Origin: Candidatus Cloacimonadales bacterium
Lineage (GTDB): Bacteria; Cloacimonadota; Cloacimonadia; Cloacimonadales; JAIOQZ01
Length of the DNA stretch: 64,000 nucleotides
Assembly (NCBI GenBank): GCA_963662655.2
Contig: CAXXTU010000002.1
Location: 1,344,001 to 1,408,000, forward strand
Direction: 5' to 3'
Part shown: one piece after another, positions 1 through 64,000 of the stretch
Layout: every line of letters begins with the position of its first letter
Position numbering within the stretch: position 1 is the stretch's first letter
Program-made: the position numbers and the translations under genes
Notes under the pieces: model-generated
Seen by the model: the letters and a program-made list of their open reading frames with translations, nothing else
Told to the model about the DNA's origin: nothing
Databases searched by the model: none

Positions 1-1
1 G

Positions 2-166
2 CGGTTCACGCAACGAATCCAGGAGTCACTCCAGCGCATCATGGGGATCATGGAACGTATCGAGAACCTGGAGCGTGTGCAGTATGGCGATTACACGGAA
101 GGAACCTCGATGGTCGATCTCGATTGCGCGAGCACAGACGATTTCGCTGAGCTGGACGAGTGTTAA
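2..166 (+). CDS. 3' end of a gene truncated by the window edge (possibly the C-terminus of a signalling protein)
   Basis: Open frame from base 2 (RFTQRIQESLQRIMGIMERIENLERVQYGDYTEGTSMVDLD...) to TAA at 164-166. Confidence 0.5.
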   Translation, partial: RFTQRIQESLQRIMGIMERIENLERVQYGDYTEGTSMVDLDCASTDDFAELDEC

Positions 167-203
167 TAAACGCGATGTAAACCACTTATTATCAGGAGAT
201 AAC

Positions 204-1010
204 ATGCTTCGCACAACGTTTCTTCTCGTATTCTCGGCACTATCCATCTGTATCCTGGCCGCCAGCGACAAAATAGCCATCACCGGCTCCACAACCGTCT
301 TCCCCATCGCGGAGAAATGCGCGGAAGCGTTTGAATCCGAGCATCCGGAAGTCGAATTCGAAATCGCCTCGACGGGATCGAGCGTGGGGATTTCGTCCAT
401 CATCGACGGCAGCGCAGACATAGGAAACGCGTCGCGTCCGGCCAAGCAGAAGGAGATCGATGCCGCCAGAAAATCCCACATCGAACTGTTTGAGACGCCG
501 ATCGCGATGGATGGCGTGGCCGTGGTGGTTCATCCCGAAAACCCGGTGACAAACATATCGCTGCAACAGCTTCAGGACATTTACACCGGCAAAATCACAT
601 CGTGGAAGGCGCTCGGCGGCGAGGACGCGCCCATCCTGATCATCTCGCGCGATCCGTCGTCTGGTACCTTCGAGGTGTTCAACACGATCGTTCTCAGGAA
701 AAAAGAGCTCTCGCCGACGGCGATTCTCGTGCAGGGCAATCAATCCGTTGCAGATGCGGTTGCCATGACGAGGTACGCGATCGGCTACATCGGTTTCGGC
801 TTCCTGCAGAACGACCTGAAGGCTGTTTCGATCGAGGATATCGAACCAACCGACGAAACGATCCTCAGCGGCCACTACGCGATTTCCCGCAAGTTGTTCA
901 TGTACACCGACGGCAAGCCGGAAAAAACCGTCGGGGAATTCATTCGCTTCATCCTCTCTCCCAAGGGGCAGCAGATCGTGCGGGAAACCGGCTTCCTGCC
1001 GGTGCGATGA
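204..1010 (+). CDS. pstS: Phosphate ABC transporter substrate-binding protein PstS
   Basis: Motifs ITGSTTVFP, STGSSVG, ADIGNASR, ISRDPSSGT, AIGYIG; signal peptide; AGGAG before ATG 204. No pstCAB follows. Confidence 0.9.
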   Translation: MLRTTFLLVFSALSICILAASDKIAITGSTTVFPIAEKCAEAFESEHPEVEFEIASTGSSVGISSIIDGSADIGNASRPAKQKEIDAARKSHIELFETPIAMDGVAVVVHPENPVTNISLQQLQDIYTGKITSWKALGGEDAPILIISRDPSSGTFEVFNTIVLRKKELSPTAILVQGNQSVADAVAMTRYAIGYIGFGFLQNDLKAVSIEDIEPTDETILSGHYAISRKLFMYTDGKPEKTVGEFIRFILSPKGQQIVRETGFLPVR

Positions 1011-1011
1011 T

Positions 1012-1437
1012 TTACTGAATGGGCATGATATCCTGGGGCTTGTCGGGATCGATATCCACGTGGATAAATTGTTTGTCCCTGTAGATCACAATCCGCCGGA
1101 AACCTGCTTGCAGAAGCCCATAGACGATGCGGAAACGCAATGCGTGATCCGTGGCGGAGATGTCGGCAGCCAGTCCCTTCATGTGGCTGGAAGTGGGTGA
1201 ACCGCCGATCTCCCGGTTGTGCTTCTCGCATCGGTAGCCGGAATTGATCCTGAAAGGCACGCCGGCGATCTTCCTGGCGGCATCCAGCATCGAAACGAGT
1301 TGGGCTGATATATTTTGCGAGTTGCAGCAACGGCACTGAAATTCTTCTGCCCGGAAGTGTCGAATCGAACGCCAGTCCGGCGCTGTAATGAGATATGCTC
1401 CTCCTTCCGAAGAAAGAGGAGCTTCCGTTCTCGTCAA
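1012..1437 (-). CDS. Phage-type endolysin, peptidase M15A (D-Ala-D-Ala carboxypeptidase-like)
   Basis: HF..EF.C.CC, INSGYRC..HN..IGG...SSH..G.AAD, FIHVD. Start uncertain: TTG 1437 overlapping the upstream stop, or ATT 1389 after a Shine-Dalgarno (SD) sequence. Confidence 0.85.
   Translation of the reverse strand: MTRTEAPLSSEGGAYLITAPDWRSIRHFRAEEFQCRCCNSQNISAQLVSMLDAARKIAGVPFRINSGYRCEKHNREIGGSPTSSHMKGLAADISATDHALRFRIVYGLLQAGFRRIVIYRDKQFIHVDIDPDKPQDIMPIQ
1397..1422 (-). promoter_or_regulatory. UUCG-tetraloop hairpin sequestering an AAGGAGGAG SD sequence
   Basis: Minus strand GCTCCTCTTTC-TTCG-GAAGGAGGAGC, an 11-bp stem. Confidence 0.6.
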
Positions 1438-1610
1438 CGGGCCCACCCGAAGGCGGAGTAGAGAATCAGTTGAAGAATCTCCACCGCGCTGTCGTCGAGC
1501 TTGTTTTCGGTCTTCTCTGCTACATCCTTCAGCCAGTCTAGGAAAACGTCCACGATCACCTTGACGGGCAGAATTCTCATGATGTGCTTCATGATGCTTG
1601 TCCAATCCAT
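1434..1610 (-). CDS. 58-aa amphipathic phage lysis-associated protein (holin/disruptin-like position), missed by the ORF track
   Basis: AAGGAGG SD then MDWTSIMKHIMRILPVKVIVDVFLDWLKDVAEKTENKLDDSAVEILQLILYSAFGWAR; the KTxNKLDD motif is typical of small phage proteins next to endolysins. Confidence 0.7.
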   Translation of the reverse strand: MDWTSIMKHIMRILPVKVIVDVFLDWLKDVAEKTENKLDDSAVEILQLILYSAFGWAR

Positions 1611-1633
1611 GAATCCCTCCTTGCGAATACCGT

Positions 1634-2083
1634 TTATACGGTTACACTGATGTTCTTCAAATCGATGTACTCCTGGCTGATCAACTTGAGGTACACGCTG
1701 TCGTACTGCGGATACGGCAAGCCGCTCTCGCCCGATGCGAACGGCTGATATTTCTCGATGACGAAGATCACTTCCCAGGCGTTTGTCCCGGAGGCGTCGC
1801 CGTGAATCCTCAGCTTGATCGTCTCCTGAGCACGTAAAGCCTTGAAAATACCCATGGCGTCACGGTCGAGGTTGTAAACGACGAGCTCCGCTTGCATGCG
1901 TCCGTAGTCCTCGCAGGCCGCCTTCTCGTGTATCGAGATTTTGCCTGTTATCGACGAGGTATGAAAAATCCTGTCCTTTACCCAGGAGTATTCGAAGTTA
2001 CAATCTTCTTGTGAAAGGTCCCAACTGGAACCGTAGGATGTCCCGTAGAAGATGACGGGAGCTTGGGTGCCCCAATATGCCAC
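1634..2083 (-). CDS. Phage distal-tail (Dit)-like small tail protein
   Basis: 149-aa beta-rich ORF directly after the tail-tip gene in the operon; GGAGG SD. Function inferred from position. Confidence 0.45.
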   Translation of the reverse strand: MAYWGTQAPVIFYGTSYGSSWDLSQEDCNFEYSWVKDRIFHTSSITGKISIHEKAACEDYGRMQAELVVYNLDRDAMGIFKALRAQETIKLRIHGDASGTNAWEVIFVIEKYQPFASGESGLPYPQYDSVYLKLISQEYIDLKNISVTV

Positions 2084-3859
2084 TTATGCCTCCTGTTTGA
2101 TTTCCGAAGTGAAGTTGACCAGATCGTCCACCTTGCGGACGTAACGCTCGTCCGCTTCTGCCGTGAGCTCCGTTTTGACGTTGATATAGGCGATATCGCG
2201 CCGGAAGGTGGAATCGAGGATATCGACGAGCTGTTCTTCGAGCGCGGGACTGATATCGGTGATCTGGTTGCTTGTGCTCGCATGTCTCTGTAGGGTGAAA
2301 TGATCCGTCAGGTTCACGTCGATGACCGAGTTCTTTACCTTGTAGGAGCTGCTGATGTTGTTCGCCGATATCTCCTCCGAATCGGATGACGTCCAGCTAT
2401 CCCAGTAGTTGATTCCCGACGACAGGCGTATTTGATTGACCTGATAATACTTACGCTGCTTTTCGACGCTCTGCCGGAACGCGATGATCTTCTCGTCGCT
2501 GTAAGAAACCGTGCTGTAACTCGTTCTCCGGAACTTCACGACCGAGTCGTCGATCAGGAATGTCAGCCTTAGAGCCAGAAGGAGTTCGCGGAACAGGGTC
2601 AGCATATCGGCGCTGTCGTTGTCCTCTTTGTTGCCCCTGCCGGCGTACATCAGACTGTATTGGCTCACCGCGAACCATTTGTAACTCATTGCGCTGGATG
2701 AATCCGTGTAGTCGGACGCGGCATCAAAAATCCCGGCAGTATCGACGGAGAGGATATTATCGTATTGCAGGAAGTAGATCGCGCTTTTCAGCAGGTAAAG
2801 CGCACTCACCCATCTTCTCGAACTGACGCCGACATCGTAGAAATACTCCGTCGTGCTGTAGTTCGAGCCCGAGAACAGCACCGGCGTAATGTTGCTCCAC
2901 CAGTCGGTTCGCGATGCTGCGAACGTGCTGGAGCCGGTGAGATAGCAATCGGAAGAGACTTGCTCCAGCGCGGTGAAGATGCTCTCGCAGTAAATACGCT
3001 TCAAGCCCTCGTCCTGCTCCTCGATACGGTGCACGCGGTAGAACCAATTCTCCTTACCGAGCGTGACTTCTTCGATGGCGATGGTGTCGTTGATTCGGAT
3101 GGCGTCATCGCCGTACCAGATAAACGACATGTCACACAGCACGGGGGTGCGGAGACTGTCGGTCTCCTGCTTGAGCTGGGAGATGTCCATCACCTGATCG
3201 GAGATATCCGTCTTCGTTGCCCAGAAATCAGAAGGCATTGTACCACTAACGGTTGCATCAAGGATGTTGAAGTGATCCTTGACCGTCATGTAACCGGCTC
3301 CACCGTAGTTTTTGTAACCAACGAGCCTTCTATGCGTGGACGATCGCGTGTACCAGAAATCGAAGATCGTACCGGTGAAGTGTCGCAGCGGAGCGTTTGA
3401 GACATCGCTCGTCGCTCCCACAAACAGATTTGACGTTGCCAGCGTTCCGGATGAAACGCACGACCTCGATTCCGAGAACACCGGGTTGTTGTATTGATCC
3501 CGGACGGCGAGGACGATCTCCGGTGTGGCGGAAATGTACACGCTGACGTTGTAGATTTCATCGGCATTGAGCTCCAGATCGCCGAAATCGTAATCGGTAT
3601 CCAGATAGCGGACGCGCAAGTAGAAGTTATCGCTTGCGTTGAGTATCTTCAAGCTGTACACGTCGTCACCATTCCCCATGCCCCAGACACATTGCTCGGT
3701 TGGTAGCAGCAACATGGACGACAGCCGGAAACGGCACTTGACGGGCGAAAGGATGTCTGTTGTTGCCAGCGTCGCGTTCGTATCGACATACACCGCCCCG
3801 TTGAACTTCATGCCGTTGTAGTGGTCTCTATAATGCCAGATTTTCACCTGTGCCATCAT
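2084..3859 (-). CDS. Phage tail-tip/hub protein with N-terminal LamG/concanavalin-A-like domain
   Basis: Follows the tape measure gene; MKFNG...NLFVGA...FTGTIFDF resembles LamG; then TDISDQV, typical of tail proteins. Confidence 0.6.
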   Translation of the reverse strand: MMAQVKIWHYRDHYNGMKFNGAVYVDTNATLATTDILSPVKCRFRLSSMLLLPTEQCVWGMGNGDDVYSLKILNASDNFYLRVRYLDTDYDFGDLELNADEIYNVSVYISATPEIVLAVRDQYNNPVFSESRSCVSSGTLATSNLFVGATSDVSNAPLRHFTGTIFDFWYTRSSTHRRLVGYKNYGGAGYMTVKDHFNILDATVSGTMPSDFWATKTDISDQVMDISQLKQETDSLRTPVLCDMSFIWYGDDAIRINDTIAIEEVTLGKENWFYRVHRIEEQDEGLKRIYCESIFTALEQVSSDCYLTGSSTFAASRTDWWSNITPVLFSGSNYSTTEYFYDVGVSSRRWVSALYLLKSAIYFLQYDNILSVDTAGIFDAASDYTDSSSAMSYKWFAVSQYSLMYAGRGNKEDNDSADMLTLFRELLLALRLTFLIDDSVVKFRRTSYSTVSYSDEKIIAFRQSVEKQRKYYQVNQIRLSSGINYWDSWTSSDSEEISANNISSSYKVKNSVIDVNLTDHFTLQRHASTSNQITDISPALEEQLVDILDSTFRRDIAYINVKTELTAEADERYVRKVDDLVNFTSEIKQEA

Positions 3860-4913
3860 AGCCTCCCCTGTTCATTCGTCTGCGCGCCGAGTCGATCCGC
3901 ATGATCGCCGTTTCAGCGTCTCCGCTCCCGCCTGCCGTCACGCTGAATTCTTTCTTGATCAGGTTGATGTTCAGCGCACGGAGTTGCGTGGAAATCCGGT
4001 CGAGCTTCTCCCCCAGGCTACCGGAGCTCCCGTGGTTGATTGCATGGAGAAGATCGAGATTCCCGCGCGCCGCTTGCGCGCTGATTACATACTCGCCGTT
4101 GCTGAGAAGCGCGGGGATCGAGTCGGAAGTCGAGCTTCCCGGGCCGGACACGTAACCGCCGTAGGCGTAGGTTTGCGCCTCGATTTCCGCGACGTTCGCC
4201 GCCGTTTTCGCTGTCGCGACCGCTGCCGCGGCCGCCGCGACCAGCGGCGCAGCCGATCCACCGTATTTCATGCCCCATGCGTATGCCGATTGCACCGCCT
4301 GAAGCCCGTCCAGGATCGCCTGGATCATGGACAGACGCTTCCAGGTCTCGAAGCCCTTGCGTCCATACGCGCGAGCGATGTCCGCAAGGTCGCCGAACAT
4401 ATCCGCGGTACCCTCCAGAAGCTCCCTCTGACGGGCCTGCTCCCGCTTGAGGTACTTCTGGCGAATCCCGTCGCGATCCTTCTCATAGTACTCCAGAATC
4501 GTGCGACGCGCTTCCTCGTGCTCCTCGTACATCGCGCGCTGCTTCTCGTACTCCTGCTGCTGGAGCTCGGTCCTGGCGATGATCAATTCCTGCGCTCCGG
4601 CCAGCGATTCCTTTGCGTACTGCTCCTGGGATTCCACCGCGCTGAGCAGCAACTCGTTGCGACTTCTCGCCTCGTCCCGCATCCACTGCACCTGCTGCTG
4701 ATGGCGTTCGCGCATATCGGAAGCCGAAGATTTTCCGGGAAGCATCTTGCGGGACGCTTCTCCCAGAGCCGACATCGAACCTCTGGTCGCATCGAGCGTC
4801 TTCTGAAGGTTCTTCAGCAGTTGATCGGTGCTGCTCAGCGAGTCGTTGAGCGTGCGCACGCTTCTACCGCCTTCAATGAAAATCTGGTTATCCCATGTTG
4901 TATTTCTTTTCAT
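3828..4913 (-). CDS. Short tape measure protein (361 aa)
   Basis: Coiled-coil body, Ala-rich segment and C-terminal YAYGGYVSGPGSSTSDSIPALLSNGEYVI motif of lambda-family tape measures; ATG 4913 after GAGG. Confidence 0.85.
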   Translation of the reverse strand: MKRNTTWDNQIFIEGGRSVRTLNDSLSSTDQLLKNLQKTLDATRGSMSALGEASRKMLPGKSSASDMRERHQQQVQWMRDEARSRNELLLSAVESQEQYAKESLAGAQELIIARTELQQQEYEKQRAMYEEHEEARRTILEYYEKDRDGIRQKYLKREQARQRELLEGTADMFGDLADIARAYGRKGFETWKRLSMIQAILDGLQAVQSAYAWGMKYGGSAAPLVAAAAAAVATAKTAANVAEIEAQTYAYGGYVSGPGSSTSDSIPALLSNGEYVISAQAARGNLDLLHAINHGSSGSLGEKLDRISTQLRALNINLIKKEFSVTAGGSGDAETAIMRIDSARRRMNRGGYDGTGENLAL

Positions 4914-5235
4914 TCTGTCCTCGTTCCTGCTTTTCCGCCAGCGTCTCCTGCTGGATTCGTTCCGCGAGCGAATAGAGCTCCATGAACCACCCGGGCTGAG
5001 CCCGTTGGTCACCCGGCCACGGATACCGCACTCCACCGCGTGAATTCTCGATCAGATAGCTCAATACAAGCTTCACGGCCGGTAACATCCTCGGAAACGG
5101 AGTTCCATCTCTAGCTCTCTTGCACGTCTCTCTCGCGAGACAGTTCCCACAGAAGGTATGATCCCCGGCGAAGCTGGTTATAACGCCCTCCCAGCGATCT
5201 CCGGAGAAGATCATCAATCGGAGGGCGTGCGTTAG
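4888..5235 (-). CDS. Tail assembly chaperone C-terminal extension (gpGT-like), reached by -1 frameshift
   Basis: The -1 frame after A AAA AAC reads LTHALRLMIFSGDRW...CGNC...YPWPGDQRAQPGWFMELY; lies between the chaperone and tape measure genes. Confidence 0.75.
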   Translation of the reverse strand, partial: LTHALRLMIFSGDRWEGVITSFAGDHTFCGNCLARETCKRARDGTPFPRMLPAVKLVLSYLIENSRGGVRYPWPGDQRAQPGWFMELYSLAERIQQETLAEKQERGQNEKKYNMG

Positions 5236-5633
5236 TTTTTTCGGATCGCCTCGCGGTTCCGGCGATACTCCTCTTCCATCGAGCCGATCTCTTCCCAGAG
5301 AAGCTCCAGAACATCCTCCCTCAGCAGATTGACGCTCTCCAGCGTCACCGAGCGCTCAAATACCCAGCCCTCGCGGTCTACGCGACGGCTCACACCGTCC
5401 AGCTCTCCGCCCAAAGCCAGCACAACCTTCGCCAGGCGGAGGGTTTCAGGCTGGACACCTTCGTATACCGGTTCTTCTCCGTTGAAGGACATCTTGCCCA
5501 TGAATGGCAGCAGCGCGTCCCGGTCCAGGGGCCGTAAATGACGGATGGTCGCGATCCGCTGACCGTCGAGAAAGACGTCACGCGTCAGAGCGGCCCCGTG
5601 ATCCTCGAAACAGTTCTTGATTTTATCGCTCAT
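5232..5633 (-). CDS. Tail assembly chaperone (gpG-like), 133 aa
   Basis: Lies between tail tube and tape measure; ends CGA AAA AAC TAA (slippery site). Confidence 0.75.
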   Translation of the reverse strand: MSDKIKNCFEDHGAALTRDVFLDGQRIATIRHLRPLDRDALLPFMGKMSFNGEEPVYEGVQPETLRLAKVVLALGGELDGVSRRVDREGWVFERSVTLESVNLLREDVLELLWEEIGSMEEEYRRNREAIRKN

Positions 5634-5641
5634 ACCGCCCC

Positions 5642-6598
5642 CTACGTAACGATGATCTTTACGGAGGGATTCGTATTGTCCGCCATGAGCTGCACGGTTG
5701 CGGAAAACGCGAATATCTGCCTCTCGGGATCGGCCGGATTCACCGCGGTGATCTTGCCGTTGGTTTCGACGACCCACTGATGCGTTCCGTCCGTGAGTGT
5801 GAAATCGACGTTGCCATAGGTAACATCGCTGGAAAGCAGCTCATCCTCGAACCAGCCGCTGGCGGAGTCGTAATTCGTATCGAAGGTCGCCTCTCCGCTG
5901 AAACCTTCGATGAGCTCCCGCCGCTTGGTGAATGAATTCTGGTAAAGCGCGTTCTCGTTGATGAAGCGATTCGCCAGTGAGAGGCTGAATGAATTGAAGC
6001 TGCTATAGGCGGCATCGAAGAGATTGATCGAGTGGATGTCGCCAACCAGGAAAGGCTTTACGTGCGGCGTCGCCACCATTCCATAGGCTGCGTAATCGCC
6101 GGATGACAAATCGACCTCCGTCTCGATGCTTTTAACCCTGAACACCGCTTCGAAGGTGACCGTGCCGTTGCTTTCGCCGGTGATGTTCATGCTCTCCAGG
6201 ACGCATCCCGTGGCGACATTGCCCTTTGCATCGTCCGTGAAATATTGGTGAATCTCATACGAGAAGGGGGTGTTGCCCGATTGAACCTGGTATGGCGAAG
6301 CGCTCTTGGAGAAAAGCCCTTGCAACATGATTGCGTGCAGGTGGGAAAGCTCGCCGCTGATCGTGACCGCTCCCCCTTTCCTGCCGGCGAGAACCTCGGA
6401 GTGGTAAGGCTCGATTTTCCCTGTCTTGGCACGTACGGTGATTGCTTCACGCGTGGGCTTCATCACAATCGAGTTCGCCAGAATGATATCGATCGAGCTG
6501 TAGTCTCCCGCATAGCTTCCATAACCGCTTCCCGTACCGGATTCCTGTTCCTTGAACAGAGTAATCAAATACCTGTTCCCATATCGATATGCGCACAT
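5642..6598 (-). CDS. Phage tail tube (major tail) protein
   Basis: Pattern KEQES..YG, GAVTISGEL, SYEIHQ, ATGCVLESMNI, FSLSLAN, SGEATF typical of siphoviral tube proteins. No sheath gene. Confidence 0.75.
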   Translation of the reverse strand: MCAYRYGNRYLITLFKEQESGTGSGYGSYAGDYSSIDIILANSIVMKPTREAITVRAKTGKIEPYHSEVLAGRKGGAVTISGELSHLHAIMLQGLFSKSASPYQVQSGNTPFSYEIHQYFTDDAKGNVATGCVLESMNITGESNGTVTFEAVFRVKSIETEVDLSSGDYAAYGMVATPHVKPFLVGDIHSINLFDAAYSSFNSFSLSLANRFINENALYQNSFTKRRELIEGFSGEATFDTNYDSASGWFEDELLSSDVTYGNVDFTLTDGTHQWVVETNGKITAVNPADPERQIFAFSATVQLMADNTNPSVKIIVT

Positions 6599-6612
6599 AG
6601 TTCCTCCTTTGG

Positions 6613-7065
6613 TCAGTCGTCGTCTCGCGTGTCGAGAATCTGCATTCTGAAGCAGATCTTGCGGATGTTGAGATTGTTGTAGATGCCCGGCTCATGGTAG
6701 TCCGTCGCTTCGCCGCGAACCTCACCCTTTTCGATGGAAACCGCTTCCAGATTGTGGATGTATTCGGCAATGCCGACCGCACCTAGTACCTTGTCGATGA
6801 TCACGTCCCCAAGGACGTTCATCGTAATGACCCGGTTCTGTCCCGGGCGATGATATAACCAGACATTGATCTCGTAGGAGTAGCGAATCTGGCCGCCGGC
6901 CAACATCACGTATTCCGGCTGATCTCCATCCTGAACCAGAACCGCAGGCAGTTTCCTTCCGATGCGATCGATGTCGTCCGGAAACTCTCCCACATACTCG
7001 AATAAATCCTCGCTGCTGAACAGGGTTTTAATCCAGTTGATTACTTCGTTTTGATATGCGTGCAT
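6613..7065 (-). CDS. Tail terminator / tail completion protein
   Basis: 150 aa, LPAVLVQDG..., located between adaptor and tube genes. Confidence 0.6.
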   Translation of the reverse strand: MHAYQNEVINWIKTLFSSEDLFEYVGEFPDDIDRIGRKLPAVLVQDGDQPEYVMLAGGQIRYSYEINVWLYHRPGQNRVITMNVLGDVIIDKVLGAVGIAEYIHNLEAVSIEKGEVRGEATDYHEPGIYNNLNIRKICFRMQILDTRDDD

Positions 7066-7074
7066 TGGTTCACC

Positions 7075-7812
7075 TCATCGTTTGATTCGCGTTGAATAGT
7101 TGATGTTCGCTCGATACTTGTCTACGGCGCCGTCGAGAGTCGTATCCAGATTGACGGCCTTGGACGCCGCGTCGAAGTGGTCCTTGAACACGCGATGGTA
7201 AAACTCGGCCTTCGTCCAGTACATCTCTCGGCCCATCGCATTTGCCAGATCGGTGTAGATCAGGTGCAAGGAGAGGTAGTCGCTGCAGATGTCGAATAAA
7301 TCGGGATTGGCAACAATATCCAGGAGGACTTTTCCGGAGGCTTCGTCCACGGAGTAACCCTGCGTCGAGAGAAGATTCTCCAACCTCCTGCCGATGATCT
7401 TCTTCGCCATGGCGATCTTGTCGAGCCAGTTGGCGCTAACCGTATAGGTTGCGTGAACGTCTGTTGAATCCAGCTCCGCATGGTTTCCGTTTCCCGAAAC
7501 GTCCAGAGCGGTCAACTCCACGCCCTCATCGCAGTGATACTCGGCGATCCTCGTTCCGTCAATATCGTAGCCGATGATCTTGAAGATAAATGTCTTCTCG
7601 GGCAATACCCAGATTTCATCGACATCCACCGATCTCATACTTCCCACCGGATTGAACCACTCGATACGTCTGATCTCGGGAGGAAAATAGAGCCTGTGCC
7701 CTGTGGAACCGCTGTAGCATTGGTGAACCGATCCCCCGGCAAGGATGTTTACTTCCGCATCGATTCGGGCAATTGAACTGGGCGTCGATAGAACAACGTT
7801 TTCCCAAGCCAT
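7075..7812 (-). CDS. Head-tail adaptor-like protein with an internal beta-domain insertion
   Basis: Position after the cement gene; helical C-terminal part (YLSLHLIY..., YWTKAEFY..F..HF, DTTLDGAVD). Confidence 0.55.
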   Translation of the reverse strand: MAWENVVLSTPSSIARIDAEVNILAGGSVHQCYSGSTGHRLYFPPEIRRIEWFNPVGSMRSVDVDEIWVLPEKTFIFKIIGYDIDGTRIAEYHCDEGVELTALDVSGNGNHAELDSTDVHATYTVSANWLDKIAMAKKIIGRRLENLLSTQGYSVDEASGKVLLDIVANPDLFDICSDYLSLHLIYTDLANAMGREMYWTKAEFYHRVFKDHFDAASKAVNLDTTLDGAVDKYRANINYSTRIKR

Positions 7813-7863
7813 AGATGATCTCCTTTTGATTGCGGGGAGAGGTTTCCCTCTCCCCCGATTTCA

Positions 7864-8319
7864 CTATGCGAGTGTGTGCAGAAACGCGTCGATTTTCTGC
7901 GCTGAATTGCTGGTCGTGGTCGTGTAATGAAGCTGCACGTAGGGGCGGTCTCGCAGCAATCCTTCAGGGATTGCGATGGCAGTGATGAGATCGCCGGCGC
8001 TGAAGGAAATCGCTCCATGGGTTGTATCTTTATACAAGAGATGGAAGCAGGCATTATTCAGCCAGCCGTTGGCGCTGTTCTTGAATGGAGGTGCGGCGCT
8101 GGCTGCATTTGCCGTTGCGGAGCATTCCAACTCGATTAGCAACACCTCGTCCGTCGCAATGGTTATCGCCGTGTTCGCGTATACGCGCAGCTCGACAATC
8201 CCTCCGCTGTCTCCCGCATAGCAGATATTGGTCGAGTCCATACCCGTTCCGTCGAATACGGCCTGGGCGTCCGAAAGCTTCATGTCCTCTTCTACAAGGT
8301 ATCCGTAAAATTTGCTCAT
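7864..8319 (-). CDS. Capsid cement/decoration protein (Bbp16-like)
   Basis: LSDAQAV...STN...YVQLHYT...KIDAFL resembles BPP-1 Bbp16; directly follows the major capsid gene. Confidence 0.7.
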   Translation of the reverse strand: MSKFYGYLVEEDMKLSDAQAVFDGTGMDSTNICYAGDSGGIVELRVYANTAITIATDEVLLIELECSATANAASAAPPFKNSANGWLNNACFHLLYKDTTHGAISFSAGDLITAIAIPEGLLRDRPYVQLHYTTTTSNSAQKIDAFLHTLA

Positions 8320-8328
8320 GGCTTGCTC

Positions 8329-9288
8329 CTAAATGGTTTCACTGGACGAGATGTTTTCTTCCAGAACAACAGGAATTCCATTCCAGCGTTCGATCAGCTT
8401 GTTGTAATCGGTATCCGCGCTCGAAACCTGCATTTTGCTTTCTTTGAGTTCCCAAAGCAGCCTGCGGCCGGTTCGATTGCAGTAGATGAATGTGTCACTC
8501 ACGCTTCCGCGAACCATGTCAATCAACTTGTCCATGTTGCCGGAAGTAGGCTTCTTCCCTGTCGCATCCTGGATGGAAACGTAAGCCGCGACGTTATCGG
8601 TTGTCGCGACAAGCAATCCCATGTAGGCTTCGTATAGGGCCTGATATACGGGCTTCACGGCGCCGGTTGAAGTATTGACGACAACCATCACCGGAGTTCC
8701 GTTGTTCAACGGGCGCACCGTTATCAGATGACCTTCCGCGAAGGCGTTCTCGTTGAAGAGACCGCAGCATGTGCCGGGTTTCCAGCGCACGGCGAGGATT
8801 GTGGTCCTGCTTCCCGAAGCTCCGGTCGCGTCGATAGTATTGCTGTTTGCGACAGCGTGCTGGCGGAGACCGGTGAATCCCTCCTCGTTGCCGAGAGATG
8901 TGTCGGTTCCGTAAACAAGCTGGCGCGCCGCCGTCTGGCCGAGTCCCTCGACAAACGAGGGAAGCTCATCGGCAAAGTACTTCTCCACGCCACCCGGGTA
9001 ACTCTCGCAGATCGCCTTGTCTTCCTGCTGGATGTCGGTGAGAATCTTGAGATCGGATTGTTGCACGATGTCCTCGGTGGTATGCGGAACGATGGAGCCG
9101 TTCACGGCACGGAAACCGCCGCCCGGGAGTTCCGGCTTGATTTTGAACTTGTGAAAGATGCCATGACTCGCCTTGATGAACGGCATGGTTGAGAGAATTC
9201 CGGATTCTCTGATCAGAGAATCGATGATCGATGTCTGGTTCGGTACGTTGTATGCCGCAGCCAGTTTCATGAGTGTTGCACTTGCCAT
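8329..9288 (-). CDS. Major capsid protein, HK97 fold (BPP-1 Bbp17 / epsilon15 gp7-like)
   Basis: IIDSL..ESGIL..MPF, LP..GFRAVN, LVYG..., GFTGL, TTILAVRW, IYCNRT, WNGIPV...ENI..SE. Confidence 0.85.
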   Translation of the reverse strand: MASATLMKLAAAYNVPNQTSIIDSLIRESGILSTMPFIKASHGIFHKFKIKPELPGGGFRAVNGSIVPHTTEDIVQQSDLKILTDIQQEDKAICESYPGGVEKYFADELPSFVEGLGQTAARQLVYGTDTSLGNEEGFTGLRQHAVANSNTIDATGASGSRTTILAVRWKPGTCCGLFNENAFAEGHLITVRPLNNGTPVMVVVNTSTGAVKPVYQALYEAYMGLLVATTDNVAAYVSIQDATGKKPTSGNMDKLIDMVRGSVSDTFIYCNRTGRRLLWELKESKMQVSSADTDYNKLIERWNGIPVVLEENISSSETI

Positions 9289-9855
9289 TTATCCTCCAAA
9301 TGCCTTGAAAACTTCAGTTAAATCCGTCCGCTTGCAGGGCTTGATTCCCTGAATCGGGCGAGCGCTGTCGTAGGTTTGTTCTTTCTCGAAGTATCCTGCC
9401 TTGAGATACGGCTTGATCGTCTGCAAGTTGTGATTGATGTCATCGGGAGAAAGAGGTTCCGTATCCGTTCCGAACCGGAAATCATCCCGGATCCGAAGCA
9501 TCTTCATGTACCGGGGATCATCCTCCGGAACTTCAAAGAAACGCTCGTACTCCTCCCAACGCTTTCTCCTGGATTCCTGAACCTGAACCCTCAGACCCTC
9601 GAGTTCTTCCTGAAGCGCTTCGACGTTCAGGTCTTCGAATCCCTTGAGCTTCCGCTTGTAACCTTCGAGCTCCAACTGCAGCTCCCGGACCTCCTCACGA
9701 AGTTCGTTTCGCTGAGAAATGACTTCGTCGAAGCGTGATTTGGGTATCTGGTTTTCGCTGGAAGCTGTCTGGATTTCGTCGAGAACCAGTTGCAGATCGT
9801 TCAGCAGATCGTTGTTCTCAATGGCGTGTTTCGCCAGGATATCCGTTAATGTCAT
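9289..9855 (-). CDS. Capsid scaffolding protein (GP20-like)
   Basis: IPKSRFDEV motif followed by coiled coil; directly upstream of the capsid gene; GGAGG SD. Confidence 0.75.
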   Translation of the reverse strand: MTLTDILAKHAIENNDLLNDLQLVLDEIQTASSENQIPKSRFDEVISQRNELREEVRELQLELEGYKRKLKGFEDLNVEALQEELEGLRVQVQESRRKRWEEYERFFEVPEDDPRYMKMLRIRDDFRFGTDTEPLSPDDINHNLQTIKPYLKAGYFEKEQTYDSARPIQGIKPCKRTDLTEVFKAFGG

Positions 9856-10099
9856 TGTCCCTCCATTTGCTATCGCTGTTTTGTCAGCGTGTATTGGCGT
9901 GTGATCCGTTCGATAGGCACAGCGGTGCCATTAGTCTTACGGCCAAGAACTAAAGGTGAACTTGAATAGTTTGAAACGAAGCGCTCAGTACAACGTGATC
10001 ATGGGAATGATTCGCTAGCTGAGTCGCGTAAGATGTCATCATTTTTTACGGTGCATGCCACCGGTTTCACAAATTTGTCCGAGCTACATACTCACCGGC

Positions 10100-10128
10100 A
10101 ATATATACGATACCTAAATAATTGTCAA
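10100..10128 (-). promoter_or_regulatory. Sigma70-like promoter for the phage-like operon
   Basis: Minus strand TTGACA-N17-TATATT, about 240 nt upstream of the scaffold ATG. Confidence 0.7.
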
Positions 10129-10290
10129 GCAAAAAGTTATAAATTTATATCTCTTGTTATTTCTTAGATTTTCCTTTCCGAACAACAGTTACTTTTCGTT
10201 TCGTTTAACAAATCTAACCGCCGTACATGAACCTTTTTTTATTGACGTAAATGAATCCGTTCGTCTTTACATGCTTACAAAGGAGAAACG

Positions 10291-11832
10291 ATGTTCGGGA
10301 AAACTTTATCATACGCCATTCAGGGGATCGATGCCGATCTTGTGGCTGTCGAAGCAGATATCAAAGGGGGAATGAGCAAGTTCTCTATAGTCGGGCTTCC
10401 ATCCAATTCCGTCAAGGAGAGCCGTGATCGCGTTTCAGCGGCGATCAAGAACAGCGGATACAAGTTCTTTTCGTACAACTACACGGTCAATCTCGCGCCT
10501 GCCGATCTGCGCAAAGAAGGCGTATCCTTCGATTTACCCGTCGCGGTTGCGATTCTTGCCGCTTCGCATCAAATCAAATCCGAGCATCTTGAAGACACGG
10601 TAATCGTCGGAGAGCTTTCCCTAGATGGAGAAGTACGACCCGTTCGCGGGATCCTCCCCATCGCCATGAGCTGTAAACACGACAAGATAAAGAGGATTAT
10701 CGTGCCCCGTGAGAATGCGGAAGAAGCGGCCATTATCGACGAGCTAGAGGTGTATCCCGTCGATACATTGACCGACACCGTCGACTTTCTGCAGGACTTC
10801 CTCCAGATCGAGCCTGCGAAGGTCGATCGGGAGAAGATATTCTCCAACTTGAACATCAGCATGGTGGACATGTTCGATGTGAAAGGGCAATTCCATGTGA
10901 AGCGAGCTATGGAGATTGCCGCTGCCGGCGGTCACAACCTTCTGATGATTGGCCCTCCCGGATCGGGTAAAACCATGCTCGCGCGTCGCCTACCAACAGT
11001 TTTACCGGATTTGAGTCTCGAAGAAGCGCTTGAGACCACCAAGATTCACTCTGTTGCCGGCCTGATTGCAAACAACGGCAAAGGTGTCATATCGGAGCGA
11101 CCCTACCGCTCGCCGCACCACACGATTAGCGACATCGGCCTGATCGGCGGAGGAAGCTATCCCAAACCGGGCGAAGTATCGCTCGCGCACAACGGAGTGC
11201 TCTTCCTCGATGAGCTACCCGAGTTCAAGAAATCCGTTCTGGAAGTATTGCGTCAGCCGCTCGAAGACGGAGTCGTCAACATCACCCGCGCCACGCAGAG
11301 TCTCTCCTTTCCGGCGGAATTCATGATGGTGGCCTCGATGAACCCATGTCCATGCGGGTACTACGGCAACTCCATCCCGGGGCACACATGCTCATGCCCC
11401 ATGACAAGCATTCAGCGATACCGCTCCCGGATTTCCGGTCCGCTTCTCGATCGCATCGACATCCATATCGAAGTACCAGCGGTCAAATACGAAGAGCTGA
11501 GCTCTCTGCCGACCGGCGAGAAGTCCGACATGATCCGACAGAGAGTTAACAAGGCCCGAAACATACAGTTGAAGCGCTTCGAGGGCACCAGCGTTTTCTG
11601 CAACGCACAGATGAACTCGAAGATGATCCGCAAATATTGCGCGATCGACGATCAGGGAAAATTACTGCTGCGTAAAGCGGTCGACAGGCTGGGACTCTCC
11701 GCCAGGGCGTTCGATCGTATCCTTAAGGTTTCAAGAACCATTGCCGATATGGACGGTTCTGATCATATTAACAGTTCCCACCTCAGCGAAGCTGTCCAAT
11801 ACAGAAGCATGGACAGGAAATTTGTGGAATAA
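10291..11832 (+). CDS. comM: YifB/ComM Mg-chelatase-like AAA+ ATPase (DNA recombination helicase)
   Basis: VGLP...[63 protein letters not shown]. Confidence 0.95.
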
Positions 11833-11843
11833 GCTCCCACCCA

Positions 11844-12046
11844 GCGGCGGGACGGCGTTGAAAACTCATTCGCCCCGCGTTGATTCATGCAACACCGAAT
11901 TCTGAGAACCAATTATGAGGCATGAACCAGCGCGGGGCTTTCCATGAGTTTTCTGGGAACGATTTCCCGTACAACCATAATCCATTTCGTGGTTCATCAA
12001 GCGGGAAATCGTTTCGTGCGCGCAGCGCACAACGCCGTCCCGCCGC
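11844..12046 (+). repeat. Four-way-junction structured repeat, copy A
   Basis: P1 11844-59/12031-46, P2 11860-69/11944-53, P3 11956-70/12001-15, P4 GTGCGC-GCA-GCGCAC 12016-30. Confidence 0.8.
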
Positions 12047-12140
12047 GGCAGCCGGTTGAGCAGACTCGAAGTTTCCGCTTCCCGAAGAAAAAGGTCGCAA
12101 GTAATACTTGCGACCTGAAGAAAGTGAGAGTTTTTGCAGC

Positions 12141-15100
12141 TTAGGGCTGGTCACTCACGACGATTTTGTAGAACAGCTTCGAATTAGCTCCGGGATCAAC
12201 CTGCAAGCTGCTGTCCTGCGTCGTGTACAGATAGGTTGTCTCGTCGCACGGGAAGTCGGGAGACTGCCCGGCATAGACCTTGTACCACACGCCGTTGAGC
12301 TCGCTGTAGCTGTTGCCTTCGAATGTTCCATTCGTCACAGCCGACCATTCCAGATTCACGTCGGAACCGTCCCTGCTGATCGTAACCATTCGAACGGCAT
12401 CCGGAGCGATGTTATCCACGGAGTAGCCGCTCATGGTGTCCGACGACCACAGACCTTCCGCCCGATGATGCATCACCATGAACGTTGCCTCGTTCGTGCC
12501 CGAAGCCGATGAATCGGCGAGCGTCGGAGCGTTGAAGATGTAGTAGTCGTTCATGATTGCCGGGACGGAAGCGATGTATGCCCAGTAGTAGTCATCGTAA
12601 CGAAGATAGAGTAGGTCTCTCGATTCCTCAGACGCAGCAATCAGCGTCTCGGGATTATCGAACACGACATAGCCGTTTGACCTAACAACTTCGTCCATGC
12701 GCCATACGCTGTAGTAAGCGCTGAAATCGTACGTGCTGTCAAAAGAGCTTCCTTTCCAAAGTAGCTGAACCTGGTGTCCCTGATCGCCGGGGATATCTTT
12801 GACATGCGCCATCGCCGGCGCCGATTGGTCGAAATAGGTGTATCCGATATCCGCTCTCGTACCATCCAGATCATTTTCAGTCAAAGGATTACCGTTATCA
12901 ATCAACGGCGACTTCGTCTCGTCTTCATCTGGATACGATGCCCAGGTTGGAGCATATGACGAATCCCATAACGGATCTGCATCTATGATGGATTCTTCGT
13001 TCACAGTAATGTTATTACCACTATACGAACCTCCATCGGGCAAAACGCAGTAGAAAACATTGGCCGATGTTGCACCGTTTCCAGCGCTTCGAATTAGTTT
13101 TGTACAGCTATCCCAAAATACCGTATTGTTAATTGAAATGTGAAGGATAGTGCCCACTTCGGGATACGCATATATTTCTGAGTCATAATAGGTAGCGTCA
13201 TTATCCGTTATGGTGCAATTATCGATAAATAACTCATCGTCCAAGCCTAGGAATATGATTGCTCCGGAATCCGAGCTGTTTCTTTCAAGCAAACAATGAT
13301 CGAGATGCAGATACGACCTGCTAGCACAAAAAACACCACCATAATTTACAGCGAAATTGTCGGCAAATCTGCAATCGGTGATAGAGGCCGAAGCTCTAAA
13401 TAATCCGATAGCTCCACCCTGGTGCCCCGACATGTTGTTCGAGAAATTGGAATTCGAGATTGTTACACTGTGGGATTCATTTAGCATAATGGCTGCTCCG
13501 TTTCCATATACAAAATCTTGATTTTGTAAATTCATCTCGGTAAAGCTACACCAATCGAATATACAATTTCCGGAATCATTTCCATCAACAACGACGTGGC
13601 CTGTCTTGATACCGGAGAATGTCGGTCCGAACGTGACAGGACTTTCTCTCGTTCCTTCTGCTTGGATATCGCCCAATACAGTCAGATCCCACTCACCGTT
13701 GAACTGAACGTCCACACCGGGCTCAATTATCAAAGATTGACCTTCAGGCACTGTGACAGGTCCTCCAATCTTGTATGGACTTCCGGCAATATCCCAAACG
13801 CCATATTCTTCACCCATCACATGCATCTCTTGTTCGTAAGCCTTCCAACCAACATCCGTTACCGTGTTATCCGCATCCGGCGAGAACTCCGGATCTCCGC
13901 CATCAATCAGCGGCGATCTGAAGGAATCATGATCCGGATATGAGCTCCATGAAGGGCCATAATCAATATCGAACAACGGATCCTTATTGAAGTTGTTCTC
14001 CAGTGTTTCAGCTCCGGTCGCACCGTGAATGGTTCCTCCCCCCTGAATATCGCAGTACTTTACCGTAAGATCCATGATACCCGCGCCTGTACAATAAACA
14101 TAGTACGTTTCGTTATCCCAAAATACGGAGTTGGTGATGCTCAAATCTATCGTACTGCTTGGCATTACAAGGATATCCGCAGAAATGGTCGGAGAATCGT
14201 TATAACTGATTGTGCAATGATCCATCGTGATTTCACCGGCAGATTCAAAACTAAGGGCTCCACCGTAAGACCCTATTCCACCGGCAAACAGGCAGTGATC
14301 GATTGAAACCGTTGAATTGTTTGTAGCAATCGACCCGCCATACATTGCAGAATTATTCTCAAACCGGCAGTTTGAAACCGTTCCGATTGAATTCATGAAA
14401 TAGAGTGCACCACCACGGTCACCGGCAGTATTGTTATAGAAAACACAATCGGTAAAATCCACTCCCATCATACTTTGCACACTAACGGCAGCGCCCTGAT
14501 TCCCATCACCCAAGCCATCGGGTGTTTCCAGGTTGAGGAAATAGCAATTGCTGAAAGTCGAGGTTACACCACTGTTGCTCGTTATAAAAATATGCCCAAC
14601 TTCGCTGCCAACAGTAGCAGGAGCGAAAGTTATAGGGTCATTCGACGTTCCATTGGCGAAAATCTCGCCTTGTGCTTCAATATTGTACTGACCATGATAA
14701 TAAACCGTTACGCCTTGCTCTATCGTTAGTGATTCCCCGGCTGGGATCAATAAGTTTTCCGTAACATTAACCGTCTGCCCGGCCGTCCATAAACCGTAAA
14801 CCATTGAAACATCTGCGTCAAGAAGCACATCATCAACACTGAAATAGTTGATATAATAAGAGTCGCCACTAAAGAAGAACCTGAATTGGAAATTCTGGGT
14901 ATCAACCAGAGAATTATCGATATCAAACGACATCTCAGTCGGTGCAATATGTGCGGAAGGAGACACGCTCCAGATCGTCGTCCACGTCTCGTCCGAACCG
15001 TAAATCATCAATCCAACAGTGTATTGGCCAATCCCATCGAAATGACTTACGTTGTATCTGAATGACAGCGTAATATCACGATAACTCGATGTATTGAAGC

Positions 15101-15338
15101 CCGGGCTTGTGAAATACTGGTCACCGGTTGTTTCCGGATTGTATGCAAACCTCGCTTCCGGAGCAGTTCCTCCGGCAAAGCTCGAGGCTCCCTGAACCCA
15201 GTTATCTCCATTGTTCGCTCCGCTTCTGGCCCACCCGCTTGGCGGAAACGTCCCCGAAAAATCCTGTACGTGAAGATTGGCTGCGCTTATGTTAACCGCA
15301 ACCAATAACAACAGCAATAAAAAATGATAGGTTTTCAT
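12141..15338 (-). CDS. Large secreted protein with two right-handed beta-helix (pectin-lyase-like/Pmp-like) modules and a C-terminal FN3-like domain
   Basis: Signal peptide; GGA(L/I) and F..N repeats; two modules each ending SPLIDxG.P...D...TD(V/I)G. Confidence 0.75.
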   Translation of the reverse strand: MKTYHFLLLLLLVAVNISAANLHVQDFSGTFPPSGWARSGANNGDNWVQGASSFAGGTAPEARFAYNPETTGDQYFTSPGFNTSSYRDITLSFRYNVSHFDGIGQYTVGLMIYGSDETWTTIWSVSPSAHIAPTEMSFDIDNSLVDTQNFQFRFFFSGDSYYINYFSVDDVLLDADVSMVYGLWTAGQTVNVTENLLIPAGESLTIEQGVTVYYHGQYNIEAQGEIFANGTSNDPITFAPATVGSEVGHIFITSNSGVTSTFSNCYFLNLETPDGLGDGNQGAAVSVQSMMGVDFTDCVFYNNTAGDRGGALYFMNSIGTVSNCRFENNSAMYGGSIATNNSTVSIDHCLFAGGIGSYGGALSFESAGEITMDHCTISYNDSPTISADILVMPSSTIDLSITNSVFWDNETYYVYCTGAGIMDLTVKYCDIQGGGTIHGATGAETLENNFNKDPLFDIDYGPSWSSYPDHDSFRSPLIDGGDPEFSPDADNTVTDVGWKAYEQEMHVMGEEYGVWDIAGSPYKIGGPVTVPEGQSLIIEPGVDVQFNGEWDLTVLGDIQAEGTRESPVTFGPTFSGIKTGHVVVDGNDSGNCIFDWCSFTEMNLQNQDFVYGNGAAIMLNESHSVTISNSNFSNNMSGHQGGAIGLFRASASITDCRFADNFAVNYGGVFCASRSYLHLDHCLLERNSSDSGAIIFLGLDDELFIDNCTITDNDATYYDSEIYAYPEVGTILHISINNTVFWDSCTKLIRSAGNGATSANVFYCVLPDGGSYSGNNITVNEESIIDADPLWDSSYAPTWASYPDEDETKSPLIDNGNPLTENDLDGTRADIGYTYFDQSAPAMAHVKDIPGDQGHQVQLLWKGSSFDSTYDFSAYYSVWRMDEVVRSNGYVVFDNPETLIAASEESRDLLYLRYDDYYWAYIASVPAIMNDYYIFNAPTLADSSASGTNEATFMVMHHRAEGLWSSDTMSGYSVDNIAPDAVRMVTISRDGSDVNLEWSAVTNGTFEGNSYSELNGVWYKVYAGQSPDFPCDETTYLYTTQDSSLQVDPGANSKLFYKIVVSDQP

Positions 15339-15717
15339 CCATCTCCCCTCTTGTTATTTTTTTTCTCTGCTCTTACATCTGAACATCCTGAGCTGAATTC
15401 CCCTGCTCTTCAGATGCACATCGTTCCCATTTTACCACGAAAAACTATATTGGTAAAGTGAATTAATTTCATCGCTGTTCTTTTTTTCGCTTCAAGAGCT
15501 AAGTACACTGTTCTTTCTCTCCGATTGTTAGTTTTATCTTGACGCAATTACCCTGAAACGCGCTTTTGCAGACGTAACAATCGTTATCTTGCGTTCCTAT
15601 AATGAATTATGGAGACGCTTCCTGAGCTTTTCGTTGGTGTTTTCGTGGAAAATTGTGAATGCGGATTTCCCGAAATCAAACGAAGAACCCGCAAAGAATC
15701 GATATGAAAGTTTTTTT

Positions 15718-16449
15718 TTATTTCTTGAATGCCTGAACGATCCCGCGCATAATCTCGGCGGCAGATCCCTTGAGAAAAATATCCGTTATGGATCGGGAGA
15801 AAGCGGAGCGTTCCGTGTTGATCTCGATGATCTTCGCTCCGTTCTCTTTCGCGAGGTACGGAACCATGCAGGCAGGCATCACCTGCCCCGTTGTTCCGAC
15901 GACGAGCATTACATCGGCCAAAGCCGCCTGCTCAAAGGCTTCGTCTCGTGCCTCGTCCGGAATCGGCTCCCCGAAGAAAACGAAATCCGGCTTGAGAAGT
16001 CCGCCGCAATTTCCGCAACTCGGCGGCAGCATATCGAGGTTAACCGTCGATGCTGCAAAGCGCTCCTTGCACTTCAGGCAAATCATCTGCTGCGAATTCC
16101 CGTGGAACTCGATCACTTTCTTCGTCCCGGCGATCTGATGCAGATTGTCGATGTTCTGCGTAACTACGGTGTCGATCCCGACTTCCTTCAGCAGCAGATG
16201 AGCGTCGTTGGGCCGGGCGTCTCCGAATTTTTCAAAGAAGATCGTCTTGATCCACTCCCAGCTATCCTCGGGATTGTTCAGAAAATATCCAATCTCAAGA
16301 AAGGATGGATCGTAGCGATTCCACAAACCGTTTTTTCCACGAAACGGAGGTATACCGCTTTCGACCGATATACCCGCTCCGGTAAAGGCTATCGGGTGTT
16401 TTGCATTCTTGAGAATTTGGGCGGCTTCCGTCACTTTATCTGATGGCAT
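15718..16449 (-). CDS. cobB: NAD-dependent deacylase (sirtuin)
   Basis: TGAGISVESGIPPFRG, TQNIDNLHQ, EFHG, CxxC..CxxC, KPDFVFFGE. Confidence 0.95.
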   Translation of the reverse strand: MPSDKVTEAAQILKNAKHPIAFTGAGISVESGIPPFRGKNGLWNRYDPSFLEIGYFLNNPEDSWEWIKTIFFEKFGDARPNDAHLLLKEVGIDTVVTQNIDNLHQIAGTKKVIEFHGNSQQMICLKCKERFAASTVNLDMLPPSCGNCGGLLKPDFVFFGEPIPDEARDEAFEQAALADVMLVVGTTGQVMPACMVPYLAKENGAKIIEINTERSAFSRSITDIFLKGSAAEIMRGIVQAFKK

Positions 16450-16550
16450 CGGGACTCCATTTTCATGTTTTTGTTTACAAAAAAAATTTACTTCTCAGAA
16501 TTGTTAAGCTTTTATTCTATAAAAATCTGGTGGAGAGAAGTGACCCTAAA

Positions 16551-17678
16551 ATGAAGAGAATGTTTCTGCTGCTTTTGACTCTGGCAATCGCGTTCGCGCT
16601 TCGCGCAGAAGTCACCGATATCACAATAAAATACAACGACGGCGCAGCCCCGGAAATCCTGGCAGCCGTCGAAATGAATGGCGTTCCCTATTTCAACGTT
16701 TACGAGCTGAACAAAGTCTTCAACGCCCGTATCCGCGAGGATGAAACCGACCAGCGACTCCGGGTGGATTTATACGGCGCTCAACTTATCTTTCTGATCA
16801 ACTCGGCGTGGTTCCAGGCTACGGATAAAAATTACCGCATGCTGTATCCGCTTCGAAGCGAAAACATGCGCTACTACCTCCCGCTATCGTTTATCGAGCA
16901 GAATCTTGCCGGCGTCCTCGGCGGAAAAATCGCCTATGATGCTTCGAAGAAAATCGTCACGGCCGAAGCCCCTGTCGATCACTCCATCAAGCGCATCATC
17001 CTCGATCCCGGACACGGCGGCGTCGACCCTGGCGCGATCGGATTTTCAAAGGATAACCACGAGAAGAACATCGTCCTCGATATCGCGAAAAAGCTGAAGA
17101 AACGTCTCGAATACGAGCTGGACATCGAAGTCCTCATGACCCGCGACACGGACGAATTCATCTCGCTCCGCAATCGTTCCAAATTCGCGAACGAGAATCA
17201 GGGCGACCTCTTTATTTCGATTCACTGCAACGCCTCCCCAAACAGGAAGACCACCGGAATCGAAGTTTTCTTCCTCTCCCCCGCCAAAACCAACGACGCC
17301 CGGGCCGTTGAAGCGCTGGAGAACTCTGTTGTCCAGAAGTACGAAGGCGGTGAGGACGCCGTGCGCCGTTACGACGACCTCTCGTTCATCCTGATGGACA
17401 TGGCGCAAACCGAGCAGTTGCAGGAGAGCTGCGACCTCGCGTGGAAGCTCCAGGCGAATCTCGTCTCTGCGTCCAGGAGCGTCGACAGGGGTGTCAAGCA
17501 GGCGGGATTCTACGTGCTTCGGGTATCCTTCATGCCGGCGGTGCTCGTCGAGCTTGGCTTTATTAGTAACAAAGACGAAGAGAAGAAGCTCTTGAGCTCT
17601 TCCTATCAGGATAAACTCGTCGCTGCCCTCTACGAGGGCATCAAAGATTTCAAATTCAAGTACGATCGCGTTCGCTGA
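16551..17678 (+). CDS. N-acetylmuramoyl-L-alanine amidase (Amidase_3)
   Basis: Signal peptide; ILDPGHGG.DPGA, EK..L, FISIHCNA, MPAVLVELGF. Confidence 0.93.
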   Translation: MKRMFLLLLTLAIAFALRAEVTDITIKYNDGAAPEILAAVEMNGVPYFNVYELNKVFNARIREDETDQRLRVDLYGAQLIFLINSAWFQATDKNYRMLYPLRSENMRYYLPLSFIEQNLAGVLGGKIAYDASKKIVTAEAPVDHSIKRIILDPGHGGVDPGAIGFSKDNHEKNIVLDIAKKLKKRLEYELDIEVLMTRDTDEFISLRNRSKFANENQGDLFISIHCNASPNRKTTGIEVFFLSPAKTNDARAVEALENSVVQKYEGGEDAVRRYDDLSFILMDMAQTEQLQESCDLAWKLQANLVSASRSVDRGVKQAGFYVLRVSFMPAVLVELGFISNKDEEKKLLSSSYQDKLVAALYEGIKDFKFKYDRVR

Positions 17679-17693
17679 TCGTTGGGAGACTGA

Positions 17694-19700
17694 ATGAAAA
17701 AAGCAGGTCTTTTACTCGCTTGTTTGCTATGCGCATTCGCCATTTCGGCAATGGACCACCTGAACGAGCTGAACATCATCCTCTTCGATACGTCGATGAG
17801 CATGCAGGGGATCGGTGACGGAGCCGGAATCGATATCTTCGACAAGGAGAAAGAGGCGGCGATTTTCCTCGTGGAGCACGTGCCGGACAACAGCTATCTC
17901 ATGGTCATGCCGTTCAACGAGGACATCGACAAAAACATGTTCAAGGCGCGCGTCGCAGGCGATGTGGAACGCATCCAGGCCGCGGACTACATCCATTATC
18001 TCGATGCGAAAGGAATGCAGACATCCCTGACACGCTCTGTTCAATCCGCGGTACAGGCAAGTGATCTCGCGGTTACGATGGAGCGATTCATCCCGGAATA
18101 CGCCAACCTGTACATCTTCTCGGACGGCAAGGGAAACGACGCACTCGACCGCGACATTACAAACCTGATCAAGGCCATTACCATCGACGACCCGCTCATT
18201 CCGCCCCTCAACACCCAAATCATCGCGATCGGCAATATATTCTCCGAAGAAGAGATGGAAGCCCTCGCCCAGGCAAACGCCCGGGTGCTCTCCTTCGACC
18301 GGGAGCATTTCAAGAAAATCAACATCTACGTTACCAGCCTCGGTTCCTACTCTCTCGGCACCGTCATCTACCAGATGATGAAGCTGGAAACCAATCGCGA
18401 AATGATCGGCAAGCAGATCGATCTGGGCGTCGTCGTTAAGGAATTCGAGGATATCGTGATCCCTATAATCCTCGAGAAAGCGGTTGAGCTCAACACGAAA
18501 GAACTGCTCGACAGGAAGGGATTCAAGATCGGAAACCGGGAAAGCTCCACAACCGTCCACGAGGCGATCCGGACTCGTTTCGCAATCATCGACAGTCTCT
18601 ACGACACCCAAGTCGTCGCGCTGCTTGATTCCGTAGACGCGCCATCGCTTCTGGCATGCTTCACCGCACTAGATTCCCTGATAGAGGACGAAATCAAGCT
18701 CAATCTCAAGACTCTGGAAAACCTGGCGAACTACCAGGCGGTGGGGCTGGACACGCTTTTCGCCAAGCCGAAAAAGATCACCATCAACCGAGCGACAGTG
18801 GTCGACACCATCGCTTTCAACGTTGCCGAGTACCGCACGTTCATCGATAGCCTATACGGAGTCGACCTGCAAAAACTGGGCCTCGATCAGCTCCATACGT
18901 CGCTTCAGTTCTCGGTAGATGTCCGTGAGACAACCGGGCACGAATCCGCAATCTTCCCGGGAGACGAGATCGAATACCTTACAAGAGTCGGAGACGACAC
19001 GTTCGTCCCCCTGCAACCCGAACTGGGTAAAAAGAAGCACAAGACGAGATTCACCGTCGAGGTTGGATTCCGGAAAATTGTCATCTACCTCGCTGTTCTT
19101 CTGCTGGGAGCTGTCGTGACGATCATGCTGTATCTCTGGTCGCGTTCGGCGCATGTGAGAACAACGCGCGATTATAAATACGTCGATGTCACGTCCTACC
19201 TCGAGGATGCGCCGGAAACGATCGATCTCCAGAAAACGATCGACGATATCCTGAAGAAGGAAAAAGCTCTGCTGCAGAACATCCGCGTGCAACGTCATTA
19301 CGCCCACAGCAAGCTGCCGCAGGTAACCGCCATTAAAACCGCCGCCAATTACGTACTGGGAGAACTGATCCGCAACGCCGGAGACGCCCTCTCCTCTGCG
19401 GACGATTCCCGCCTGGTCATAAAAATCGGTGAGGACATAAAGTCCGTGAAGGTATTGATTCAGGATAACGGTATCGGCGTTCCGGAAGACATGAGAACGA
19501 ACGTTTTCCGCAAGAAGTTCTCGATCAAGGGCAGAGAAGGGGCCGGCTTGATCAAGTGTCATAAAATCATGAAGTGCATGAACGGAAGTTTGATCTACAA
19601 GCCGATCACCCGGCTCGAGACGGACACGGTCACCAGGTCACACAAGGTGATCGATAACGGCTCGTTGTTCATTGCCGAGTTTTCCCGTAACGGCAAATAG
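17694..19700 (+). CDS. Membrane sensor: extracytoplasmic vWA domain, TM helix, HATPase_c domain
   Basis: MIDAS FDTSMSM and IFSDG; TM near residue 465; ELIRNA, DNGIG, GAGL boxes; no clear H-box. Confidence 0.7.
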   Translation: MKKAGLLLACLLCAFAISAMDHLNELNIILFDTSMSMQGIGDGAGIDIFDKEKEAAIFLVEHVPDNSYLMVMPFNEDIDKNMFKARVAGDVERIQAADYIHYLDAKGMQTSLTRSVQSAVQASDLAVTMERFIPEYANLYIFSDGKGNDALDRDITNLIKAITIDDPLIPPLNTQIIAIGNIFSEEEMEALAQANARVLSFDREHFKKINIYVTSLGSYSLGTVIYQMMKLETNREMIGKQIDLGVVVKEFEDIVIPIILEKAVELNTKELLDRKGFKIGNRESSTTVHEAIRTRFAIIDSLYDTQVVALLDSVDAPSLLACFTALDSLIEDEIKLNLKTLENLANYQAVGLDTLFAKPKKITINRATVVDTIAFNVAEYRTFIDSLYGVDLQKLGLDQLHTSLQFSVDVRETTGHESAIFPGDEIEYLTRVGDDTFVPLQPELGKKKHKTRFTVEVGFRKIVIYLAVLLLGAVVTIMLYLWSRSAHVRTTRDYKYVDVTSYLEDAPETIDLQKTIDDILKKEKALLQNIRVQRHYAHSKLPQVTAIKTAANYVLGELIRNAGDALSSADDSRLVIKIGEDIKSVKVLIQDNGIGVPEDMRTNVFRKKFSIKGREGAGLIKCHKIMKCMNGSLIYKPITRLETDTVTRSHKVIDNGSLFIAEFSRNGK

Positions 19701-19810
19701 TTACACGACCGCTCAAGATTTTCTGTGATCGTAATTGACAGGATCATGCCACCGTGTAAATATTGAATATTATATGTGAAGTTGAAGAAAAATCAGGCAG
19801 GAGAATACGT

Positions 19811-20272
19811 ATGAGAGTCTTTGAAGGCAATTTGAACGCTGAAGGAATCAAGCTCGGCATCGTTGTGAGCAGATTCAATGAATTCATCAACAAGAAGCTG
19901 TTGGAAGGCGCGCTGGATTGCCTCAAGCGCCACGGAGCGTCGGAAGAGGATATCGATATCGCCTGGGTTCCGGGCTCGTTTGAAATCCCTCTCACAGCGC
20001 ATAAGATGGCACAAAGCAAGAAATATGACACCATCGTGTGTCTGGGCACCGTTATCCGCGGTTCCACACCGCACTTCGATTACGTAAGCGCCGAGGTTAG
20101 CAAAGGCATTGCCAATGTGGGATTGAATACCGGCGTCCCGGTGGTTTTCGGCGTGCTTACGACCGACACCATCGAACAGGCCATCGAGCGCGCGGGAACC
20201 AAGATCGGCAACAAAGGCTGGGACGCAGCGCTTTCGTCCATCGAACTCGTAAACCTTTATCGGGGAATGTAG
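19811..20272 (+). CDS. ribH: 6,7-dimethyl-8-ribityllumazine synthase
   Basis: [31 protein letters not shown]. Confidence 0.97.
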
Positions 20273-20273
20273 A

Positions 20274-20738
20274 ATGGGAATGAGGCGTAAAGGCAGGGAA
20301 CTTGCCGTTCAGACAATCTATTCGCTCGATTTTTCAGATACGGACGAATACCTCGGCATGATGGAGTGGATCGGCAAGTATAGCGAATACCTCGACTACA
20401 TCGCCGAGAATTCAAGTATCGTGCAGGATAGTACAATATACACTTTCGCGGACGACCTGGTACAAAAGGTCATCCGCAATATCGACGCTGTCGATAGCGC
20501 CATCAAGGATAAAGCCGTAAACTGGTCCTTCGAGCGCATCGCAGCGATGGACAAGAACATCATGCGCATCGCGGTAGCGGAAATCCTGTTCACGGATACA
20601 CCTTCCCCCATCATCATAAACGAAGCGATCGAGATCGCGAAGAAATTCAGCTCGGAAAACTCCGGCAAGTTCATCAACGGTATCTTGAACACCATAGCAA
20701 AAGAAAATGAAGAACCCCAGGAAGAAAATAACGTGTAG
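20274..20738 (+). CDS. nusB: Transcription antitermination factor NusB
   Basis: RRKGRELAVQ, INEAIEIAKKF, FINGIL; follows ribH. Confidence 0.95.
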   Translation: MGMRRKGRELAVQTIYSLDFSDTDEYLGMMEWIGKYSEYLDYIAENSSIVQDSTIYTFADDLVQKVIRNIDAVDSAIKDKAVNWSFERIAAMDKNIMRIAVAEILFTDTPSPIIINEAIEIAKKFSSENSGKFINGILNTIAKENEEPQEENNV

Positions 20739-21612
20739 CATCGGCGTCATCGTTTACAACGAGGCCGAAAACATCGGGAAGCTGCTCACGAGCCTGACGA
20801 AGCAAAAGACTTCCGTTGCCGACATCAAAGAAATCATCGTCGTGTCCAGCGCATGCACGGACGGCACGGACGATATCGTCGAGGCCTTCAACGATCCTCG
20901 TGTCCATCTGATCAAAGAACCGCAACGGCGCGGGAAATCGTCCGCCATCAACAATTTCCTCAAGAAGGCAACGGGCGATATCCTCATCGTGGAAAGCGGC
21001 GACACCCTCCCGGGGAAATCCACCGTGGAGAAGATGGTACGTGCCTTTCTTGATCCAACCATAGGAATGGTGGGAGGAAGACCCGTTCCCGAGAACACCG
21101 TACGGACGTTTGTCGGCTACAGCGTGAACCTGCTGTGGAAATTGCACCATCGCATGGCGCTGGTCTCTCCCAAACTCGGCGAGATGATCGCGTTCCGCAA
21201 TATCGTGAAGGAGATTCCGGAGAAAAGCGCGGTGGATGAAGCCAGCATCGAGGCGATCGTACTCTCGCAGGGCCTCAAGCTCCGCTACATCCCGGACGCG
21301 ATTATTCATAACAAAGGCCCCGAGAACCTCCCGGATTTCATCAAGCAGCGCCGCAGAATCGCCACCGGGCATCTCTGGCTCAAGAAGACCCAAAACTATA
21401 CCGTGATATCGCAAAACTCCGGTCTGCTGGCATCGCTGGCTTTCAAAGAGCTTTGCCATCACCCCCATCGCGCGTTCCATCTTACAGGAACCGTATTGCT
21501 GGAGATTTATTGCCGATTCCTGGGCTGGTACGACTTCGTCGTGCTCAAGAAGAATCCCTTCACCTGGGACATCGCAAAATCCACCAAGAAACTGGATAAA
21601 CAGGTTATATAA
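20707..21612 (+). CDS. Glycosyltransferase family 2
   Basis: YNEAENI, CTDGT, GKSSAIN, QRRRI. Confidence 0.85.
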   Translation: MKNPRKKITCSIGVIVYNEAENIGKLLTSLTKQKTSVADIKEIIVVSSACTDGTDDIVEAFNDPRVHLIKEPQRRGKSSAINNFLKKATGDILIVESGDTLPGKSTVEKMVRAFLDPTIGMVGGRPVPENTVRTFVGYSVNLLWKLHHRMALVSPKLGEMIAFRNIVKEIPEKSAVDEASIEAIVLSQGLKLRYIPDAIIHNKGPENLPDFIKQRRRIATGHLWLKKTQNYTVISQNSGLLASLAFKELCHHPHRAFHLTGTVLLEIYCRFLGWYDFVVLKKNPFTWDIAKSTKKLDKQVI

Positions 21613-22694
21613 TGCTGAGCATCATCCCTCGAATTTTACTCTACAAAATGTCATATTCATTGGGCTTCCCTCGTATGATGCCCATGAACTACACCGTTAG
21701 CCTCACCTATGCGTGCAATTCGCGCTGCATGACATGCAACATCTACGAAAAGAAAGCCGACAACCTTCGTCTGGAGGAATACGATAAGATTTTCAGGAAG
21801 ATCGGGAGATCCCCGTACTGGGTTACGCTCAGCGGTGGAGAACCGTTCCTGCGAAAGGATATCGTGGATATCTGCAAGCTGATATACAATCGCTCGCGAC
21901 CTGCGATCATCAATATCCCCAGCAACGGAATCCTCACGGAGAAGATCGTCAACGCTGTTTGGGATATCGCCGCGTATAGCCGTAAATCAAGGATCGTCAT
22001 CAACCTCTCTATCGATGGTATCGGCGAGCAACATAACCGCATCCGAAACGTCCCGGACAATTACGATAAAGTCATGGCGACCTACAACGCCCTCAGGGAG
22101 CTCAATCTGGAGAACCTCTCCATTGGGATTCATACGGTCATCTCCAAGTTCAATGTCGATTCCTTCGCATCGATCGCCAATACACTGCTTGAGCTCAAGC
22201 CGGACTCCTACATTACGGAAATCGCGGAAGAGCGCGTGGAGCTGGATACCGTGGGGCAGGAGATCACACCGAATCCTCTGGAGTATCGCTCCGCCATCGA
22301 TTTCCTGATTCACCGCATCAAGAACCGGGATTTCAAGGGACTCAGCAAAATCACACAGGCGTTCCGCATCGAGTACTACAACCTCGTGAAGCAGATCCTT
22401 CGCGATAAGACGCAGGTAATACCCTGTTACGCCGGAATCACATCCGTGCAGATCGCACCGGACGGCGACGTGTGGTCGTGCTGCATCAAAGCGGAAAGCA
22501 TGGGAAACCTGCGCGATTTCAATTACAACTTCCGTCGCATCTGGAAATCCAAGGAAATGGATAGAGAACGCAGATCAATCAAGCGGAAAGAATGCTATTG
22601 TCCGCTCGCCAACGCAGCCTACACGAACATGCTGATGGACATCCCCACATTGATGCGCGTATTCTACAGAAGCTTCATACACTGGTGGAACTAA
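21612..22694 (+). CDS. Radical SAM/SPASM-domain protein
   Basis: CNSRCMTC, SGGEPFLR, C-terminal CYAG...GDVWSCC. Confidence 0.9.
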   Translation: MLSIIPRILLYKMSYSLGFPRMMPMNYTVSLTYACNSRCMTCNIYEKKADNLRLEEYDKIFRKIGRSPYWVTLSGGEPFLRKDIVDICKLIYNRSRPAIINIPSNGILTEKIVNAVWDIAAYSRKSRIVINLSIDGIGEQHNRIRNVPDNYDKVMATYNALRELNLENLSIGIHTVISKFNVDSFASIANTLLELKPDSYITEIAEERVELDTVGQEITPNPLEYRSAIDFLIHRIKNRDFKGLSKITQAFRIEYYNLVKQILRDKTQVIPCYAGITSVQIAPDGDVWSCCIKAESMGNLRDFNYNFRRIWKSKEMDRERRSIKRKECYCPLANAAYTNMLMDIPTLMRVFYRSFIHWWN

Positions 22695-22699
22695 CCGAC

Positions 22700-24190
22700 A
22701 TGTTGAACATTCAATCGCTTTCCAAGAACGCACAGCAGCAGTTCACTTTTTCGGATTTCTTCAGCCATCGAAGAAACAATTTTCTCCTGATGACCGAGAG
22801 CTACGATCATCTCCCCTTCTACGACGATATCAATCGCTCGATCCTCCAGCAGATCCTTTCACTTGGATTCGATCAGGGCAAGAGCATCGCCGACCACGAT
22901 CTTCAGGAGCTGTTCCGTCAAATCAACTGGCAAGTGAACGCAACCCTGAAGAAGAGCCCCGTAAACATGGAGGGGAAAAGCCTCGAAACAGGCATCTCAC
23001 TCCTGTTCGTGCTGTTCCGCGAGAATCGCCTTACCGTCGTGCAGTTCGGGAGAATTCTGTGCGGGACCATCAGCGCAACCGAGAAAGTTGAGATCGGACA
23101 CCCCTGGGAGAATTTTTCTGTCAAATCCCGCGATGCTCTGAACCTGTTGGGGTATGTTGACGATAATATCCCGGTGAAGATACACAACATTGCGCTTGAA
23201 CCCGGGCAAAATTTTGTCGCATTCTCGTCGCGACACGCAGCGAGAATCGGCCAGACAGGTCTGAAGCCGAGGCTGTGGAAGATCCTCTTCAAAGAATTGA
23301 ACGACGATTCGCCTTTCCTGCACTGCCTGATCGAAAATCCAATGAAGCCCGATTACCGAATCAGCTTTTTCCGCCGCCTCAAACCGTTCCAGATTACCGC
23401 CGGCATCCTCACCGTCATCATTCTGGTAACCGCCGCATACTGGTTCTGGGGTAGAAACGAAGTGGAAACGCAACTCATCTCCCTGAAAGAGCGTTACCGC
23501 GAGCTGGAACGCAATCAGGATCCGCAAAAAGCACCTGAATTACTCGGAAACCTGATCCAGTCGGTGTTCCCCACAGCGGACTCGGCAAGCATCAAGGAAA
23601 TCGAGCAGAACATCCGCGAGACGATGGAGATAACCAATCGTCTTGTCAAGGGCCCCATCGATCAGATCGGCTTGATTCGCGAGTGGTCGCGCCCAATGGA
23701 AGGGAAATCCGGCATCGTCCCGAAGTTCGATTCGAAGGCCATCTATTACGGATACAAAAACAACGTTTGTGCAATCGACAAGAGCACGCGCAAAGAGCTC
23801 TGGAAATACGAGGCGGACTCTTCTGTGGAACAGATTCTCCTGACCGATGCGAACCGTCTCCTCGTTGCGACAATGAGTGGAAAGTTATTCTCTTTGAAGC
23901 GCGTAGGGGGAGACATGGAGTGGGTTGCCACCAACGTTACCATTCAACGTGAAGTCACGTCTTTCCCGATACAGCTCAACTATATAAAGGATCGCAGGCT
24001 TCTTTCCAGCGTACTCCTGTTCCCGGAGGGAGATGACCTGTTAGCACTTGAGTCTCGAGACGGCAAAGAGATTGCCAAGCTCGAACTGACATCCGATTCG
24101 ATTCAAATCAGCGAGTACGATATCCTCGAGAAGTGCTGGTATATCGTCGAAGGGAGCAAACTTTCCAAAATCAGGTTTGATGTATTCTGA
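22700..24190 (+). CDS. Membrane protein: degenerate PP2C-like N-terminal domain, TM helix, PQQ-like beta-propeller
   Basis: GISLLFVLF..NRLTVVQFG (PP2C-like); TM; AIDKSTRKELWKY and SLKRVGGDMEW repeats. Confidence 0.5.
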   Translation: MLNIQSLSKNAQQQFTFSDFFSHRRNNFLLMTESYDHLPFYDDINRSILQQILSLGFDQGKSIADHDLQELFRQINWQVNATLKKSPVNMEGKSLETGISLLFVLFRENRLTVVQFGRILCGTISATEKVEIGHPWENFSVKSRDALNLLGYVDDNIPVKIHNIALEPGQNFVAFSSRHAARIGQTGLKPRLWKILFKELNDDSPFLHCLIENPMKPDYRISFFRRLKPFQITAGILTVIILVTAAYWFWGRNEVETQLISLKERYRELERNQDPQKAPELLGNLIQSVFPTADSASIKEIEQNIRETMEITNRLVKGPIDQIGLIREWSRPMEGKSGIVPKFDSKAIYYGYKNNVCAIDKSTRKELWKYEADSSVEQILLTDANRLLVATMSGKLFSLKRVGGDMEWVATNVTIQREVTSFPIQLNYIKDRRLLSSVLLFPEGDDLLALESRDGKEIAKLELTSDSIQISEYDILEKCWYIVEGSKLSKIRFDVF

Positions 24191-24204
24191 CAATGAGGTG
24201 AGAA

Positions 24205-24432
24205 ATGAAAAAGCAGAGGACCCAATTGTACATTCAGCTACTCACGTTGTTTATCGGATTCATTTTTCTCTGCGTCGTGTATCTGGCGCTGACGGATATC
24301 TGGCACGGCGAAGAACCCGATCTCAAGGGGGAATGGGACATCGTTCAGATCGGAATCAAGATTATCGGCGGCAGTATTCTGATATCAATTGTGATCAGCG
24401 TCGTCAATCTGTTCCGGAAAAAACAGGGGTGA
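24205..24432 (+). CDS. Small two-TM membrane protein
   Basis: GAGGTG SD; two hydrophobic helices around LALTDIWHGEE. Confidence 0.7.
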   Translation: MKKQRTQLYIQLLTLFIGFIFLCVVYLALTDIWHGEEPDLKGEWDIVQIGIKIIGGSILISIVISVVNLFRKKQG

Positions 24433-24539
24433 TCTTCGAATTTCTTGTCGCGATGCGATCGAATTTCCAATTTACTTGACAAATCGATTCCATGAATTTG
24501 AGTATAATAAAAACACACAGAATAATCAAAAAGGATTGT

Positions 24540-26093
24540 ATGATGACAAAACGTTTATTGATTTTCCTCATTCTTCTGCTTCCGTTATTCATTGCAGCTC
24601 AGGAGATTGACTCCACGTCCGTTAGCGCTACCGCGAGCACGGGCTTTGGATTCGGCGGAGCATTCGGTAGCATGACGATGAACGGTAAAACCTACGCGCA
24701 AATCCGGCTGATGCCGGAACTGGTTTTCGGAAAATTCGGTATCGGCCTGGACGCGGATATTCTGATCGATGAAGAAGGAAACATCCGTGAAGAAGACTGG
24801 GACGAGTGGGAAGACTACGTGAACAAGGTCTATTATATCCGCTACGGACAGCGTGGCGATAAGTTCTATGGCAGAATCGGTGGCTTCAAGAGCTATACGC
24901 TCGGCCATGGACTCATCATGAGCAATTACACGAACATGCTCCTCTACCCCGAGTATCGCCAGATCGGTCTGCAACTCGGTGGAACGTACCCCGGCGAACT
25001 CTTCGAGCTCGAAGTATTCACTTCAAACGTGCTGGAGAACGACATCCTCGCCGGCAGGGTTGCCGTAAAACCTTTAAGCAAGATGCCGCTTCCGATTCTC
25101 AATAACTTGAAGATCGGCGTCTCGGCAGTTACTGATCGCGATCAGTACAAAGGCTTGCTGGATGACGACGACGACAATTACGCCAATGAGTTCGACGATT
25201 TCCCATACGACGAAGACAAGCACAATCTTGTGGACGAACCGGATGAAGTGGCATACCAGATGGAAATCTATCAGGAAATCCACGGCGACACGCTGGGATT
25301 CCATCAGTGGTTCTGGGACGATTCCCAGGCTATCGAGAGCCGTAGAAATCGATCCCTTGACGATTTCGAGGAAGACGATGTGACTGTGTTCGGCCTCGAT
25401 TACGAACTTCCGCTCATCGAGCTTCCAAAGTTCTATCTTTCAAACTACGGTGAATACGCTCAGATCGTCGATCACGAGTGGGGCTTCATTTTCCCGGGTT
25501 TCTACATGAAATTCCTCATCTTCAACATGAACCTCGAGTATCGTTACTATCACGAGGACTTCGAGCCTTCATTCTTCGACAACCTGTACGATGAGAACCG
25601 CGTAAGCGTTTATACGATCCAGGATACGGTGAATGGTGCAACGGAGGTCACTGCAGTTACGAAGGAAGAGACGCTTTCCCGTAATCCTGAAATGCAGGGC
25701 TGGTATGGCAGCATTACCGCCAATCTCTTCAATACAATCTATCTCACGGTTGCGTACGAGGATATGTACACGGATGTGAAAGACGAAGATGCAGACAACT
25801 GGAACACGCACAACAAGTCGATCTGGGGTAAACTGTCCCTTGCTCAGACCGTGATTCCGCAACTGAAGGAACTCTCCGTGGCGTATCAGCAAACCCGCGT
25901 TGAAGAGGTGCTGAAGGAGTGGAAAACACCTTCCACGCTGATAACCGGGACAGCCGTTTATGGTATGGCCGCCAACACGAATCTCGTGGTGAAATACCAG
26001 GAGCGTTATGTGGATTACGATGGAAACGGTGAGATCAAGGGCGAAGACGAGACCATCAAGACGATGGCTTTCGGCGTTGAGTTCCGTTTCTAA
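24540..26093 (+). CDS. Outer-membrane beta-barrel-like protein with acidic Ca-binding-like loops
   Basis: Signal peptide, alternating beta-strands, C-terminal Phe (GVEFRF), DxDxDG-like loops. Confidence 0.65.
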   Translation: MMTKRLLIFLILLLPLFIAAQEIDSTSVSATASTGFGFGGAFGSMTMNGKTYAQIRLMPELVFGKFGIGLDADILIDEEGNIREEDWDEWEDYVNKVYYIRYGQRGDKFYGRIGGFKSYTLGHGLIMSNYTNMLLYPEYRQIGLQLGGTYPGELFELEVFTSNVLENDILAGRVAVKPLSKMPLPILNNLKIGVSAVTDRDQYKGLLDDDDDNYANEFDDFPYDEDKHNLVDEPDEVAYQMEIYQEIHGDTLGFHQWFWDDSQAIESRRNRSLDDFEEDDVTVFGLDYELPLIELPKFYLSNYGEYAQIVDHEWGFIFPGFYMKFLIFNMNLEYRYYHEDFEPSFFDNLYDENRVSVYTIQDTVNGATEVTAVTKEETLSRNPEMQGWYGSITANLFNTIYLTVAYEDMYTDVKDEDADNWNTHNKSIWGKLSLAQTVIPQLKELSVAYQQTRVEEVLKEWKTPSTLITGTAVYGMAANTNLVVKYQERYVDYDGNGEIKGEDETIKTMAFGVEFRF

Positions 26094-26111
26094 TCGACAG
26101 TTGTTTTAATT

Positions 26112-26139
26112 AAAGCCGGCATAACCTGCCGGCTTTTTT
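26112..26139 (+). terminator. Rho-independent terminator
   Basis: AAAGCCGGCA-TAACC-TGCCGGCTTTTTT. Confidence 0.85.
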
Positions 26140-26168
26140 GCGCTCTTCGATTCACCTCAGCAATCCCC

Positions 26169-26333
26169 GCGCGGCGCGGCGTGGAATCCCCCACATCCCA
26201 ACAGGATATTCACATTCATTCTCTTTAGCAGACGTAGAGTATCCTGTTGGGATTCCGGGAGGGATTCCTGGTAAGTTGCGAATGCACCGCATTCGCAACT
26301 TACCGTGTGCGAGGCACACACGCCGCGCCGTGC
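26169..26333 (+). repeat. Four-way-junction structured repeat, copy B
   Basis: P1 26169-82/26320-33, P2 GGAATCCC/GGGATTCC, P3 26270-85/26289-304, P4 GTGTGC-GAG-GCACAC. Confidence 0.8.
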
Positions 26334-26516
26334 TTGTGTTCCAGCTCAATTCATCGAGGAGATTTCTCGTTTTCGAGGTTGAATTATTCAAGTTTGAACG
26401 GCGGACAAATCGAGAAAATTGAGGAATCATAAAAAAAAAGCTTTACAAGCTACATACGGGATATAGTGTAATAGGTTTTGCGTATTGATACGTATAATAA
26501 TCCAATGGAGGTTACG

Positions 26517-29500
26517 ATGATAAAGAAAATGATCCCTCTTTTATGTCTGATGAGTCTGGTCATCGGCTTGAACGCCTTTACGCCGATCATTGACGGAACG
26601 AAGGATGCGGAGTGGGGCGAAACACCCACTGAAGGTACCTTTACAACAATGCAGCCAACGAACTTCAATCTTGAAGGCGGCTGCTACGTTACCGATGACT
26701 CAAACTATATCTACTTCGGTATTCCAACCGATGTCGACCCGTGGGGTGACGGTAATTCGATCCACTTCCATCTTTCGATCGACATTCGCAATACTGCCGC
26801 AGGCGGTACCGGCGACGCGTGGGGAAGCCAGGTACATTATGGACAAACCTATCTTCCCGACTTCGATATTATTTGCCAGTGGAACGACACCGCTCCGACT
26901 CCCGGTTACACCGGTTTCATGACTTGGAACGGCACCGGCTGGGATCAAGTTCAGCTCGATCCGGCCAACATCGCCGGTGGCGGCGGCGCGTTCACAGAAA
27001 TCGCCATCCCCAGAAGCATGCTCGACAACATCGACTTGAACGATGATATCAACGTATCGCTCTGGCAGCGCCCGGCCTGGAACAAGAACAACGCCAACGC
27101 GTGCTGCCCCGCAGACGCGTCTTTCCCGTCCGATTATGGCGACGGAGCAGGTGGTACTCAAACCACCCAGTTTGCATACACCGTATCTACCCAGCTTGCC
27201 GATACGACGGCTCCGCGCATGTCTTCGGCCGTGCAGACCGCTCCAGACATGGTTCGCGTTACGTTCAACGAACCAATGGGTAGCGGCGCACAGGCAGCCG
27301 GAAACTATTCTATCGACAACGGCGCGACCATCAACAACGTATCCATGATCTCATCGAGCGTCTACGATCTTACCGTCGGCGGACTGGTGGCAGGTACGGA
27401 GTACGAACTGACAGCAAGCTCGGCGATCATGGACGCATCGGGCAATCCGATCGATCCTTCTTACAACAGCGATACATTCACAGCCAGCGCTTACACCGAT
27501 GTGACCTTCACAATCAACGACAACAGCCGCATTTACGAAGACATCAACGTTAAAGGCAGCTTCGACGAGTGGACGCTTCATCAGGCTTACGACGATGGAA
27601 CAAACGGCGACCCTACCGCGGGTGACCACTCCTGGACCTGCGTTGTGACAAACGTAGCCGAAGGTAGCTGGGAATGGGGCGCGATCGAAGACGACGGTTC
27701 CGAATACGGAATCTGGCTCATCGATGGCCCGAACCTTCAATTTGCCATAGACAACACCGGCGCGATCACGGGCGATACATCCTACGACATCGCCGGCGGC
27801 ATCGCACAGGATGTGGAAGTCACTTTCCGCGTAAACATCGGTGGTCTCGAGGTCGATAATATCTCGATCCAGGGAAGCGTTCTTCCGCTCAACTGGACGC
27901 CGGGAAGCAATCTCCTGACAGACGTAGATAACGATAAAGTCTATGAAACAACGATTACTTTTCCCACCGGAAGCAATTTCGACGTCGACTACAAATTCAC
28001 GCGTGAAATTGCCTCCGAGCGCGAATGGCTTTGGGAAGATGTCGAAAACCGCACGTTCACCATAGACGACACGCAATCGAGCATGACGCTCGATACGGTC
28101 TACTGGAACAATCAGCAGGTTAACGAGCTGACCGCAGTATCATTCCTGGACAACACCGCATCGGAGTACACCAACTTCGCTAACGGCGATGAATTGGGAG
28201 CCGGCAGCAGCATCGATATCGAAGCGATCACCGAAGGCGCTGACCTGAACGGCAACTCCGGATTCGGTCTCACGCTTCGCTACCGTGTAAACCAGGGCCT
28301 GGAACAGTCCAAAGCATTCACCTGGCAGACCAACACCGATACAACTTCCTTCTGGCGCGTATCGATCCCTTCGGAAGACCTCGATGAAGGCGACGAAGTT
28401 CTCTTCCGTATTACCGGTACCGACTACAATGGCCCGGTCGTGGAAGACAACAACGGCGGTCAGAACTATAGCGTATCCATCGGTACATCGGGAACCCAGC
28501 AGGATGTGGATGTCACGTTCACATTCAATCTGGGAAGCTCCGACGCAACGCAGGTTGGTATCGTCGGAACCGTTCAGCCGCTTGGAGAATCGGGCGCTGA
28601 CAACCTGATGGTTGACGACAACGGCGACAAGATTTTCACCAAGACCGTTACATTCCCAGCAGGAAGCCCCTACTCGGTTTCATACAACTACGCCCGTTAC
28701 ATGGCTGAAGAACGCTCATGGCAAATCGAGCCGAGCATCTCCAGAAGCTTCAACCTGGACGACGTGACCGGCACGATGGACCTGGGCGTCGAATACTGGG
28801 AGGGCGTCGCAGTTTCCGAGCTGACAGATGTATTCTTCCTCGACAGCGGTACTTCGGTTTATTCGAACTTCGTTAGCGGCGGCTCGGTCGAAGTCGACAA
28901 CAACATCCAGATCGAAGCGCAGGTCGCAGGCGAGGATGTCAACGCGAACTCGAACTTCCAGGTCACCCTTTACTACCATGTGAACTCCGGCGAGCTTCAG
29001 TCCAAATCATTCGGCTGGGCGAGCAACTATGAAGGAAACTCGTGGTGGCACGTGATGCTCGAGAACGGTGTCGACGTGAGCAACGGCGATGACGTCAGCT
29101 TCTACATCGAAGCATCCGATTACAACGGTCCGGTCATAACCGACAACAATGAAGGCAGCTCCTACACGGTCAGCGTACTCGGAGAAACCACTTCGCAGGA
29201 TGTTACCGTGACTTTCTCCATCAACATTGGCGCGTTGAACGCAGACAGCATCTCGGTTCAGGGTAGCGTCGCTCCTCTCGACTGGTTTGGCGGTTCGATG
29301 CCGATGAACGACGATGACGGCGACTGCACCTACACCGTTGACGTGTTCTTCCCTGCGGGATCTCCGTTCACCGTACAATACAAGTTTACCCGCCTGACGA
29401 CCTCCCTCCGCGAATGGGCGTGGGAATACGTCGGCAACCGCAGCTTCCAGATCGACGACTCCGAATCGACACAGGTTCTGGAACTCGACTACTGGAACCT

Positions 29501-30107
29501 CAACGAAGTCCACGAGTTGACCAGCGTTGCCTTCGCGGACAGCGCAGCATCCGATTACACCAACTTCGTCAGCGGCGATGTCCTCGCAGAAGGTAGCGAC
29601 GTCCTGATCGAAACCAAGACTGGTGGCCTCGATCCGAACTACAACTCCGGCTTCGAAGTGACCCTGCACTACACCGTCAATGGCGGCGCAGAGCAGTCTG
29701 TCGTCTTCAACTGGCAGGGTAGCGACCCCGAATACAGCTGGTGGCGTATCGGCCTTGAGAACGGCGTAGATATCGTGGATAACGATGTGATCGCTTTCTG
29801 GATTACCGCAACCGATTACAACGGCCCGGAATACACCGACAATAACGGAGGCGCGAATTACACGGTCACCGTGGGTCAGGCAGCTCCGCCGGCTGCGCCG
29901 CAGAACGTGACGATCACCGTGGTCGGAAGCGACGTACAGCTCTCCTGGCAGGCTGTCGCCGGCGCGACGAACTATCGTCTTCAGTCATGCGCTTCACCCG
30001 ACGGAACCTTCACCAATGTGATGATCACACCGAACACCTCGCTTACCATCATAGGTGGCGCGGGTTCAGCGAACATGAAATTCTATCGCGTCAAAGCGAT
30101 TCAATAA
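26517..30107 (+). CDS. Large secreted multi-module carbohydrate-binding protein (DOMON-like, Ig-like, three CBM20-like repeats, C-terminal FN3-like domain)
   Basis: Signal peptide; three repeats of QDVxVTF...GSVxPL..W...YKF...WE..NR.F.IDD; DNNGG.NY motifs. Confidence 0.7.
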   Translation: MIKKMIPLLCLMSLVIGLNAFTPIIDGTKDAEWGETPTEGTFTTMQPTNFNLEGGCYVTDDSNYIYFGIPTDVDPWGDGNSIHFHLSIDIRNTAAGGTGDAWGSQVHYGQTYLPDFDIICQWNDTAPTPGYTGFMTWNGTGWDQVQLDPANIAGGGGAFTEIAIPRSMLDNIDLNDDINVSLWQRPAWNKNNANACCPADASFPSDYGDGAGGTQTTQFAYTVSTQLADTTAPRMSSAVQTAPDMVRVTFNEPMGSGAQAAGNYSIDNGATINNVSMISSSVYDLTVGGLVAGTEYELTASSAIMDASGNPIDPSYNSDTFTASAYTDVTFTINDNSRIYEDINVKGSFDEWTLHQAYDDGTNGDPTAGDHSWTCVVTNVAEGSWEWGAIEDDGSEYGIWLIDGPNLQFAIDNTGAITGDTSYDIAGGIAQDVEVTFRVNIGGLEVDNISIQGSVLPLNWTPGSNLLTDVDNDKVYETTITFPTGSNFDVDYKFTREIASEREWLWEDVENRTFTIDDTQSSMTLDTVYWNNQQVNELTAVSFLDNTASEYTNFANGDELGAGSSIDIEAITEGADLNGNSGFGLTLRYRVNQGLEQSKAFTWQTNTDTTSFWRVSIPSEDLDEGDEVLFRITGTDYNGPVVEDNNGGQNYSVSIGTSGTQQDVDVTFTFNLGSSDATQVGIVGTVQPLGESGADNLMVDDNGDKIFTKTVTFPAGSPYSVSYNYARYMAEERSWQIEPSISRSFNLDDVTGTMDLGVEYWEGVAVSELTDVFFLDSGTSVYSNFVSGGSVEVDNNIQIEAQVAGEDVNANSNFQVTLYYHVNSGELQSKSFGWASNYEGNSWWHVMLENGVDVSNGDDVSFYIEASDYNGPVITDNNEGSSYTVSVLGETTSQDVTVTFSINIGALNADSISVQGSVAPLDWFGGSMPMNDDDGDCTYTVDVFFPAGSPFTVQYKFTRLTTSLREWAWEYVGNRSFQIDDSESTQVLELDYWNLNEVHELTSVAFADSAASDYTNFVSGDVLAEGSDVLIETKTGGLDPNYNSGFEVTLHYTVNGGAEQSVVFNWQGSDPEYSWWRIGLENGVDIVDNDVIAFWITATDYNGPEYTDNNGGANYTVTVGQAAPPAAPQNVTITVVGSDVQLSWQAVAGATNYRLQSCASPDGTFTNVMITPNTSLTIIGGAGSANMKFYRVKAIQ

Positions 30108-30122
30108 TCATCGAGTAAATAA

Positions 30123-30156
30123 AAAACGCCCCATCCGCAAGGACGGGGCGTTTCTT
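30123..30156. terminator. Bidirectional terminator between convergent genes
   Basis: AAAACGCCCCATCC-GCAA-GGACGGGGCGTTTCTTT. Confidence 0.75.
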
Positions 30157-30170
30157 TATAAAGCTAATAA

Positions 30171-30992
30171 TCATCGTGCCAGGTATTCGATAAGTCTGTC
30201 TGGGATAATAATCGTCTGCCGTAGTTCAAACTCGTTGCATTCACTCATGTTATTGACGGATATCGAGGAACTGCTGATGATGATGAAGTCTTTCCCGCGT
30301 ACATAATCCAGCGTTGCAATGGTGTATTGAATCTGCAGATAATAGTTGTTCACCTCTTGATATCCCTTCAAGCAGTTCGCCGGAAACGTGAATGCCCTCT
30401 CCTCCGCACCGATTTCCGAAAAGAACTCATCCACTGGCGCGGTTTCCCATGTTGTGGTATTGACCAGCGATGTTTGCCCCCAGGCGACCTGCGTTGGATT
30501 ATCTGCATCCAGCGTCCATGAAAACGCGGCTTCATCTTCGAGTCCGTGAATTTCATACGGGAACTCCCAAACAGCGGGATAGGCTATTTGCACCGTCCCC
30601 TCTACCGTGCGGGAGAATGTCATGAGGTCATCGTCGAGCAACTTGTATGTGTAGCTGATTTCACAGCTCTCACCCGGGACGAGACGCCCGGCAAGATCGA
30701 ATCCCGCTTCTTCGGGTCGCAAGAAATATGTGCTGTCGGAAACGTCTTCGCCATCGACGAGAAGAATATGCTGAAATTCACCTCCGAACGTATCGGGATC
30801 CACGATTTCTTCAGACACCGATACCCAGGCATAGGCGCATCCTTCTAACGGACAGGCGACACTTACTTTGATATCTACCTTGTTCGCTTCCTTCAAAGGA
30901 TTGAAAATCGAATCTCCATCGCTATCGTCGCTGCAGCCCACGAGCAGGATTAACATCAGTGCCAAGCATGATATCACAACATTCTTTCTCAC
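30171..30992 (-). CDS. Lipoprotein, paralog family member 2
   Basis: GGAGG SD, GTG start, lipobox LVGC followed by SDDSD; FSWTLDADN, FTFPANC. Confidence 0.75.
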   Translation of the reverse strand: MRKNVVISCLALMLILLVGCSDDSDGDSIFNPLKEANKVDIKVSVACPLEGCAYAWVSVSEEIVDPDTFGGEFQHILLVDGEDVSDSTYFLRPEEAGFDLAGRLVPGESCEISYTYKLLDDDLMTFSRTVEGTVQIAYPAVWEFPYEIHGLEDEAAFSWTLDADNPTQVAWGQTSLVNTTTWETAPVDEFFSEIGAEERAFTFPANCLKGYQEVNNYYLQIQYTIATLDYVRGKDFIIISSSSISVNNMSECNEFELRQTIIIPDRLIEYLAR

Positions 30993-31017
30993 TTCACCTC
31001 CAGAATTCAGTTCTAAT

Positions 31018-31830
31018 TCAATCGATTTGCAGCAAGTACTCAGCTTCGGACCATATTTGCCTGTAGACCACATCCTTGTCCAGCGAGGAATTGGAATTCG
31101 AGCAAAAACCCGCGTTACTGCTTACGATCAGGCACCCATCGCCGTAAGAGAAATTCATCGTATAAACAACGCATGAGTAGTGCACTTCCTCCGAATCTTT
31201 CGGCAACCCGAACGATCCCACACAATCGGCGGGGAATGTATATTGCGACGCCATTACGGACAACTCTTCGTAGAATTCCTCATAATCGGAGCCATCATTC
31301 AAATAGCTCAAGGCGTATGCATATTGTCGCTGATTGTTCTCTGTAAGAGTCCAATAAAATGTAACTTCATCGTCAAACGTGTCAAATCGCTCGGGCACGT
31401 TCCAGAATGCCTTATTGCAAATCACGATGTCCCCGTTCACGGTTCTGGCGTATGTTGGCTGGCCGTTCTCGGATAACGTGAGGCTTAACTTGACCGTATG
31501 ATGTTCTCCAGGAAGCATATAATCCGGTAACATGTACTCCACCAGGCGACAATTCTCATGCCACTTGTACTGGGATATGTCCTCGCCATCGAGCATGACC
31601 CGATACTCGTATTCGCCATCGTAGTAAAGCTCGACAATGTCGCTCGACGTGATACACGACAGGATTGTCCAGTCGCTCTCCTCGTTGGGAAGGAACTTTA
31701 TGATGAAAGAAGCGGTATCTTCCAGCTCGTCGATACCAACCAATCCTCCCCCACTGCCGTCATCGTGAGTACAGCCAATAAATAACGAAGACAGGATTAC
31801 CGACACGATTATCATGGATAAACATTTCAT
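31018..31830 (-). CDS. Lipoprotein, paralog family member 1
   Basis: Lipobox FIGC; FYWTLTENN, YTFPADC. Confidence 0.75.
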   Translation of the reverse strand: MKCLSMIIVSVILSSLFIGCTHDDGSGGGLVGIDELEDTASFIIKFLPNEESDWTILSCITSSDIVELYYDGEYEYRVMLDGEDISQYKWHENCRLVEYMLPDYMLPGEHHTVKLSLTLSENGQPTYARTVNGDIVICNKAFWNVPERFDTFDDEVTFYWTLTENNQRQYAYALSYLNDGSDYEEFYEELSVMASQYTFPADCVGSFGLPKDSEEVHYSCVVYTMNFSYGDGCLIVSSNAGFCSNSNSSLDKDVVYRQIWSEAEYLLQID

Positions 31831-32252
31831 TGCGCGCCTCCGGCATAAGAATTGTTATGATTTTAATAATTACACAGAAGGTGTCAAGAAAAAGAAAAAA
31901 ACCTCCCCGACTCACCGCAATGATTGTCCAAGTCGATCACGGAAATAATAAATTGGATTCTCGGAAGTTTCAAGCGATTAGCTTGTAGCCGGTTACCGAA
32001 CAACGGCCCAAGGGTGGGTGGCTTATCGTTTTCAATACCAGTAGAATGCGCTACAAACACCACAATTCGTTTGAAGGAGCATTCTCAAAGCTCAAAAGAA
32101 AACGGAGAAATCATTCGAGCATTAAACAGTGAAGAAAAGTAGAATGATCGATGAAATACTATCTAAACAACAACCAGTTTTTACCCTTTTGTCCGATAGG
32201 TGGTGATTTAGCGGATTGAGTGACAAACTGCAAATAAAAGAGTTAAAAAAAA

Positions 32253-32330
32253 TGGTCGGGATGAGAAGATTCGAACTTCCGACCTCACGGTCCCGAACCG
32301 TGCGCGCTAACCGGACTGCGCTACATCCCG
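32253..32330 (-). tRNA. tRNA-Pro (anticodon CGG)
   Basis: CGGGATGTAGCGCAG...CACGG-TTCGGGA-CCGTG...GTTCGAATC...CATCCCGACCA with encoded CCA. Confidence 0.97.
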
Positions 32331-32451
32331 ACTTCAATTACGCTAAAATCGGAACCCGCACTTTCTTGTCAAATGATTTTTAGCGGATTTCGCAATGAAA
32401 CCATCATGCAATCAAGAAACGTCCCACAATCGTACCATTAACAAGCGGGAG

Positions 32452-33309
32452 CTATTCGCTTTCCGGCAACAAAATGAAGAACTGATCACGAACGCTCAAT
32501 TCCTCATTGAATGGCTCAAGAGCAGGGGAAATGACAGCGATGCGCAAGTTCGGCTCTCTCGTGGAAAGCCTTGCCACCGTTCCCAAGCGGCCTCGTGAAT
32601 GGAAGTCTCCGTTGAAATGAATGATCCGCATTCCCGGATTTTCCTGGATGAATACGGCGATGCTCTCGGCCATCGTATCGTCCTTCATGCATTGCGCGGC
32701 GTAAAGGTTTTCCAAATTCATCTTGCCCATGGCGTGCGCTTCTCCACCCATGCCGGACGTCATCGTTTCGAGGAAGCGCTTTTTATACTCGTCATTCGGC
32801 GCGTGAAGCTCGCTTGCGACGTAAGTCTCATCCTCGTCGGTAAAGCTTTCGAGAGCCTCTACCCCGCCCCGGCTTATCTTCGCGGCTAGGCGTCTCGGAA
32901 CATTCGCTGCGATGACGCGCAATTGATTTTCTCGCGCGAATTCGATGATTGGCCGGTAGTCGCTTGCATAATTCGGCCAGGGACGGGAGTTCTCCAGGAA
33001 CTCGTCCTCGGTGACGGAGGCTTCCAGGTACCGATCAAGAACGCCCTGAACGTCCCGCTCGAACATCTCCATCGAGACGGCCAGCTTCGGATCCTTCTCA
33101 TACAACGCTTTCAAGAGCTCTGCCTCGAGCTTGTGCAATACCTCATTATCATGATACTCGCCGAAGAAGATCACATCGTACGGCGCCAGCTCATCCACAA
33201 AGTGCTCGAATGTTATCGGATTGGAATTCTCCGGACCAATGATCTCGTATTCCTGACAAAAAAGCGCTGAGACGATTATCAGTCCCAGCGCTAACATCAT
33301 CCATTTCAT
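32452..33309 (-). CDS. ChaN-family (haem-uptake/EreA-like) periplasmic protein
   Basis: DVIFFGEYH, SMEMFERDVQ, WPNY..DYRP, AANVPR, DDTMAESI, NGDFHS. Confidence 0.85.
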   Translation of the reverse strand: MKWMMLALGLIIVSALFCQEYEIIGPENSNPITFEHFVDELAPYDVIFFGEYHDNEVLHKLEAELLKALYEKDPKLAVSMEMFERDVQGVLDRYLEASVTEDEFLENSRPWPNYASDYRPIIEFARENQLRVIAANVPRRLAAKISRGGVEALESFTDEDETYVASELHAPNDEYKKRFLETMTSGMGGEAHAMGKMNLENLYAAQCMKDDTMAESIAVFIQENPGMRIIHFNGDFHSRGRLGTVARLSTREPNLRIAVISPALEPFNEELSVRDQFFILLPESE

Positions 33310-34955
33310 CGAAGAACCGTGATCTTACGTGTGACCGGTCCTACTGAGGATTCGGCCCTGACAAAATACACCCCTTCGCCCACTTTCCGATCACGGGTGT
33401 CCCGACCGTCCCATACGGCATGTCCCTGCGCGTCGGTCTGAATCTCTCGCACCATCTGCCCCCGAACATTGTAGATCGATACGGGAACGGGCTTCTGCGT
33501 GGGAATGGAAAGCTTGAGGAACTCGCCGGAATACGGATTCGGGGCAATCGAAAGGCGGATCGGGGCTTCAGTAAGATCGTCGTCCACTGAAACTTGCTCG
33601 TCGACCTCGTACTCGTAGGTCACGCTGTGGTGGCTCTGGTTCGAGAACACCAGGATCACGCTGCTGTAGTTTTCGCTGGTAGCATGCGAAGTAAACGTAA
33701 GCTCGTCGTCGCAGTAGTGCATCAAGACCAGCGTTCCTGCCGGATCGTTACCCAGCCGGACTTCCGCGATGGCAACGGGATTGTTGACGCTCACCTCGAA
33801 AGTCAGCGGCGTTTCGCCCGTAACGATCTTGCTGTATTCAGCCGCCCAGGGGCTCACAGTTCCCGAGCCGTCGTCCGGCAGGCTCGTATGAAGATTCTGG
33901 GCGTGGAAAAGCGGCAGATCGAGCAATTCATAGCCATACAGTCCTTCGTAGGGATGCAGATCGTTTATGAAATTGGCGATTGTCCAATCGTGGAACAGGT
34001 CTTCAAAGAACATACCCACCTCGTGGGCGTCCATCACGTCCTCGATGCCATTGATTCCGTTAGTGGGATTGGAAACGATATCCTGAATCAACGTTCCGTC
34101 GTCGTAATGCTCTGCCAAATAGGTAAAAAAGAGCATCACTTTCACGTAGTCCGCGAATTCTTGTTCCCACTCGATAAGCGAGTTGTCGGGATTGGTGTTG
34201 AAGCCGGTAATGGGATCGGGCAGGCCGAACCATACCATCGCCAGCTCCGCGCAGCCTTCGTCCACCCAGGTTTCTTCGTTGGGATCGCCTCCCCAGTGAA
34301 TAAGATGCTGCAATTCGTGCGCGAGCACGGAAATTCGTATCATCTCGACCGGATCGAGCGGGGAGCAGGTCATGTAGATCATTTCACATTCGTTGCTGTG
34401 ACCGGCTGGACTCATCTGCTGCGCCTCTTGTTCGGTCACTTGGTTGTAAGGGCTGAAGTAGCCGTCGAACATGCTTCCCTGGAACTGTCCCAAAGCCGAG
34501 TAGAAAACGATTAGCTTCGGGTCGTTGTCCAACTCGTCCGGAATGGGCCCGAAGAGCTCGGCGTCCATCTGGATTGCCCCATATTGATCGGAGTTCAGCG
34601 TTTCTTCTTCCAGATACGGCATGATCGTGTCCACATCGTCCTGATCCATGTTGCTGTTCCACTGGTCGTCTGCGACAAACAGATAGCAATGCTCGCCCAC
34701 CGCGCGGCAGGTGGCGTCCGTCTGTATCCAGCTCGGGGGCATGATGCTCAGGTTCCAACGCCAGAAAGTCCTGGTATCGCCAACTTCATAATCCCTCACA
34801 TCGCGGCTCATTTTGGTCTGCCGATGTTGTTCGGAACTCTTCCATTGCTCGGTCTGTATCGATAACTCACGTCTGAAATTATCGAACTCGCCGTTTGTAA
34901 AAGCAGACGCGATCGTCCCTATGAGAACCAAAGCGATTACGAGAATGTATTTCAT
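33306..34955 (-). CDS. Secreted zinc metallopeptidase (M30/immune-inhibitor-A-like) with FlgD-Ig C-terminal domain
   Basis: LAHELQHLIH, ETWVDEGCAE; C-terminal PNPY...SIYNVRGQMVR...WDGRD...GVYFVR. Confidence 0.8.
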   Translation of the reverse strand: MKYILVIALVLIGTIASAFTNGEFDNFRRELSIQTEQWKSSEQHRQTKMSRDVRDYEVGDTRTFWRWNLSIMPPSWIQTDATCRAVGEHCYLFVADDQWNSNMDQDDVDTIMPYLEEETLNSDQYGAIQMDAELFGPIPDELDNDPKLIVFYSALGQFQGSMFDGYFSPYNQVTEQEAQQMSPAGHSNECEMIYMTCSPLDPVEMIRISVLAHELQHLIHWGGDPNEETWVDEGCAELAMVWFGLPDPITGFNTNPDNSLIEWEQEFADYVKVMLFFTYLAEHYDDGTLIQDIVSNPTNGINGIEDVMDAHEVGMFFEDLFHDWTIANFINDLHPYEGLYGYELLDLPLFHAQNLHTSLPDDGSGTVSPWAAEYSKIVTGETPLTFEVSVNNPVAIAEVRLGNDPAGTLVLMHYCDDELTFTSHATSENYSSVILVFSNQSHHSVTYEYEVDEQVSVDDDLTEAPIRLSIAPNPYSGEFLKLSIPTQKPVPVSIYNVRGQMVREIQTDAQGHAVWDGRDTRDRKVGEGVYFVRAESSVGPVTRKITVLR

Positions 34956-35022
34956 ACAAAACCTCCTTTCGTACCTTCCTGAAAAAATAATGGAACAGAA
35001 AAGTTGTCAATTTCATTATTGT

Positions 35023-35051
35023 TTGATTCTTTTGATCGGATCATGTATAAT
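35023..35051 (+). promoter_or_regulatory. Sigma70-like promoter
   Basis: TTGATT-N17-TATAAT upstream of GGAGG SD and ATG 35080. Confidence 0.6.
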
Positions 35052-35079
35052 ACCGCGAGACAGTCGGATTGGAGGTACG

Positions 35080-35826
35080 ATGGATCGAACGGAAATCGTT
35101 TTGATCGGAACGCTTCACGAAGCGCACAGAAAGAATGCGAACTTTTCTGTTTATGATCTGCATAAAATCCTGCGCAGGATCGAGCCGGAAGTCCTCTTCC
35201 TCGATCTGCCCGTCAGTCTCGCCGGACGACGCGGAACAATCCCGCGTCGCATTATCAATGAAGGAGATCTCCCGGAGCTCGAAGCGATTCGCGAGATTGT
35301 TTCGCGTGAAAGCCTGGACGTCATTCCATTCGATATCCCCGATCTGATCGATCGGATCGAGCGGATCAATTCCAGGCGCGATGAAGCGGGAGAATTATTG
35401 AACAAGTGGCAGTCGGAACTGGAAAGAAATGACGCGAACGCTATGTATCTTCAGATGTTATCGCTGGCCCTGGAGCTTAGGGAAATTCAAAATTTCCACT
35501 ATGTCAACGTCGATCCGTTTATCATTAATTCCACGGGGTTCGACCGCATCGTTAGGCTGCGGCACAACATCTGGAGTGAACTGCTTCCCGAAATATTACG
35601 GAAGTTCGCTCGCTTTGAGAAACTCAGAAATTATTGGATGAATTACTACGAATTCTGGTATTATCGCAATTCCAAGATGGTTGAGAATATTCATCACACA
35701 CTGGAACATTTTCAGGGGAAACGCTGCGCGATTCTCGTCGGCGCGGAACACCGCTATGTATTGAAAGACATGTTTCCCCGCTCGGATAATTACATTGTAA
35801 AGGAATTTTATGACCTCGAACTCTAA
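35080..35826 (+). CDS. Hypothetical protein (TraB/EreA-ChaN-like fold)
   Basis: LIGTLH...PEVLFLD...RNSKMVENI...ILVGAEH pattern. Confidence 0.6.
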   Translation: MDRTEIVLIGTLHEAHRKNANFSVYDLHKILRRIEPEVLFLDLPVSLAGRRGTIPRRIINEGDLPELEAIREIVSRESLDVIPFDIPDLIDRIERINSRRDEAGELLNKWQSELERNDANAMYLQMLSLALELREIQNFHYVNVDPFIINSTGFDRIVRLRHNIWSELLPEILRKFARFEKLRNYWMNYYEFWYYRNSKMVENIHHTLEHFQGKRCAILVGAEHRYVLKDMFPRSDNYIVKEFYDLEL

Positions 35827-37246
35827 TGGTGATTTGCAGGGCAAATCATCTTCTCATGGTGATTTGCAAAACAAATCATCTTCAGCAGCAAGAAAACAAG
35901 TACTCGACGACAGTAATATTCGCAAACTATTGATCAAGCTTTCGCTGCCGGCAATGGTCGGCATGATGATTCAAGCGCTATACAACGTGGTCGATCGTAT
36001 CTACGTCGGTCAGGGCGTGGGAAAGGAAGCGATCGCCGGAATTACGATATGCTTCCCCATCCAGATGATGGCGCTGGCCGTCGGTACCACGGTGGGAATC
36101 GGTGCCGCATCCATGATATCGCGCAGCCTCGGTTCAGGCGATATCGATCGGGCGGACAGGACGTTCGGCAACGCGGTCCTGCTCTCGGTCGTTTTCGGAT
36201 CGTTGATCGCGACATTCGGACTCACCAACATCGACTGGCTATTGAACGTATTCGGCTCTACCCCGTCGATCTACCAGCACGCGCGGGACTATCTCGGAAC
36301 GATCCTTATCGGTAACGTCTTCTTCGCCTATTCGGTTGCCAGCAACAACATCATCCGCTCGGAGGGAAACGCAAAGGTCGCGATGATCTCCATGCTAATC
36401 TCAGCTCTCAGCAACATCATTCTGGATCCGATCTTCATCTTCTGGTTTAAAATGGGCGTTCGAGGAGCGGCAATCGCCACAGTTATGGCACAATTTTTAA
36501 TGGCAGTATGGGTAACGAGATATCACCTTTCCGGGGGCAGCCATCTTACATTCCGGTTCTCCTATCTCAAACCCGTGTGGAATATCATACGTGAAATGAT
36601 GGCGATCGGAAGCTCGTCCTTCGCTCGGCAGATTGCCATGAGCGGCAGCGCGATCCTGGTCAACCAGTCGCTACGGCACTATGGTTCCGAGACCCACATC
36701 GCCGCGTTTGGGATTATCAACAGCATCATCATGATGGTTATGATGCCGATATTCGGCATTTCGCAAGCGCTACAACCGATTATCGGTTTCAACTACGGTG
36801 CGAAGCGATATTTTCAGATCAAACGAGCCTACATCATGGCCTCGGGGGCAGGTACGGTGATCATCGTCATAGGAACGGCGATCATGGCGTTGTTCCCAAC
36901 GCTGCTTATCAAGGCGTTCACAACGGATACCGAGCTGATTCATGAAGCGGCGCGATACATGCGAGTGATCATCTTTGGCTTGCCGTTCGTCGCGCTCCAG
37001 ATTAATGGAACCGTCAATTTCCAAGCAACCGGGAAGGCTTCCGCGGCGATGCTGCTGTCTCTTTCGAGGCAGGTTCTGATGCTGATACCTATGGTCATCG
37101 TTCTCCCGAAATTCTTCGGTCTGTTTGGCGTGTTCGTATCCTTCCCCATCTCGGACATCCTCACAACGCTCCTTACACTGGTTTTCGTGATCAGGCAAAT
37201 CCGCCATTTCAATAAGCTGAGCGCTCTTGAAACGGTGAATGTATGA
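35810..37246 (+). CDS. MATE-family efflux transporter
   Basis: LSLPAMVGM..ALYNVVDRIYVG, NIILDPIFIF, GAAIATV, QPIIGFNYGAK. Confidence 0.93.
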   Translation: MTSNSNGDLQGKSSSHGDLQNKSSSAARKQVLDDSNIRKLLIKLSLPAMVGMMIQALYNVVDRIYVGQGVGKEAIAGITICFPIQMMALAVGTTVGIGAASMISRSLGSGDIDRADRTFGNAVLLSVVFGSLIATFGLTNIDWLLNVFGSTPSIYQHARDYLGTILIGNVFFAYSVASNNIIRSEGNAKVAMISMLISALSNIILDPIFIFWFKMGVRGAAIATVMAQFLMAVWVTRYHLSGGSHLTFRFSYLKPVWNIIREMMAIGSSSFARQIAMSGSAILVNQSLRHYGSETHIAAFGIINSIIMMVMMPIFGISQALQPIIGFNYGAKRYFQIKRAYIMASGAGTVIIVIGTAIMALFPTLLIKAFTTDTELIHEAARYMRVIIFGLPFVALQINGTVNFQATGKASAAMLLSLSRQVLMLIPMVIVLPKFFGLFGVFVSFPISDILTTLLTLVFVIRQIRHFNKLSALETVNV

Positions 37247-38799
37247 GTAACCGGCAGCTTGCCAGAAACACGCTCGCCATGACATTGGCCGTGTTCCTGA
37301 GCCGGATTCTCGGCCTGGCTCGCGACCTCATTTTTGCCGGATTCTTCGGGACGTCCTATGTGGCGGACGCCTTCAACCTGGCGTTCCTGCTTCCCAATCT
37401 ACTGCGCAGGCTGTTCGGCGAAGGCGCGCTCTCGGCAGCCTTCGTTCCGCTCTACAACGAGATGGGGATCAAGGCAGGCGCGAAGGAACAAATCCGCTAC
37501 GGGCTGCAAGTCGTAAGCGTTCTGAGCATCTTCCTCGTGATACTGAGCCTGATCGGGACGCTGTTCGCACCGCTGATCGTAAGGATATTCGCGCCGGGAT
37601 TCGACGAAGAGACCGCCGACCTGACGGTCAAACTGGCGCGTATCATGTTCCCATACCTGTTTTTGGTCGGCGTGTCTTCCACATTGATCTCGATCCTGAA
37701 CTCCCACGGTCATTTCTTCATTCCGGGGCTTTCTTCCGCCTTTTTCAACGTGGGCATGATCGCCGTGCTCGGAATTTATGCACTGCTGAAACCTTCCGAC
37801 ATTAACGTCTATGCCGTGGCGCTGTCCTGGGGTGTGCTCCTGGGCGGCGTTTTGCAGACGGTTGTCAATTTCCCGCAGCTACACAGGCATGGCTACAGGA
37901 TCATGCTTTATTTGAAGGGAAACCGCACGGCAATGGGGCAGCTATGGAATCGCTTCATCCCGGGAGTTGTCGGAATCGCGATCCTGCAAATCAATCTTGT
38001 GATCGACCGGATGCTGGCGTCGTTCCTTCCGGAGGGAAGCATCTCGTCGCTTACGTACGCATATCGTCTGATGCAGCTTCCGCTGGGCATGTTTGCCGTT
38101 GCGGCGGGGACCGCGGCCATTCCCGAATTCTCGCGCCTGATCGTGCAGAAGAACTGGAAGGAACTTGCCGACAAAATCCGCTTCGCATCCCTTTCGATGA
38201 TTCTTCTCATGGTCCCGGTGACCGCTTTTATCGCGGCCTCGGCAGAGGATCTTATCCGCGTGATTTTCATGCGGGGAGAGTTTGACGCCGAAGCGCTCGC
38301 CATGACAACACCGGCCCTGATCATGTACAGCGCCGGACTGGTTTTCTTCAGCGTAAACCGCATCCTGGTGCCCGTTTTTCACGCGCATGGCAACACGAAG
38401 ACACCCGTGATCATTTCGGGAGCATCCACAGTTGTAAATATCGTGTTCAATCTCATCCTGATGCAGTTTTTTGCTCATGTCGGGCTGGCGATGGCAACAT
38501 CGATCTCCGCCGTTTTCCAGATGATCGTTCTGATGGCGCTAATCAGGAGAAAGTATCCGGCGATACAAGCGCCTTCCATGCTGAAGCAGGTTTTCCAGAG
38601 TCTCGCGATTGGAGCGCTTGTTTACGCAGCGAAGGTTCCGCTGGTTTTCATGTTACCTGGAACGAGCTGGCTTTTCGCTGCGATGCGGGTTGCTTTGCAT
38701 ATCGCGTTGACCATCATAATATGTTTTCTCGGTTTGCGCTTGATGGGCGTAGCCTTTGATATGAAGAGACGCAGGTTCACATGGAAAATAAGTTCCTGA
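37243..38799 (+). CDS. murJ: Lipid II flippase MurJ
   Basis: SRILGLARD, PNLLRRLFGEGALSAAFVP, YRLMQLPLG. Confidence 0.95.
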   Translation: MSNRQLARNTLAMTLAVFLSRILGLARDLIFAGFFGTSYVADAFNLAFLLPNLLRRLFGEGALSAAFVPLYNEMGIKAGAKEQIRYGLQVVSVLSIFLVILSLIGTLFAPLIVRIFAPGFDEETADLTVKLARIMFPYLFLVGVSSTLISILNSHGHFFIPGLSSAFFNVGMIAVLGIYALLKPSDINVYAVALSWGVLLGGVLQTVVNFPQLHRHGYRIMLYLKGNRTAMGQLWNRFIPGVVGIAILQINLVIDRMLASFLPEGSISSLTYAYRLMQLPLGMFAVAAGTAAIPEFSRLIVQKNWKELADKIRFASLSMILLMVPVTAFIAASAEDLIRVIFMRGEFDAEALAMTTPALIMYSAGLVFFSVNRILVPVFHAHGNTKTPVIISGASTVVNIVFNLILMQFFAHVGLAMATSISAVFQMIVLMALIRRKYPAIQAPSMLKQVFQSLAIGALVYAAKVPLVFMLPGTSWLFAAMRVALHIALTIIICFLGLRLMGVAFDMKRRRFTWKISS

Positions 38800-40601
38800 A
38801 GAAACTTGCGCTGATCCCTGATAAGCCCGGCGTCTATCGCATGCGAAACGCCGACGGCGAGATCATCTACGTGGGGAAAGCGCTCAATCTCAAGAATCGC
38901 GTAAAGTCCTATTTCACCGGAACTCCCGCAGATGAAAAGACACGCAGTCTCGTGGAAAACATCGCCGACTTCGATTATATCATCACCGTCAGCGAGTACG
39001 AAGCGCTGGTTCTGGAAGCGAACCTGATCAAGCAGCACAGACCGCACTACAACATTCGCCTGAAGGACGACAAGCAGTATCCCTTTATCCGCATCACCAT
39101 GGGAGAGCCCTTTCCAAGAGTTTACGTCACGAGAGAGCAAGTGAAGAATGGATCACGGTACTTCGGACCCTACACGGATTCCAGGGCCGTCAGGAGAACA
39201 ATTCGCCTGATCGAGTGGATTTTCCCCGTGCGGAACTGCACTCGTGAAATCCCCGAGGACGCCGTGATCTACGAGCGTCCGTGCATGAATTATCAGATGG
39301 GGAAGTGTCCCGCTCCGTGCGTCGGTTACATCAGCAAGCAGGACTACCGGCAAACGATATCGCAGATCATACGCTTTCTGCAAGGGAAAGATCAGGAGGT
39401 CGTAGAGGGAATCCGGCAGAAGATGCAGGAGTTTTCTGACAAACTCGAGTTCGAGAAGGCCGCCAACATGCGGGATCGTCTTCAGCATATCGAATCGCTG
39501 ATGAAAAGCCAGAATGTGTTCTTCTCGGACGGCAAGGATCGCGATGTCGTTGGGCTGTATATCGAAGGCAACCGGGCTGTTATCTCGGTGCTCAAAGTTC
39601 TCTCCGGGAAGCTTCTCAATCGCGAGCTCCACGAACTGGAGAACGCAGAGGAGAAAACGGAAGCGCAACTCCTGACAGCATTCCTCCAGCAGTATTATTC
39701 CGCGATGATCGACCGAAACGGGATCGAGAATTTACCCTACCGGATCTACCTCCAGAGCGAGCCGGAGGACTTCGACGTACTGAACGGCTGGCTGAGGAAC
39801 AAGCTGCTCGTTCCCCAGCGGGGAGACAATCGAAAGCTGATGCTCATGGCGCGGGAAAACGCATTCAACTACGTCGAAGAGATGAAACTCCGGTATCTGC
39901 GCAAGAAGAACCGCACCATTTTCCCCATCCAGGAACTGAAGGATCGTCTCGGACTCCCGCAGCTCCCGCGGAAGATCGCATGTATCGATATCTCAACCAT
40001 TCAAGGCTCCGACACCGTTTCATCGCTGGTTTTCTTTGAGAACGGCAAGATGAAGAAGCGGCATTACCGCCACTACATCATGAAAACCGTGCAGGGGCAG
40101 GATGATTTTGCCAGTATGGGAGAGACTCTCACGCGCTATCTCGCGAAGATCGATGAGCAGGAAAAGCCGGATTTAATCGTTATCGACGGTGGAAAGGGGC
40201 AGTTGAATCGCGCCTATGGCGTTCTGCAGAAATCCGGCGTGGAGGGGATCGAGATGATCTCGCTCGCAAAACGCATAGAGGAAGTGTTCCGTCCCGGGAA
40301 AAGCGAATCCGTTATCCTTCCACGGTCGTCGTCGGGACTCAGGTTACTCATCCGCGTTCGTGACGAAGCGCACCGGTTCGCGATTACCTTCCACCGCAAG
40401 CAGCGCTCCATGCGGACGCTCGTCAGTGAGCTGGACAACATCAAGGGGCTCGGTAACGAGAAGAAGTTTCTGCTGCTCAAGACGTTCGGCTCGGTCGAGA
40501 ACATCCGACAATCGTCCAGCGAACAACTCACGCAAGTCCCTGGAATAGGCGAAAAGACCGCGAAGTACATCATCGAATCGCTAAGCTCCGGGAAATCCTG
40601 A
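38781..40601 (+). CDS. uvrC: Excinuclease ABC subunit C
   Basis: PGVY, IYVGKA.NL..RV.SYF, DIS, PDLIVIDGGKGQL, RDEAHRFAI, HhH. Confidence 0.97.
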   Translation: MENKFLKKLALIPDKPGVYRMRNADGEIIYVGKALNLKNRVKSYFTGTPADEKTRSLVENIADFDYIITVSEYEALVLEANLIKQHRPHYNIRLKDDKQYPFIRITMGEPFPRVYVTREQVKNGSRYFGPYTDSRAVRRTIRLIEWIFPVRNCTREIPEDAVIYERPCMNYQMGKCPAPCVGYISKQDYRQTISQIIRFLQGKDQEVVEGIRQKMQEFSDKLEFEKAANMRDRLQHIESLMKSQNVFFSDGKDRDVVGLYIEGNRAVISVLKVLSGKLLNRELHELENAEEKTEAQLLTAFLQQYYSAMIDRNGIENLPYRIYLQSEPEDFDVLNGWLRNKLLVPQRGDNRKLMLMARENAFNYVEEMKLRYLRKKNRTIFPIQELKDRLGLPQLPRKIACIDISTIQGSDTVSSLVFFENGKMKKRHYRHYIMKTVQGQDDFASMGETLTRYLAKIDEQEKPDLIVIDGGKGQLNRAYGVLQKSGVEGIEMISLAKRIEEVFRPGKSESVILPRSSSGLRLLIRVRDEAHRFAITFHRKQRSMRTLVSELDNIKGLGNEKKFLLLKTFGSVENIRQSSSEQLTQVPGIGEKTAKYIIESLSSGKS

Positions 40602-40635
40602 ATCCCTTTTTTACCAATCTGCAAACCCGGGCTGC

Positions 40636-40816
40636 GCGGCGGGGCGGCGTTGTGCGCTGCGCGCACTTACAAGATTCAGGAATGATTCTGCGGAATCATT
40701 CCTGAATCTTGCGAAGCCCGAAAAGAAACCCCGCACGAATCGCAGTTCGTTAAAGTTCATTCCAACCTTGTCGCGATTCGTGTGGGGTGAAGAGGGCTTC
40801 AACGCCGCCCCGCCAC
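40636..40816 (-). repeat. Four-way-junction structured repeat, copy C (inverted; closest to copy A)
   Basis: Minus strand: P1 GTGGCGGGGCGGCGTT/AACGCCGCCCCGCCGC, P2 GAAGCCC/GGGCTTC, long perfect P3, P4 GTGCGC-GCA-GCGCAC. Confidence 0.8.
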
Positions 40817-40942
40817 TCGGGTGGTGACCTGCATCAAAGGTCGGCAGCCTACTCGAGGCTACCAGAAAAAGGCAATTGCTCCCCAGATGATCGCACTCGC
40901 GATGATGAAAGCGCCAACGCTCTTCTTCTTCATGGATCGCTC

Positions 40943-41839
40943 CTAAAACTGTTTTGCTTTCAGGTTTTGTTCTTTCAGACGCTTGATAATGCCGTCGTCT
41001 CCAACCAGATGAAACGAGCCGACAATCACGAAATAGGTGTGATCTTCTTCATTGTTGGCAAAACCTGCAATTTTCTTGAGCATCTCGTTATCTCTATCGG
41101 TGAATAGATTACCATAGTAATCCATCATTCCCGGGAGCTCTTTCGCCGCCTCTTTCATTTTGCCTTTGGAAAGCTTGTCGAGGACCTCGGCATCGCCCGT
41201 CTTCCAGGCTTCGAGCATCTCCCCGAAAAACTCATCTATCTTGTCATAGTCGTCGATAGAATAGCTCAGGTAATCCACCTGGACCGAATCGGGCAGGGAT
41301 GACAGCATCTGCATCTGAGACATTATAGTTTCCAGCTCGATGATCGGCATATTCTTCTCGTGCGCCTTCGCCAGATAGTGCATGTCAACGCCTAACTCAG
41401 CCTGGAGACCTAACTTTTGCAAGAGCCCCATTCCCAGACTCATGCTGACAAACCACGGACGGAACATATCCATCTGCGCTTGCGGGATACCGATTCCCTC
41501 CATCTTCTCCGTCAGTGACCTGTAAACCTTGGGATCGAGCATGTCATGCAACCGGTTTTCACCCTTCAATAGCGCGTTCTCGACAATGAACTGTTGCAAT
41601 TGAGCCTGATCGATCGTCGAGGCGTCTAGCTCCACAACCAGCACGTCCGAATCCTCGAACGCCTTGGGTATCGCCGGATTGAGCGGATACGCATCTTCCG
41701 GCATCAAGTGGATCGACCCCAGTAAATAAACCTTGTTCTTTCCCCCCTGGACTTCGTAAAGCATGCACTCTGCGAACATTGCCGATACAAGCAGTAACAT
41801 CACCGCCGTAACGAGCAGGAACCTCATTCTTCTGTTCAT
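40943..41839 (-). CDS. TraB/GumN family periplasmic protein
   Basis: VYLLGSIH, LVVE, RPW, GVD, LET, DRDNEM, VGSFHLVG. Confidence 0.9.
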   Translation of the reverse strand: MNRRMRFLLVTAVMLLLVSAMFAECMLYEVQGGKNKVYLLGSIHLMPEDAYPLNPAIPKAFEDSDVLVVELDASTIDQAQLQQFIVENALLKGENRLHDMLDPKVYRSLTEKMEGIGIPQAQMDMFRPWFVSMSLGMGLLQKLGLQAELGVDMHYLAKAHEKNMPIIELETIMSQMQMLSSLPDSVQVDYLSYSIDDYDKIDEFFGEMLEAWKTGDAEVLDKLSKGKMKEAAKELPGMMDYYGNLFTDRDNEMLKKIAGFANNEEDHTYFVIVGSFHLVGDDGIIKRLKEQNLKAKQF

Positions 41840-42711
41840 CGTTTCCTCCCTAAAAGATTTTTCTTTGCCTTAATGAAAAACTCGAAATTGGAATGGTAAC
41901 TTACAATGCTGGAGCGTATTCCGTCGAGTCGCTCCTTCTCGTCGCCTGTGCCGAACACGTAAGGGTAAAGCTCCGTCAGATTCGCCTCGTTCAGCGTCCC
42001 GTTGTACAGGATCAACGAGATGAACGGGTCCTTGATCCACACGCTGTGAATCAGCTCGTGGCCGTCGCTGCTGATGAGCGCAATCAACGACTCGACCGCG
42101 TCCTTGACCAGCACCATCCAGTGCCCTTCCAGCGCTTCCAGCACGAAAGCCTTGTTCAGAGCTCGGATCTGGCGAACATTGTCGAACTGCCTCTCGCAGT
42201 AGTTCTTCAGAATGACAACCGTCTCGCTGCTTCCCTTCTTCCTGATATGCTCGTCGAGCACGGAAAGCGGGGCCGGAAAGCAGTCGATCAGCAGTTGCTC
42301 CTCAGCGCTCTCGATCATCCCGATCGCCTTCTCGTAGGCCAAGTCCAGCGACTGCAGTTCGTAGATTCCGTCGATCGACTGGTTGACATCGAGCTTGTTC
42401 ACCTCATTGACGATGCGATCCCGCTGACGCTGAAACTCCCTCTCTAACTTGTTGAGGTACTGCCCGGCAGGTACAGCTTCGAAAACGGTTTTGCTGGTCG
42501 TATTGTCGCTAATAACCGCGCCTTTCCCTTCCAGGCTCTTGAGTGCTTTGTACGTATTCGCGACAGGCTTGCCGATCTCCCCGGAAATCCGGTAGCCGGT
42601 GCTGCGCTTGTTTTGCAGCAACCAGACATAGATCGTCGCTTCGAGCTCGCTAAGCCCCATCTCCCGTAGAAGACCCGTCAAACGCTTATTTCCAGCCATT
42701 GCATATTCCAT
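41836..42711 (-). CDS. TrmB-family transcriptional regulator
   Basis: GLSELEATIY..LL...TGY.IS...YKALKSLEGKGAV HTH plus an effector domain. Confidence 0.85.
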   Translation of the reverse strand: MEYAMAGNKRLTGLLREMGLSELEATIYVWLLQNKRSTGYRISGEIGKPVANTYKALKSLEGKGAVISDNTTSKTVFEAVPAGQYLNKLEREFQRQRDRIVNEVNKLDVNQSIDGIYELQSLDLAYEKAIGMIESAEEQLLIDCFPAPLSVLDEHIRKKGSSETVVILKNYCERQFDNVRQIRALNKAFVLEALEGHWMVLVKDAVESLIALISSDGHELIHSVWIKDPFISLILYNGTLNEANLTELYPYVFGTGDEKERLDGIRSSIVSYHSNFEFFIKAKKNLLGRKR

Positions 42712-42732
42712 TAGTAGTGATTCACTACTAAT
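42710..42732. promoter_or_regulatory. Perfect palindromic operator overlapping the TrmB-like gene start and promoter
   Basis: ATTAGTAGTGA-T-TCACTACTAAT; minus-strand TTGACA at 42753-58 and TATTAT at 42731-36. Confidence 0.65.
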
Positions 42733-42805
42733 AATAGGATGGCCGAATTACTTGTCAATCATTTTCTGCGAGAGGCTCGATGAAATGCGCTAAGAAAGTT
42801 TATTC

Positions 42806-42889
42806 CTGCCAGCGTCCCAGTTGGCGATCGTAGTAGCGGGTGCCGTAGTGGTACCAGTTGAGGTAGAAGTCGCCCTCCAGTTCCTTGCC
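42806..42889 (-). pseudogene. Rhs core fragment (degenerate direct repeat of 44451-44534)
   Basis: Translates GKELEGDFYLNWYHYGTRYYDRQLGRWQ. Confidence 0.8.
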
Positions 42890-42939
42890 ACAATCTAGCA
42901 GTTTTCGAGCTTCGCAAATCATGATAGAAGCAACTTGAC

Positions 42940-43896
42940 CTATTCTACTTTTTCGAGGATTATAATCGAATTAAATAAACTCCTAAGAATAACTATATCT
43001 TCTGATGTAAAGCGCCCAATAGGAGATGCTCCGTTTCTTACATTGGTTAGCTCCTCAAACTCGATCTTACACTCACTAACAGCTTGTTCGTTTATTGAAA
43101 AAAAGTGCTCTATTCCTTCTCGTGGAACATTATAAAAATCCATAAAAGTCGGATCATTGATTATTCTTAAAGAGTTAACTGCTTTCATCATGGCAAGTTT
43201 TGCTGCTTGATTCTTTCCAGACTGATAGTGACATAGAGAAAGGGCAAGAAAGTATGACACAGAGTATTCAAATTGATCCAAAGTTTTGATACTACTGATT
43301 GATGATTCTAAATAGATGGCAGCTTGTTCATATTCTCCAAGACTATAATATGCCCATCCTCTCATGTATTGCAGAAAAGGAAATACGCCATCATCTTGAG
43401 AGCAATTCATTCGTTCGATTCTCAAAATAATCTCATGATATTTCTCATCAACATTCAACACTTTTAAGAGTAATATTTGATCCGAAATATTTCTTGATAC
43501 TTTTTCATTGAACAGCTTAGAATAGCTCTCTTTCTCAGCATTTTTACCTAAATATGCAGTCACGCCAATTAGTTTTGCGAGTACTGCCGTTGTATTAGAA
43601 ATGTAAGGAATACCATCTTTAAGAACATCGTATGATTTTTGCAAAATATCTTGGAAATTATACACATTGGCAAGCCACATGTATGGTGTGTCTTTCTGTG
43701 GAAATAAGCTTATCATCTCGCTTAATGTATTTTTCAACTTTACTGTGTCCCCATCTAGTTCATAGCTTATTGCTCTCGATAAATATTCATGGTACCCATC
43801 TTCTTGAGATGCCTCTAGGTTTAATACGCAAGCACTTACTACAATAGCAAAAATTAATACATTCTTGTATATCTTATCCATATCAAGCTCCATCAC
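42940..43896 (-). CDS. AT-rich TPR-repeat protein with signal peptide; putative immunity protein
   Basis: Coupled to the Rhs-CT stop; TPR-like YMRGWAYYSLGEYEQAAIYLE; low GC. Confidence 0.55.
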   Translation of the reverse strand: MMELDMDKIYKNVLIFAIVVSACVLNLEASQEDGYHEYLSRAISYELDGDTVKLKNTLSEMISLFPQKDTPYMWLANVYNFQDILQKSYDVLKDGIPYISNTTAVLAKLIGVTAYLGKNAEKESYSKLFNEKVSRNISDQILLLKVLNVDEKYHEIILRIERMNCSQDDGVFPFLQYMRGWAYYSLGEYEQAAIYLESSISSIKTLDQFEYSVSYFLALSLCHYQSGKNQAAKLAMMKAVNSLRIINDPTFMDFYNVPREGIEHFFSINEQAVSECKIEFEELTNVRNGASPIGRFTSEDIVILRSLFNSIIILEKVE

Positions 43897-44666
43897 TATT
43901 CAATATCTTCTGTATTGACATCATTCACAAATTCATCGTCTACTTGTCCCCGAATTATCGATAATAAATCACCTTGTAATCGTTGAATAAATAATGATAA
44001 CAGATCAGGTAGGCCAGATCTAGGATCCCAATCTGCAGCCGGACTGACAATATCGTAAGCTCCAAGCTCTAATGTTGCTCGAGTTCTATTAATATACTGT
44101 GCGTTACCAAGATTTCGTTTCGCTTCATATGCGTTAATCCCTATTGAATGCTCTATAGCTCGATCAGCTAAGATTTTTGCATCAACGGACATATTTAACA
44201 AAATCCCCGTCACCTTAGATTTGCTTGATATTCCAGAAACTTTAAACGAATTCATTTCGTATTTTAAATTGGCCCTCATGTCTACTGATTCTTCTGAAAG
44301 AAAGGTTTCGTAATAGCTTAATACATTATCAATTGCCTTGAAATATCCCGTTGTAGTATATGTCTCATTTCCATCGGGATCAATCTTGTTCACCGGGTTA
44401 TTCCCTACACATACATACGGACTATGGAACTCATCGGCGGGGTCCACCTGCTGCCATCTGCCAAGCTGCGGATCGTAGTAGCGCGCGCCGTAGTGGTACC
44501 AGTTGAGGTTGAAGTCGTCCTCCAGCTCCTTGCCGCTGTAAGTGTACTTGGTCTCCGGGCTGCCGGTAACATGGCTTAGGCCAGCCATCTTCATCCCGAA
44601 CGGATAGTAGTGGTCTTCCTGCATGATGGTCAATCCACTACCGGCTCTGTCCTTCTTGAAGCTCAT
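43896..44666 (-). CDS. Orphan Rhs-repeat core plus variable C-terminal toxin domain
   Basis: YYPFG, YTYSGKE, YHYGARYYDPQLGRW..VDP, PYV.VGNNPVNKIDPDG, then an AT-rich C-terminal domain. Confidence 0.8.
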   Translation of the reverse strand: MSFKKDRAGSGLTIMQEDHYYPFGMKMAGLSHVTGSPETKYTYSGKELEDDFNLNWYHYGARYYDPQLGRWQQVDPADEFHSPYVCVGNNPVNKIDPDGNETYTTTGYFKAIDNVLSYYETFLSEESVDMRANLKYEMNSFKVSGISSKSKVTGILLNMSVDAKILADRAIEHSIGINAYEAKRNLGNAQYINRTRATLELGAYDIVSPAADWDPRSGLPDLLSLFIQRLQGDLLSIIRGQVDDEFVNDVNTEDIE

Positions 44667-45094
44667 ACGCGTGTTCCCCAGTCTCGTTTCACTTTCATCA
44701 AATGACCATAACAGGTTTATCCTCTTTATTCTGCTTATTGATGGTCATTTGATGCCTTTGGTGTCGTAGATGAATTCATATTCACCTCTGTTCTCATTAT
44801 AACTGAGGCGCTCCTCCGGTGTAAAGATAAATTTAATTTTATCGTGATTGCGTACAGCATTTGCCTATTCATGGTAATGGTAGCAGGGGGGAATTTTCAT
44901 TCAGCCATTCTCACTCCTCACATCACACTGCATCGCAAGCCCATAAGGGTGCCAGGAACACCCTTTCTTCACATATTATAAACAACTAAAACACATACAA
45001 ATAATGTAAAAAAACGTCCTCGGAGGGATTTTCCTTGACGCAAAAACCGCAAAAAGAAATTTGAGGGAAATAATATACGCAAAGGAGAACTGGA

Positions 45095-46408
45095 ATGAGC
45101 AAGAAAGTCTTAATCATGGGCGCTGCCGGTAGAGATTTCCATAATTTCAACGTTTACTATCGTGATAACAAGGACTATGAAGTCGTAGCATTTACCGCTA
45201 CTCAGATTCCTGATATCGACGGAAGAAAATACCCGGCCGAACTGGCTGGAGGACTGTACCCTGAAGGTATCCCAATCTACGCTGAAAGCGATCTCGTGAA
45301 GCTTATCAAAGAAAACAATATCGATCAGGTTGTATTCTCATACAGCGACGTCCCGCACGAAGTCGTGATGCACAAGGCATCTCTGGTCAACGCTGTTGGC
45401 GCAGAATTCATCCTTCTCGGCGCACGCCAGACCCAGGTTAAAACAGAGAAACCTCTGGTAACCATCTGTGCGACCCGTACAGGTTGCGGCAAGAGCCAGA
45501 CTACCCGCGCGGTTGTCAAAGCCCTCAAGGCCAAAGGCAAAAAAGTTGTCTCGATCCGCCACCCCATGCCTTACGGTGACCTCGTGGCTCAGAAAGTACA
45601 GCGCTTCGCTGAACTCGAAGACCTCAAGAAACACAAATGCACCATCGAAGAAATGGAAGAGTACGAGCCGCATATCGCCATGGGCAGCGTGATTTACGCT
45701 GGCGTCGATTACGAAGCGATCCTCCGCGAAGCGGAAAAAGAAGCCGACGTCATCATCTGGGACGGCGGAAACAACGACATTTCGTTCTACTGCTCCGACA
45801 AGATGGTCAACATCGTCGTCGTCGATCCTCATCGCCCCGGCCATGAAGTAAGCTACCACCCAGGCGAAACCAACCTCAACCTCGCCGACGTAGTTGTGAT
45901 CAACAAGATCGATTCCGCCGACATGGACGACATCCTCGAAGTCCGTGACAACATCCGCGAAATCAATCCGGACGCAATCGTCATCGACGGCGCATCTCCG
46001 CTTACCGTTGACAAGCCCGAACTGATCAAGGGCAAAAACGTCCTCGTCGTTGAAGACGGTCCTACCCTCACCCACGGTGAGATGACCTACGGCGCTGGCG
46101 TTGTCGCAGCAGAGAAATACGGCTGCGCAGACCTCGTTGATCCTCGCGAATGGGCCGTTGGCACCATCGACGAAACCTTCGTCAAGTACCCGGAAATCGG
46201 AATCCTTCTTCCGGCAATGGGCTATGGCGAACAACAGGTCAAGGACCTCGAAGAAACCATCAACGCTGTCGAATGCGACGCTGTCGTCATCGCTACCCCG
46301 ATCGACCTCAACCGCGTTTGCAAGATCGACAAACCGACCGTCCGCGTTAGCTACGATCTCCAGGAGATTGGCAAGCCGACCATCGCTGACGTCCTCAAAG
46401 ATTTCTAA
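45095..46408 (+). CDS. ArcE-like arginine synthetase (family often annotated as GTPase / cyclic 2,3-diphosphoglycerate synthase)
   Basis: MGAAGRDFHNFN, FTATQIPDI, RTGCGKSQT, RHPMPYGDL, CTIEE.EEYEPH, WDGGNND, VEDGPTLTHG, LPAMGYG. Confidence 0.8.
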   Translation: MSKKVLIMGAAGRDFHNFNVYYRDNKDYEVVAFTATQIPDIDGRKYPAELAGGLYPEGIPIYAESDLVKLIKENNIDQVVFSYSDVPHEVVMHKASLVNAVGAEFILLGARQTQVKTEKPLVTICATRTGCGKSQTTRAVVKALKAKGKKVVSIRHPMPYGDLVAQKVQRFAELEDLKKHKCTIEEMEEYEPHIAMGSVIYAGVDYEAILREAEKEADVIIWDGGNNDISFYCSDKMVNIVVVDPHRPGHEVSYHPGETNLNLADVVVINKIDSADMDDILEVRDNIREINPDAIVIDGASPLTVDKPELIKGKNVLVVEDGPTLTHGEMTYGAGVVAAEKYGCADLVDPREWAVGTIDETFVKYPEIGILLPAMGYGEQQVKDLEETINAVECDAVVIATPIDLNRVCKIDKPTVRVSYDLQEIGKPTIADVLKDF

Positions 46409-46428
46409 TTATTCCGAAATCATAGAGA

Positions 46429-46459
46429 AGACCCGGTCAAACGATCGGGTCTTTTTTTG
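46429..46459 (+). terminator. Rho-independent terminator
   Basis: AGACCCGGTC-AAAC-GATCGGGTCT followed by a T-tract. Confidence 0.8.
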
Positions 46460-46678
46460 TATCTGAAAATGCTTCATCACTTTGCGTAATGAAAATCCCG
46501 GCAGCATTTCCTTTCATTATTCGCGTAATTTCCCTCGTGAAAAAGAATTGACAAAAACCGGTTAAAAAACAGGTTCGTTTCCTGTATTCGTTTCGTTTTG
46601 CGATTCCGCGAAGCGAATCGTGAATGCGCGATGAGAAACGAACGTAATATATGCAGAAGGAATTGGTTAGATATTTAG

Positions 46679-46984
46679 ATGAAGCAAAACCTGTTCTCAG
46701 CCGACCAGGATAAACGGACAAGTAGCGGTGTCATGAAAGATACAGCATCCGAAAGCAGCAGCGACATAGACTCTCTGCTCGAACGTGTCTCGCTCCTCCA
46801 GGAAGTGGAGATCGCCGAAATGAACGAGACGGACGTGTACAGCTGGAGTCAGGACGGCGAGAAGAATTCCTTTGCGGACATCGCGAATCAGGAGATTATT
46901 TTCAACTGTCCCGAACCGAAGAAGGGATTTTACGCCGTACCTCCCGGCGCAGGAAAAAACAAAACCAGGATGGAAAACGAATGA
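46679..46984 (+). CDS. Divergent GatC-like protein
   Basis: IDSLLERVSLLQEV...EIIFNCPEPKKGFYAVP resembles the GatC C-terminus. Confidence 0.5.
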   Translation: MKQNLFSADQDKRTSSGVMKDTASESSSDIDSLLERVSLLQEVEIAEMNETDVYSWSQDGEKNSFADIANQEIIFNCPEPKKGFYAVPPGAGKNKTRMENE

Positions 46985-47940
46985 AGATATTAATAACTGG
47001 TGGCGCTGGATTCATCGGCTCACACCTCAGCGAAAAGCTACTCGATAGCGGTCACACGGTTGCGATTATCGACAACCTGTCAACCGGAAGCCTTGCCAAC
47101 ATCTCACACCTTATCTCGAACGAAAAATTTTCCTTCACGATCGACACGATCCTCAACCAGACAACCATGGAGAGACTCGTGAAAGATTGCGACCAGATTT
47201 ATCACTTAGCAGCAGCGGTCGGCGTGAAATACATCATCGACAACCCGTTGTTATCCCTGCGAACCAACATCACCGGAACCGAGATTGTTCTCGAGATGGC
47301 AAACAAATACAAGAAAAAAGTCCTTATCACATCGACTTCGGAGATATACGGCAAGAGCGAAAACGTGCCGTTCAAGGAAGAGGACGATCGTCTGCTGGGC
47401 TCGACGCACATCTCCCGATGGAGCTACAGCTCGGCCAAGGCAATCGACGAATTCCTCTCGCTGGCATACTACCGCGAGAAGAAACTTCCCGTTGTCATCG
47501 TTCGCTGCTTCAACACCGTGGGACCCCGCCAGACCGGACAGTACGGAATGGTCATCCCGAAGTTCGTGAAAAACGCGCTTCTCGATCACCCGATCACCAT
47601 CTTCGGCGACGGCGAACAGTCCCGTTGCTTCGCGGACGTTCAGGACGTGACGGACGGACTGATCAAGCTGATGGCGGAGAAGAAAGCGGAAGGCGAAATC
47701 TTCAACATCGGCAACACGGAAGAAGTAAAGATCAAGGACCTCGCGCAGTTGATCAAAGACATGACGGGCAGCAACTCCCGAATCGAGTTTATCGATTACG
47801 CCGACGCTTACGAAGAAGGCTTCGAAGACATGATGCGCAGGGTTCCCGACATATCGAAAATCAAAGAGTTCGTTGGCTACGAACCTCAATACAATCTTGA
47901 TAAAATCCTCGAGAGAGTTATAGCATATTATGAGAAATAA
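46981..47940 (+). CDS. NAD-dependent nucleotide-sugar epimerase/dehydratase
   Basis: ITGGAGFIGSH, STSEIYG, YSSAK, RCFNTVGPRQ. Confidence 0.92.
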   Translation: MKILITGGAGFIGSHLSEKLLDSGHTVAIIDNLSTGSLANISHLISNEKFSFTIDTILNQTTMERLVKDCDQIYHLAAAVGVKYIIDNPLLSLRTNITGTEIVLEMANKYKKKVLITSTSEIYGKSENVPFKEEDDRLLGSTHISRWSYSSAKAIDEFLSLAYYREKKLPVVIVRCFNTVGPRQTGQYGMVIPKFVKNALLDHPITIFGDGEQSRCFADVQDVTDGLIKLMAEKKAEGEIFNIGNTEEVKIKDLAQLIKDMTGSNSRIEFIDYADAYEEGFEDMMRRVPDISKIKEFVGYEPQYNLDKILERVIAYYEK

Positions 47941-49006
47941 GCTTTTTTTCCTGGCGTTGCTGGTTCTCGCTACAGCCCTGAACGCCACATTCGACATCGA
48001 TCCGGACGAATACCGGATGAAGGTTGGCGATTCTTTTCTGGTTCACATCATGAGCTCGGACAGTATGCGTGTTTTCATTCCCGTGCTGCCTGAGGGAATC
48101 GTAAAGGTTCCACCGCTCACCGATGCGATCAAGGTCACGGGCATGACCCTCAACGAAGCGAAAGCCGCCATGGAAGAGCAGCTCAACAAAAGCGTTCGCC
48201 AGGGCTACGTATCGATCATGCTCTACTCGATCGCCCCGCCTAACTACCACGTTACTGGCGCGGTAGCCTTCCCCGGCGAGTACACGCCCGAAACCACCGT
48301 CAACCTTTACAACGCACTGAAGCTTTGCGGCGGACTCCTTCCCTACTCCAGCCGAAAGGTCGAAATCACGCGCAACGGCAAGAAGACCGTCTACGACTTG
48401 CGCAAATACCTTTCGGACGGCGATATCACGCAGAATCCGCTCATTCAGGAAGACGACATCATCCATGTCCCGTTCGCGAACGACTACGCCAAAGTGTTCG
48501 TCAGCAACGACACCACGTACTACGTCGAGTACTACGAACTGGATAAAGAGATGTCGACCAGCGAATTGCTCCAGAACCTGAGCCAGAAGAACCATTGGTC
48601 GGAACTCGATCACATTACAGCCTTCAGAAACGGCGAGATGATCAAAACCAACATGGATTTTCTGGTCGAGCCCAACGATAGCATATTCGTATCTGTCGAA
48701 GCCGCTTTTGTCTACGTCACGGGAAACGTTCCAAAGCCGGGCAAATACCCGTACGTATCGGGTGGAGCGGTTATGCAGTACGTCAGCAAGGCTGGCGGAT
48801 TGCTGAACACGGGCAGTTTGTCCAAGATAAGGGTTTACAGACCGGACGGCAGGGAACTCGATCTCGATACGGAGGCCATTCGCCCGGGAGATACGGTTCA
48901 TGTGCCGCAGAATCTCCTTAGTATGATGCAAAGTTACCTTACCACGCTCAGCATCATAGCCGGTATCGTTTCATCGGCGATCCTGATTAACGCGAACATA
49001 AAATGA
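47930..49006 (+). CDS. Polysaccharide export protein with SLBB domains (Wza/KpsD-like)
   Basis: Y....GD, VTGAV..PG.Y, VYVTGNV.KPG.Y, KAGG, RPGDTVHVP. Confidence 0.85.
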   Translation: MRNKLFFLALLVLATALNATFDIDPDEYRMKVGDSFLVHIMSSDSMRVFIPVLPEGIVKVPPLTDAIKVTGMTLNEAKAAMEEQLNKSVRQGYVSIMLYSIAPPNYHVTGAVAFPGEYTPETTVNLYNALKLCGGLLPYSSRKVEITRNGKKTVYDLRKYLSDGDITQNPLIQEDDIIHVPFANDYAKVFVSNDTTYYVEYYELDKEMSTSELLQNLSQKNHWSELDHITAFRNGEMIKTNMDFLVEPNDSIFVSVEAAFVYVTGNVPKPGKYPYVSGGAVMQYVSKAGGLLNTGSLSKIRVYRPDGRELDLDTEAIRPGDTVHVPQNLLSMMQSYLTTLSIIAGIVSSAILINANIK

Positions 49007-49019
49007 GGAGTTTAATAAA

Positions 49020-50126
49020 ATGAAAGTCCCTCTTCTTGATCTCCACGCTCAGTACGCACCGATTCTCGACGAAATCAAAGACAAGCTTGAAGAAATCTAC
49101 AAGATACATTATTACATCATGGGTCCTCAGATCCGCGAGCTCGAAACGCGAATGGAGGAATTCAACCAGGTGAAGCACGCCGTCGGATGCGCCTCTGGAT
49201 CCGATGCGCTCGTTTTAGCGCTGATGGCGCTTGACATCGGCCCTGGAGACGAAGTTATCACCACGCCTTTCACCTTCTTCGCGACCGCGGGTTCCGTACA
49301 CCGCGTAGGCGCGAAACCGGTCTTCGTGGATATCCTGCCGGATACATTCAATATCGATCCCGCACGCATCGAAGCGGCGATCACGCCGAACACCAAGGCG
49401 ATCATGCCGGTTCACCTCTTCGGTCAGTGCTGCGAGATGGATCGCATCATGGAAATCGCGAAGAAACATAACCTGTACGTGATTGAAGACAACGCACAGG
49501 GCATCGGCGCAAAATACAAGGGCCAGATCGCCGGCACGATCGGCGACATCGGAACGCTCTCCTTCTTCCCGAGCAAGAACCTCGGTGCGATGGGCGACGC
49601 CGGAATGTGCCTCACCCAGAACGACGAACTCGGCGCAAAGCTTCGCCAGATGCGCGTTCATGGAGAGAATCCCAGATATTATCACAAGTGGGTCGGACTC
49701 AACAGCCGCATGGACACCATGCAGGCGGCGGTCCTTACCGTGAAGCTGAAATCTCTGGACAAATGGTCGCAGCAACGCCGCGACAACGCCGCCTATTACG
49801 ATGAGAAGCTCAAGGCGGTTCCTCAGGTGAAGACGCCGGTCATCCGCAAGGACGCCGAGACAATTTACAATCAGTACACACTCGTTGCCGAAAATCGCGA
49901 CGCCCTCCTGAAGCGCCTCCAAGAGTACAACATCGGTTGCGCGATCTATTATCCGCTGCCGCTGCACCTTCAGGAATGTTTCGAATACCTGGGCTACAAG
50001 AAAGGCGACTTCCCCATCTCGGAAGAAATAGCGGAAAAAGTTATCTCGATCCCGATTTTCTCGGAGCTGACCCGCGAAGCGCAAGACTACGTGGTTAAGA
50101 CCATCGAGGAATTTTATAACGTTTAA
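49020..50126 (+). CDS. DegT/DnrJ/EryC1/StrS PLP-dependent aminotransferase
   Basis: ASGSDAL, TPFTFFAT, EDNAQ, SFFPSKNLG, NSRMD. Confidence 0.95.
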   Translation: MKVPLLDLHAQYAPILDEIKDKLEEIYKIHYYIMGPQIRELETRMEEFNQVKHAVGCASGSDALVLALMALDIGPGDEVITTPFTFFATAGSVHRVGAKPVFVDILPDTFNIDPARIEAAITPNTKAIMPVHLFGQCCEMDRIMEIAKKHNLYVIEDNAQGIGAKYKGQIAGTIGDIGTLSFFPSKNLGAMGDAGMCLTQNDELGAKLRQMRVHGENPRYYHKWVGLNSRMDTMQAAVLTVKLKSLDKWSQQRRDNAAYYDEKLKAVPQVKTPVIRKDAETIYNQYTLVAENRDALLKRLQEYNIGCAIYYPLPLHLQECFEYLGYKKGDFPISEEIAEKVISIPIFSELTREAQDYVVKTIEEFYNV

Positions 50127-50135
50127 GAGGTATTT

Positions 50136-50918
50136 ATGAATATTATCGTATCAATCAAACAGGTCCCGGATACTACCGATATCCGCATCGATCCTGTAAC
50201 CAACACGCTCATTCGCGAGGGTGTTGAAAGTATCATCAATCCTTTCGACCTCTATGCGATTGAAGAGGCTGTCCGCCTCAAGGAAGAATACGGCGGTAAG
50301 GTAACCGCGATCAGCATGGGGCCTCCCCAGGTTGAAAGCGCTCTCCGCGACGCCGTAGCGCTCGGCGTAGACGAGATCATTCTCATCACCGACCGCGCCT
50401 TTGCAGGTGCGGACACGTGGGCCACGAGCCTCACGCTCGCCGCGGCGATCAGAAAGCTCGGTGAATTCGATCTGGTGATGATGGGGCAACAGGCCATCGA
50501 CGGCGATACCGCACAGGTCGGGCCCGGCGTTGCAACGCATCTGGACCTGCCGCAGACCTGCTTCGTGCGCAAGATCGAGAAGGTCGAGAAAGACAGCATG
50601 ACTTGCCAGCGACTCATGGAAGACGGGTACGACATCGTCAAGATGCCTCTTCCGGCGATCGTCACGGTGGTGAAAGAGATCAACGAACCGCGCCTGCCTT
50701 CCCTTCGCGGAAAGCGCAACGCTCGCAACGCCCAACTGATTTCCTGGAAGCTGGATGATCTGGGACTCGACGCGAACGATGTCGGTTTGAACGGTTCTCC
50801 CACGCAGGTTGTGCGCATCTTCTCCCCATCGCACGAGAAGAACGGCGAGAAGTACGATGTCGAACCCGAGGAAGCCGCCGAGATTCTCTTCAAGCGATTG
50901 AAGGAACTACAACATTAA
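50136..50918 (+). CDS. etfB: Electron transfer flavoprotein beta subunit
   Basis: IKQVPDT, INPFDLYAIEEA, FAGADTWATS, QAIDGDTAQVG, NEPRLP, SPT. Confidence 0.95.
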   Translation: MNIIVSIKQVPDTTDIRIDPVTNTLIREGVESIINPFDLYAIEEAVRLKEEYGGKVTAISMGPPQVESALRDAVALGVDEIILITDRAFAGADTWATSLTLAAAIRKLGEFDLVMMGQQAIDGDTAQVGPGVATHLDLPQTCFVRKIEKVEKDSMTCQRLMEDGYDIVKMPLPAIVTVVKEINEPRLPSLRGKRNARNAQLISWKLDDLGLDANDVGLNGSPTQVVRIFSPSHEKNGEKYDVEPEEAAEILFKRLKELQH

Positions 50919-50981
50919 TCGATTAGATGAAGAGGGCTGCCTTGTGCGTCCTCTTTTCTTTTTAAGGCAGGATTGTTTGCA

Positions 50982-51959
50982 ATGTATGTTCACGATATGA
51001 ATCCCGTAGCGCTACGCTTGGGGCCGCTGAGTATCCACTGGTACGCGATCATGTACATCGCGGCCATTGGCATCGGCTATTTCTTCGTGCGGTTGAACTT
51101 CAGGCTCCGCGGCGTGGAGATGGACAAAGAGCGCTACGAATCCCTCATCTTCAATATCATGATCGGCGTGCTCGTCGGTGGCAGGCTGGGGTATGTCCTC
51201 TTCTACAATCTGCCGTATTATCTGCATCACCCGTTGGAGATCGTCTTACCATTCGACATCGCAAACGGCTGGCAATTCACCGGCATTCGTGGGATGTCGT
51301 TCCATGGCGGCGCGCTGGGCGTTATCATCTTCGGCTGGTTCTTCTGCCGGAAACACGGCTATCGCTTCTACCAGATCGCCGACCCCGTCATGCCAATAGT
51401 CGCAATCGGGCTGGGGCTCGGACGTTTGGGGAATTTCATCAACGGCGAGCTGTACGGGCGCATAACCGCCTCGAAGCTGGGCGTCCTCTTTCCAGATGCC
51501 GAACGCCTTCCGCTGAGCAATCCATCCGTGCAGAACGTGATCCGCAAACTCGGCTGGAAGATCAACGAGGCCACCATGATGATCACCAGCGGCGATGGAA
51601 AACACCTGAGGGGAATGCTTGGCAGAACCCTCGACGACAACAATATGCTCCAACTCGCGGTGAACCTGCCGCGGCACACATCGCCACTGTACGAAGCGAT
51701 TCTGGAGGGACTTCTTCTCAGCGTGATCCTCTTTCTCCTGCTGATGAAAGCCCGCAGGGAGGGAATCGTATTCTGGAGCTTCATCGGGCTGTACGGGATT
51801 TTCCGCTTCGCGGTCGAGTACGTTCGTCAACCGGATGCGCACCTTGGCTTCTTGTGGTTTCATCTAACCATGGGACAACTTCTCAGCTCCGTGATGATCA
51901 TCACATCCATCATCGCACTAACGATACTATGCTTGAGAAAATCGTCACACTCATCCTGA
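50982..51959 (+). CDS. lgt: Prolipoprotein diacylglyceryl transferase (with an insertion before the RHxS motif)
   Basis: IHWYAIMY, GGRLGYVLFY, GMSFHGG, GRLGNFINGEL.GR, RFAVEYVR.PD. Confidence 0.95.
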   Translation: MYVHDMNPVALRLGPLSIHWYAIMYIAAIGIGYFFVRLNFRLRGVEMDKERYESLIFNIMIGVLVGGRLGYVLFYNLPYYLHHPLEIVLPFDIANGWQFTGIRGMSFHGGALGVIIFGWFFCRKHGYRFYQIADPVMPIVAIGLGLGRLGNFINGELYGRITASKLGVLFPDAERLPLSNPSVQNVIRKLGWKINEATMMITSGDGKHLRGMLGRTLDDNNMLQLAVNLPRHTSPLYEAILEGLLLSVILFLLLMKARREGIVFWSFIGLYGIFRFAVEYVRQPDAHLGFLWFHLTMGQLLSSVMIITSIIALTILCLRKSSHSS

Positions 51960-52576
51960 TCGCCGGTGTTCTCGCCGGATGCGCGACATCGCAACGACCG
52001 ATCGCTACGGAGGATTGCCTCATCGAGCGTGCCGATCAGTGGGACATGTATCGCATCGACGGCGTCATCGAGCTCAATCACGACCAGCTCTCCTTCCGCA
52101 AGAATATCGTTATCCGCAAAACGCCGGAGCGCTTTCGCATCGACATCTTCGATACCGGCCTCTTCGGCGCAAAGCCTACCCCCTTTCTCACCGTCTATCG
52201 CGAGGACGAGATTCTCATTCGCGACACCGAAGGCACTCGCACCGCCGATCCGCTTACCGACTCGCTCTACATACAGTGGGCCGGGCAGCTCTCAACACTC
52301 GCGGATGTAATCCGCCAGAACTATCATGAGATTCTGCACAACTGGAAGCTGGAAGAATACGGGCTCGTTTACGATTTCTCTTACAACTACCAGCTCGAAT
52401 CGATAACCAGCACCGATGGCAACCGAATGCTGGAATTCGAGTACGCTGACGACGACCGCCTGAGCCGCATTCGCTATCGCGAAAACGGTATGATTGTCAT
52501 CGATATTATCATTGACAAAATGAGCTTCGATCCGTTACGGGTTAATGAGCTAAACAATACGAATCAGAGGAAATAG
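51929..52576 (+). CDS. Lipoprotein, LolB/DUF4292-like
   Basis: Lipobox LAGC; FRIDIF..GLFG. Confidence 0.55.
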   Translation: MLEKIVTLILIAGVLAGCATSQRPIATEDCLIERADQWDMYRIDGVIELNHDQLSFRKNIVIRKTPERFRIDIFDTGLFGAKPTPFLTVYREDEILIRDTEGTRTADPLTDSLYIQWAGQLSTLADVIRQNYHEILHNWKLEEYGLVYDFSYNYQLESITSTDGNRMLEFEYADDDRLSRIRYRENGMIVIDIIIDKMSFDPLRVNELNNTNQRK

Positions 52577-53869
52577 ATGATTGAACGTTATACTCGTCCC
52601 GAGATGGGACGTATCTGGACAATAGAAAACCGGTACCGCACCTGGCTGGATGTCGAACTCGCAGTTTGCCAGGCCATGAACAAGGTCGGGATGATCCCCG
52701 ACGACGACTGGAAAACCATTCAGGAAAAAGCCGATTTCGACCCTGAACGCATTCTCGAGATCGAAGCCACCACCAAGCACGATGTGATCGCCTTCCTCAC
52801 CAATGTCAACGAGTACGTGGGAGAGGCCGGCAGGTGGATTCATCTGGGCATGACATCCTCCGACGTGCTGGACACAGCGAGCGCGCTGCAACTCAAGCAG
52901 GCCGGCGAGCTGATCCTCAGCGACCTCTACAAGCTTTCGGAAGTGCTGAAAATGAAGGCTCGCGAGTACCGCGAAACACTCTGCGTGGGACGCTCGCACG
53001 GCATCCACGCCGAGCCGATCGTTTTCGGCCTCAAGTTCGCGCTGTGGTTCGATGAGACCAACCGCAACATCCGCCGTATGGAGCAGGCAATCAAGACCGT
53101 ATCCGTGGGCCAGATTTCCGGCGCTGTCGGCAACTACGCCTACATCGATCCCGAGATCGAGGAACTCGCATGCGAAATCATGGAGCTGGAGCCAGTCAAC
53201 ATCTCCACGCAGGTTATCCAGCGTGACCGCCATGCCGAATTCCTGAGCACCCTGGCCATCATTGCCGCAACCATCGAGAAAATCGCTCTCGAGATACGCC
53301 ACCTCCAGCGCACGGAAGTGCTGGAAGCGGAAGAGAACTTTACCCGCGGCCAGAAAGGCTCGTCCGCCATGCCGCATAAACGCAATCCCATCGTGAGCGA
53401 GCAACTCTGCGGTCTCTCCCGCCTCATTCGCACCAACGCGCTCGCCGCCATGGAGAACGTCGCGCTCTGGCACGAAAGGGACATCAGTCATTCCTCCGTG
53501 GAACGGGTGATCTTCCCCGATTCGACCATCCTGATCGACTACATGCTGAACAAGACGATAAACCTGGTGGACAACCTCGTCGTTTATCCCGACAACATGA
53601 TGCGAAACCTGGAACTCACCGGAGGTCTGGTCTTTTCGCAACCACTGCTCCTGACGGTGACCAAGCGTTGCGGCTCCCGCGAAAAAGCCTACGCGATGGT
53701 TCAGAAAAGCGCGATGAAATGCTGGGACACCAAGGTTCCGCTTCGGCAGCTCGTCGAAAGCGATCCGGAGATCATGGAGTTCCTCACGGAGGATGACCTC
53801 GACGAGGCTTTCTCCTACGATCGCTACACTCGCAACGTGAAAACCATCTACGCGAGGGTGGGGCTGTGA
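52577..53869 (+). CDS. purB: Adenylosuccinate lyase
   Basis: MIERY, TKHDV, HLGMTSSD, GRSHGIHAE, GSSAMPHKRNP. Confidence 0.97.
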   Translation: MIERYTRPEMGRIWTIENRYRTWLDVELAVCQAMNKVGMIPDDDWKTIQEKADFDPERILEIEATTKHDVIAFLTNVNEYVGEAGRWIHLGMTSSDVLDTASALQLKQAGELILSDLYKLSEVLKMKAREYRETLCVGRSHGIHAEPIVFGLKFALWFDETNRNIRRMEQAIKTVSVGQISGAVGNYAYIDPEIEELACEIMELEPVNISTQVIQRDRHAEFLSTLAIIAATIEKIALEIRHLQRTEVLEAEENFTRGQKGSSAMPHKRNPIVSEQLCGLSRLIRTNALAAMENVALWHERDISHSSVERVIFPDSTILIDYMLNKTINLVDNLVVYPDNMMRNLELTGGLVFSQPLLLTVTKRCGSREKAYAMVQKSAMKCWDTKVPLRQLVESDPEIMEFLTEDDLDEAFSYDRYTRNVKTIYARVGL

Positions 53870-54444
53870 ACTACCGCCTGGAGGATTTCACCCCCACATC
53901 CATGCTCATGAAAGTGCAGGGGATCAAGTACAAGGCAGCGATATTCCCCGTTGCCCTCGTGCTGCTCGGATTTTTGGTCTACTCGTATTTCCAGAACGAT
54001 TACGTGAAATTCACCTCCATGCTGGGCTTGTTCATCTATCTCGGCATCATTTACATCCATCGCGTGTATCGACCCATGCCACCGCAGGAACATGGCATCT
54101 GCCTCTCCCCGGTTCATGGAACCGTCACGCTGATCGAAGCGAATAAAATCACCATCGAGAAGAAATTCTTCAACTACATCGACCTGCGAATTCCGGTGGA
54201 AGGTATGGAATTGCTTGCCGAGAATCCCATGATCTTCGCCTTCGAGGGGCAGGGGATCACTTGCGAGATTACGGGGAATCGCCTGAAAAACTTCCACGAT
54301 GAAACAAAATCCCAGGGGAGAATAGCTGGCGTCGCCGTTGGAAAATGCACGGCGACCATCACCCTGCCAGAGGGCTGGAAGGTCGAAGCGGAACCCGGCG
54401 AGAAAGTAATTGCTGGCGAATCCGTTATCGGGGGCAGGATTTGA
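53866..54444 (+). CDS. Phosphatidylserine decarboxylase-like protein lacking the GS cleavage motif
   Basis: TM N-terminus, SPVHG (cf. SPADG), C-terminal LP...GEKVIAGESVIG; upstream of pssA. Confidence 0.6.
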   Translation: MNYRLEDFTPTSMLMKVQGIKYKAAIFPVALVLLGFLVYSYFQNDYVKFTSMLGLFIYLGIIYIHRVYRPMPPQEHGICLSPVHGTVTLIEANKITIEKKFFNYIDLRIPVEGMELLAENPMIFAFEGQGITCEITGNRLKNFHDETKSQGRIAGVAVGKCTATITLPEGWKVEAEPGEKVIAGESVIGGRI

Positions 54445-55142
54445 GACTCAAGAATCTGATTCCCAATATTATCACGACATGCAGTCTGGTCTTGTCGCTC
54501 AGCGCACTGCACCTGATCACGCAAGGTCATTTCACCACGGCCTCGTGGCTCATCTTGCTGGCGATCCTGTGCGACGGCATCGACGGCAAACTCGCTCGCG
54601 CCCTCAACGCAACAAGCAGCTTCGGCGCGGAGTACGACAGTCTGGTGGATTTCGTATCCTTCGGCGTCGTTCCGGGCTACCTGTTTTACCGGATCGGACT
54701 TGACAAGCTCGGGATCGTCGGAGCGATCGCGTGTTTCTTCTACGTTATATGCGGAGCGTATCGACTCGTTCGCTACAATCTGAAGAACCCGGGCGACGGC
54801 AAGAAAGGTCACTTCGAGGGGCTTCCCATTCCAGCGGCGGCTGGATTCATCTCGTCCATGACGCTGTTCGAGGAGCGCTTCAGCGCATTCCACTTCCCCG
54901 AGGGATACCTGGTGGTCATCCTTCCGGCGATCGCCCTGCTGATGATCAGCCATATCGAATTCATCAATATCGGTTCGCCCAACGGAACAGCTCCCTATAA
55001 AAGCCCGAAACTATATATCGCCTTCGCACTGGTCGTAACGGGAATATTCTACCCGTACATCATCTACATGACGGTCATGGCGCTGTACATTTTCTATTGC
55101 ATTATACGGTACATCATCATCAACATAATAAAAGGAAGTTAA
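54441..55142 (+). CDS. pssA: CDP-diacylglycerol--serine O-phosphatidyltransferase
   Basis: PNIIT, DGIDGKLAR...SSFGAEYDSLVDFVSFGVVP, FEGLPIP. Confidence 0.9.
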   Translation: MRLKNLIPNIITTCSLVLSLSALHLITQGHFTTASWLILLAILCDGIDGKLARALNATSSFGAEYDSLVDFVSFGVVPGYLFYRIGLDKLGIVGAIACFFYVICGAYRLVRYNLKNPGDGKKGHFEGLPIPAAAGFISSMTLFEERFSAFHFPEGYLVVILPAIALLMISHIEFINIGSPNGTAPYKSPKLYIAFALVVTGIFYPYIIYMTVMALYIFYCIIRYIIINIIKGS

Positions 55143-55143
55143 A

Positions 55144-55395
55144 ATGTATCTGGCAAAGGTATATGTAACATTGAAACCAAGTGTCCTCGATCCGCAGGGT
55201 AAGGTTGTGAAGCAAACCGTCAACAACCTCGGCTACGACAAAATCACCGACGTCCGTGTCAGCAAGTATATCGAGATCAAGCTGGACGTTTCTTCGCAAG
55301 AGGAAGCCGAAGCGGAGATCGAGGCCATTTGCGACAAGATTCTGGCGAATCCGAATACCGAAACCTATCGCTACGAAATCGGGAAGCTCTCATGA
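55144..55395 (+). CDS. purS: FGAM synthase subunit PurS
   Basis: LKPSVLDPQG, ILANP. Confidence 0.95.
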   Translation: MYLAKVYVTLKPSVLDPQGKVVKQTVNNLGYDKITDVRVSKYIEIKLDVSSQEEAEAEIEAICDKILANPNTETYRYEIGKLS

Positions 55396-56081
55396 TCAAG
55401 TACGCCGTAATCCAATTCCCCGGCTCGAACTGCGATCACGACAGCCTCTGGATACCGCGTCTTCGCGGTCAGAGATCGAGCATGATCTGGCACAAGAATC
55501 ACGACCTCGGTTCCCCCGACGTCGTGATTCTTCCCGGCGGTTTTTCCTATGGCGACTACCTGAGAGCCGGCGTCATCGCCAAGTTCTCGCCGATCATTCA
55601 GGAAGTGGCGAAATTCGCGGACAAGGGCGGCATCGTCATCGGTATTTGCAACGGATTCCAGGTTCTCACCGAAACCGGCATGCTCCCGGGCGCACTCATG
55701 ATGAACCAATCGCTGAAGTTCATCTGTAAGCATCAGCACATACGCTGCGAGAAGGCGGGAACGCCTTTCACCAATCAATTGCGGGAGAAGCAAGTGCTGG
55801 ATATTCCCATCGCGCACAAGGAAGGCAACTACTTCATCGATGCCGATGGGCTCAAACGCTTGCAGGACAACAGCCAGATCATCTTCCGCTATTGCGATGC
55901 CGAGGGCAACATCACCCCGGAAGCGAACCCGAACGGCTCGCTGTACAACATTGCCGGTATCAGCAACGAAAAGGGGAACATTCTGGGCATGATGCCCCAC
56001 CCCGAACGCGCTGCCGAGGACGTTGTTACAAGCCATGACGGCACTGGTATCTTCGATTCGATCGAAGCCTGGCTGGGCTGA
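55392..56081 (+). CDS. purQ: FGAM synthase glutaminase subunit PurQ
   Basis: FPGSNCD, PGGFSYGDYLR, GICNGFQ, GMMPHPER. Confidence 0.97.
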   Translation: MIKYAVIQFPGSNCDHDSLWIPRLRGQRSSMIWHKNHDLGSPDVVILPGGFSYGDYLRAGVIAKFSPIIQEVAKFADKGGIVIGICNGFQVLTETGMLPGALMMNQSLKFICKHQHIRCEKAGTPFTNQLREKQVLDIPIAHKEGNYFIDADGLKRLQDNSQIIFRYCDAEGNITPEANPNGSLYNIAGISNEKGNILGMMPHPERAAEDVVTSHDGTGIFDSIEAWLG

Positions 56082-56769
56082 TCTTCTCTCGCTGATCTTC
56101 CCGCGAACCTGTCTGGGTTGCGGTGAGAGGATCGTCAATGGCTGGCTTTGCGACGAATGCTACGAGCATCTTGAGACCGAATCGGGCACGCTTTGCGCCA
56201 AGTGCGGATCGAAGCTGGCCGGGGACGGTACCTGCTCGCACTGCCGGGAGATGCGGTATCGCTTCGACGGAGCAGCGTCCGTGTTTCCGTTCGACAACAC
56301 GATGCGAAACCTGATCCACGCGCTGAAGTACGACGGCCTTTACTCGATCTCGGACTGCCTGATCGAGAAATCGGTGGAGTTCCTGATGCACTACCGTCCC
56401 TTAGAGATGCGCATCGACGTGGTCTCGCCCATTCCGTTGCATCGAGTTCGGAGAAGGCACCGCGGCTACAACCAGGCAGAGCGCTACGCTAAGGCCGTCG
56501 CGAAGGCGATGGGCTGGCAGTATCGCCCGAAGCTACTCGAACGAAGCCGCTACACGATGACGCAGACAAGTCTGAATCGCTCGGAGCGAAAAGAGAATCT
56601 CTCACAGGCGTTTGTCGCTCGCGAGGATGTGACGGGGAAAACGGTGTTACTGGTCGACGATGTGTTTACATCGGGCTCAACCGCGAGTTCCGCAGCCGGC
56701 GTTTTGAAGGACGCTGGCGCGAAAATTGTCAATGTTCTGACAATCGCTCGAGCGTGTTGGGATAATTAA
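56023..56769 (+). CDS. comF: ComF/GntX family protein (zinc finger plus PRTase); start uncertain
   Basis: Four CxxC, LKY, PIPLH..R...RGYNQA, LLVDDVFTSGST. Confidence 0.9.
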   Translation: MLQAMTALVSSIRSKPGWADLLSLIFPRTCLGCGERIVNGWLCDECYEHLETESGTLCAKCGSKLAGDGTCSHCREMRYRFDGAASVFPFDNTMRNLIHALKYDGLYSISDCLIEKSVEFLMHYRPLEMRIDVVSPIPLHRVRRRHRGYNQAERYAKAVAKAMGWQYRPKLLERSRYTMTQTSLNRSERKENLSQAFVAREDVTGKTVLLVDDVFTSGSTASSAAGVLKDAGAKIVNVLTIARACWDN

Positions 56770-56799
56770 TTATTCTGCTTGACATTACAAAGGATTGAA

Positions 56800-57162
56800 A
56801 TGATTGTTGAAATTTCTCAGGAAGAAGCGAACGAGCTTACGGATCGAATCGCCAAGTTCCTTGTTGAAAGGAAGATGGCTGCACCAGCGATCATGGGAAT
56901 CGAATCCCTGAAGCCGTTAAATTTTCTCGGAAGCCAGGTAATGTATTTTGTGGGGCCATTCGCCGAGTTGATCTTCAACGCGGACGAGTACCAGAGATTT
57001 GCCGCGCTCATCGAGAAAGACGAGTACATCGAGATGCTGCTGAAGAAAATCGAGCGGCTGGATCACGAGATGTACTGGGAAGAACGCGAACAAGCTCGTG
57101 TCATGCGTAAACGGCGCATGAACCGGATCAAGAAGTTTTTCAAAAAAATTTTTAGTAAATAG
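56800..57162 (+). CDS. Conserved hypothetical protein upstream of the GlmL-like gene
   Basis: RKMAAPAI..IESLKPLNFLGSQ; coupled to the next gene. Confidence 0.7.
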   Translation: MIVEISQEEANELTDRIAKFLVERKMAAPAIMGIESLKPLNFLGSQVMYFVGPFAELIFNADEYQRFAALIEKDEYIEMLLKKIERLDHEMYWEEREQARVMRKRRMNRIKKFFKKIFSK

Positions 57163-57174
57163 ATGGAGGTTCCT

Positions 57175-59067
57175 ATGGCAAACGAGCAATTACGTAGAAT
57201 TGTTGCCACGGACTGCGGAAGTACGACGACCAAAGCCATTCTGATCGAATTTGTCGATGGCGAATATCGTCAGACTGTTCGCGGCGAAGCACCGACAACG
57301 GTTGAAGCGCCGCTCAACGATGTGACCAAAGGGGTCATCAATTCCGTGCAGGAGTTGGAAGAACTTGCCCAGCTCAAGTACAACAACAAGAACATCAAGT
57401 TTATCGAGAACGAGCAAATCATCATCCCTCGCAACGGCGATATCGGCGTGGACGCGTATGTTTCGACCAGTAGCGCCGGCGGCGGGCTTCAGATGATGGT
57501 TACCGGTGTTGTAGCCCGTATGACGGGGGAAAGCGCCGAACGCGCCGCTCTTGGCGCTGGTGCGATCGTGATGGATCTTATTGCCAGTAACGATCAGCGC
57601 GCAAACTATGAAAAGATCGAGCGCATTCGTCACCTGCGCCCGGACATGATCCTCATGGCCGGCGGTGTGGATGGCGGAACAACCAAGCACGTCGCCGAGC
57701 TCGCAGAGCTCGTAGCAGCTGCCGATCCCAAGCCTCGCCTGGGATCGAGCTACAAGCTTCCGGTTATCTACGCCGGTAACAAGGACGCTCAGGACATTAT
57801 AAAGGAAACCTTGGCCGACAAGAGCGATCTCATAATCACCGAGAACATACGCCCCACTCTCGAAGTGGAAAACCTCGGGCCGGCTCGCGACAAGATCCAT
57901 GACCTTTTCATGGAACACGTTATGCAACAGGCTCCGGGATACAACAAGCTGATGCAGTGGACGCGCGGTCCACTCAACGGTAAACTGCAGAGCATCCCCA
58001 TCATGCCAACTCCGGCCGCTGTGGGTAACATCATGCAGACCATCGCCCGTAACGAAGGCATCGAGGTGCTTGGTGTGGACATCGGCGGCGCAACCACCGA
58101 CGTTTTCTCCGTGTTCAAGGACAAGGACGTAAAAGAAGGCGAACCGCCGAAATACATATTCAACCGTACCGTCAGCGCGAACCTCGGAATGAGCTACTCG
58201 ATCTCCAACGTGCTGGCATCCGCCGGTCTGGACAACATCCTTCGCTGGGTACCGCTCGACATCGACGAATCCGAGCTTCGTAACATGATCAAGAACAAGA
58301 TGATCCGCCCCACCACGATTCCGCAGAAGCTGGAAGAGCTGGTGCTGGAGCAGGCCATCGCGAAGGAAGCGCTTCGTCTGGCATTCGTGCAGCATAAAGA
58401 ATTCGCCGTGACCCTCAAGGGTACCCAGAAGCAGCGCGAAATCTCGGAAGCATTCAGCCAGACGACATCCGGCGAAACCATCGTCGACATGATGTCGCTC
58501 GATCTGCTGGTTGGTTCCGGCGGTGTTGCGTCTCATGCGCCTCGCAGGCACCAGACCGTGCTCATGCTCATCGACGCTTTCCTGCCCGAAGGCATTACGC
58601 GTCTCGGCGTGGACAGTATCTTCATGATGCCGCACCTTGGCGTTCTCGCGGAAATCAGCGAGAAAGCCGCAACCGAAGTGTTTGATAAAGACTGTATGAT
58701 CTACCTCGGAACTTGCGTAGCCCCAGTCGGACCATTCAAGAGCAAGGGCCCGGCGCTCACGGCTGAGATCGAACTTTCGAACGGTGAGAAATTCACAGAA
58801 GAGATTCCCTTCGGCGAGATGCGCTTGATTCCTTGTGGAATCGGCGAAACTGCCAAGGCAAAGCTCAGACCGGGTAGAGGACTCGATCTGGGAGCCGGGA
58901 AGAACCAGGAAATAGAAACAACCCTCTGGGGCGGCGTCGTGGGCATCGTGCTGGATACACGCGGTCGTAATCCATTCGTCTTGCCGCCGGATCATGCCGA
59001 ACGTCGTAAACTTTTGAAGAAATGGATGAGCGAACTCAAAGTTTATCCTGAACCAATACTGAAATAG
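57175..59067 (+). CDS. Glutamate mutase L (GlmL/MutL-type, ASKHA ATPase) family protein
   Basis: TDCGSTTTK, TSSAGGGL.M, AALGAGA, AGGVDGG, MPTP.AV, VDIGGATTDVFS. Confidence 0.85.
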   Translation: MANEQLRRIVATDCGSTTTKAILIEFVDGEYRQTVRGEAPTTVEAPLNDVTKGVINSVQELEELAQLKYNNKNIKFIENEQIIIPRNGDIGVDAYVSTSSAGGGLQMMVTGVVARMTGESAERAALGAGAIVMDLIASNDQRANYEKIERIRHLRPDMILMAGGVDGGTTKHVAELAELVAAADPKPRLGSSYKLPVIYAGNKDAQDIIKETLADKSDLIITENIRPTLEVENLGPARDKIHDLFMEHVMQQAPGYNKLMQWTRGPLNGKLQSIPIMPTPAAVGNIMQTIARNEGIEVLGVDIGGATTDVFSVFKDKDVKEGEPPKYIFNRTVSANLGMSYSISNVLASAGLDNILRWVPLDIDESELRNMIKNKMIRPTTIPQKLEELVLEQAIAKEALRLAFVQHKEFAVTLKGTQKQREISEAFSQTTSGETIVDMMSLDLLVGSGGVASHAPRRHQTVLMLIDAFLPEGITRLGVDSIFMMPHLGVLAEISEKAATEVFDKDCMIYLGTCVAPVGPFKSKGPALTAEIELSNGEKFTEEIPFGEMRLIPCGIGETAKAKLRPGRGLDLGAGKNQEIETTLWGGVVGIVLDTRGRNPFVLPPDHAERRKLLKKWMSELKVYPEPILK

Positions 59068-59077
59068 GGAGGATCGT

Positions 59078-60202
59078 ATGGGAAAATCATTTTCGCAAGG
59101 ACTTGCTGTATCTGAAAACACCATCGTACGTAAAGAACGTATCCTTCCCCTCAAAGGCGAAGTGAAAGTCAAGAAAGGCGACAAGGTTTCCGCTGAAGAC
59201 ATCGTTGCGGTAACGATGCTTCCTGGAAAGGTTGTGCCGATCAATCTCGCGAACAAGCTTGGCGTCACGGCCGATCTCGTTACGCGATTCATCAAGGTGC
59301 AAGAGGGTGACAAGATCAAGCAGGGGCAGATTCTCGCTCAGACAAACGGTTTCCTTGGCATGTTCAAGTCGACCGTCCGCTCACCCACCGAAGGCGAGGT
59401 ACAGAACATATCCCGCCACACCGGTCAGATTCTCCTCAACGAGCCGCGCATCCCGGTCGAAGTGAGGGCTTTCATCGACGGCTACGTGGTTGAGGTGATC
59501 CCGGAGCAGGGCGTAGTTATCGAGAACAAGTCATCTTACATACAAGGTATTTTCGGTATCGGCGGAGAGATCAACGCTGAGATCGATGTGATCGCAGAAG
59601 CTGCCGACGAAGTCGTGACAGCCGACAAGATCAACGACAATCACAAAGGCAAGATCATCGTTACCGGTGAAATGCTTCACTACGACGCGATCATGAAAGC
59701 CAAGAAGGTTGGCGTATCCGGCATCATCACCGGCGGTATTCACGATCAAGATCTGAAGAAGCTTCTCGGCTACGATATCGGCGTTGCGATTACCGGCCAT
59801 GAAGAAGTCGGACTCACCATCGTTGTTACCGAAGGTTTTGGCCCGATCAAGATGGCGAACAAGACGTTCAATCTGCTCAAATCGTTCCAGGGCAAGAAAG
59901 TGTCCATGCACGGTTTCACGCAGATTCGCGCCGGCGTTATCCGTCCGGAAATCATCAAACCGATTGATTTCAAGGAAGACGAACTCATCGATCAGGAAGC
60001 CGAGCTTCCGATGATCGAGGTCGGCAAGGTGATCCGCGTGATCCGACAGCCGAACTTCGGAAAGATCGGTAAGGTCGTTGGAATGCCGGAAGAACTGACG
60101 AAAGTCGAGTCGGAGACGCTGGTTCGCGTTCTGGAAGCAGAGCTAGAAACAGGCGAAAAAGTGCTGATTCCCCGTGCAAACGTGGAGATCATCTCCGACT
60201 GA
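59078..60202 (+). CDS. Conserved hypothetical partner of the GlmL-like protein (barrel-sandwich hybrid motifs)
   Basis: GEVKVKKGDKV, RSPTEGEV, QGIFGIGG, AITGHE, TEGFG, TQIRAGVIRPE, IPRANVEI. Confidence 0.7.
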   Translation: MGKSFSQGLAVSENTIVRKERILPLKGEVKVKKGDKVSAEDIVAVTMLPGKVVPINLANKLGVTADLVTRFIKVQEGDKIKQGQILAQTNGFLGMFKSTVRSPTEGEVQNISRHTGQILLNEPRIPVEVRAFIDGYVVEVIPEQGVVIENKSSYIQGIFGIGGEINAEIDVIAEAADEVVTADKINDNHKGKIIVTGEMLHYDAIMKAKKVGVSGIITGGIHDQDLKKLLGYDIGVAITGHEEVGLTIVVTEGFGPIKMANKTFNLLKSFQGKKVSMHGFTQIRAGVIRPEIIKPIDFKEDELIDQEAELPMIEVGKVIRVIRQPNFGKIGKVVGMPEELTKVESETLVRVLEAELETGEKVLIPRANVEIISD

Positions 60203-60220
60203 TCGATAGATGTTCCTTTC

Positions 60221-60254
60221 AAGAGCGAGCCCTCAACGGGCTCGCTCTTTTTTT
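60221..60254 (+). terminator. Rho-independent terminator
   Basis: AAGAGCGAGCCC-TCAAC-GGGCTCGCTCTT followed by a T-tract. Confidence 0.85.
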
Positions 60255-60290
60255 ATCCCCGCGCACCATCCCGGAGTCAGCGCCATTCCC

Positions 60291-60444
60291 GCGGGGGCGG
60301 CGGCGTAAAGCCCGACCATCCTTCACGTTGCGCGACAGCCTATTGGTCTTCACCGCCGAGTCACTTTCGCCCATGAATTGCCGAGGGCTTTTGCAAGGTT
60401 CGTGAACCTTGCCGTGCGCGAAGCGCACACGCCGCCGCCGCCGC
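60291..60444 (+). repeat. Four-way-junction structured repeat, copy D
   Basis: P1 60291-306/60429-44, P2 AAAGCCC/GGGCTTT, P3 GCAAGGTTC/GAACCTTGC, P4 GTGCGC-GAA-GCGCAC. Confidence 0.8.
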
Positions 60445-60481
60445 TGCGTCGGGCAGACATCCCGGTGTACGGTACCCGCAT

Positions 60482-60509
60482 AAAAAAAGCCCCGCATTAA
60501 CAACGGGGC
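60482..60509 (-). terminator. Rho-independent terminator of the lipoprotein gene
   Basis: Minus strand GCCCCG...CGGGGC followed by T7. Confidence 0.75.
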
Positions 60510-60531
60510 ATATCGAAATCAGAATAATGCT

Positions 60532-61359
60532 CTATTGAAGATCAAGAATCATGTTCGCCAATTTCTTCATGTGGCTGATTTTCTCTTCGCGGGTCACCTC
60601 GCCGCAGCCGTACATATTGGACGCATACCATGATGTTGCCGTGTAAATAAGCGCTGAGCCGCTAAGGACATAGTTCAAGGAAGTCACCCCATACGAAAGT
60701 GACAGGTAGTTTTCTCGCTCTGCGCCAAAATCACTTACGCAGTTTGCCGGGAACGTGAAGGTACGGTCATCCACACCAAGTTCCTTGTAGTACTCGTCTT
60801 CATTGACCAAGTCATAGGTATCGTAGTTCCAAAGTTCGCTGTACGCGCTTGCAATCTGATGCTGGTTATTGCCATCGAGCGTCCAGCTGAAAACAACAGG
60901 TTCATCAACGCCGGTTACGGTATAAGGCGCATCCCAAGAAGCAAAATAAAGCCCTGTGATTGTTTCGGCAATCGTTTTGGTATACGTCACGCTGCCATTT
61001 TCAGAGAGCTCGTACGTGTAAGAAATCTCATATTCCTCTCCAGGAGTAAAGCCTGCTTCATAGGTATATGCAGCGTAGTTCAAACCACTCCAGCCTGAGA
61101 TATTCGTAACTTCCACACCATTTACAGCCAATGTGTGCTCATATGTGCCTGTGAAAGTATAGGGATTGGCAATTTCTTCAGAAATGGAAATGGTAACTTC
61201 GTCGCTACGATAATCGTGGTTTCCGACATAAATCAGAAAGTCGACTTCGTCCATCTGATTCATGATATTGGTAATCGAATTGTCCTTATCGTCATCATCG
61301 CTGCAACCAATGATCATCAATGCTGCTAATGCTAAAATGAGTAAAAGAAAACGTTTCAT
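60532..61359 (-). CDS. Lipoprotein, paralog family member 3
   Basis: GGAGG SD, lipobox IIGC followed by SDDDD; FSWTLDGNN, FTFPANC. Confidence 0.8.
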   Translation of the reverse strand: MKRFLLLILALAALMIIGCSDDDDKDNSITNIMNQMDEVDFLIYVGNHDYRSDEVTISISEEIANPYTFTGTYEHTLAVNGVEVTNISGWSGLNYAAYTYEAGFTPGEEYEISYTYELSENGSVTYTKTIAETITGLYFASWDAPYTVTGVDEPVVFSWTLDGNNQHQIASAYSELWNYDTYDLVNEDEYYKELGVDDRTFTFPANCVSDFGAERENYLSLSYGVTSLNYVLSGSALIYTATSWYASNMYGCGEVTREEKISHMKKLANMILDLQ

Positions 61360-61473
61360 AGTAACCTCCATACGTAATATATTCATTATTGAACGGTAAA
61401 TCATTCTGTCAAGCTTTTCGGGAATGGCATTATCCCGCAATAGACGTATGATATCTATCTTGAATGAGTTCGA

Positions 61474-61617
61474 TTACTTGAGATATTTGTTGTAATAGAT
61501 GAATCCTGCAGCAGTGCCGATAACGCTTCCAATCAGTTCGGGCATGAATCCGCCGACCAGATTGCCCAGAATGCCCCCGACCATGGCAAACACACTGATG
61601 ACAATCCATTTTCTCAC
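61474..61617 (-). CDS. 47-aa glycine-zipper membrane peptide (missed by the ORF track)
   Basis: GTG start after AGGT; MRKWIVISVFAMVGGILGNLVGGFMPELIGSVIGTAAGFIYYNKYLK. Confidence 0.6.
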   Translation of the reverse strand: MRKWIVISVFAMVGGILGNLVGGFMPELIGSVIGTAAGFIYYNKYLK

Positions 61618-61622
61618 AGCAC

Positions 61623-62045
61623 CTACTCTGTAATAAACAATTCAGATTCCTGCCACGGATTCAGCTTGCCGTCGTCCCGTAGAACGGGGACAATATAATA
61701 CTCTCCCGACTCTTCCTGAACGAGAAAATCCAAACGATGCTGCCACTTGAAGTCTTCGCCCCAGATGAGCACGTAAACCTCTTTTCCATCCTGGTCCGCG
61801 ATCGTGTATCCTTCCGGGTCGAAGGAATTGATCCGCACCTTCTCCACATCCACTTCCTTTTCCTTCAGAAATGCCGGCGACAGGTGTTTGACGAGCATGG
61901 AATCTGTAAAAGCGTATGTCTGCATTGCTTGCATGAATTGATCAACACACTCGATTTCCGGTGAGTCTTTGCTGCTCTTGTTTGCGGAGCATGCGGATAA
62001 AATCAGAATCGAAAGCAAAAAAAGAAACCAGGTTGCTTGCCTCAT
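61623..62045 (-). CDS. Hypothetical lipoprotein
   Basis: AAGGA SD, MRQATW...LSAC lipobox. Confidence 0.7.
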   Translation of the reverse strand: MRQATWFLFLLSILILSACSANKSSKDSPEIECVDQFMQAMQTYAFTDSMLVKHLSPAFLKEKEVDVEKVRINSFDPEGYTIADQDGKEVYVLIWGEDFKWQHRLDFLVQEESGEYYIVPVLRDDGKLNPWQESELFITE

Positions 62046-62074
62046 GGTGTATCCTTTGATCGAGTTTACGATTT

Positions 62075-63448
62075 TCAGCTCATCTCGCTCTTGCCCATCA
62101 TCCTCGAAGCGCTGAGCGGAGCTTTCTCTCTCACCATCGCACCGATCCTGCGGGAAAACTCGCGTATCTCCCACTGGGCGTGATTATCAGAACGCAATCT
62201 CGAAAAATGATAGAGCTCGCGCAAATTAGCTTTGAAGAGGAACGATACCTCGTGCGCGTTTGTAAGCGCGTAATCACCGAGCAGTCGATTGACGTCACGG
62301 AGCTTTCGCGCAAAATCAGCCGACTCCCCCATCACGTTCTTGAACTGTGTAATCAGCGTACCATCTCCATACGACGGTGGGATTACAAAGCTGTCCAGCC
62401 TGCCGGAGAAGAGAATCGTCGAAGTGCGATGCCGCTTCCACTGCGCGTAGCAGGAGGAAGACGCCTTCACCTGGAACATGAAATCCGCAGCCTCGAAACC
62501 ACGCGGCATCACGCTATAAGGCTTCAGACCCCTGAAAAGGTTCTCGAACGCCACAGCCTTTTCTGCATCGCTCCACGAAACCACGGCCTCGAGCATTACC
62601 CTGTAGTCTCCACCGAGTTCTTCGAACATCACGCCGGCCAGAACCCTTTCGTCGATGTGATCGGATGCATCCACCAGCACAAGCGTCTCTCCGGGAGCCT
62701 GCGAAACAATCGAGGGAATCCTCTCCGGGAGCGTCTTCTCGAAGTCGTCGGAATCGGTGTAGCGTATCAGCGAAGGAGCTATCTCCCTGGCTGCCGCTTC
62801 AAGCTTCTCCTTCAGTTGACGGGCCTCTGCGAGATTCACGCGATCGAGCCTGCGCAACATCCGTTGCAAGCTGCGGCAATTGATGGTCATGCCCATCTGG
62901 CTTTCGGTTGCGAGCGAAAGAACGTAGCGCGCATCTTCCTTCGCTGCGCCGTCCAGTTCACGCTTCTTCCCCTCGAATCCTGCAAGCTGGAGTTGTTCGC
63001 GCTGGGTTTCGAAGAGGTCGAAATAGAGCTGATTCTGTTTCCTGATCAATTCGTGGAACTGCGCTTCGAGTTCAGTTCCTTTAATCTCGTCCGGCGTAAC
63101 GTAATCACCCTCGAGGGTGACGTATCGCTGAGATTTTTCTGTAAAGGAAGCCAGCCTCGTCCGCTGAATCCATTCCGCGAGATAGCGCGAAACGCCAATC
63201 AGATCGAAATTGAATACCGCGTGCTCCGCGACGGAGCTATGCCCCATCTCGAAGATGATGGACTGATTGGACTTTCTGGCGCGATCAACCTCGGCAATCG
63301 CGTCCTTGCGCAATTGAGTGATCCGCTTGGGACTGCGGCTGATTCGGGCGTACGCGGCGGACAGGGTTTCGGGCGTCACGTTGTTGCGATCATCGAGCTG
63401 CTTGCTGATGGACGCGTCAATATTGAAGCCGGCTACCTCAATCTTCAT
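62075..63448 (-). CDS. thyX: FAD-dependent thymidylate synthase, tandem-domain form
   Basis: ARISRS, GHSSVAEHA, SFTEKSQRYV, EDARYVL, KRHR, NLREL.HF..LR...HAQWEIR. Confidence 0.9.
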   Translation of the reverse strand: MKIEVAGFNIDASISKQLDDRNNVTPETLSAAYARISRSPKRITQLRKDAIAEVDRARKSNQSIIFEMGHSSVAEHAVFNFDLIGVSRYLAEWIQRTRLASFTEKSQRYVTLEGDYVTPDEIKGTELEAQFHELIRKQNQLYFDLFETQREQLQLAGFEGKKRELDGAAKEDARYVLSLATESQMGMTINCRSLQRMLRRLDRVNLAEARQLKEKLEAAAREIAPSLIRYTDSDDFEKTLPERIPSIVSQAPGETLVLVDASDHIDERVLAGVMFEELGGDYRVMLEAVVSWSDAEKAVAFENLFRGLKPYSVMPRGFEAADFMFQVKASSSCYAQWKRHRTSTILFSGRLDSFVIPPSYGDGTLITQFKNVMGESADFARKLRDVNRLLGDYALTNAHEVSFLFKANLRELYHFSRLRSDNHAQWEIREFSRRIGAMVREKAPLSASRMMGKSEMS

Positions 63449-63467
63449 GGAAAACCTTCAACGCCTG

Positions 63468-64000
63468 TTATCTGGAAATATCAACGCTACGGCTCGATCC
63501 GATTCGATTCGCACCGGCCTTGAGCATCATCTCCGCGGTATGACGATCGCGGATGCCGCCGGCAGCCTTCACGCCAACCTTGGGTCCGACAACCTCACGC
63601 ATCAGAGCGACATCGTCAACCAAAGCGCCGGCCGGGCCGAATCCGGTGGATGTCTTAACGAATTCCGCTCCCGCTTTCTTCGCCAGCATGCAACTGATGA
63701 TCTTCTCCGTCTGACTCAGGTAACAAGTCTCAATGATGACCTTGAGGATCGCGTCCCCTTTCTGGCAAGCCTTGGAGACCTGTGCAATGTCTTTCAGCGT
63801 CTCGCGATAATGCTTGGCTTTCAAGCTGCTCAGATCGATAACCATGTCGATCTCGGTCGCGCCCTGTTCGATCGCCTTGCGTGTCTCGAAAACCTTGGTA
63901 TCCGTGAGATTGGCTCCGAGGGGAAATCCGATCACGCTGCAAACCTTCGTTTCATCACCGAGCTGGTAATGTGCCAGCTCCACGTGGCAAGGATTCACGC
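63468..64000 (-). CDS. deoC: Deoxyribose-phosphate aldolase (5' end outside the window)
   Basis: VIGFPLGA, EIDMV, LKVIIET, FVKTSTGF, KAAGGIR, RIGSS. Confidence 0.95.
   Translation of the reverse strand, partial: VNPCHVELAHYQLGDETKVCSVIGFPLGANLTDTKVFETRKAIEQGATEIDMVIDLSSLKAKHYRETLKDIAQVSKACQKGDAILKVIIETCYLSQTEKIISCMLAKKAGAEFVKTSTGFGPAGALVDDVALMREVVGPKVGVKAAGGIRDRHTAEMMLKAGANRIGSSRSVDISR

Follow-up and report, generated by a model that had tools for sequence, protein, structure and literature searches.

Background

Gene transfer agents (GTAs) of the RcGTA type are found in Alphaproteobacteria and have an HK97 capsid, a prohead protease and terminase, portal, head and tail genes in one cluster. 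PBSX of Bacillus subtilis occupies one locus and its tail is contractile, and phage satellites (cf-PICI/PICI) carry an integrase, a primase and att sites and take their tail from a helper. In the accessible part of PMC11841831, the GTA class (RcGTA, CcGTA, BaGTA, VSH-1) is described as vertically inherited, spread over several loci that lie hundreds of kb from one another, and limited to structural, packaging and lysis genes, with a short tape measure and no replication genes. The same source notes that few GTA lineages are known and treats their frequency outside Alphaproteobacteria as an open question. In the portions available of PMC11841831 and PMC6854486, the TerS proteins of known GTAs lack a HTH. 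The FpGTA of Faecalibacterium, an anaerobe outside Alphaproteobacteria, lies in two distant operons and is near-ubiquitous in its clade; as far as the available text of PMC12946183 goes, it is podovirus-like, keeps TerS, TerL, portal and capsid together with tail and lysis genes split off, and has a TerS without a DNA-binding domain.

Here we describe two chromosomal operons from a Candidatus Cloacimonadales bacterium that together carry the genes of a putative phage-derived particle. The window, that is, the whole stretch of DNA that was analysed, is 64,000 nucleotides long (G000:C2:1344001-1408000) and comes from a 3.81 Mb genome (G000) on two contigs that is 98.95% complete. We compared it with seven relatives, which together with G000 form a Cloacimonadales family (f1) of four genera, one of them, g2, consisting of G004 and G007, and with a phylum set of 232 Cloacimonadota genomes (the 8 of f1 and 224 others). 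Phage-like loci on short contigs of two genomes from other families (G011 and G119) and an uncultured viral contig of 38 kb from IMG/VR (L053/L054) provided outside comparisons, and a metagenome scan returned only the contig already represented as L053. A literature search, mostly without subscription journals or supplements, found no report of a GTA in Cloacimonadota, and a preprint on the phylum mentions prophages only in a legend.

A head-tail-lysis operon on the chromosome

The operon occupies positions 1012-9855 of the window on the minus strand and consists of 13 co-oriented open frames spaced by -32 to +51 nt, its GC content being 51-61% per kb against 51% for the genome. Ahead of it lies a sigma70-type promoter, TTGACA-N17-TATATT (10100..10128, minus strand), that agrees with the consensus at 11 of 12 bases and whose -35 box is kept in all eight f1 genomes; a promoter scan gave 5 promoter-like sites against a shuffle mean of 6.1, that is, no excess over shuffles. 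The preliminary description had claimed an intact operon behind this single promoter, abutting pstS and free of visible att repeats, and these points are borne out: the gap to pstS is 1 nt, and the two flanks have no exact word of at least 10 nt in common. There is also no tRNA beside the operon. Its count of 13 holds for the frames but not for the genes, since the tail assembly chaperones G and GT, which it took as separate, are one frameshifted gene.

Read from the promoter on the minus strand, the head genes begin with a scaffold of 188 aa (9289..9855; phrog_194, E=2e-4; PF06810, E=1e-5, below the cut-off) and a 319-aa major capsid protein of the gp7 family (8329..9288; PF20911, E=5e-23; phrog_212) that matches PDB entries 3j4u (E=4e-11) and 3j40, which we take to be BPP-1 and epsilon15. 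A putative capsid cement or decoration protein of 151 aa (7864..8319) is assigned from its position and a match to phrog_427, a family of unknown function (E=0.003); it has no match among PDB sequences, and a homolog occupies the equivalent place in L053. The putative head-tail adaptor (245 aa, 7075..7812) is likewise placed by position, has no family match in the family, PDB-sequence and Atlas scans, and contains a variable insert of about 100 aa, the adaptor of G005 being a 146-aa form. A putative tail terminator of 150 aa (6613..7065), also assigned by position and with no informative match, has a homolog that precedes the tube in L053.

The tail genes proper start with a tail tube of 318 aa (5642..6598; phrog_290, E=5e-7; PF18906, E=9e-5, below the cut-off), followed by chaperone G of 133 aa (5232..5633), recognized by its position and a slippery site. 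This -1 slippery heptamer, A AAA AAC (5235..5241), lies in phase at the end of G and leads into the GT extension (4888..5234), an open -1 frame with a conserved Cys-rich block. The heptamer is in phase in 8 of 8 f1 genomes and absent in G011, and its retention throughout the family supports a working G/GT frameshift. The tape measure is short, at 361 aa (3828..4913; phrog_25241, E=3e-16, and others), compared with 767 and 899 aa in phage-like relatives. A putative tail tip or hub protein of 591 aa (2084..3859) and a putative Dit-like tail protein of 149 aa (1634..2083) are assigned from position; the former has no PDB match and 26 distant relatives, none of the 18 scanned having a named family, while the Atlas neighbours of the latter are viral hypothetical or tail proteins at 0.91-0.93 with low recognition and serve as a lead only. 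The lysis cassette comprises a 58-aa protein (1434..1610; phrog_402, E=7e-6), a homolog of which sits before an M15 gene in a prophage remnant, and an M15 peptidase endolysin of 141 aa (1012..1437; PF08291, E=1e-21; phrog_894) that starts at TTG 1437, overlapping the stop of the 58-aa gene. Sequence-family, PDB-sequence and Atlas searches gave no informative match for the cement, adaptor, terminator, tip, Dit and 58-aa proteins, and family scans of the operon found no sheath or toxin gene. Of the labels first given, those of the scaffold, capsid, tube, tape measure and M15 endolysin are backed by family matches, and those of the cement, adaptor, terminator, tip and Dit proteins come from gene position.

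Between promoter and scaffold we identified a conserved leader element, an inverted repeat CGGTG-N5-CACCG with an A-run (10039..10070, minus strand), that is near-invariant in 6 of 6 aligned leaders. It occurs once in each of six of the eight f1 genomes, is absent in g2 and has two more matches in the 224 other genomes. A second short inverted repeat (9874..9889, minus strand) lies just ahead of the scaffold ribosome-binding site and is imperfect in G001 and G005. The first palindrome may be an operator, an antiterminator-loading site or a packaging site. A leader RNA was considered and rejected: Rfam gave no match, the folding z is -0.17, and a stem without any sequence variation offers no covariation to support an RNA.

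The operon site is fixed within the genus of G000. pstS lies beside the operon in three of the four members, and the ammonium-transporter/pilin-like block that flanks it in the other three is found about 40 kb off in G000. Adjacency to comM is unique to G000, so a functional tie to comM was rejected, and the neighbours vary from genus to genus; the pstS-cluster-comM arrangement proposed at the outset is therefore conserved on its pstS side, within the genus, and not on its comM side. Read-derived contigs overlapping both junctions of the operon have no differences listed, and depth, taken from contigs that may derive from the source sample, is flat over it.

A separate packaging operon

The preliminary description had stressed the lack of terminase and portal genes, which is correct for this locus but not for the genome. 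A terminase-family search of G000 gave one match, and family matches define a terS (140 aa)-terL (411 aa)-portal (458 aa) block at G000:C2:1733634-1736683, about 380 kb from the head-tail-lysis operon. A CTTGACA promoter of its own precedes the block, whose neighbours are an ABC transporter gene on one side and ordinary host genes on the other. TerS matches phrog_309 (E=3e-14), TerL phrog_2 (E=2e-41) and the portal phrog_533, with PF03237 and PF17289 over the cut-off, and the Walker and nuclease-type motifs, presumably in their usual terminase roles, are intact in the alignment. The suspicion that orphan packaging genes lay elsewhere in a host-maintained system was thus well founded, the packaging operon being conserved and under purifying selection; its existence in the same genome led us to reject the other suggestion, a DNA-less capsid/tail device. 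G000 also carries an integrase-bearing prophage at a tRNA-Arg and several prophage remnants, which we used as a contrast set. These other phage regions gave no match to the operon's genes, and the idea that the particle borrows their motors was rejected because they have a different portal family and capsid type.

The split recurs among relatives. In G001, a closed single chromosome, the packaging block lies more than 1.5 Mb from the operon, and in G003 and G006 it is on a contig other than the operon's; in all three it stands behind its own promoter. In g2, the terminase-portal block starts 1.7 kb past the last tail gene. Its portal is orthologous (51% identical) and its TerL is not, with 24% identity over 322 residues, where the TerLs of G011 and G119 reach 49% and 38%. 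L053 has homologs of both halves in one unsplit run. Given the portal beside the tail genes in g2 and the single run in L053, we conclude that the two loci are halves of one ancestral morphogenesis module.

The TerS of G000 has an N-terminal HTH (PF13384 over the cut-off, residues 17-49), which is matched more weakly in G001 and G003 and appears by eye as an HTH-like stretch in G006; a 108-aa upstream ORF in g2, the candidate TerS there, has no HTH match. The one genus without the leader palindrome, g2, is also the one whose terminase was swapped, a coincidence that amounts to one evolutionary event and is therefore a lead only. A pac site was sought in terS from codon conservation and nothing clear emerged, the longest run of conserved codons among the three sequences being 3. 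A matrix built from the promoters of nine relatives, with which we looked for a shared operator or extra loci, recovered the operon's own promoter only and missed the packaging promoter, and no activator for the operons was found.

Losses relative to the phage ancestor

Relative to these operons, L053 carries in addition a minor-head gene and a neck gene. The ancestral minor-head gene was not found in 5 of 5 genomes searched, a search without a positive control. Neither the g1 and g2 operons nor G000 has the neck/tail-completion gene, which could mean that DNA delivery is dispensable. Two accessory tail genes are missing in G000 and g2, and the g2 operon is without endolysin. The minor-head and neck losses, together with those of the two accessory tail genes, would also be compatible with a non-transducing role. 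Neither locus has an integrase, the six integrase-family matches all lying elsewhere in the genome, and ORF lists of the neighbours show no replication genes at either. In favour of a GTA-like role, all five genomes tested carry dprA and comEC, although these genes are common generally.

Distribution, selection and host adaptation

The capsid gene was found in 10 of the 232 phylum genomes, namely all eight of f1 and the two with phage-like loci, and the portal in 9, including six of f1. Portal and TerL were not found in G002 (90% complete) and G005 (81%); G002 also has no close match to the gene neighbouring the packaging block, which fits an assembly gap without proving one. In four of six within-genus pairs (Nei-Gojobori), dN/dS is 0.037-0.276 for all 16 genes where present, compared with 0.03-0.08 for rpoB and recA. 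Values for G004-G007 are 0.005-0.137 in nine of 11 genes, the other two being saturated, and for G000-G006 they are 0.09-0.38 with the exception of the tape measure, at 0.87 with a 26% alignment; most deeper pairs are saturated. The capsid is the most conserved gene, portal and TerL lie at about 0.07-0.14, and the gene for the tip protein belongs to those that evolve faster.

Base composition follows the host. Capsid GC3 (0.42 to 0.83) rises and falls with that of rpoB (0.27 to 0.78), and codon usage of the element correlates with that of the host at r = 0.96 and 0.94, compared with 0.84-0.97 for random host sets and 0.84-0.89 for four prophage regions of G000. We built an element tree from 8 of the 13 genes (11 taxa, LG+G4, a distant capsid locus of G004 being left out) and a host tree from rpoB and recA (10 of 16 genomes, LG+G4); a capsid-only tree was poorly resolved. 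Both trees give (G000,(G001,(G002,G003))) and a g2 clade. With deeper host nodes at 56-83% support, congruence holds at the supported nodes only. Within g2, dS of the element (0.5 to saturated) exceeds that of rpoB and recA (0.3); exchange of alleles or a weaker codon bias may account for the difference.

These results bear directly on the ways in which the initial proposal might have failed. The operon is not absent from close relatives, selection is purifying rather than relaxed, and an assembly break is countered by the recurrence of the split in closed G001 and by the contigs over both junctions; the expected congruence with the host tree is seen at supported nodes and is weak deeper. A family-wide domestication of phage particle genes is, in our view, well supported and very probable.

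Proposed function and alternatives

We favour, as the probable reading from gene content, a GTA-like siphophage particle that packs host DNA. A siphophage would have been domesticated at or before the ancestor of f1. Upon induction in some cells, scaffold and gp7 capsid would assemble on the portal, the terminase would fill the heads with headfuls of the host chromosome, and a short non-contractile tail would be joined. Tail length is set by tape-measure length, which predicts about 50 nm here. The M15 peptidase would then lyse the producer cell, and recipients would recombine the delivered DNA. With its genes split and not replicated, such a particle could not propagate its own genes. Since capsid, portal, terminase, tail and lysin are under selection and neither excision nor replication is encoded, the particles would load only DNA already in the cell, by analogy the GTA pattern as it appears in the accessible parts of PMC11841831 and PMC12946183.

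The HTH kept by TerS appears to count against the GTA reading. It would better suit a site-directed domesticated transducer, in which TerS recognizes a chromosomal site (terS or the leader palindrome) and processive headfuls start from fixed loci, as in lateral transduction but without a prophage. The HTH of G000, G001 and G003, the similar stretch in G006 and the single-copy, near-invariant palindrome all point this way, as does the absence of that palindrome exactly where the TerL is non-orthologous (24%) and the 108-aa ORF lacks the HTH. However, the g2 correlation is a single evolutionary event, terS has no conserved-codon block beyond a run of 3, and a transcription regulator would explain just as well why a palindrome directly follows a promoter, so we regard site direction as unlikely. 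The corresponding history, in which the host retains an HTH terminase in a separate operon to load chosen regions, perhaps starting at the leader palindrome, and one genus swapped in an unrelated HTH-less one and lost the palindrome, seems to us just as doubtful; were it true, the family would offer a natural before-and-after pair for the loss of terminase specificity in GTAs. Loss of the minor-head and neck genes would instead suit a PBSX-like particle that packs host DNA but does not transduce, and that instead kills competitors by means of its tail or serves as a decoy. The fast-evolving tip protein is in keeping with this, and PBSX is described, in the part of PMC12946183 available, as a non-injecting GTA-like element. 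Yet no gene is more conserved than that of the capsid, dN/dS is low for portal and TerL, and the operon has no sheath or toxin gene, making such a particle improbable too.

Less likely still is a defence against phages, in which heads and terminase made by the host would redirect or wrongly package the genomes of related invaders. Related viral sequences do exist (L053, with 43% capsid identity), related lysis and tail genes occur in several prophages or remnants of the genome, and the promoters resemble ordinary housekeeping ones. But interference would require neither a full tail nor a programmed frameshift nor a lysis cassette, and the phage counterparts are no more than 25-43% identical. 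We consider it very improbable that the locus is an assembly artefact or a prophage, whether ordinary or decaying: the genes are phage-derived and some accessory ones have been lost in lineages, and against this stand family-wide presence, purifying selection, amelioration, the same split in a single-contig genome, and junctions covered by overlapping read-derived contigs without listed differences.

Comparison with known systems

If the GTA-like reading is true, it would represent an independent domestication in the phylum Cloacimonadota, and the terminases of g1 and g2 would allow a test of whether packaging becomes random through loss of the HTH. As in the GTA class described in the accessible text of PMC11841831, the system has only structural, packaging and lysis genes and no replication genes, lies at loci hundreds of kb apart, is inherited vertically and has a short tape measure. 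Its head, tail, packaging and lysis genes are all chromosomal (several minor ones assigned by position), the loci have no integrase, att sites or replication genes, and inheritance is clade-wide and vertical under purifying selection, with deep host nodes weak. It differs from that class in its phage ancestry, with a gp7-family capsid, a scaffold and no protease and an SPP1-like portal, in the splitting off of a whole terminase-portal block rather than of accessory genes, and in a TerS that keeps the HTH (residues 17-49 in G000); no GafA-like activator was identified, and the system is known from its genes.

The gp7-family capsid with scaffold, the lack of a protease match, the split packaging genes and the Cloacimonadales host separate it from the RcGTA type. 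None of the 27 capsid homologs listed carries the name of BaGTA, VSH-1 or FpGTA, and we place the system in no known GTA family. It resembles FpGTA, as far as PMC12946183 is available, in its two distant operons, its anaerobic host outside Alphaproteobacteria and its near-ubiquity in a clade, and differs in having the packaging block split off and a sipho-type tail. PBSX, in the same portion of that source, is like the particle proposed here a domesticated prophage packing host DNA; our operon has no sheath gene. Neither locus has the hallmark genes or att sites of phage satellites, and the tail genes are its own.

Among cultured phages, the capsid reaches about 25% identity to phiV10-like phages (36 records), and the portal found no match. 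The nearest relatives are L053/L054, G011 and G119, in which the genes follow one another as they do here and TerL, portal, scaffold, capsid, cement, adaptor, terminator, tube and GT all have homologs (at 25-43% in L053). L053 differs in being unsplit, in its minor-head and neck genes, in its 899-aa tape measure and in an unrelated tip protein. This close phage relative shows what was lost, and a single family holds two terminase types.

Other phage-derived regions in the source genome

Two accessory tail genes lie within the head-tail-lysis operon in four relatives of the same family (G001-G003 and G006) but are absent from the operon of the source genome, where their homologs were found only in prophage regions (contig C2, 345259-346391 and 3388668-3389519). 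Phage remnants occur on this contig at 345000-365600, 478000-491000, 2743700-2758000, 3309300-3322400 and 400-9800. Among them are four near-identical copies, and their gene content includes a protease-capsid-like fusion, an M15 lysin and apparent methyltransferases. The portal of the remnant near 350 kb (345000-365600) belongs to phrog_12, and our genome search for PF03237 terminases did not find a second one for these remnants. We also observed an ordinary-looking prophage with one end at a tRNA-Arg gene (3377000-3419500), which has head and tail genes of its own, encodes integrases and repressor-like proteins, and contains an inserted element.

Surroundings of the two operons

Directly downstream of the portal gene of the packaging operon, a 72-nt unit is repeated in 3-4 tandem copies (C2:~1736760-1736995; locus L021:12760-12995). 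An orphan divergent trio of cI/Cro-like HTH genes, together with a 142-aa ORF, lies 11 kb from this operon (C2:1748011-1749629; locus L022:4012-5630), and the trio is possibly a regulator or a remnant. In the window, a perfect 17-nt inverted repeat with arms 169 nt apart follows comM (11844-12046) and resembles a miniature mobile element. Further along, an RHS-core-like ORF adjoining a TPR-like gene of low GC (34%) looks by eye like an orphan toxin-immunity remnant (43896-44666), and a ComF-like gene, also called by eye, lies at 56023-56769 in the same window as comM.

Loci in related genomes

In G006 the operon is followed, after a few kb, by a CRISPR-like repeat array (contig C32; locus L015:16600-20000), and two tube-like genes stand in tandem in G011, a relative from another family (contig C328; locus L018:3927-5862). 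Finally, G004 carries a Mu-like prophage (C13:64000-93000; loci L019/L020) that encodes a distant member (31%) of the gp7-family, the operon's major capsid family, as well as a member of the 58-aa lysis-cassette protein family.

Follow-up and report, generated by a model that had tools for sequence, protein, structure and literature searches.

The window, a 64,000-nucleotide stretch of a Candidatus Cloacimonadales genome, contains four intergenic segments that differ in much of their sequence and appear to take the same shape. We asked what these segments are, what has preserved their shape and how they came to be where they are.

Four copies of one folded element in the window

A preliminary description had reported four elements in which a closing stem (P1) surrounds three hairpins (P2, P3 and P4), and all four lie where it placed them, copies 1, 2 and 4 on the forward strand and copy 3 on the reverse. 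We refer to this four-way-junction repeat as the 4WJ element, to the genome that holds the window (3.81 Mb in two contigs, C1 and C2) as G000, and to three sister genomes as G001 to G003. The copies and the sites beside them are:

11844..12046, + strand: copy 1, long class; P1 arms 11844-11859 and 12031-12046
11860..12030, + strand: inner arms of copy 1; P2 11860-11953, P3 11956-12015, P4 12016-12030 (GCA loop)
26169..26333, + strand: copy 2, long class; P1 arms 26169-26182 and 26320-26333
26183..26319, + strand: inner arms of copy 2; P2 26183-26268, P3 26270-26304, P4 26305-26319
40636..40816, - strand: copy 3, long class, class B; P1 arms 40801-40816 and 40636-40651
40652..40800, - strand: inner arms of copy 3; P2 40713-40800, P3 40669-40712, P4 40652-40666 (read last)
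40860..40933, - strand: ORF remnant near copy 3, 24 codons followed by a stop
60221..60249, + strand: terminator-like site directly upstream of copy 4, outside the element (context only)
60291..60444, + strand: copy 4, class A; P1 arms 60291-60306 and 60429-60444, with one mismatch
60307..60428, + strand: inner arms of copy 4; P2 60307-60392, P3 60393-60412 (short), P4 60414-60428 (GAA loop)
60489..60509, - strand: opposing terminator-like site directly downstream of copy 4, outside the element (context only)

Folded as single-stranded DNA, each of the four copies closes P1 around the three hairpins, with z-scores of -10.5, -14.4, -13.0 and -4.3 for copies 1 to 4; none of the 200 dinucleotide shuffles made for each copy was as stable. 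The P2 interior of copy 4 has decayed and is unpaired in the centroid fold. P3 had been described as a near-perfect hairpin, which does not hold for copy 1, where P3 contains a large internal loop. This P3 (11956..12015, + strand) has a sequence in common with hairpin B of FAM3, a two-hairpin repeat family considered below.

Copy 1 lies between convergent genes, directly past the YifB stop, and is of class B, whose cores are inverted with respect to the CC..TG junction. Copy 2 has a class A junction (CC 5', TT 3') and is preceded by a hairpin with a T-run at about 26113-26140, noted by eye and not called by our terminator scan. Copy 3 is situated after uvrC. Elsewhere in the window, positions 1-9855 carry prophage genes, including that of a major capsid protein (8329-9288), and genes for a portal protein, a protease and a DNA methyltransferase are found in several phage-like segments elsewhere in G000, nearly identical to each other (C2:482019-490770, 2743743-2752412 and 3311204-3317532). 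Positions 44371-44681 resemble about 13 places in a tandem array at 75-98 kb of G003:C4 (82-89% identity).

The family is abundant in one genome

The preliminary description had argued from four copies in 64 kb to many genome-wide, and this is borne out: a motif-and-fold scan of G000 found 76 complete copies of 105-205 nt (73 on C2, 3 on C1), and the same scan of the genome read backwards gave one raw match. There are also two 5'-truncated copies and one P1-only deletion derivative. Since one pair is a 557-bp segmental duplication, we count 75 independent loci. A scan for tight four-way junctions that used no motif made 65 calls in G000, all of them in the 4WJ family, and none in 1.2 Mb of G001; it missed a known copy in G002 and is therefore not fully sensitive.

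A pattern search found one copy in each of the three sisters and no copy in 37 further genomes of the order. With at most 150 candidates scored per genome, a covariance model found one locus each in G001 and G002 among seven family genomes, and it gave E = 0.00026 when run directly on the long G003 copy. The same search of 150 genomes of the phylum found only the G001 copy, at 22 candidates scored per genome, a depth that missed the known G003 copy. Together, these scans of the genome and its relatives, which the preliminary description had suggested making with a covariance model, give a family of 76 copies in G000 plus one in each sister. Exact-pattern scans returned two matches in metagenomes, neither of them a junction, no 4WJ match in viral contigs, and eight matches in GTDB, of which two were true copies, two belonged to a Polyangiales repeat (see below) and four were unrelated. 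A blastn search of plasmids and of phages, with one 4WJ copy each, gave no match.

Within G000, the copies are not clustered (9 neighbouring pairs closer than 7 kb, compared to 8.7 expected) and neither the core (37:36) nor the T strand defined below (31:30) is biased by replichore. By our own ORF caller, all are intergenic except one that overlaps an over-extended gene start. By gene context, 22 are convergent, 19 divergent, 21 antisense and 14 sense, and convergent gaps are enriched for copies (odds ratio 2.6, P = 0.0006). The genes between eight groups of close copies were ordinary (44/53 proteins scanned, of 77 listed).

Geometry is fixed and much of the sequence is free

The 76 copies separate what is fixed from what varies. 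The earlier statement that structure rather than sequence is conserved stands for P2 and P3 and fails for P1 and P4, both of which are conserved in sequence. P1 is GC-rich and 13-20 bp long (15 or 17 bp in 45 of the 63 copies measured), and 895 of 912 cells in its 12 inner pairs are Watson-Crick, in a scan that itself demanded at least 10 of 12. Its length varies through matching indels in both arms, which pair solely with each other and are not self-palindromic. P2 has a base of 7-9 bp in 50/76 copies and an arm of 18-32 nt in 33 copies or 61-99 nt in the other 43, 32 of which fall at 85-92 nt; many long arms have an inner helix and a loop of 20-30 nt besides an asymmetric internal loop. P3 measures 19-22 bp in 47/76 and is nearly free in sequence, such that in both P2 and P3 length and pairing are kept while the sequence turns over.

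P4 had been described as a fixed 6-bp stem with a GNR loop. We found ten stem variants (GTGCGC in 43 copies, GTGTGC in 18, GTTTGC in 8 and seven singletons), and the loop consensus is GNA, within a GCGNAGC mini-hairpin in 55/76 copies and its reverse complement in 5/76. At the four junctions, 0-1 bases are unpaired in 76, 66, 61 and 76 of the 76 copies.

Covariation is strong and can arise by arm copying

The compensatory changes that had been noted between arms are real. We aligned 29 of the 33 short copies with MAFFT and supplied the structure by hand; the covariation score was 0.475, compared to 0.145 in shuffles (0/500) and at most 0.187 with slid partners. Among 18 related pairs of P3 (at least 62% identity, the weaker of which may not be true homologues), 64 changes were two-sided and Watson-Crick, 13 were one-sided and 7 were others. 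RNA helices under selection usually tolerate G-U, and the interior mismatches showed no excess of G-T over A-C (18 vs 22; P = 0.64).

Template switching homogenises the arms of inverted repeats and inverts their spacers, as described in PMC8604942, so compensatory changes alone do not show selection. This process would give rise to changes on both sides, symmetric indels in P1 and reversed P4 loops, all of which we see; it does not account for the fixed arm lengths or for the 55:5 strand bias of the GNA loop. We conclude that arm-to-arm copying accounts for the covariation as well as selection does, and we offer a caution for RNA discovery, that a family can pass a covariation test strongly while its pair types and loops indicate DNA. 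Two other origins for the variable arms were considered and rejected: guide-like pairing, as the arms have no complementarity to their own flanks (P = 0.28), and capture from genes, apart from the FAM3 link.

Ends, flanks and orthologous sites

A T stands directly outside one P1 end in 63/76 copies, and 43 of those 63 read CC[GC..GC]TG; this junction T formed part of the copy classification, which 13/76 copies do not fit. The core is oriented one way relative to the junction in 53 copies and the other way in 10. The flanks have a weak, loosely dyad-symmetric consensus over 10-20 nt. Their similarity does not follow that of the core (Mantel rho 0.008, P = 0.40, n = 62), with 19 related pairs slightly more alike in the near flanks (P = 0.06), and the pairing energy of a copy's own two flanks is no better than that between copies (P = 0.97); an outer stem beyond P1, 'P0', was rejected. 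Neither inherited with the core nor a maintained stem, the flanks behave as a target. A direct repeat of 2-9 bp, overlapping the P1 ends, spans the junction in 58/63 copies, with modes of 4 and 6 bp. The junction allows two readings, this direct repeat and a C|T cut preceded by a shared CCGC. A search for a family of empty target hairpins found none.

Cores of up to 90% identity sit at unrelated loci, and the G002 core closely matches a G000 core on C1 in an unrelated gene context. The preliminary description had proposed to look for empty-site alleles, and two orthologous sites occur both with and without the element. At queD, G001 and G003 carry a copy and G000 does not; the two queD copies differ in P2 and P3 and lie within a larger palindromic insert of about 300 bp. 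At the site of copy 3, G002 and G003 have an intact ORF of 66-69 aa and no element, and in G000 copy 3 occupies the former 3' part of this ORF, of which 24 codons are retained. The family is thus very probably mobile, given the 76 copies in G000 compared to one in each sister, the flanks unlinked to cores, and the filled and empty orthologous sites. Since most cores are highly diverged (42/62 have no close relative), the movement may be old.

The queD region is itself unusual in G001 and G003 (L002:1240-1610, L004:1320-1620): a nested palindrome of about 300 bp makes up the entire divergent intergenic region, set between two inverted TTGAC boxes, with outer arms that differ between the genomes yet are self-complementary. 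In contigs of three sequencing runs (two from one sample, depth about 4), we found no excised or inverted form that we trust; a joint at 12047 was considered as an excision or inversion and rejected, because its 25-nt side likely comes from another copy.

Gene adjacency across 4WJ gaps is kept in G001 in only 1 of 36 informative cases, compared to 10-12 expected from class- or length-matched repeat-free gaps (1.2 of 3.9 Mb). Gaps holding another repeat family, FAM0, are likewise low (7/62). Recombination between copies as the cause of the breakpoints is unsupported, at low power: the partner sides are not enriched for 4WJ elements (2 vs 1.4 expected). Synteny between G001:C1 200001-600000 and G000 is very poor throughout (about 78 breaks among 262 orthologues, median protein identity 76%), and for this reason we do not attribute the loss of adjacency to any cause.

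A search for the enzyme

A linked HUH/RAYT transposase or reverse transcriptase had been suggested as the partner, and we found neither. G000 has no PF01797 match and, by our own profile of 37 Y1 frames, no Y1 remnant; Y1 genes are present in 96/121 genomes of the order, all three sisters included. Among the matches listed, no 4WJ element lies beside the inspected Y1 loci of the sisters, which other repeats flank, and the covariance model found none beside 30 Y1 loci of the order. The only reverse transcriptase gene of G000 carries an in-frame TGA and has no 4WJ element beside it. Searches of G000 for IS110 (PF02371, PF01548) and resolvase (PF00239) were negative, as were those of eight family genomes, G000 included, for TnpB (PF01385) and for an integron integrase (TIGR02249, above its cut-off); PF04986 had no match in G000, and its control was silent too. 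G000 has six tyrosine recombinase matches, one PF01609 transposase and two multi-copy IS types, which we take to be ISL3-like and IS3-like. None of seven IS types from G000, G002 and G003 (two of G000, two IS110 of G002 and three DDE) has P1-like ends.

One Y1 gene had at first looked cognate because it lies near xerC and G000 has a 4WJ copy beside xerC. This gene (137 aa) occupies one and the same site in G001 and G003, where it directly follows dinB and neighbours xerC; it was rejected, since it adjoins dinB and owns GTAG REPs. These REPs form REPINs, and gene and REP are both absent from G000. In the GTAG REPINs of G002 and G003, an outer stem encloses two weak side arms together with a central hairpin of about 22 bp, and one GTAG REP pair with such a central hairpin lies beside a Y1 gene in G003. 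The GTAG REPIN of the sisters is thus an analogue of the 4WJ element in layout, not in sequence. A lost RAYT-like enzyme is, tentatively, the likeliest mover, because TnpA-REP, as described in PMC8266576, cuts single-stranded DNA at C|T on either side of its hairpin, because REPIN spacers, in the account of PMC3116915, are likewise kept by length and pairing with compensatory change, and because the sisters carry Y1 genes.

Three further loci were noted in the course of this search. The interrupted reverse transcriptase gene of G000 (C2 near 981400; L101:1550-3109) has one TGA, is followed by two small ORFs and is possibly a decayed defence-type locus. Four of the 13 copies of a 1.35-kb ISL3-like element abut a 4WJ or FAM0 repeat (C2:2159248, 2630745, 1507623 and 1950524). 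An 86-aa GIY-YIG ORF lies within the rRNA operon spacers of two operons of G003 (L105, L106).

How the element may have spread

Our preferred reading, to which we give a probability of about 55%, is that the 4WJ element is a non-autonomous mobile single-stranded DNA with a predicted junction fold, most likely moved in trans by an HUH enzyme that would since have been lost. The element would travel as a single strand in its predicted four-way-junction fold; an HUH (RAYT-like) tyrosine transposase would act in trans and cut at C|T beside P1, and its gene would later have disappeared from G000. The two-sided changes and the flips of loops and cores would come from template switching, by which one arm is copied from the other; if the arms need to be of set length, this would be why the geometry persists while the sequence turns over. 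A passage through a folded single-strand stage is probable, and the assignment of the cut at C|T to an HUH enzyme is tentative.

The GCGNAGC mini-hairpin is extraordinarily stable as DNA and much less so as the corresponding RNA hairpin, and it occurs at ssDNA phage origins and N4 promoters, according to PMC13037366. DNA is favoured over RNA because this mini-hairpin is present in 55/76 copies, there is no G-U bias, orientation to genes is not fixed, the flanks at CC[GC..GC]TG are target-like, and orthologous sites are filled in some genomes and empty in others. The preliminary description had left the choice between a structured RNA and a single-stranded, REP/REPIN- or MITE-like DNA element; copy number, flanks, filled and empty sites and the mini-hairpin support the second, and the first is disfavoured. 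Several points count against our reading: the cognate enzyme was not found in our searches of G000 and inspected relatives, the P1 arms are not REP palindromes and carry no conserved GTAG tag, a fork-coupled ssDNA transposon might show a replichore bias that we do not see, the junction T entered the classification and 13/76 copies do not fit it, the contigs of the three low-depth runs showed neither excision nor inversion, and the reading of the junction as a direct repeat of 2-6 bp suits a double-strand recombinase.

That last reading would make the element a MITE or a recombinase-mobilised segment of double-stranded DNA, with P1 as its terminal inverted repeat, GC or CCGC(GC) as target duplication or crossover core, a palindromic circle junction that permits either orientation, and the inner hairpins as passengers. 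It draws on the direct repeats across the junction (2-9 bp in 58/63, modes 4 and 6 bp), the loosely dyad-symmetric target, the 37:36 strand balance and, from the account in PMC6542083, the tie of bcr1 mobility to a short repeated motif with a possible recombination-like mechanism. We consider it unlikely, as P1 ranges in length between 13 and 20 bp and its two arms carry matching indels, none of the seven IS types has P1-like ends, IS110, resolvase and integron integrase are all absent from the G000 searches, and passengers would not retain 0-1-nt junctions, a 20-bp P3 and a GNA loop. The geometry may instead be unneeded for movement, the copies being old repeats that template switching keeps paired and that remain at the borders of operons or serve as fragile sites prone to recombination. 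The 64 to 13 ratio of two-sided to one-sided P3 changes in the 18 related pairs agrees with this, as do the five reversed P4 loops and ten flipped cores, which template switching as described in PMC8604942 predicts, and the low adjacency in G001 (1/36 vs 10-12 expected). Yet this history explains neither the constant lengths (P3 of 19-22 bp in 47/76; long P2 of 85-92 nt in 32/43) nor the near-zero junctions and the 55 to 5 strand bias of GNA; breakpoint partner sides are not enriched (2 vs 1.4 expected), another repeat family also marks breakpoints (7/62 kept), and the copies still needed some means of spread. We regard it as rather improbable.

A structured RNA family, either a tRNA-like four-way junction or guide-like and possibly spread by reverse transcription, would account for the strong covariation of the 29 short copies (0.475 vs 0.145 shuffled) and for the asymmetric internal loop and constant length of long P2, and its structural analogue bcr1 is transcribed according to PMC3184786. 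This origin is very unlikely, however, since there is no G-U preference, the triloop is of DNA type, orientation to genes is not fixed, copy 4 is flanked by opposing terminator-like sites, no Rfam family reaches threshold, the variable arms are not complementary to their own flanks (P = 0.28), and the sole reverse transcriptase gene of G000 is interrupted by an in-frame TGA and lacks a neighbouring 4WJ element. A further possibility, which we think doubtful, is a minimal mobile ssDNA junction recognised by shape. Its mover would belong to none of the known transposase families and might be a recombinase or resolvase with which the host processes junctions. Arms of 15-17, 8, 20 and 6 bp would then be what is recognised, with the GNA mini-hairpin as the only fixed landmark; the arms would be regenerated by self-templated copying, and the chromosome would be reshuffled at 4WJ sites.

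By what route short structured repeats that lack their own gene have multiplied in bacterial genomes is still a question for bcr1, CGTC repeats and many REPIN-like families. For the single-strand transposition that we favour as for the other readings, the 76 natural variants split fixed features (geometry, arm lengths, GNA loop, CC..TG) from free ones and are a ready-made substrate series for finding the enzyme.

Other repeat families in these genomes

Several other repeats came to light. FAM0 comprises 165 intergenic segments in G000, at least 71 of them with both core motifs, and 24 loci in 1.2 Mb of G001 (examples are C2:610007-610140 and C1:121411-121503). Its fold is a long nested hairpin in which internal loops are conserved and stem segments covary freely, again with structure kept over sequence; we know of no enzyme for it. 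FAM5 (10 copies, C2:2713339-2713715 and nine others) is a nested hairpin with conserved outer arms. FAM2 (45 segments) lies on both sides of a small GIY-YIG gene in G000, G001 and G002; in G000 this gene has an in-frame TGA (L100:1200-2080, C2 near 885000; also L102, L103). FAM2 and the GIY-YIG gene are likely an Ssn-type nuclease-repeat pair despite the lack of a match to the published SRM pattern. One IS110-family element of G002 sits in FAM2-type repeats in 7/7 copies examined (L199-L205).

FAM3 and FAM4 (27 segments; e.g., C2:2139600-2139738 and C2:1053858-1053995) are AT-rich and have two hairpins. P3 of copy 1 is matched by hairpin B of FAM3, and two members lie directly against 4WJ elements, which suggests module exchange or shared ancestry. 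The Polyangiales repeat (G172; L213-L227, L063, L065; 15 pattern matches) is distinct from the 4WJ element; a variable centre and two mini-hairpins lie within a very long outer stem. P4 and the start of P1 are matched by one of these mini-hairpins together with the bases that follow it, through either convergence or remote kinship.

Comparison with known systems

The family had not been recognised as a known one, and searches of Rfam and for SRM, attC and IS ends were all without a match. At the gathering threshold, Rfam identified only a tRNA in the window; at E values up to 1, 16 loci gave weak generic hairpin matches, far below threshold. Integron attC sites are conserved in structure over sequence and recognised as folded single strands, with RYYYAAC and GTTRRRY boxes. 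This pair of boxes is present in 0/76 4WJ copies, which also have no cassette arrays, clustering or integron integrase. Non-autonomous IS200/IS605 elements differ as well: there is no TnpA in G000 and no TnpB in eight genomes, and the strands are balanced (37:36).

The Ssn-related motifs (SRM/NTS) of small GIY-YIG ssDNA nucleases are, in the account of PMC11893778, likewise ssDNA hairpins in repeated copies, with a partner protein that is possibly small or lost. The SRM pattern given there matched 0/76 copies exactly and 2/76 with one mismatch; it missed FAM2 too and therefore has limited reach in this genus. Moreover, it is FAM2, not the 4WJ element, that flanks the small GIY-YIG gene in G000, G001 and G002. 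MITEs such as RUP, NEMIS and Nezha are described in PMC3733652 and PMC3184786 as intergenic, 70-300 bp long and stably folded, with a terminal inverted repeat of 15-17 bp; P1 of the 4WJ element (13-20 bp, mostly 15 or 17) is comparable, and the element has no coding capacity. In contrast to MITEs, it has no IS with matching ends among the seven types examined, and its terminal repeat varies in length; a repeat of 2-9 bp, possibly a target duplication, overlaps the P1 ends.

REPINs and bcr1 come closest. Like REPINs as set out in PMC3116915, 4WJ elements are non-coding, extragenic, multi-copy and lineage-specific, with conserved inverted arms on the outside and, between them, a variable spacer whose sequence counts for less than its length and pairing, and with compensatory changes and a proposed ssDNA stage. 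However, their outer arms are not REP palindromes, G000 has no RAYT, and inside P1 three hairpins, one of them the conserved GNA mini-hairpin, meet in a tight junction. Over the whole of the outer flanks, GTAG was counted near 5/76 copies and CGTC near 13/76, and the flank logos have no conserved tag. The bcr1 repeat of the Bacillus cereus group, in the descriptions of PMC3184786 and PMC6542083, is about 155 bp long, present in tens of copies and lineage-restricted, with a cruciform-like fold kept by compensatory change and without a reported enzyme; its own features there are two stem-loops, 5-bp direct repeats with a TTTAT motif, and transcription. The 4WJ element differs in its three inner hairpins, its CC[GC..GC]TG junction and its sequence-free arms of fixed length. 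The mostly open-access literature that we searched gave no account of this family or of a tight three-hairpin junction repeat. Thus, we conclude that the 4WJ family is a previously undescribed structural variant of the REPIN/bcr1-like non-autonomous repeats.
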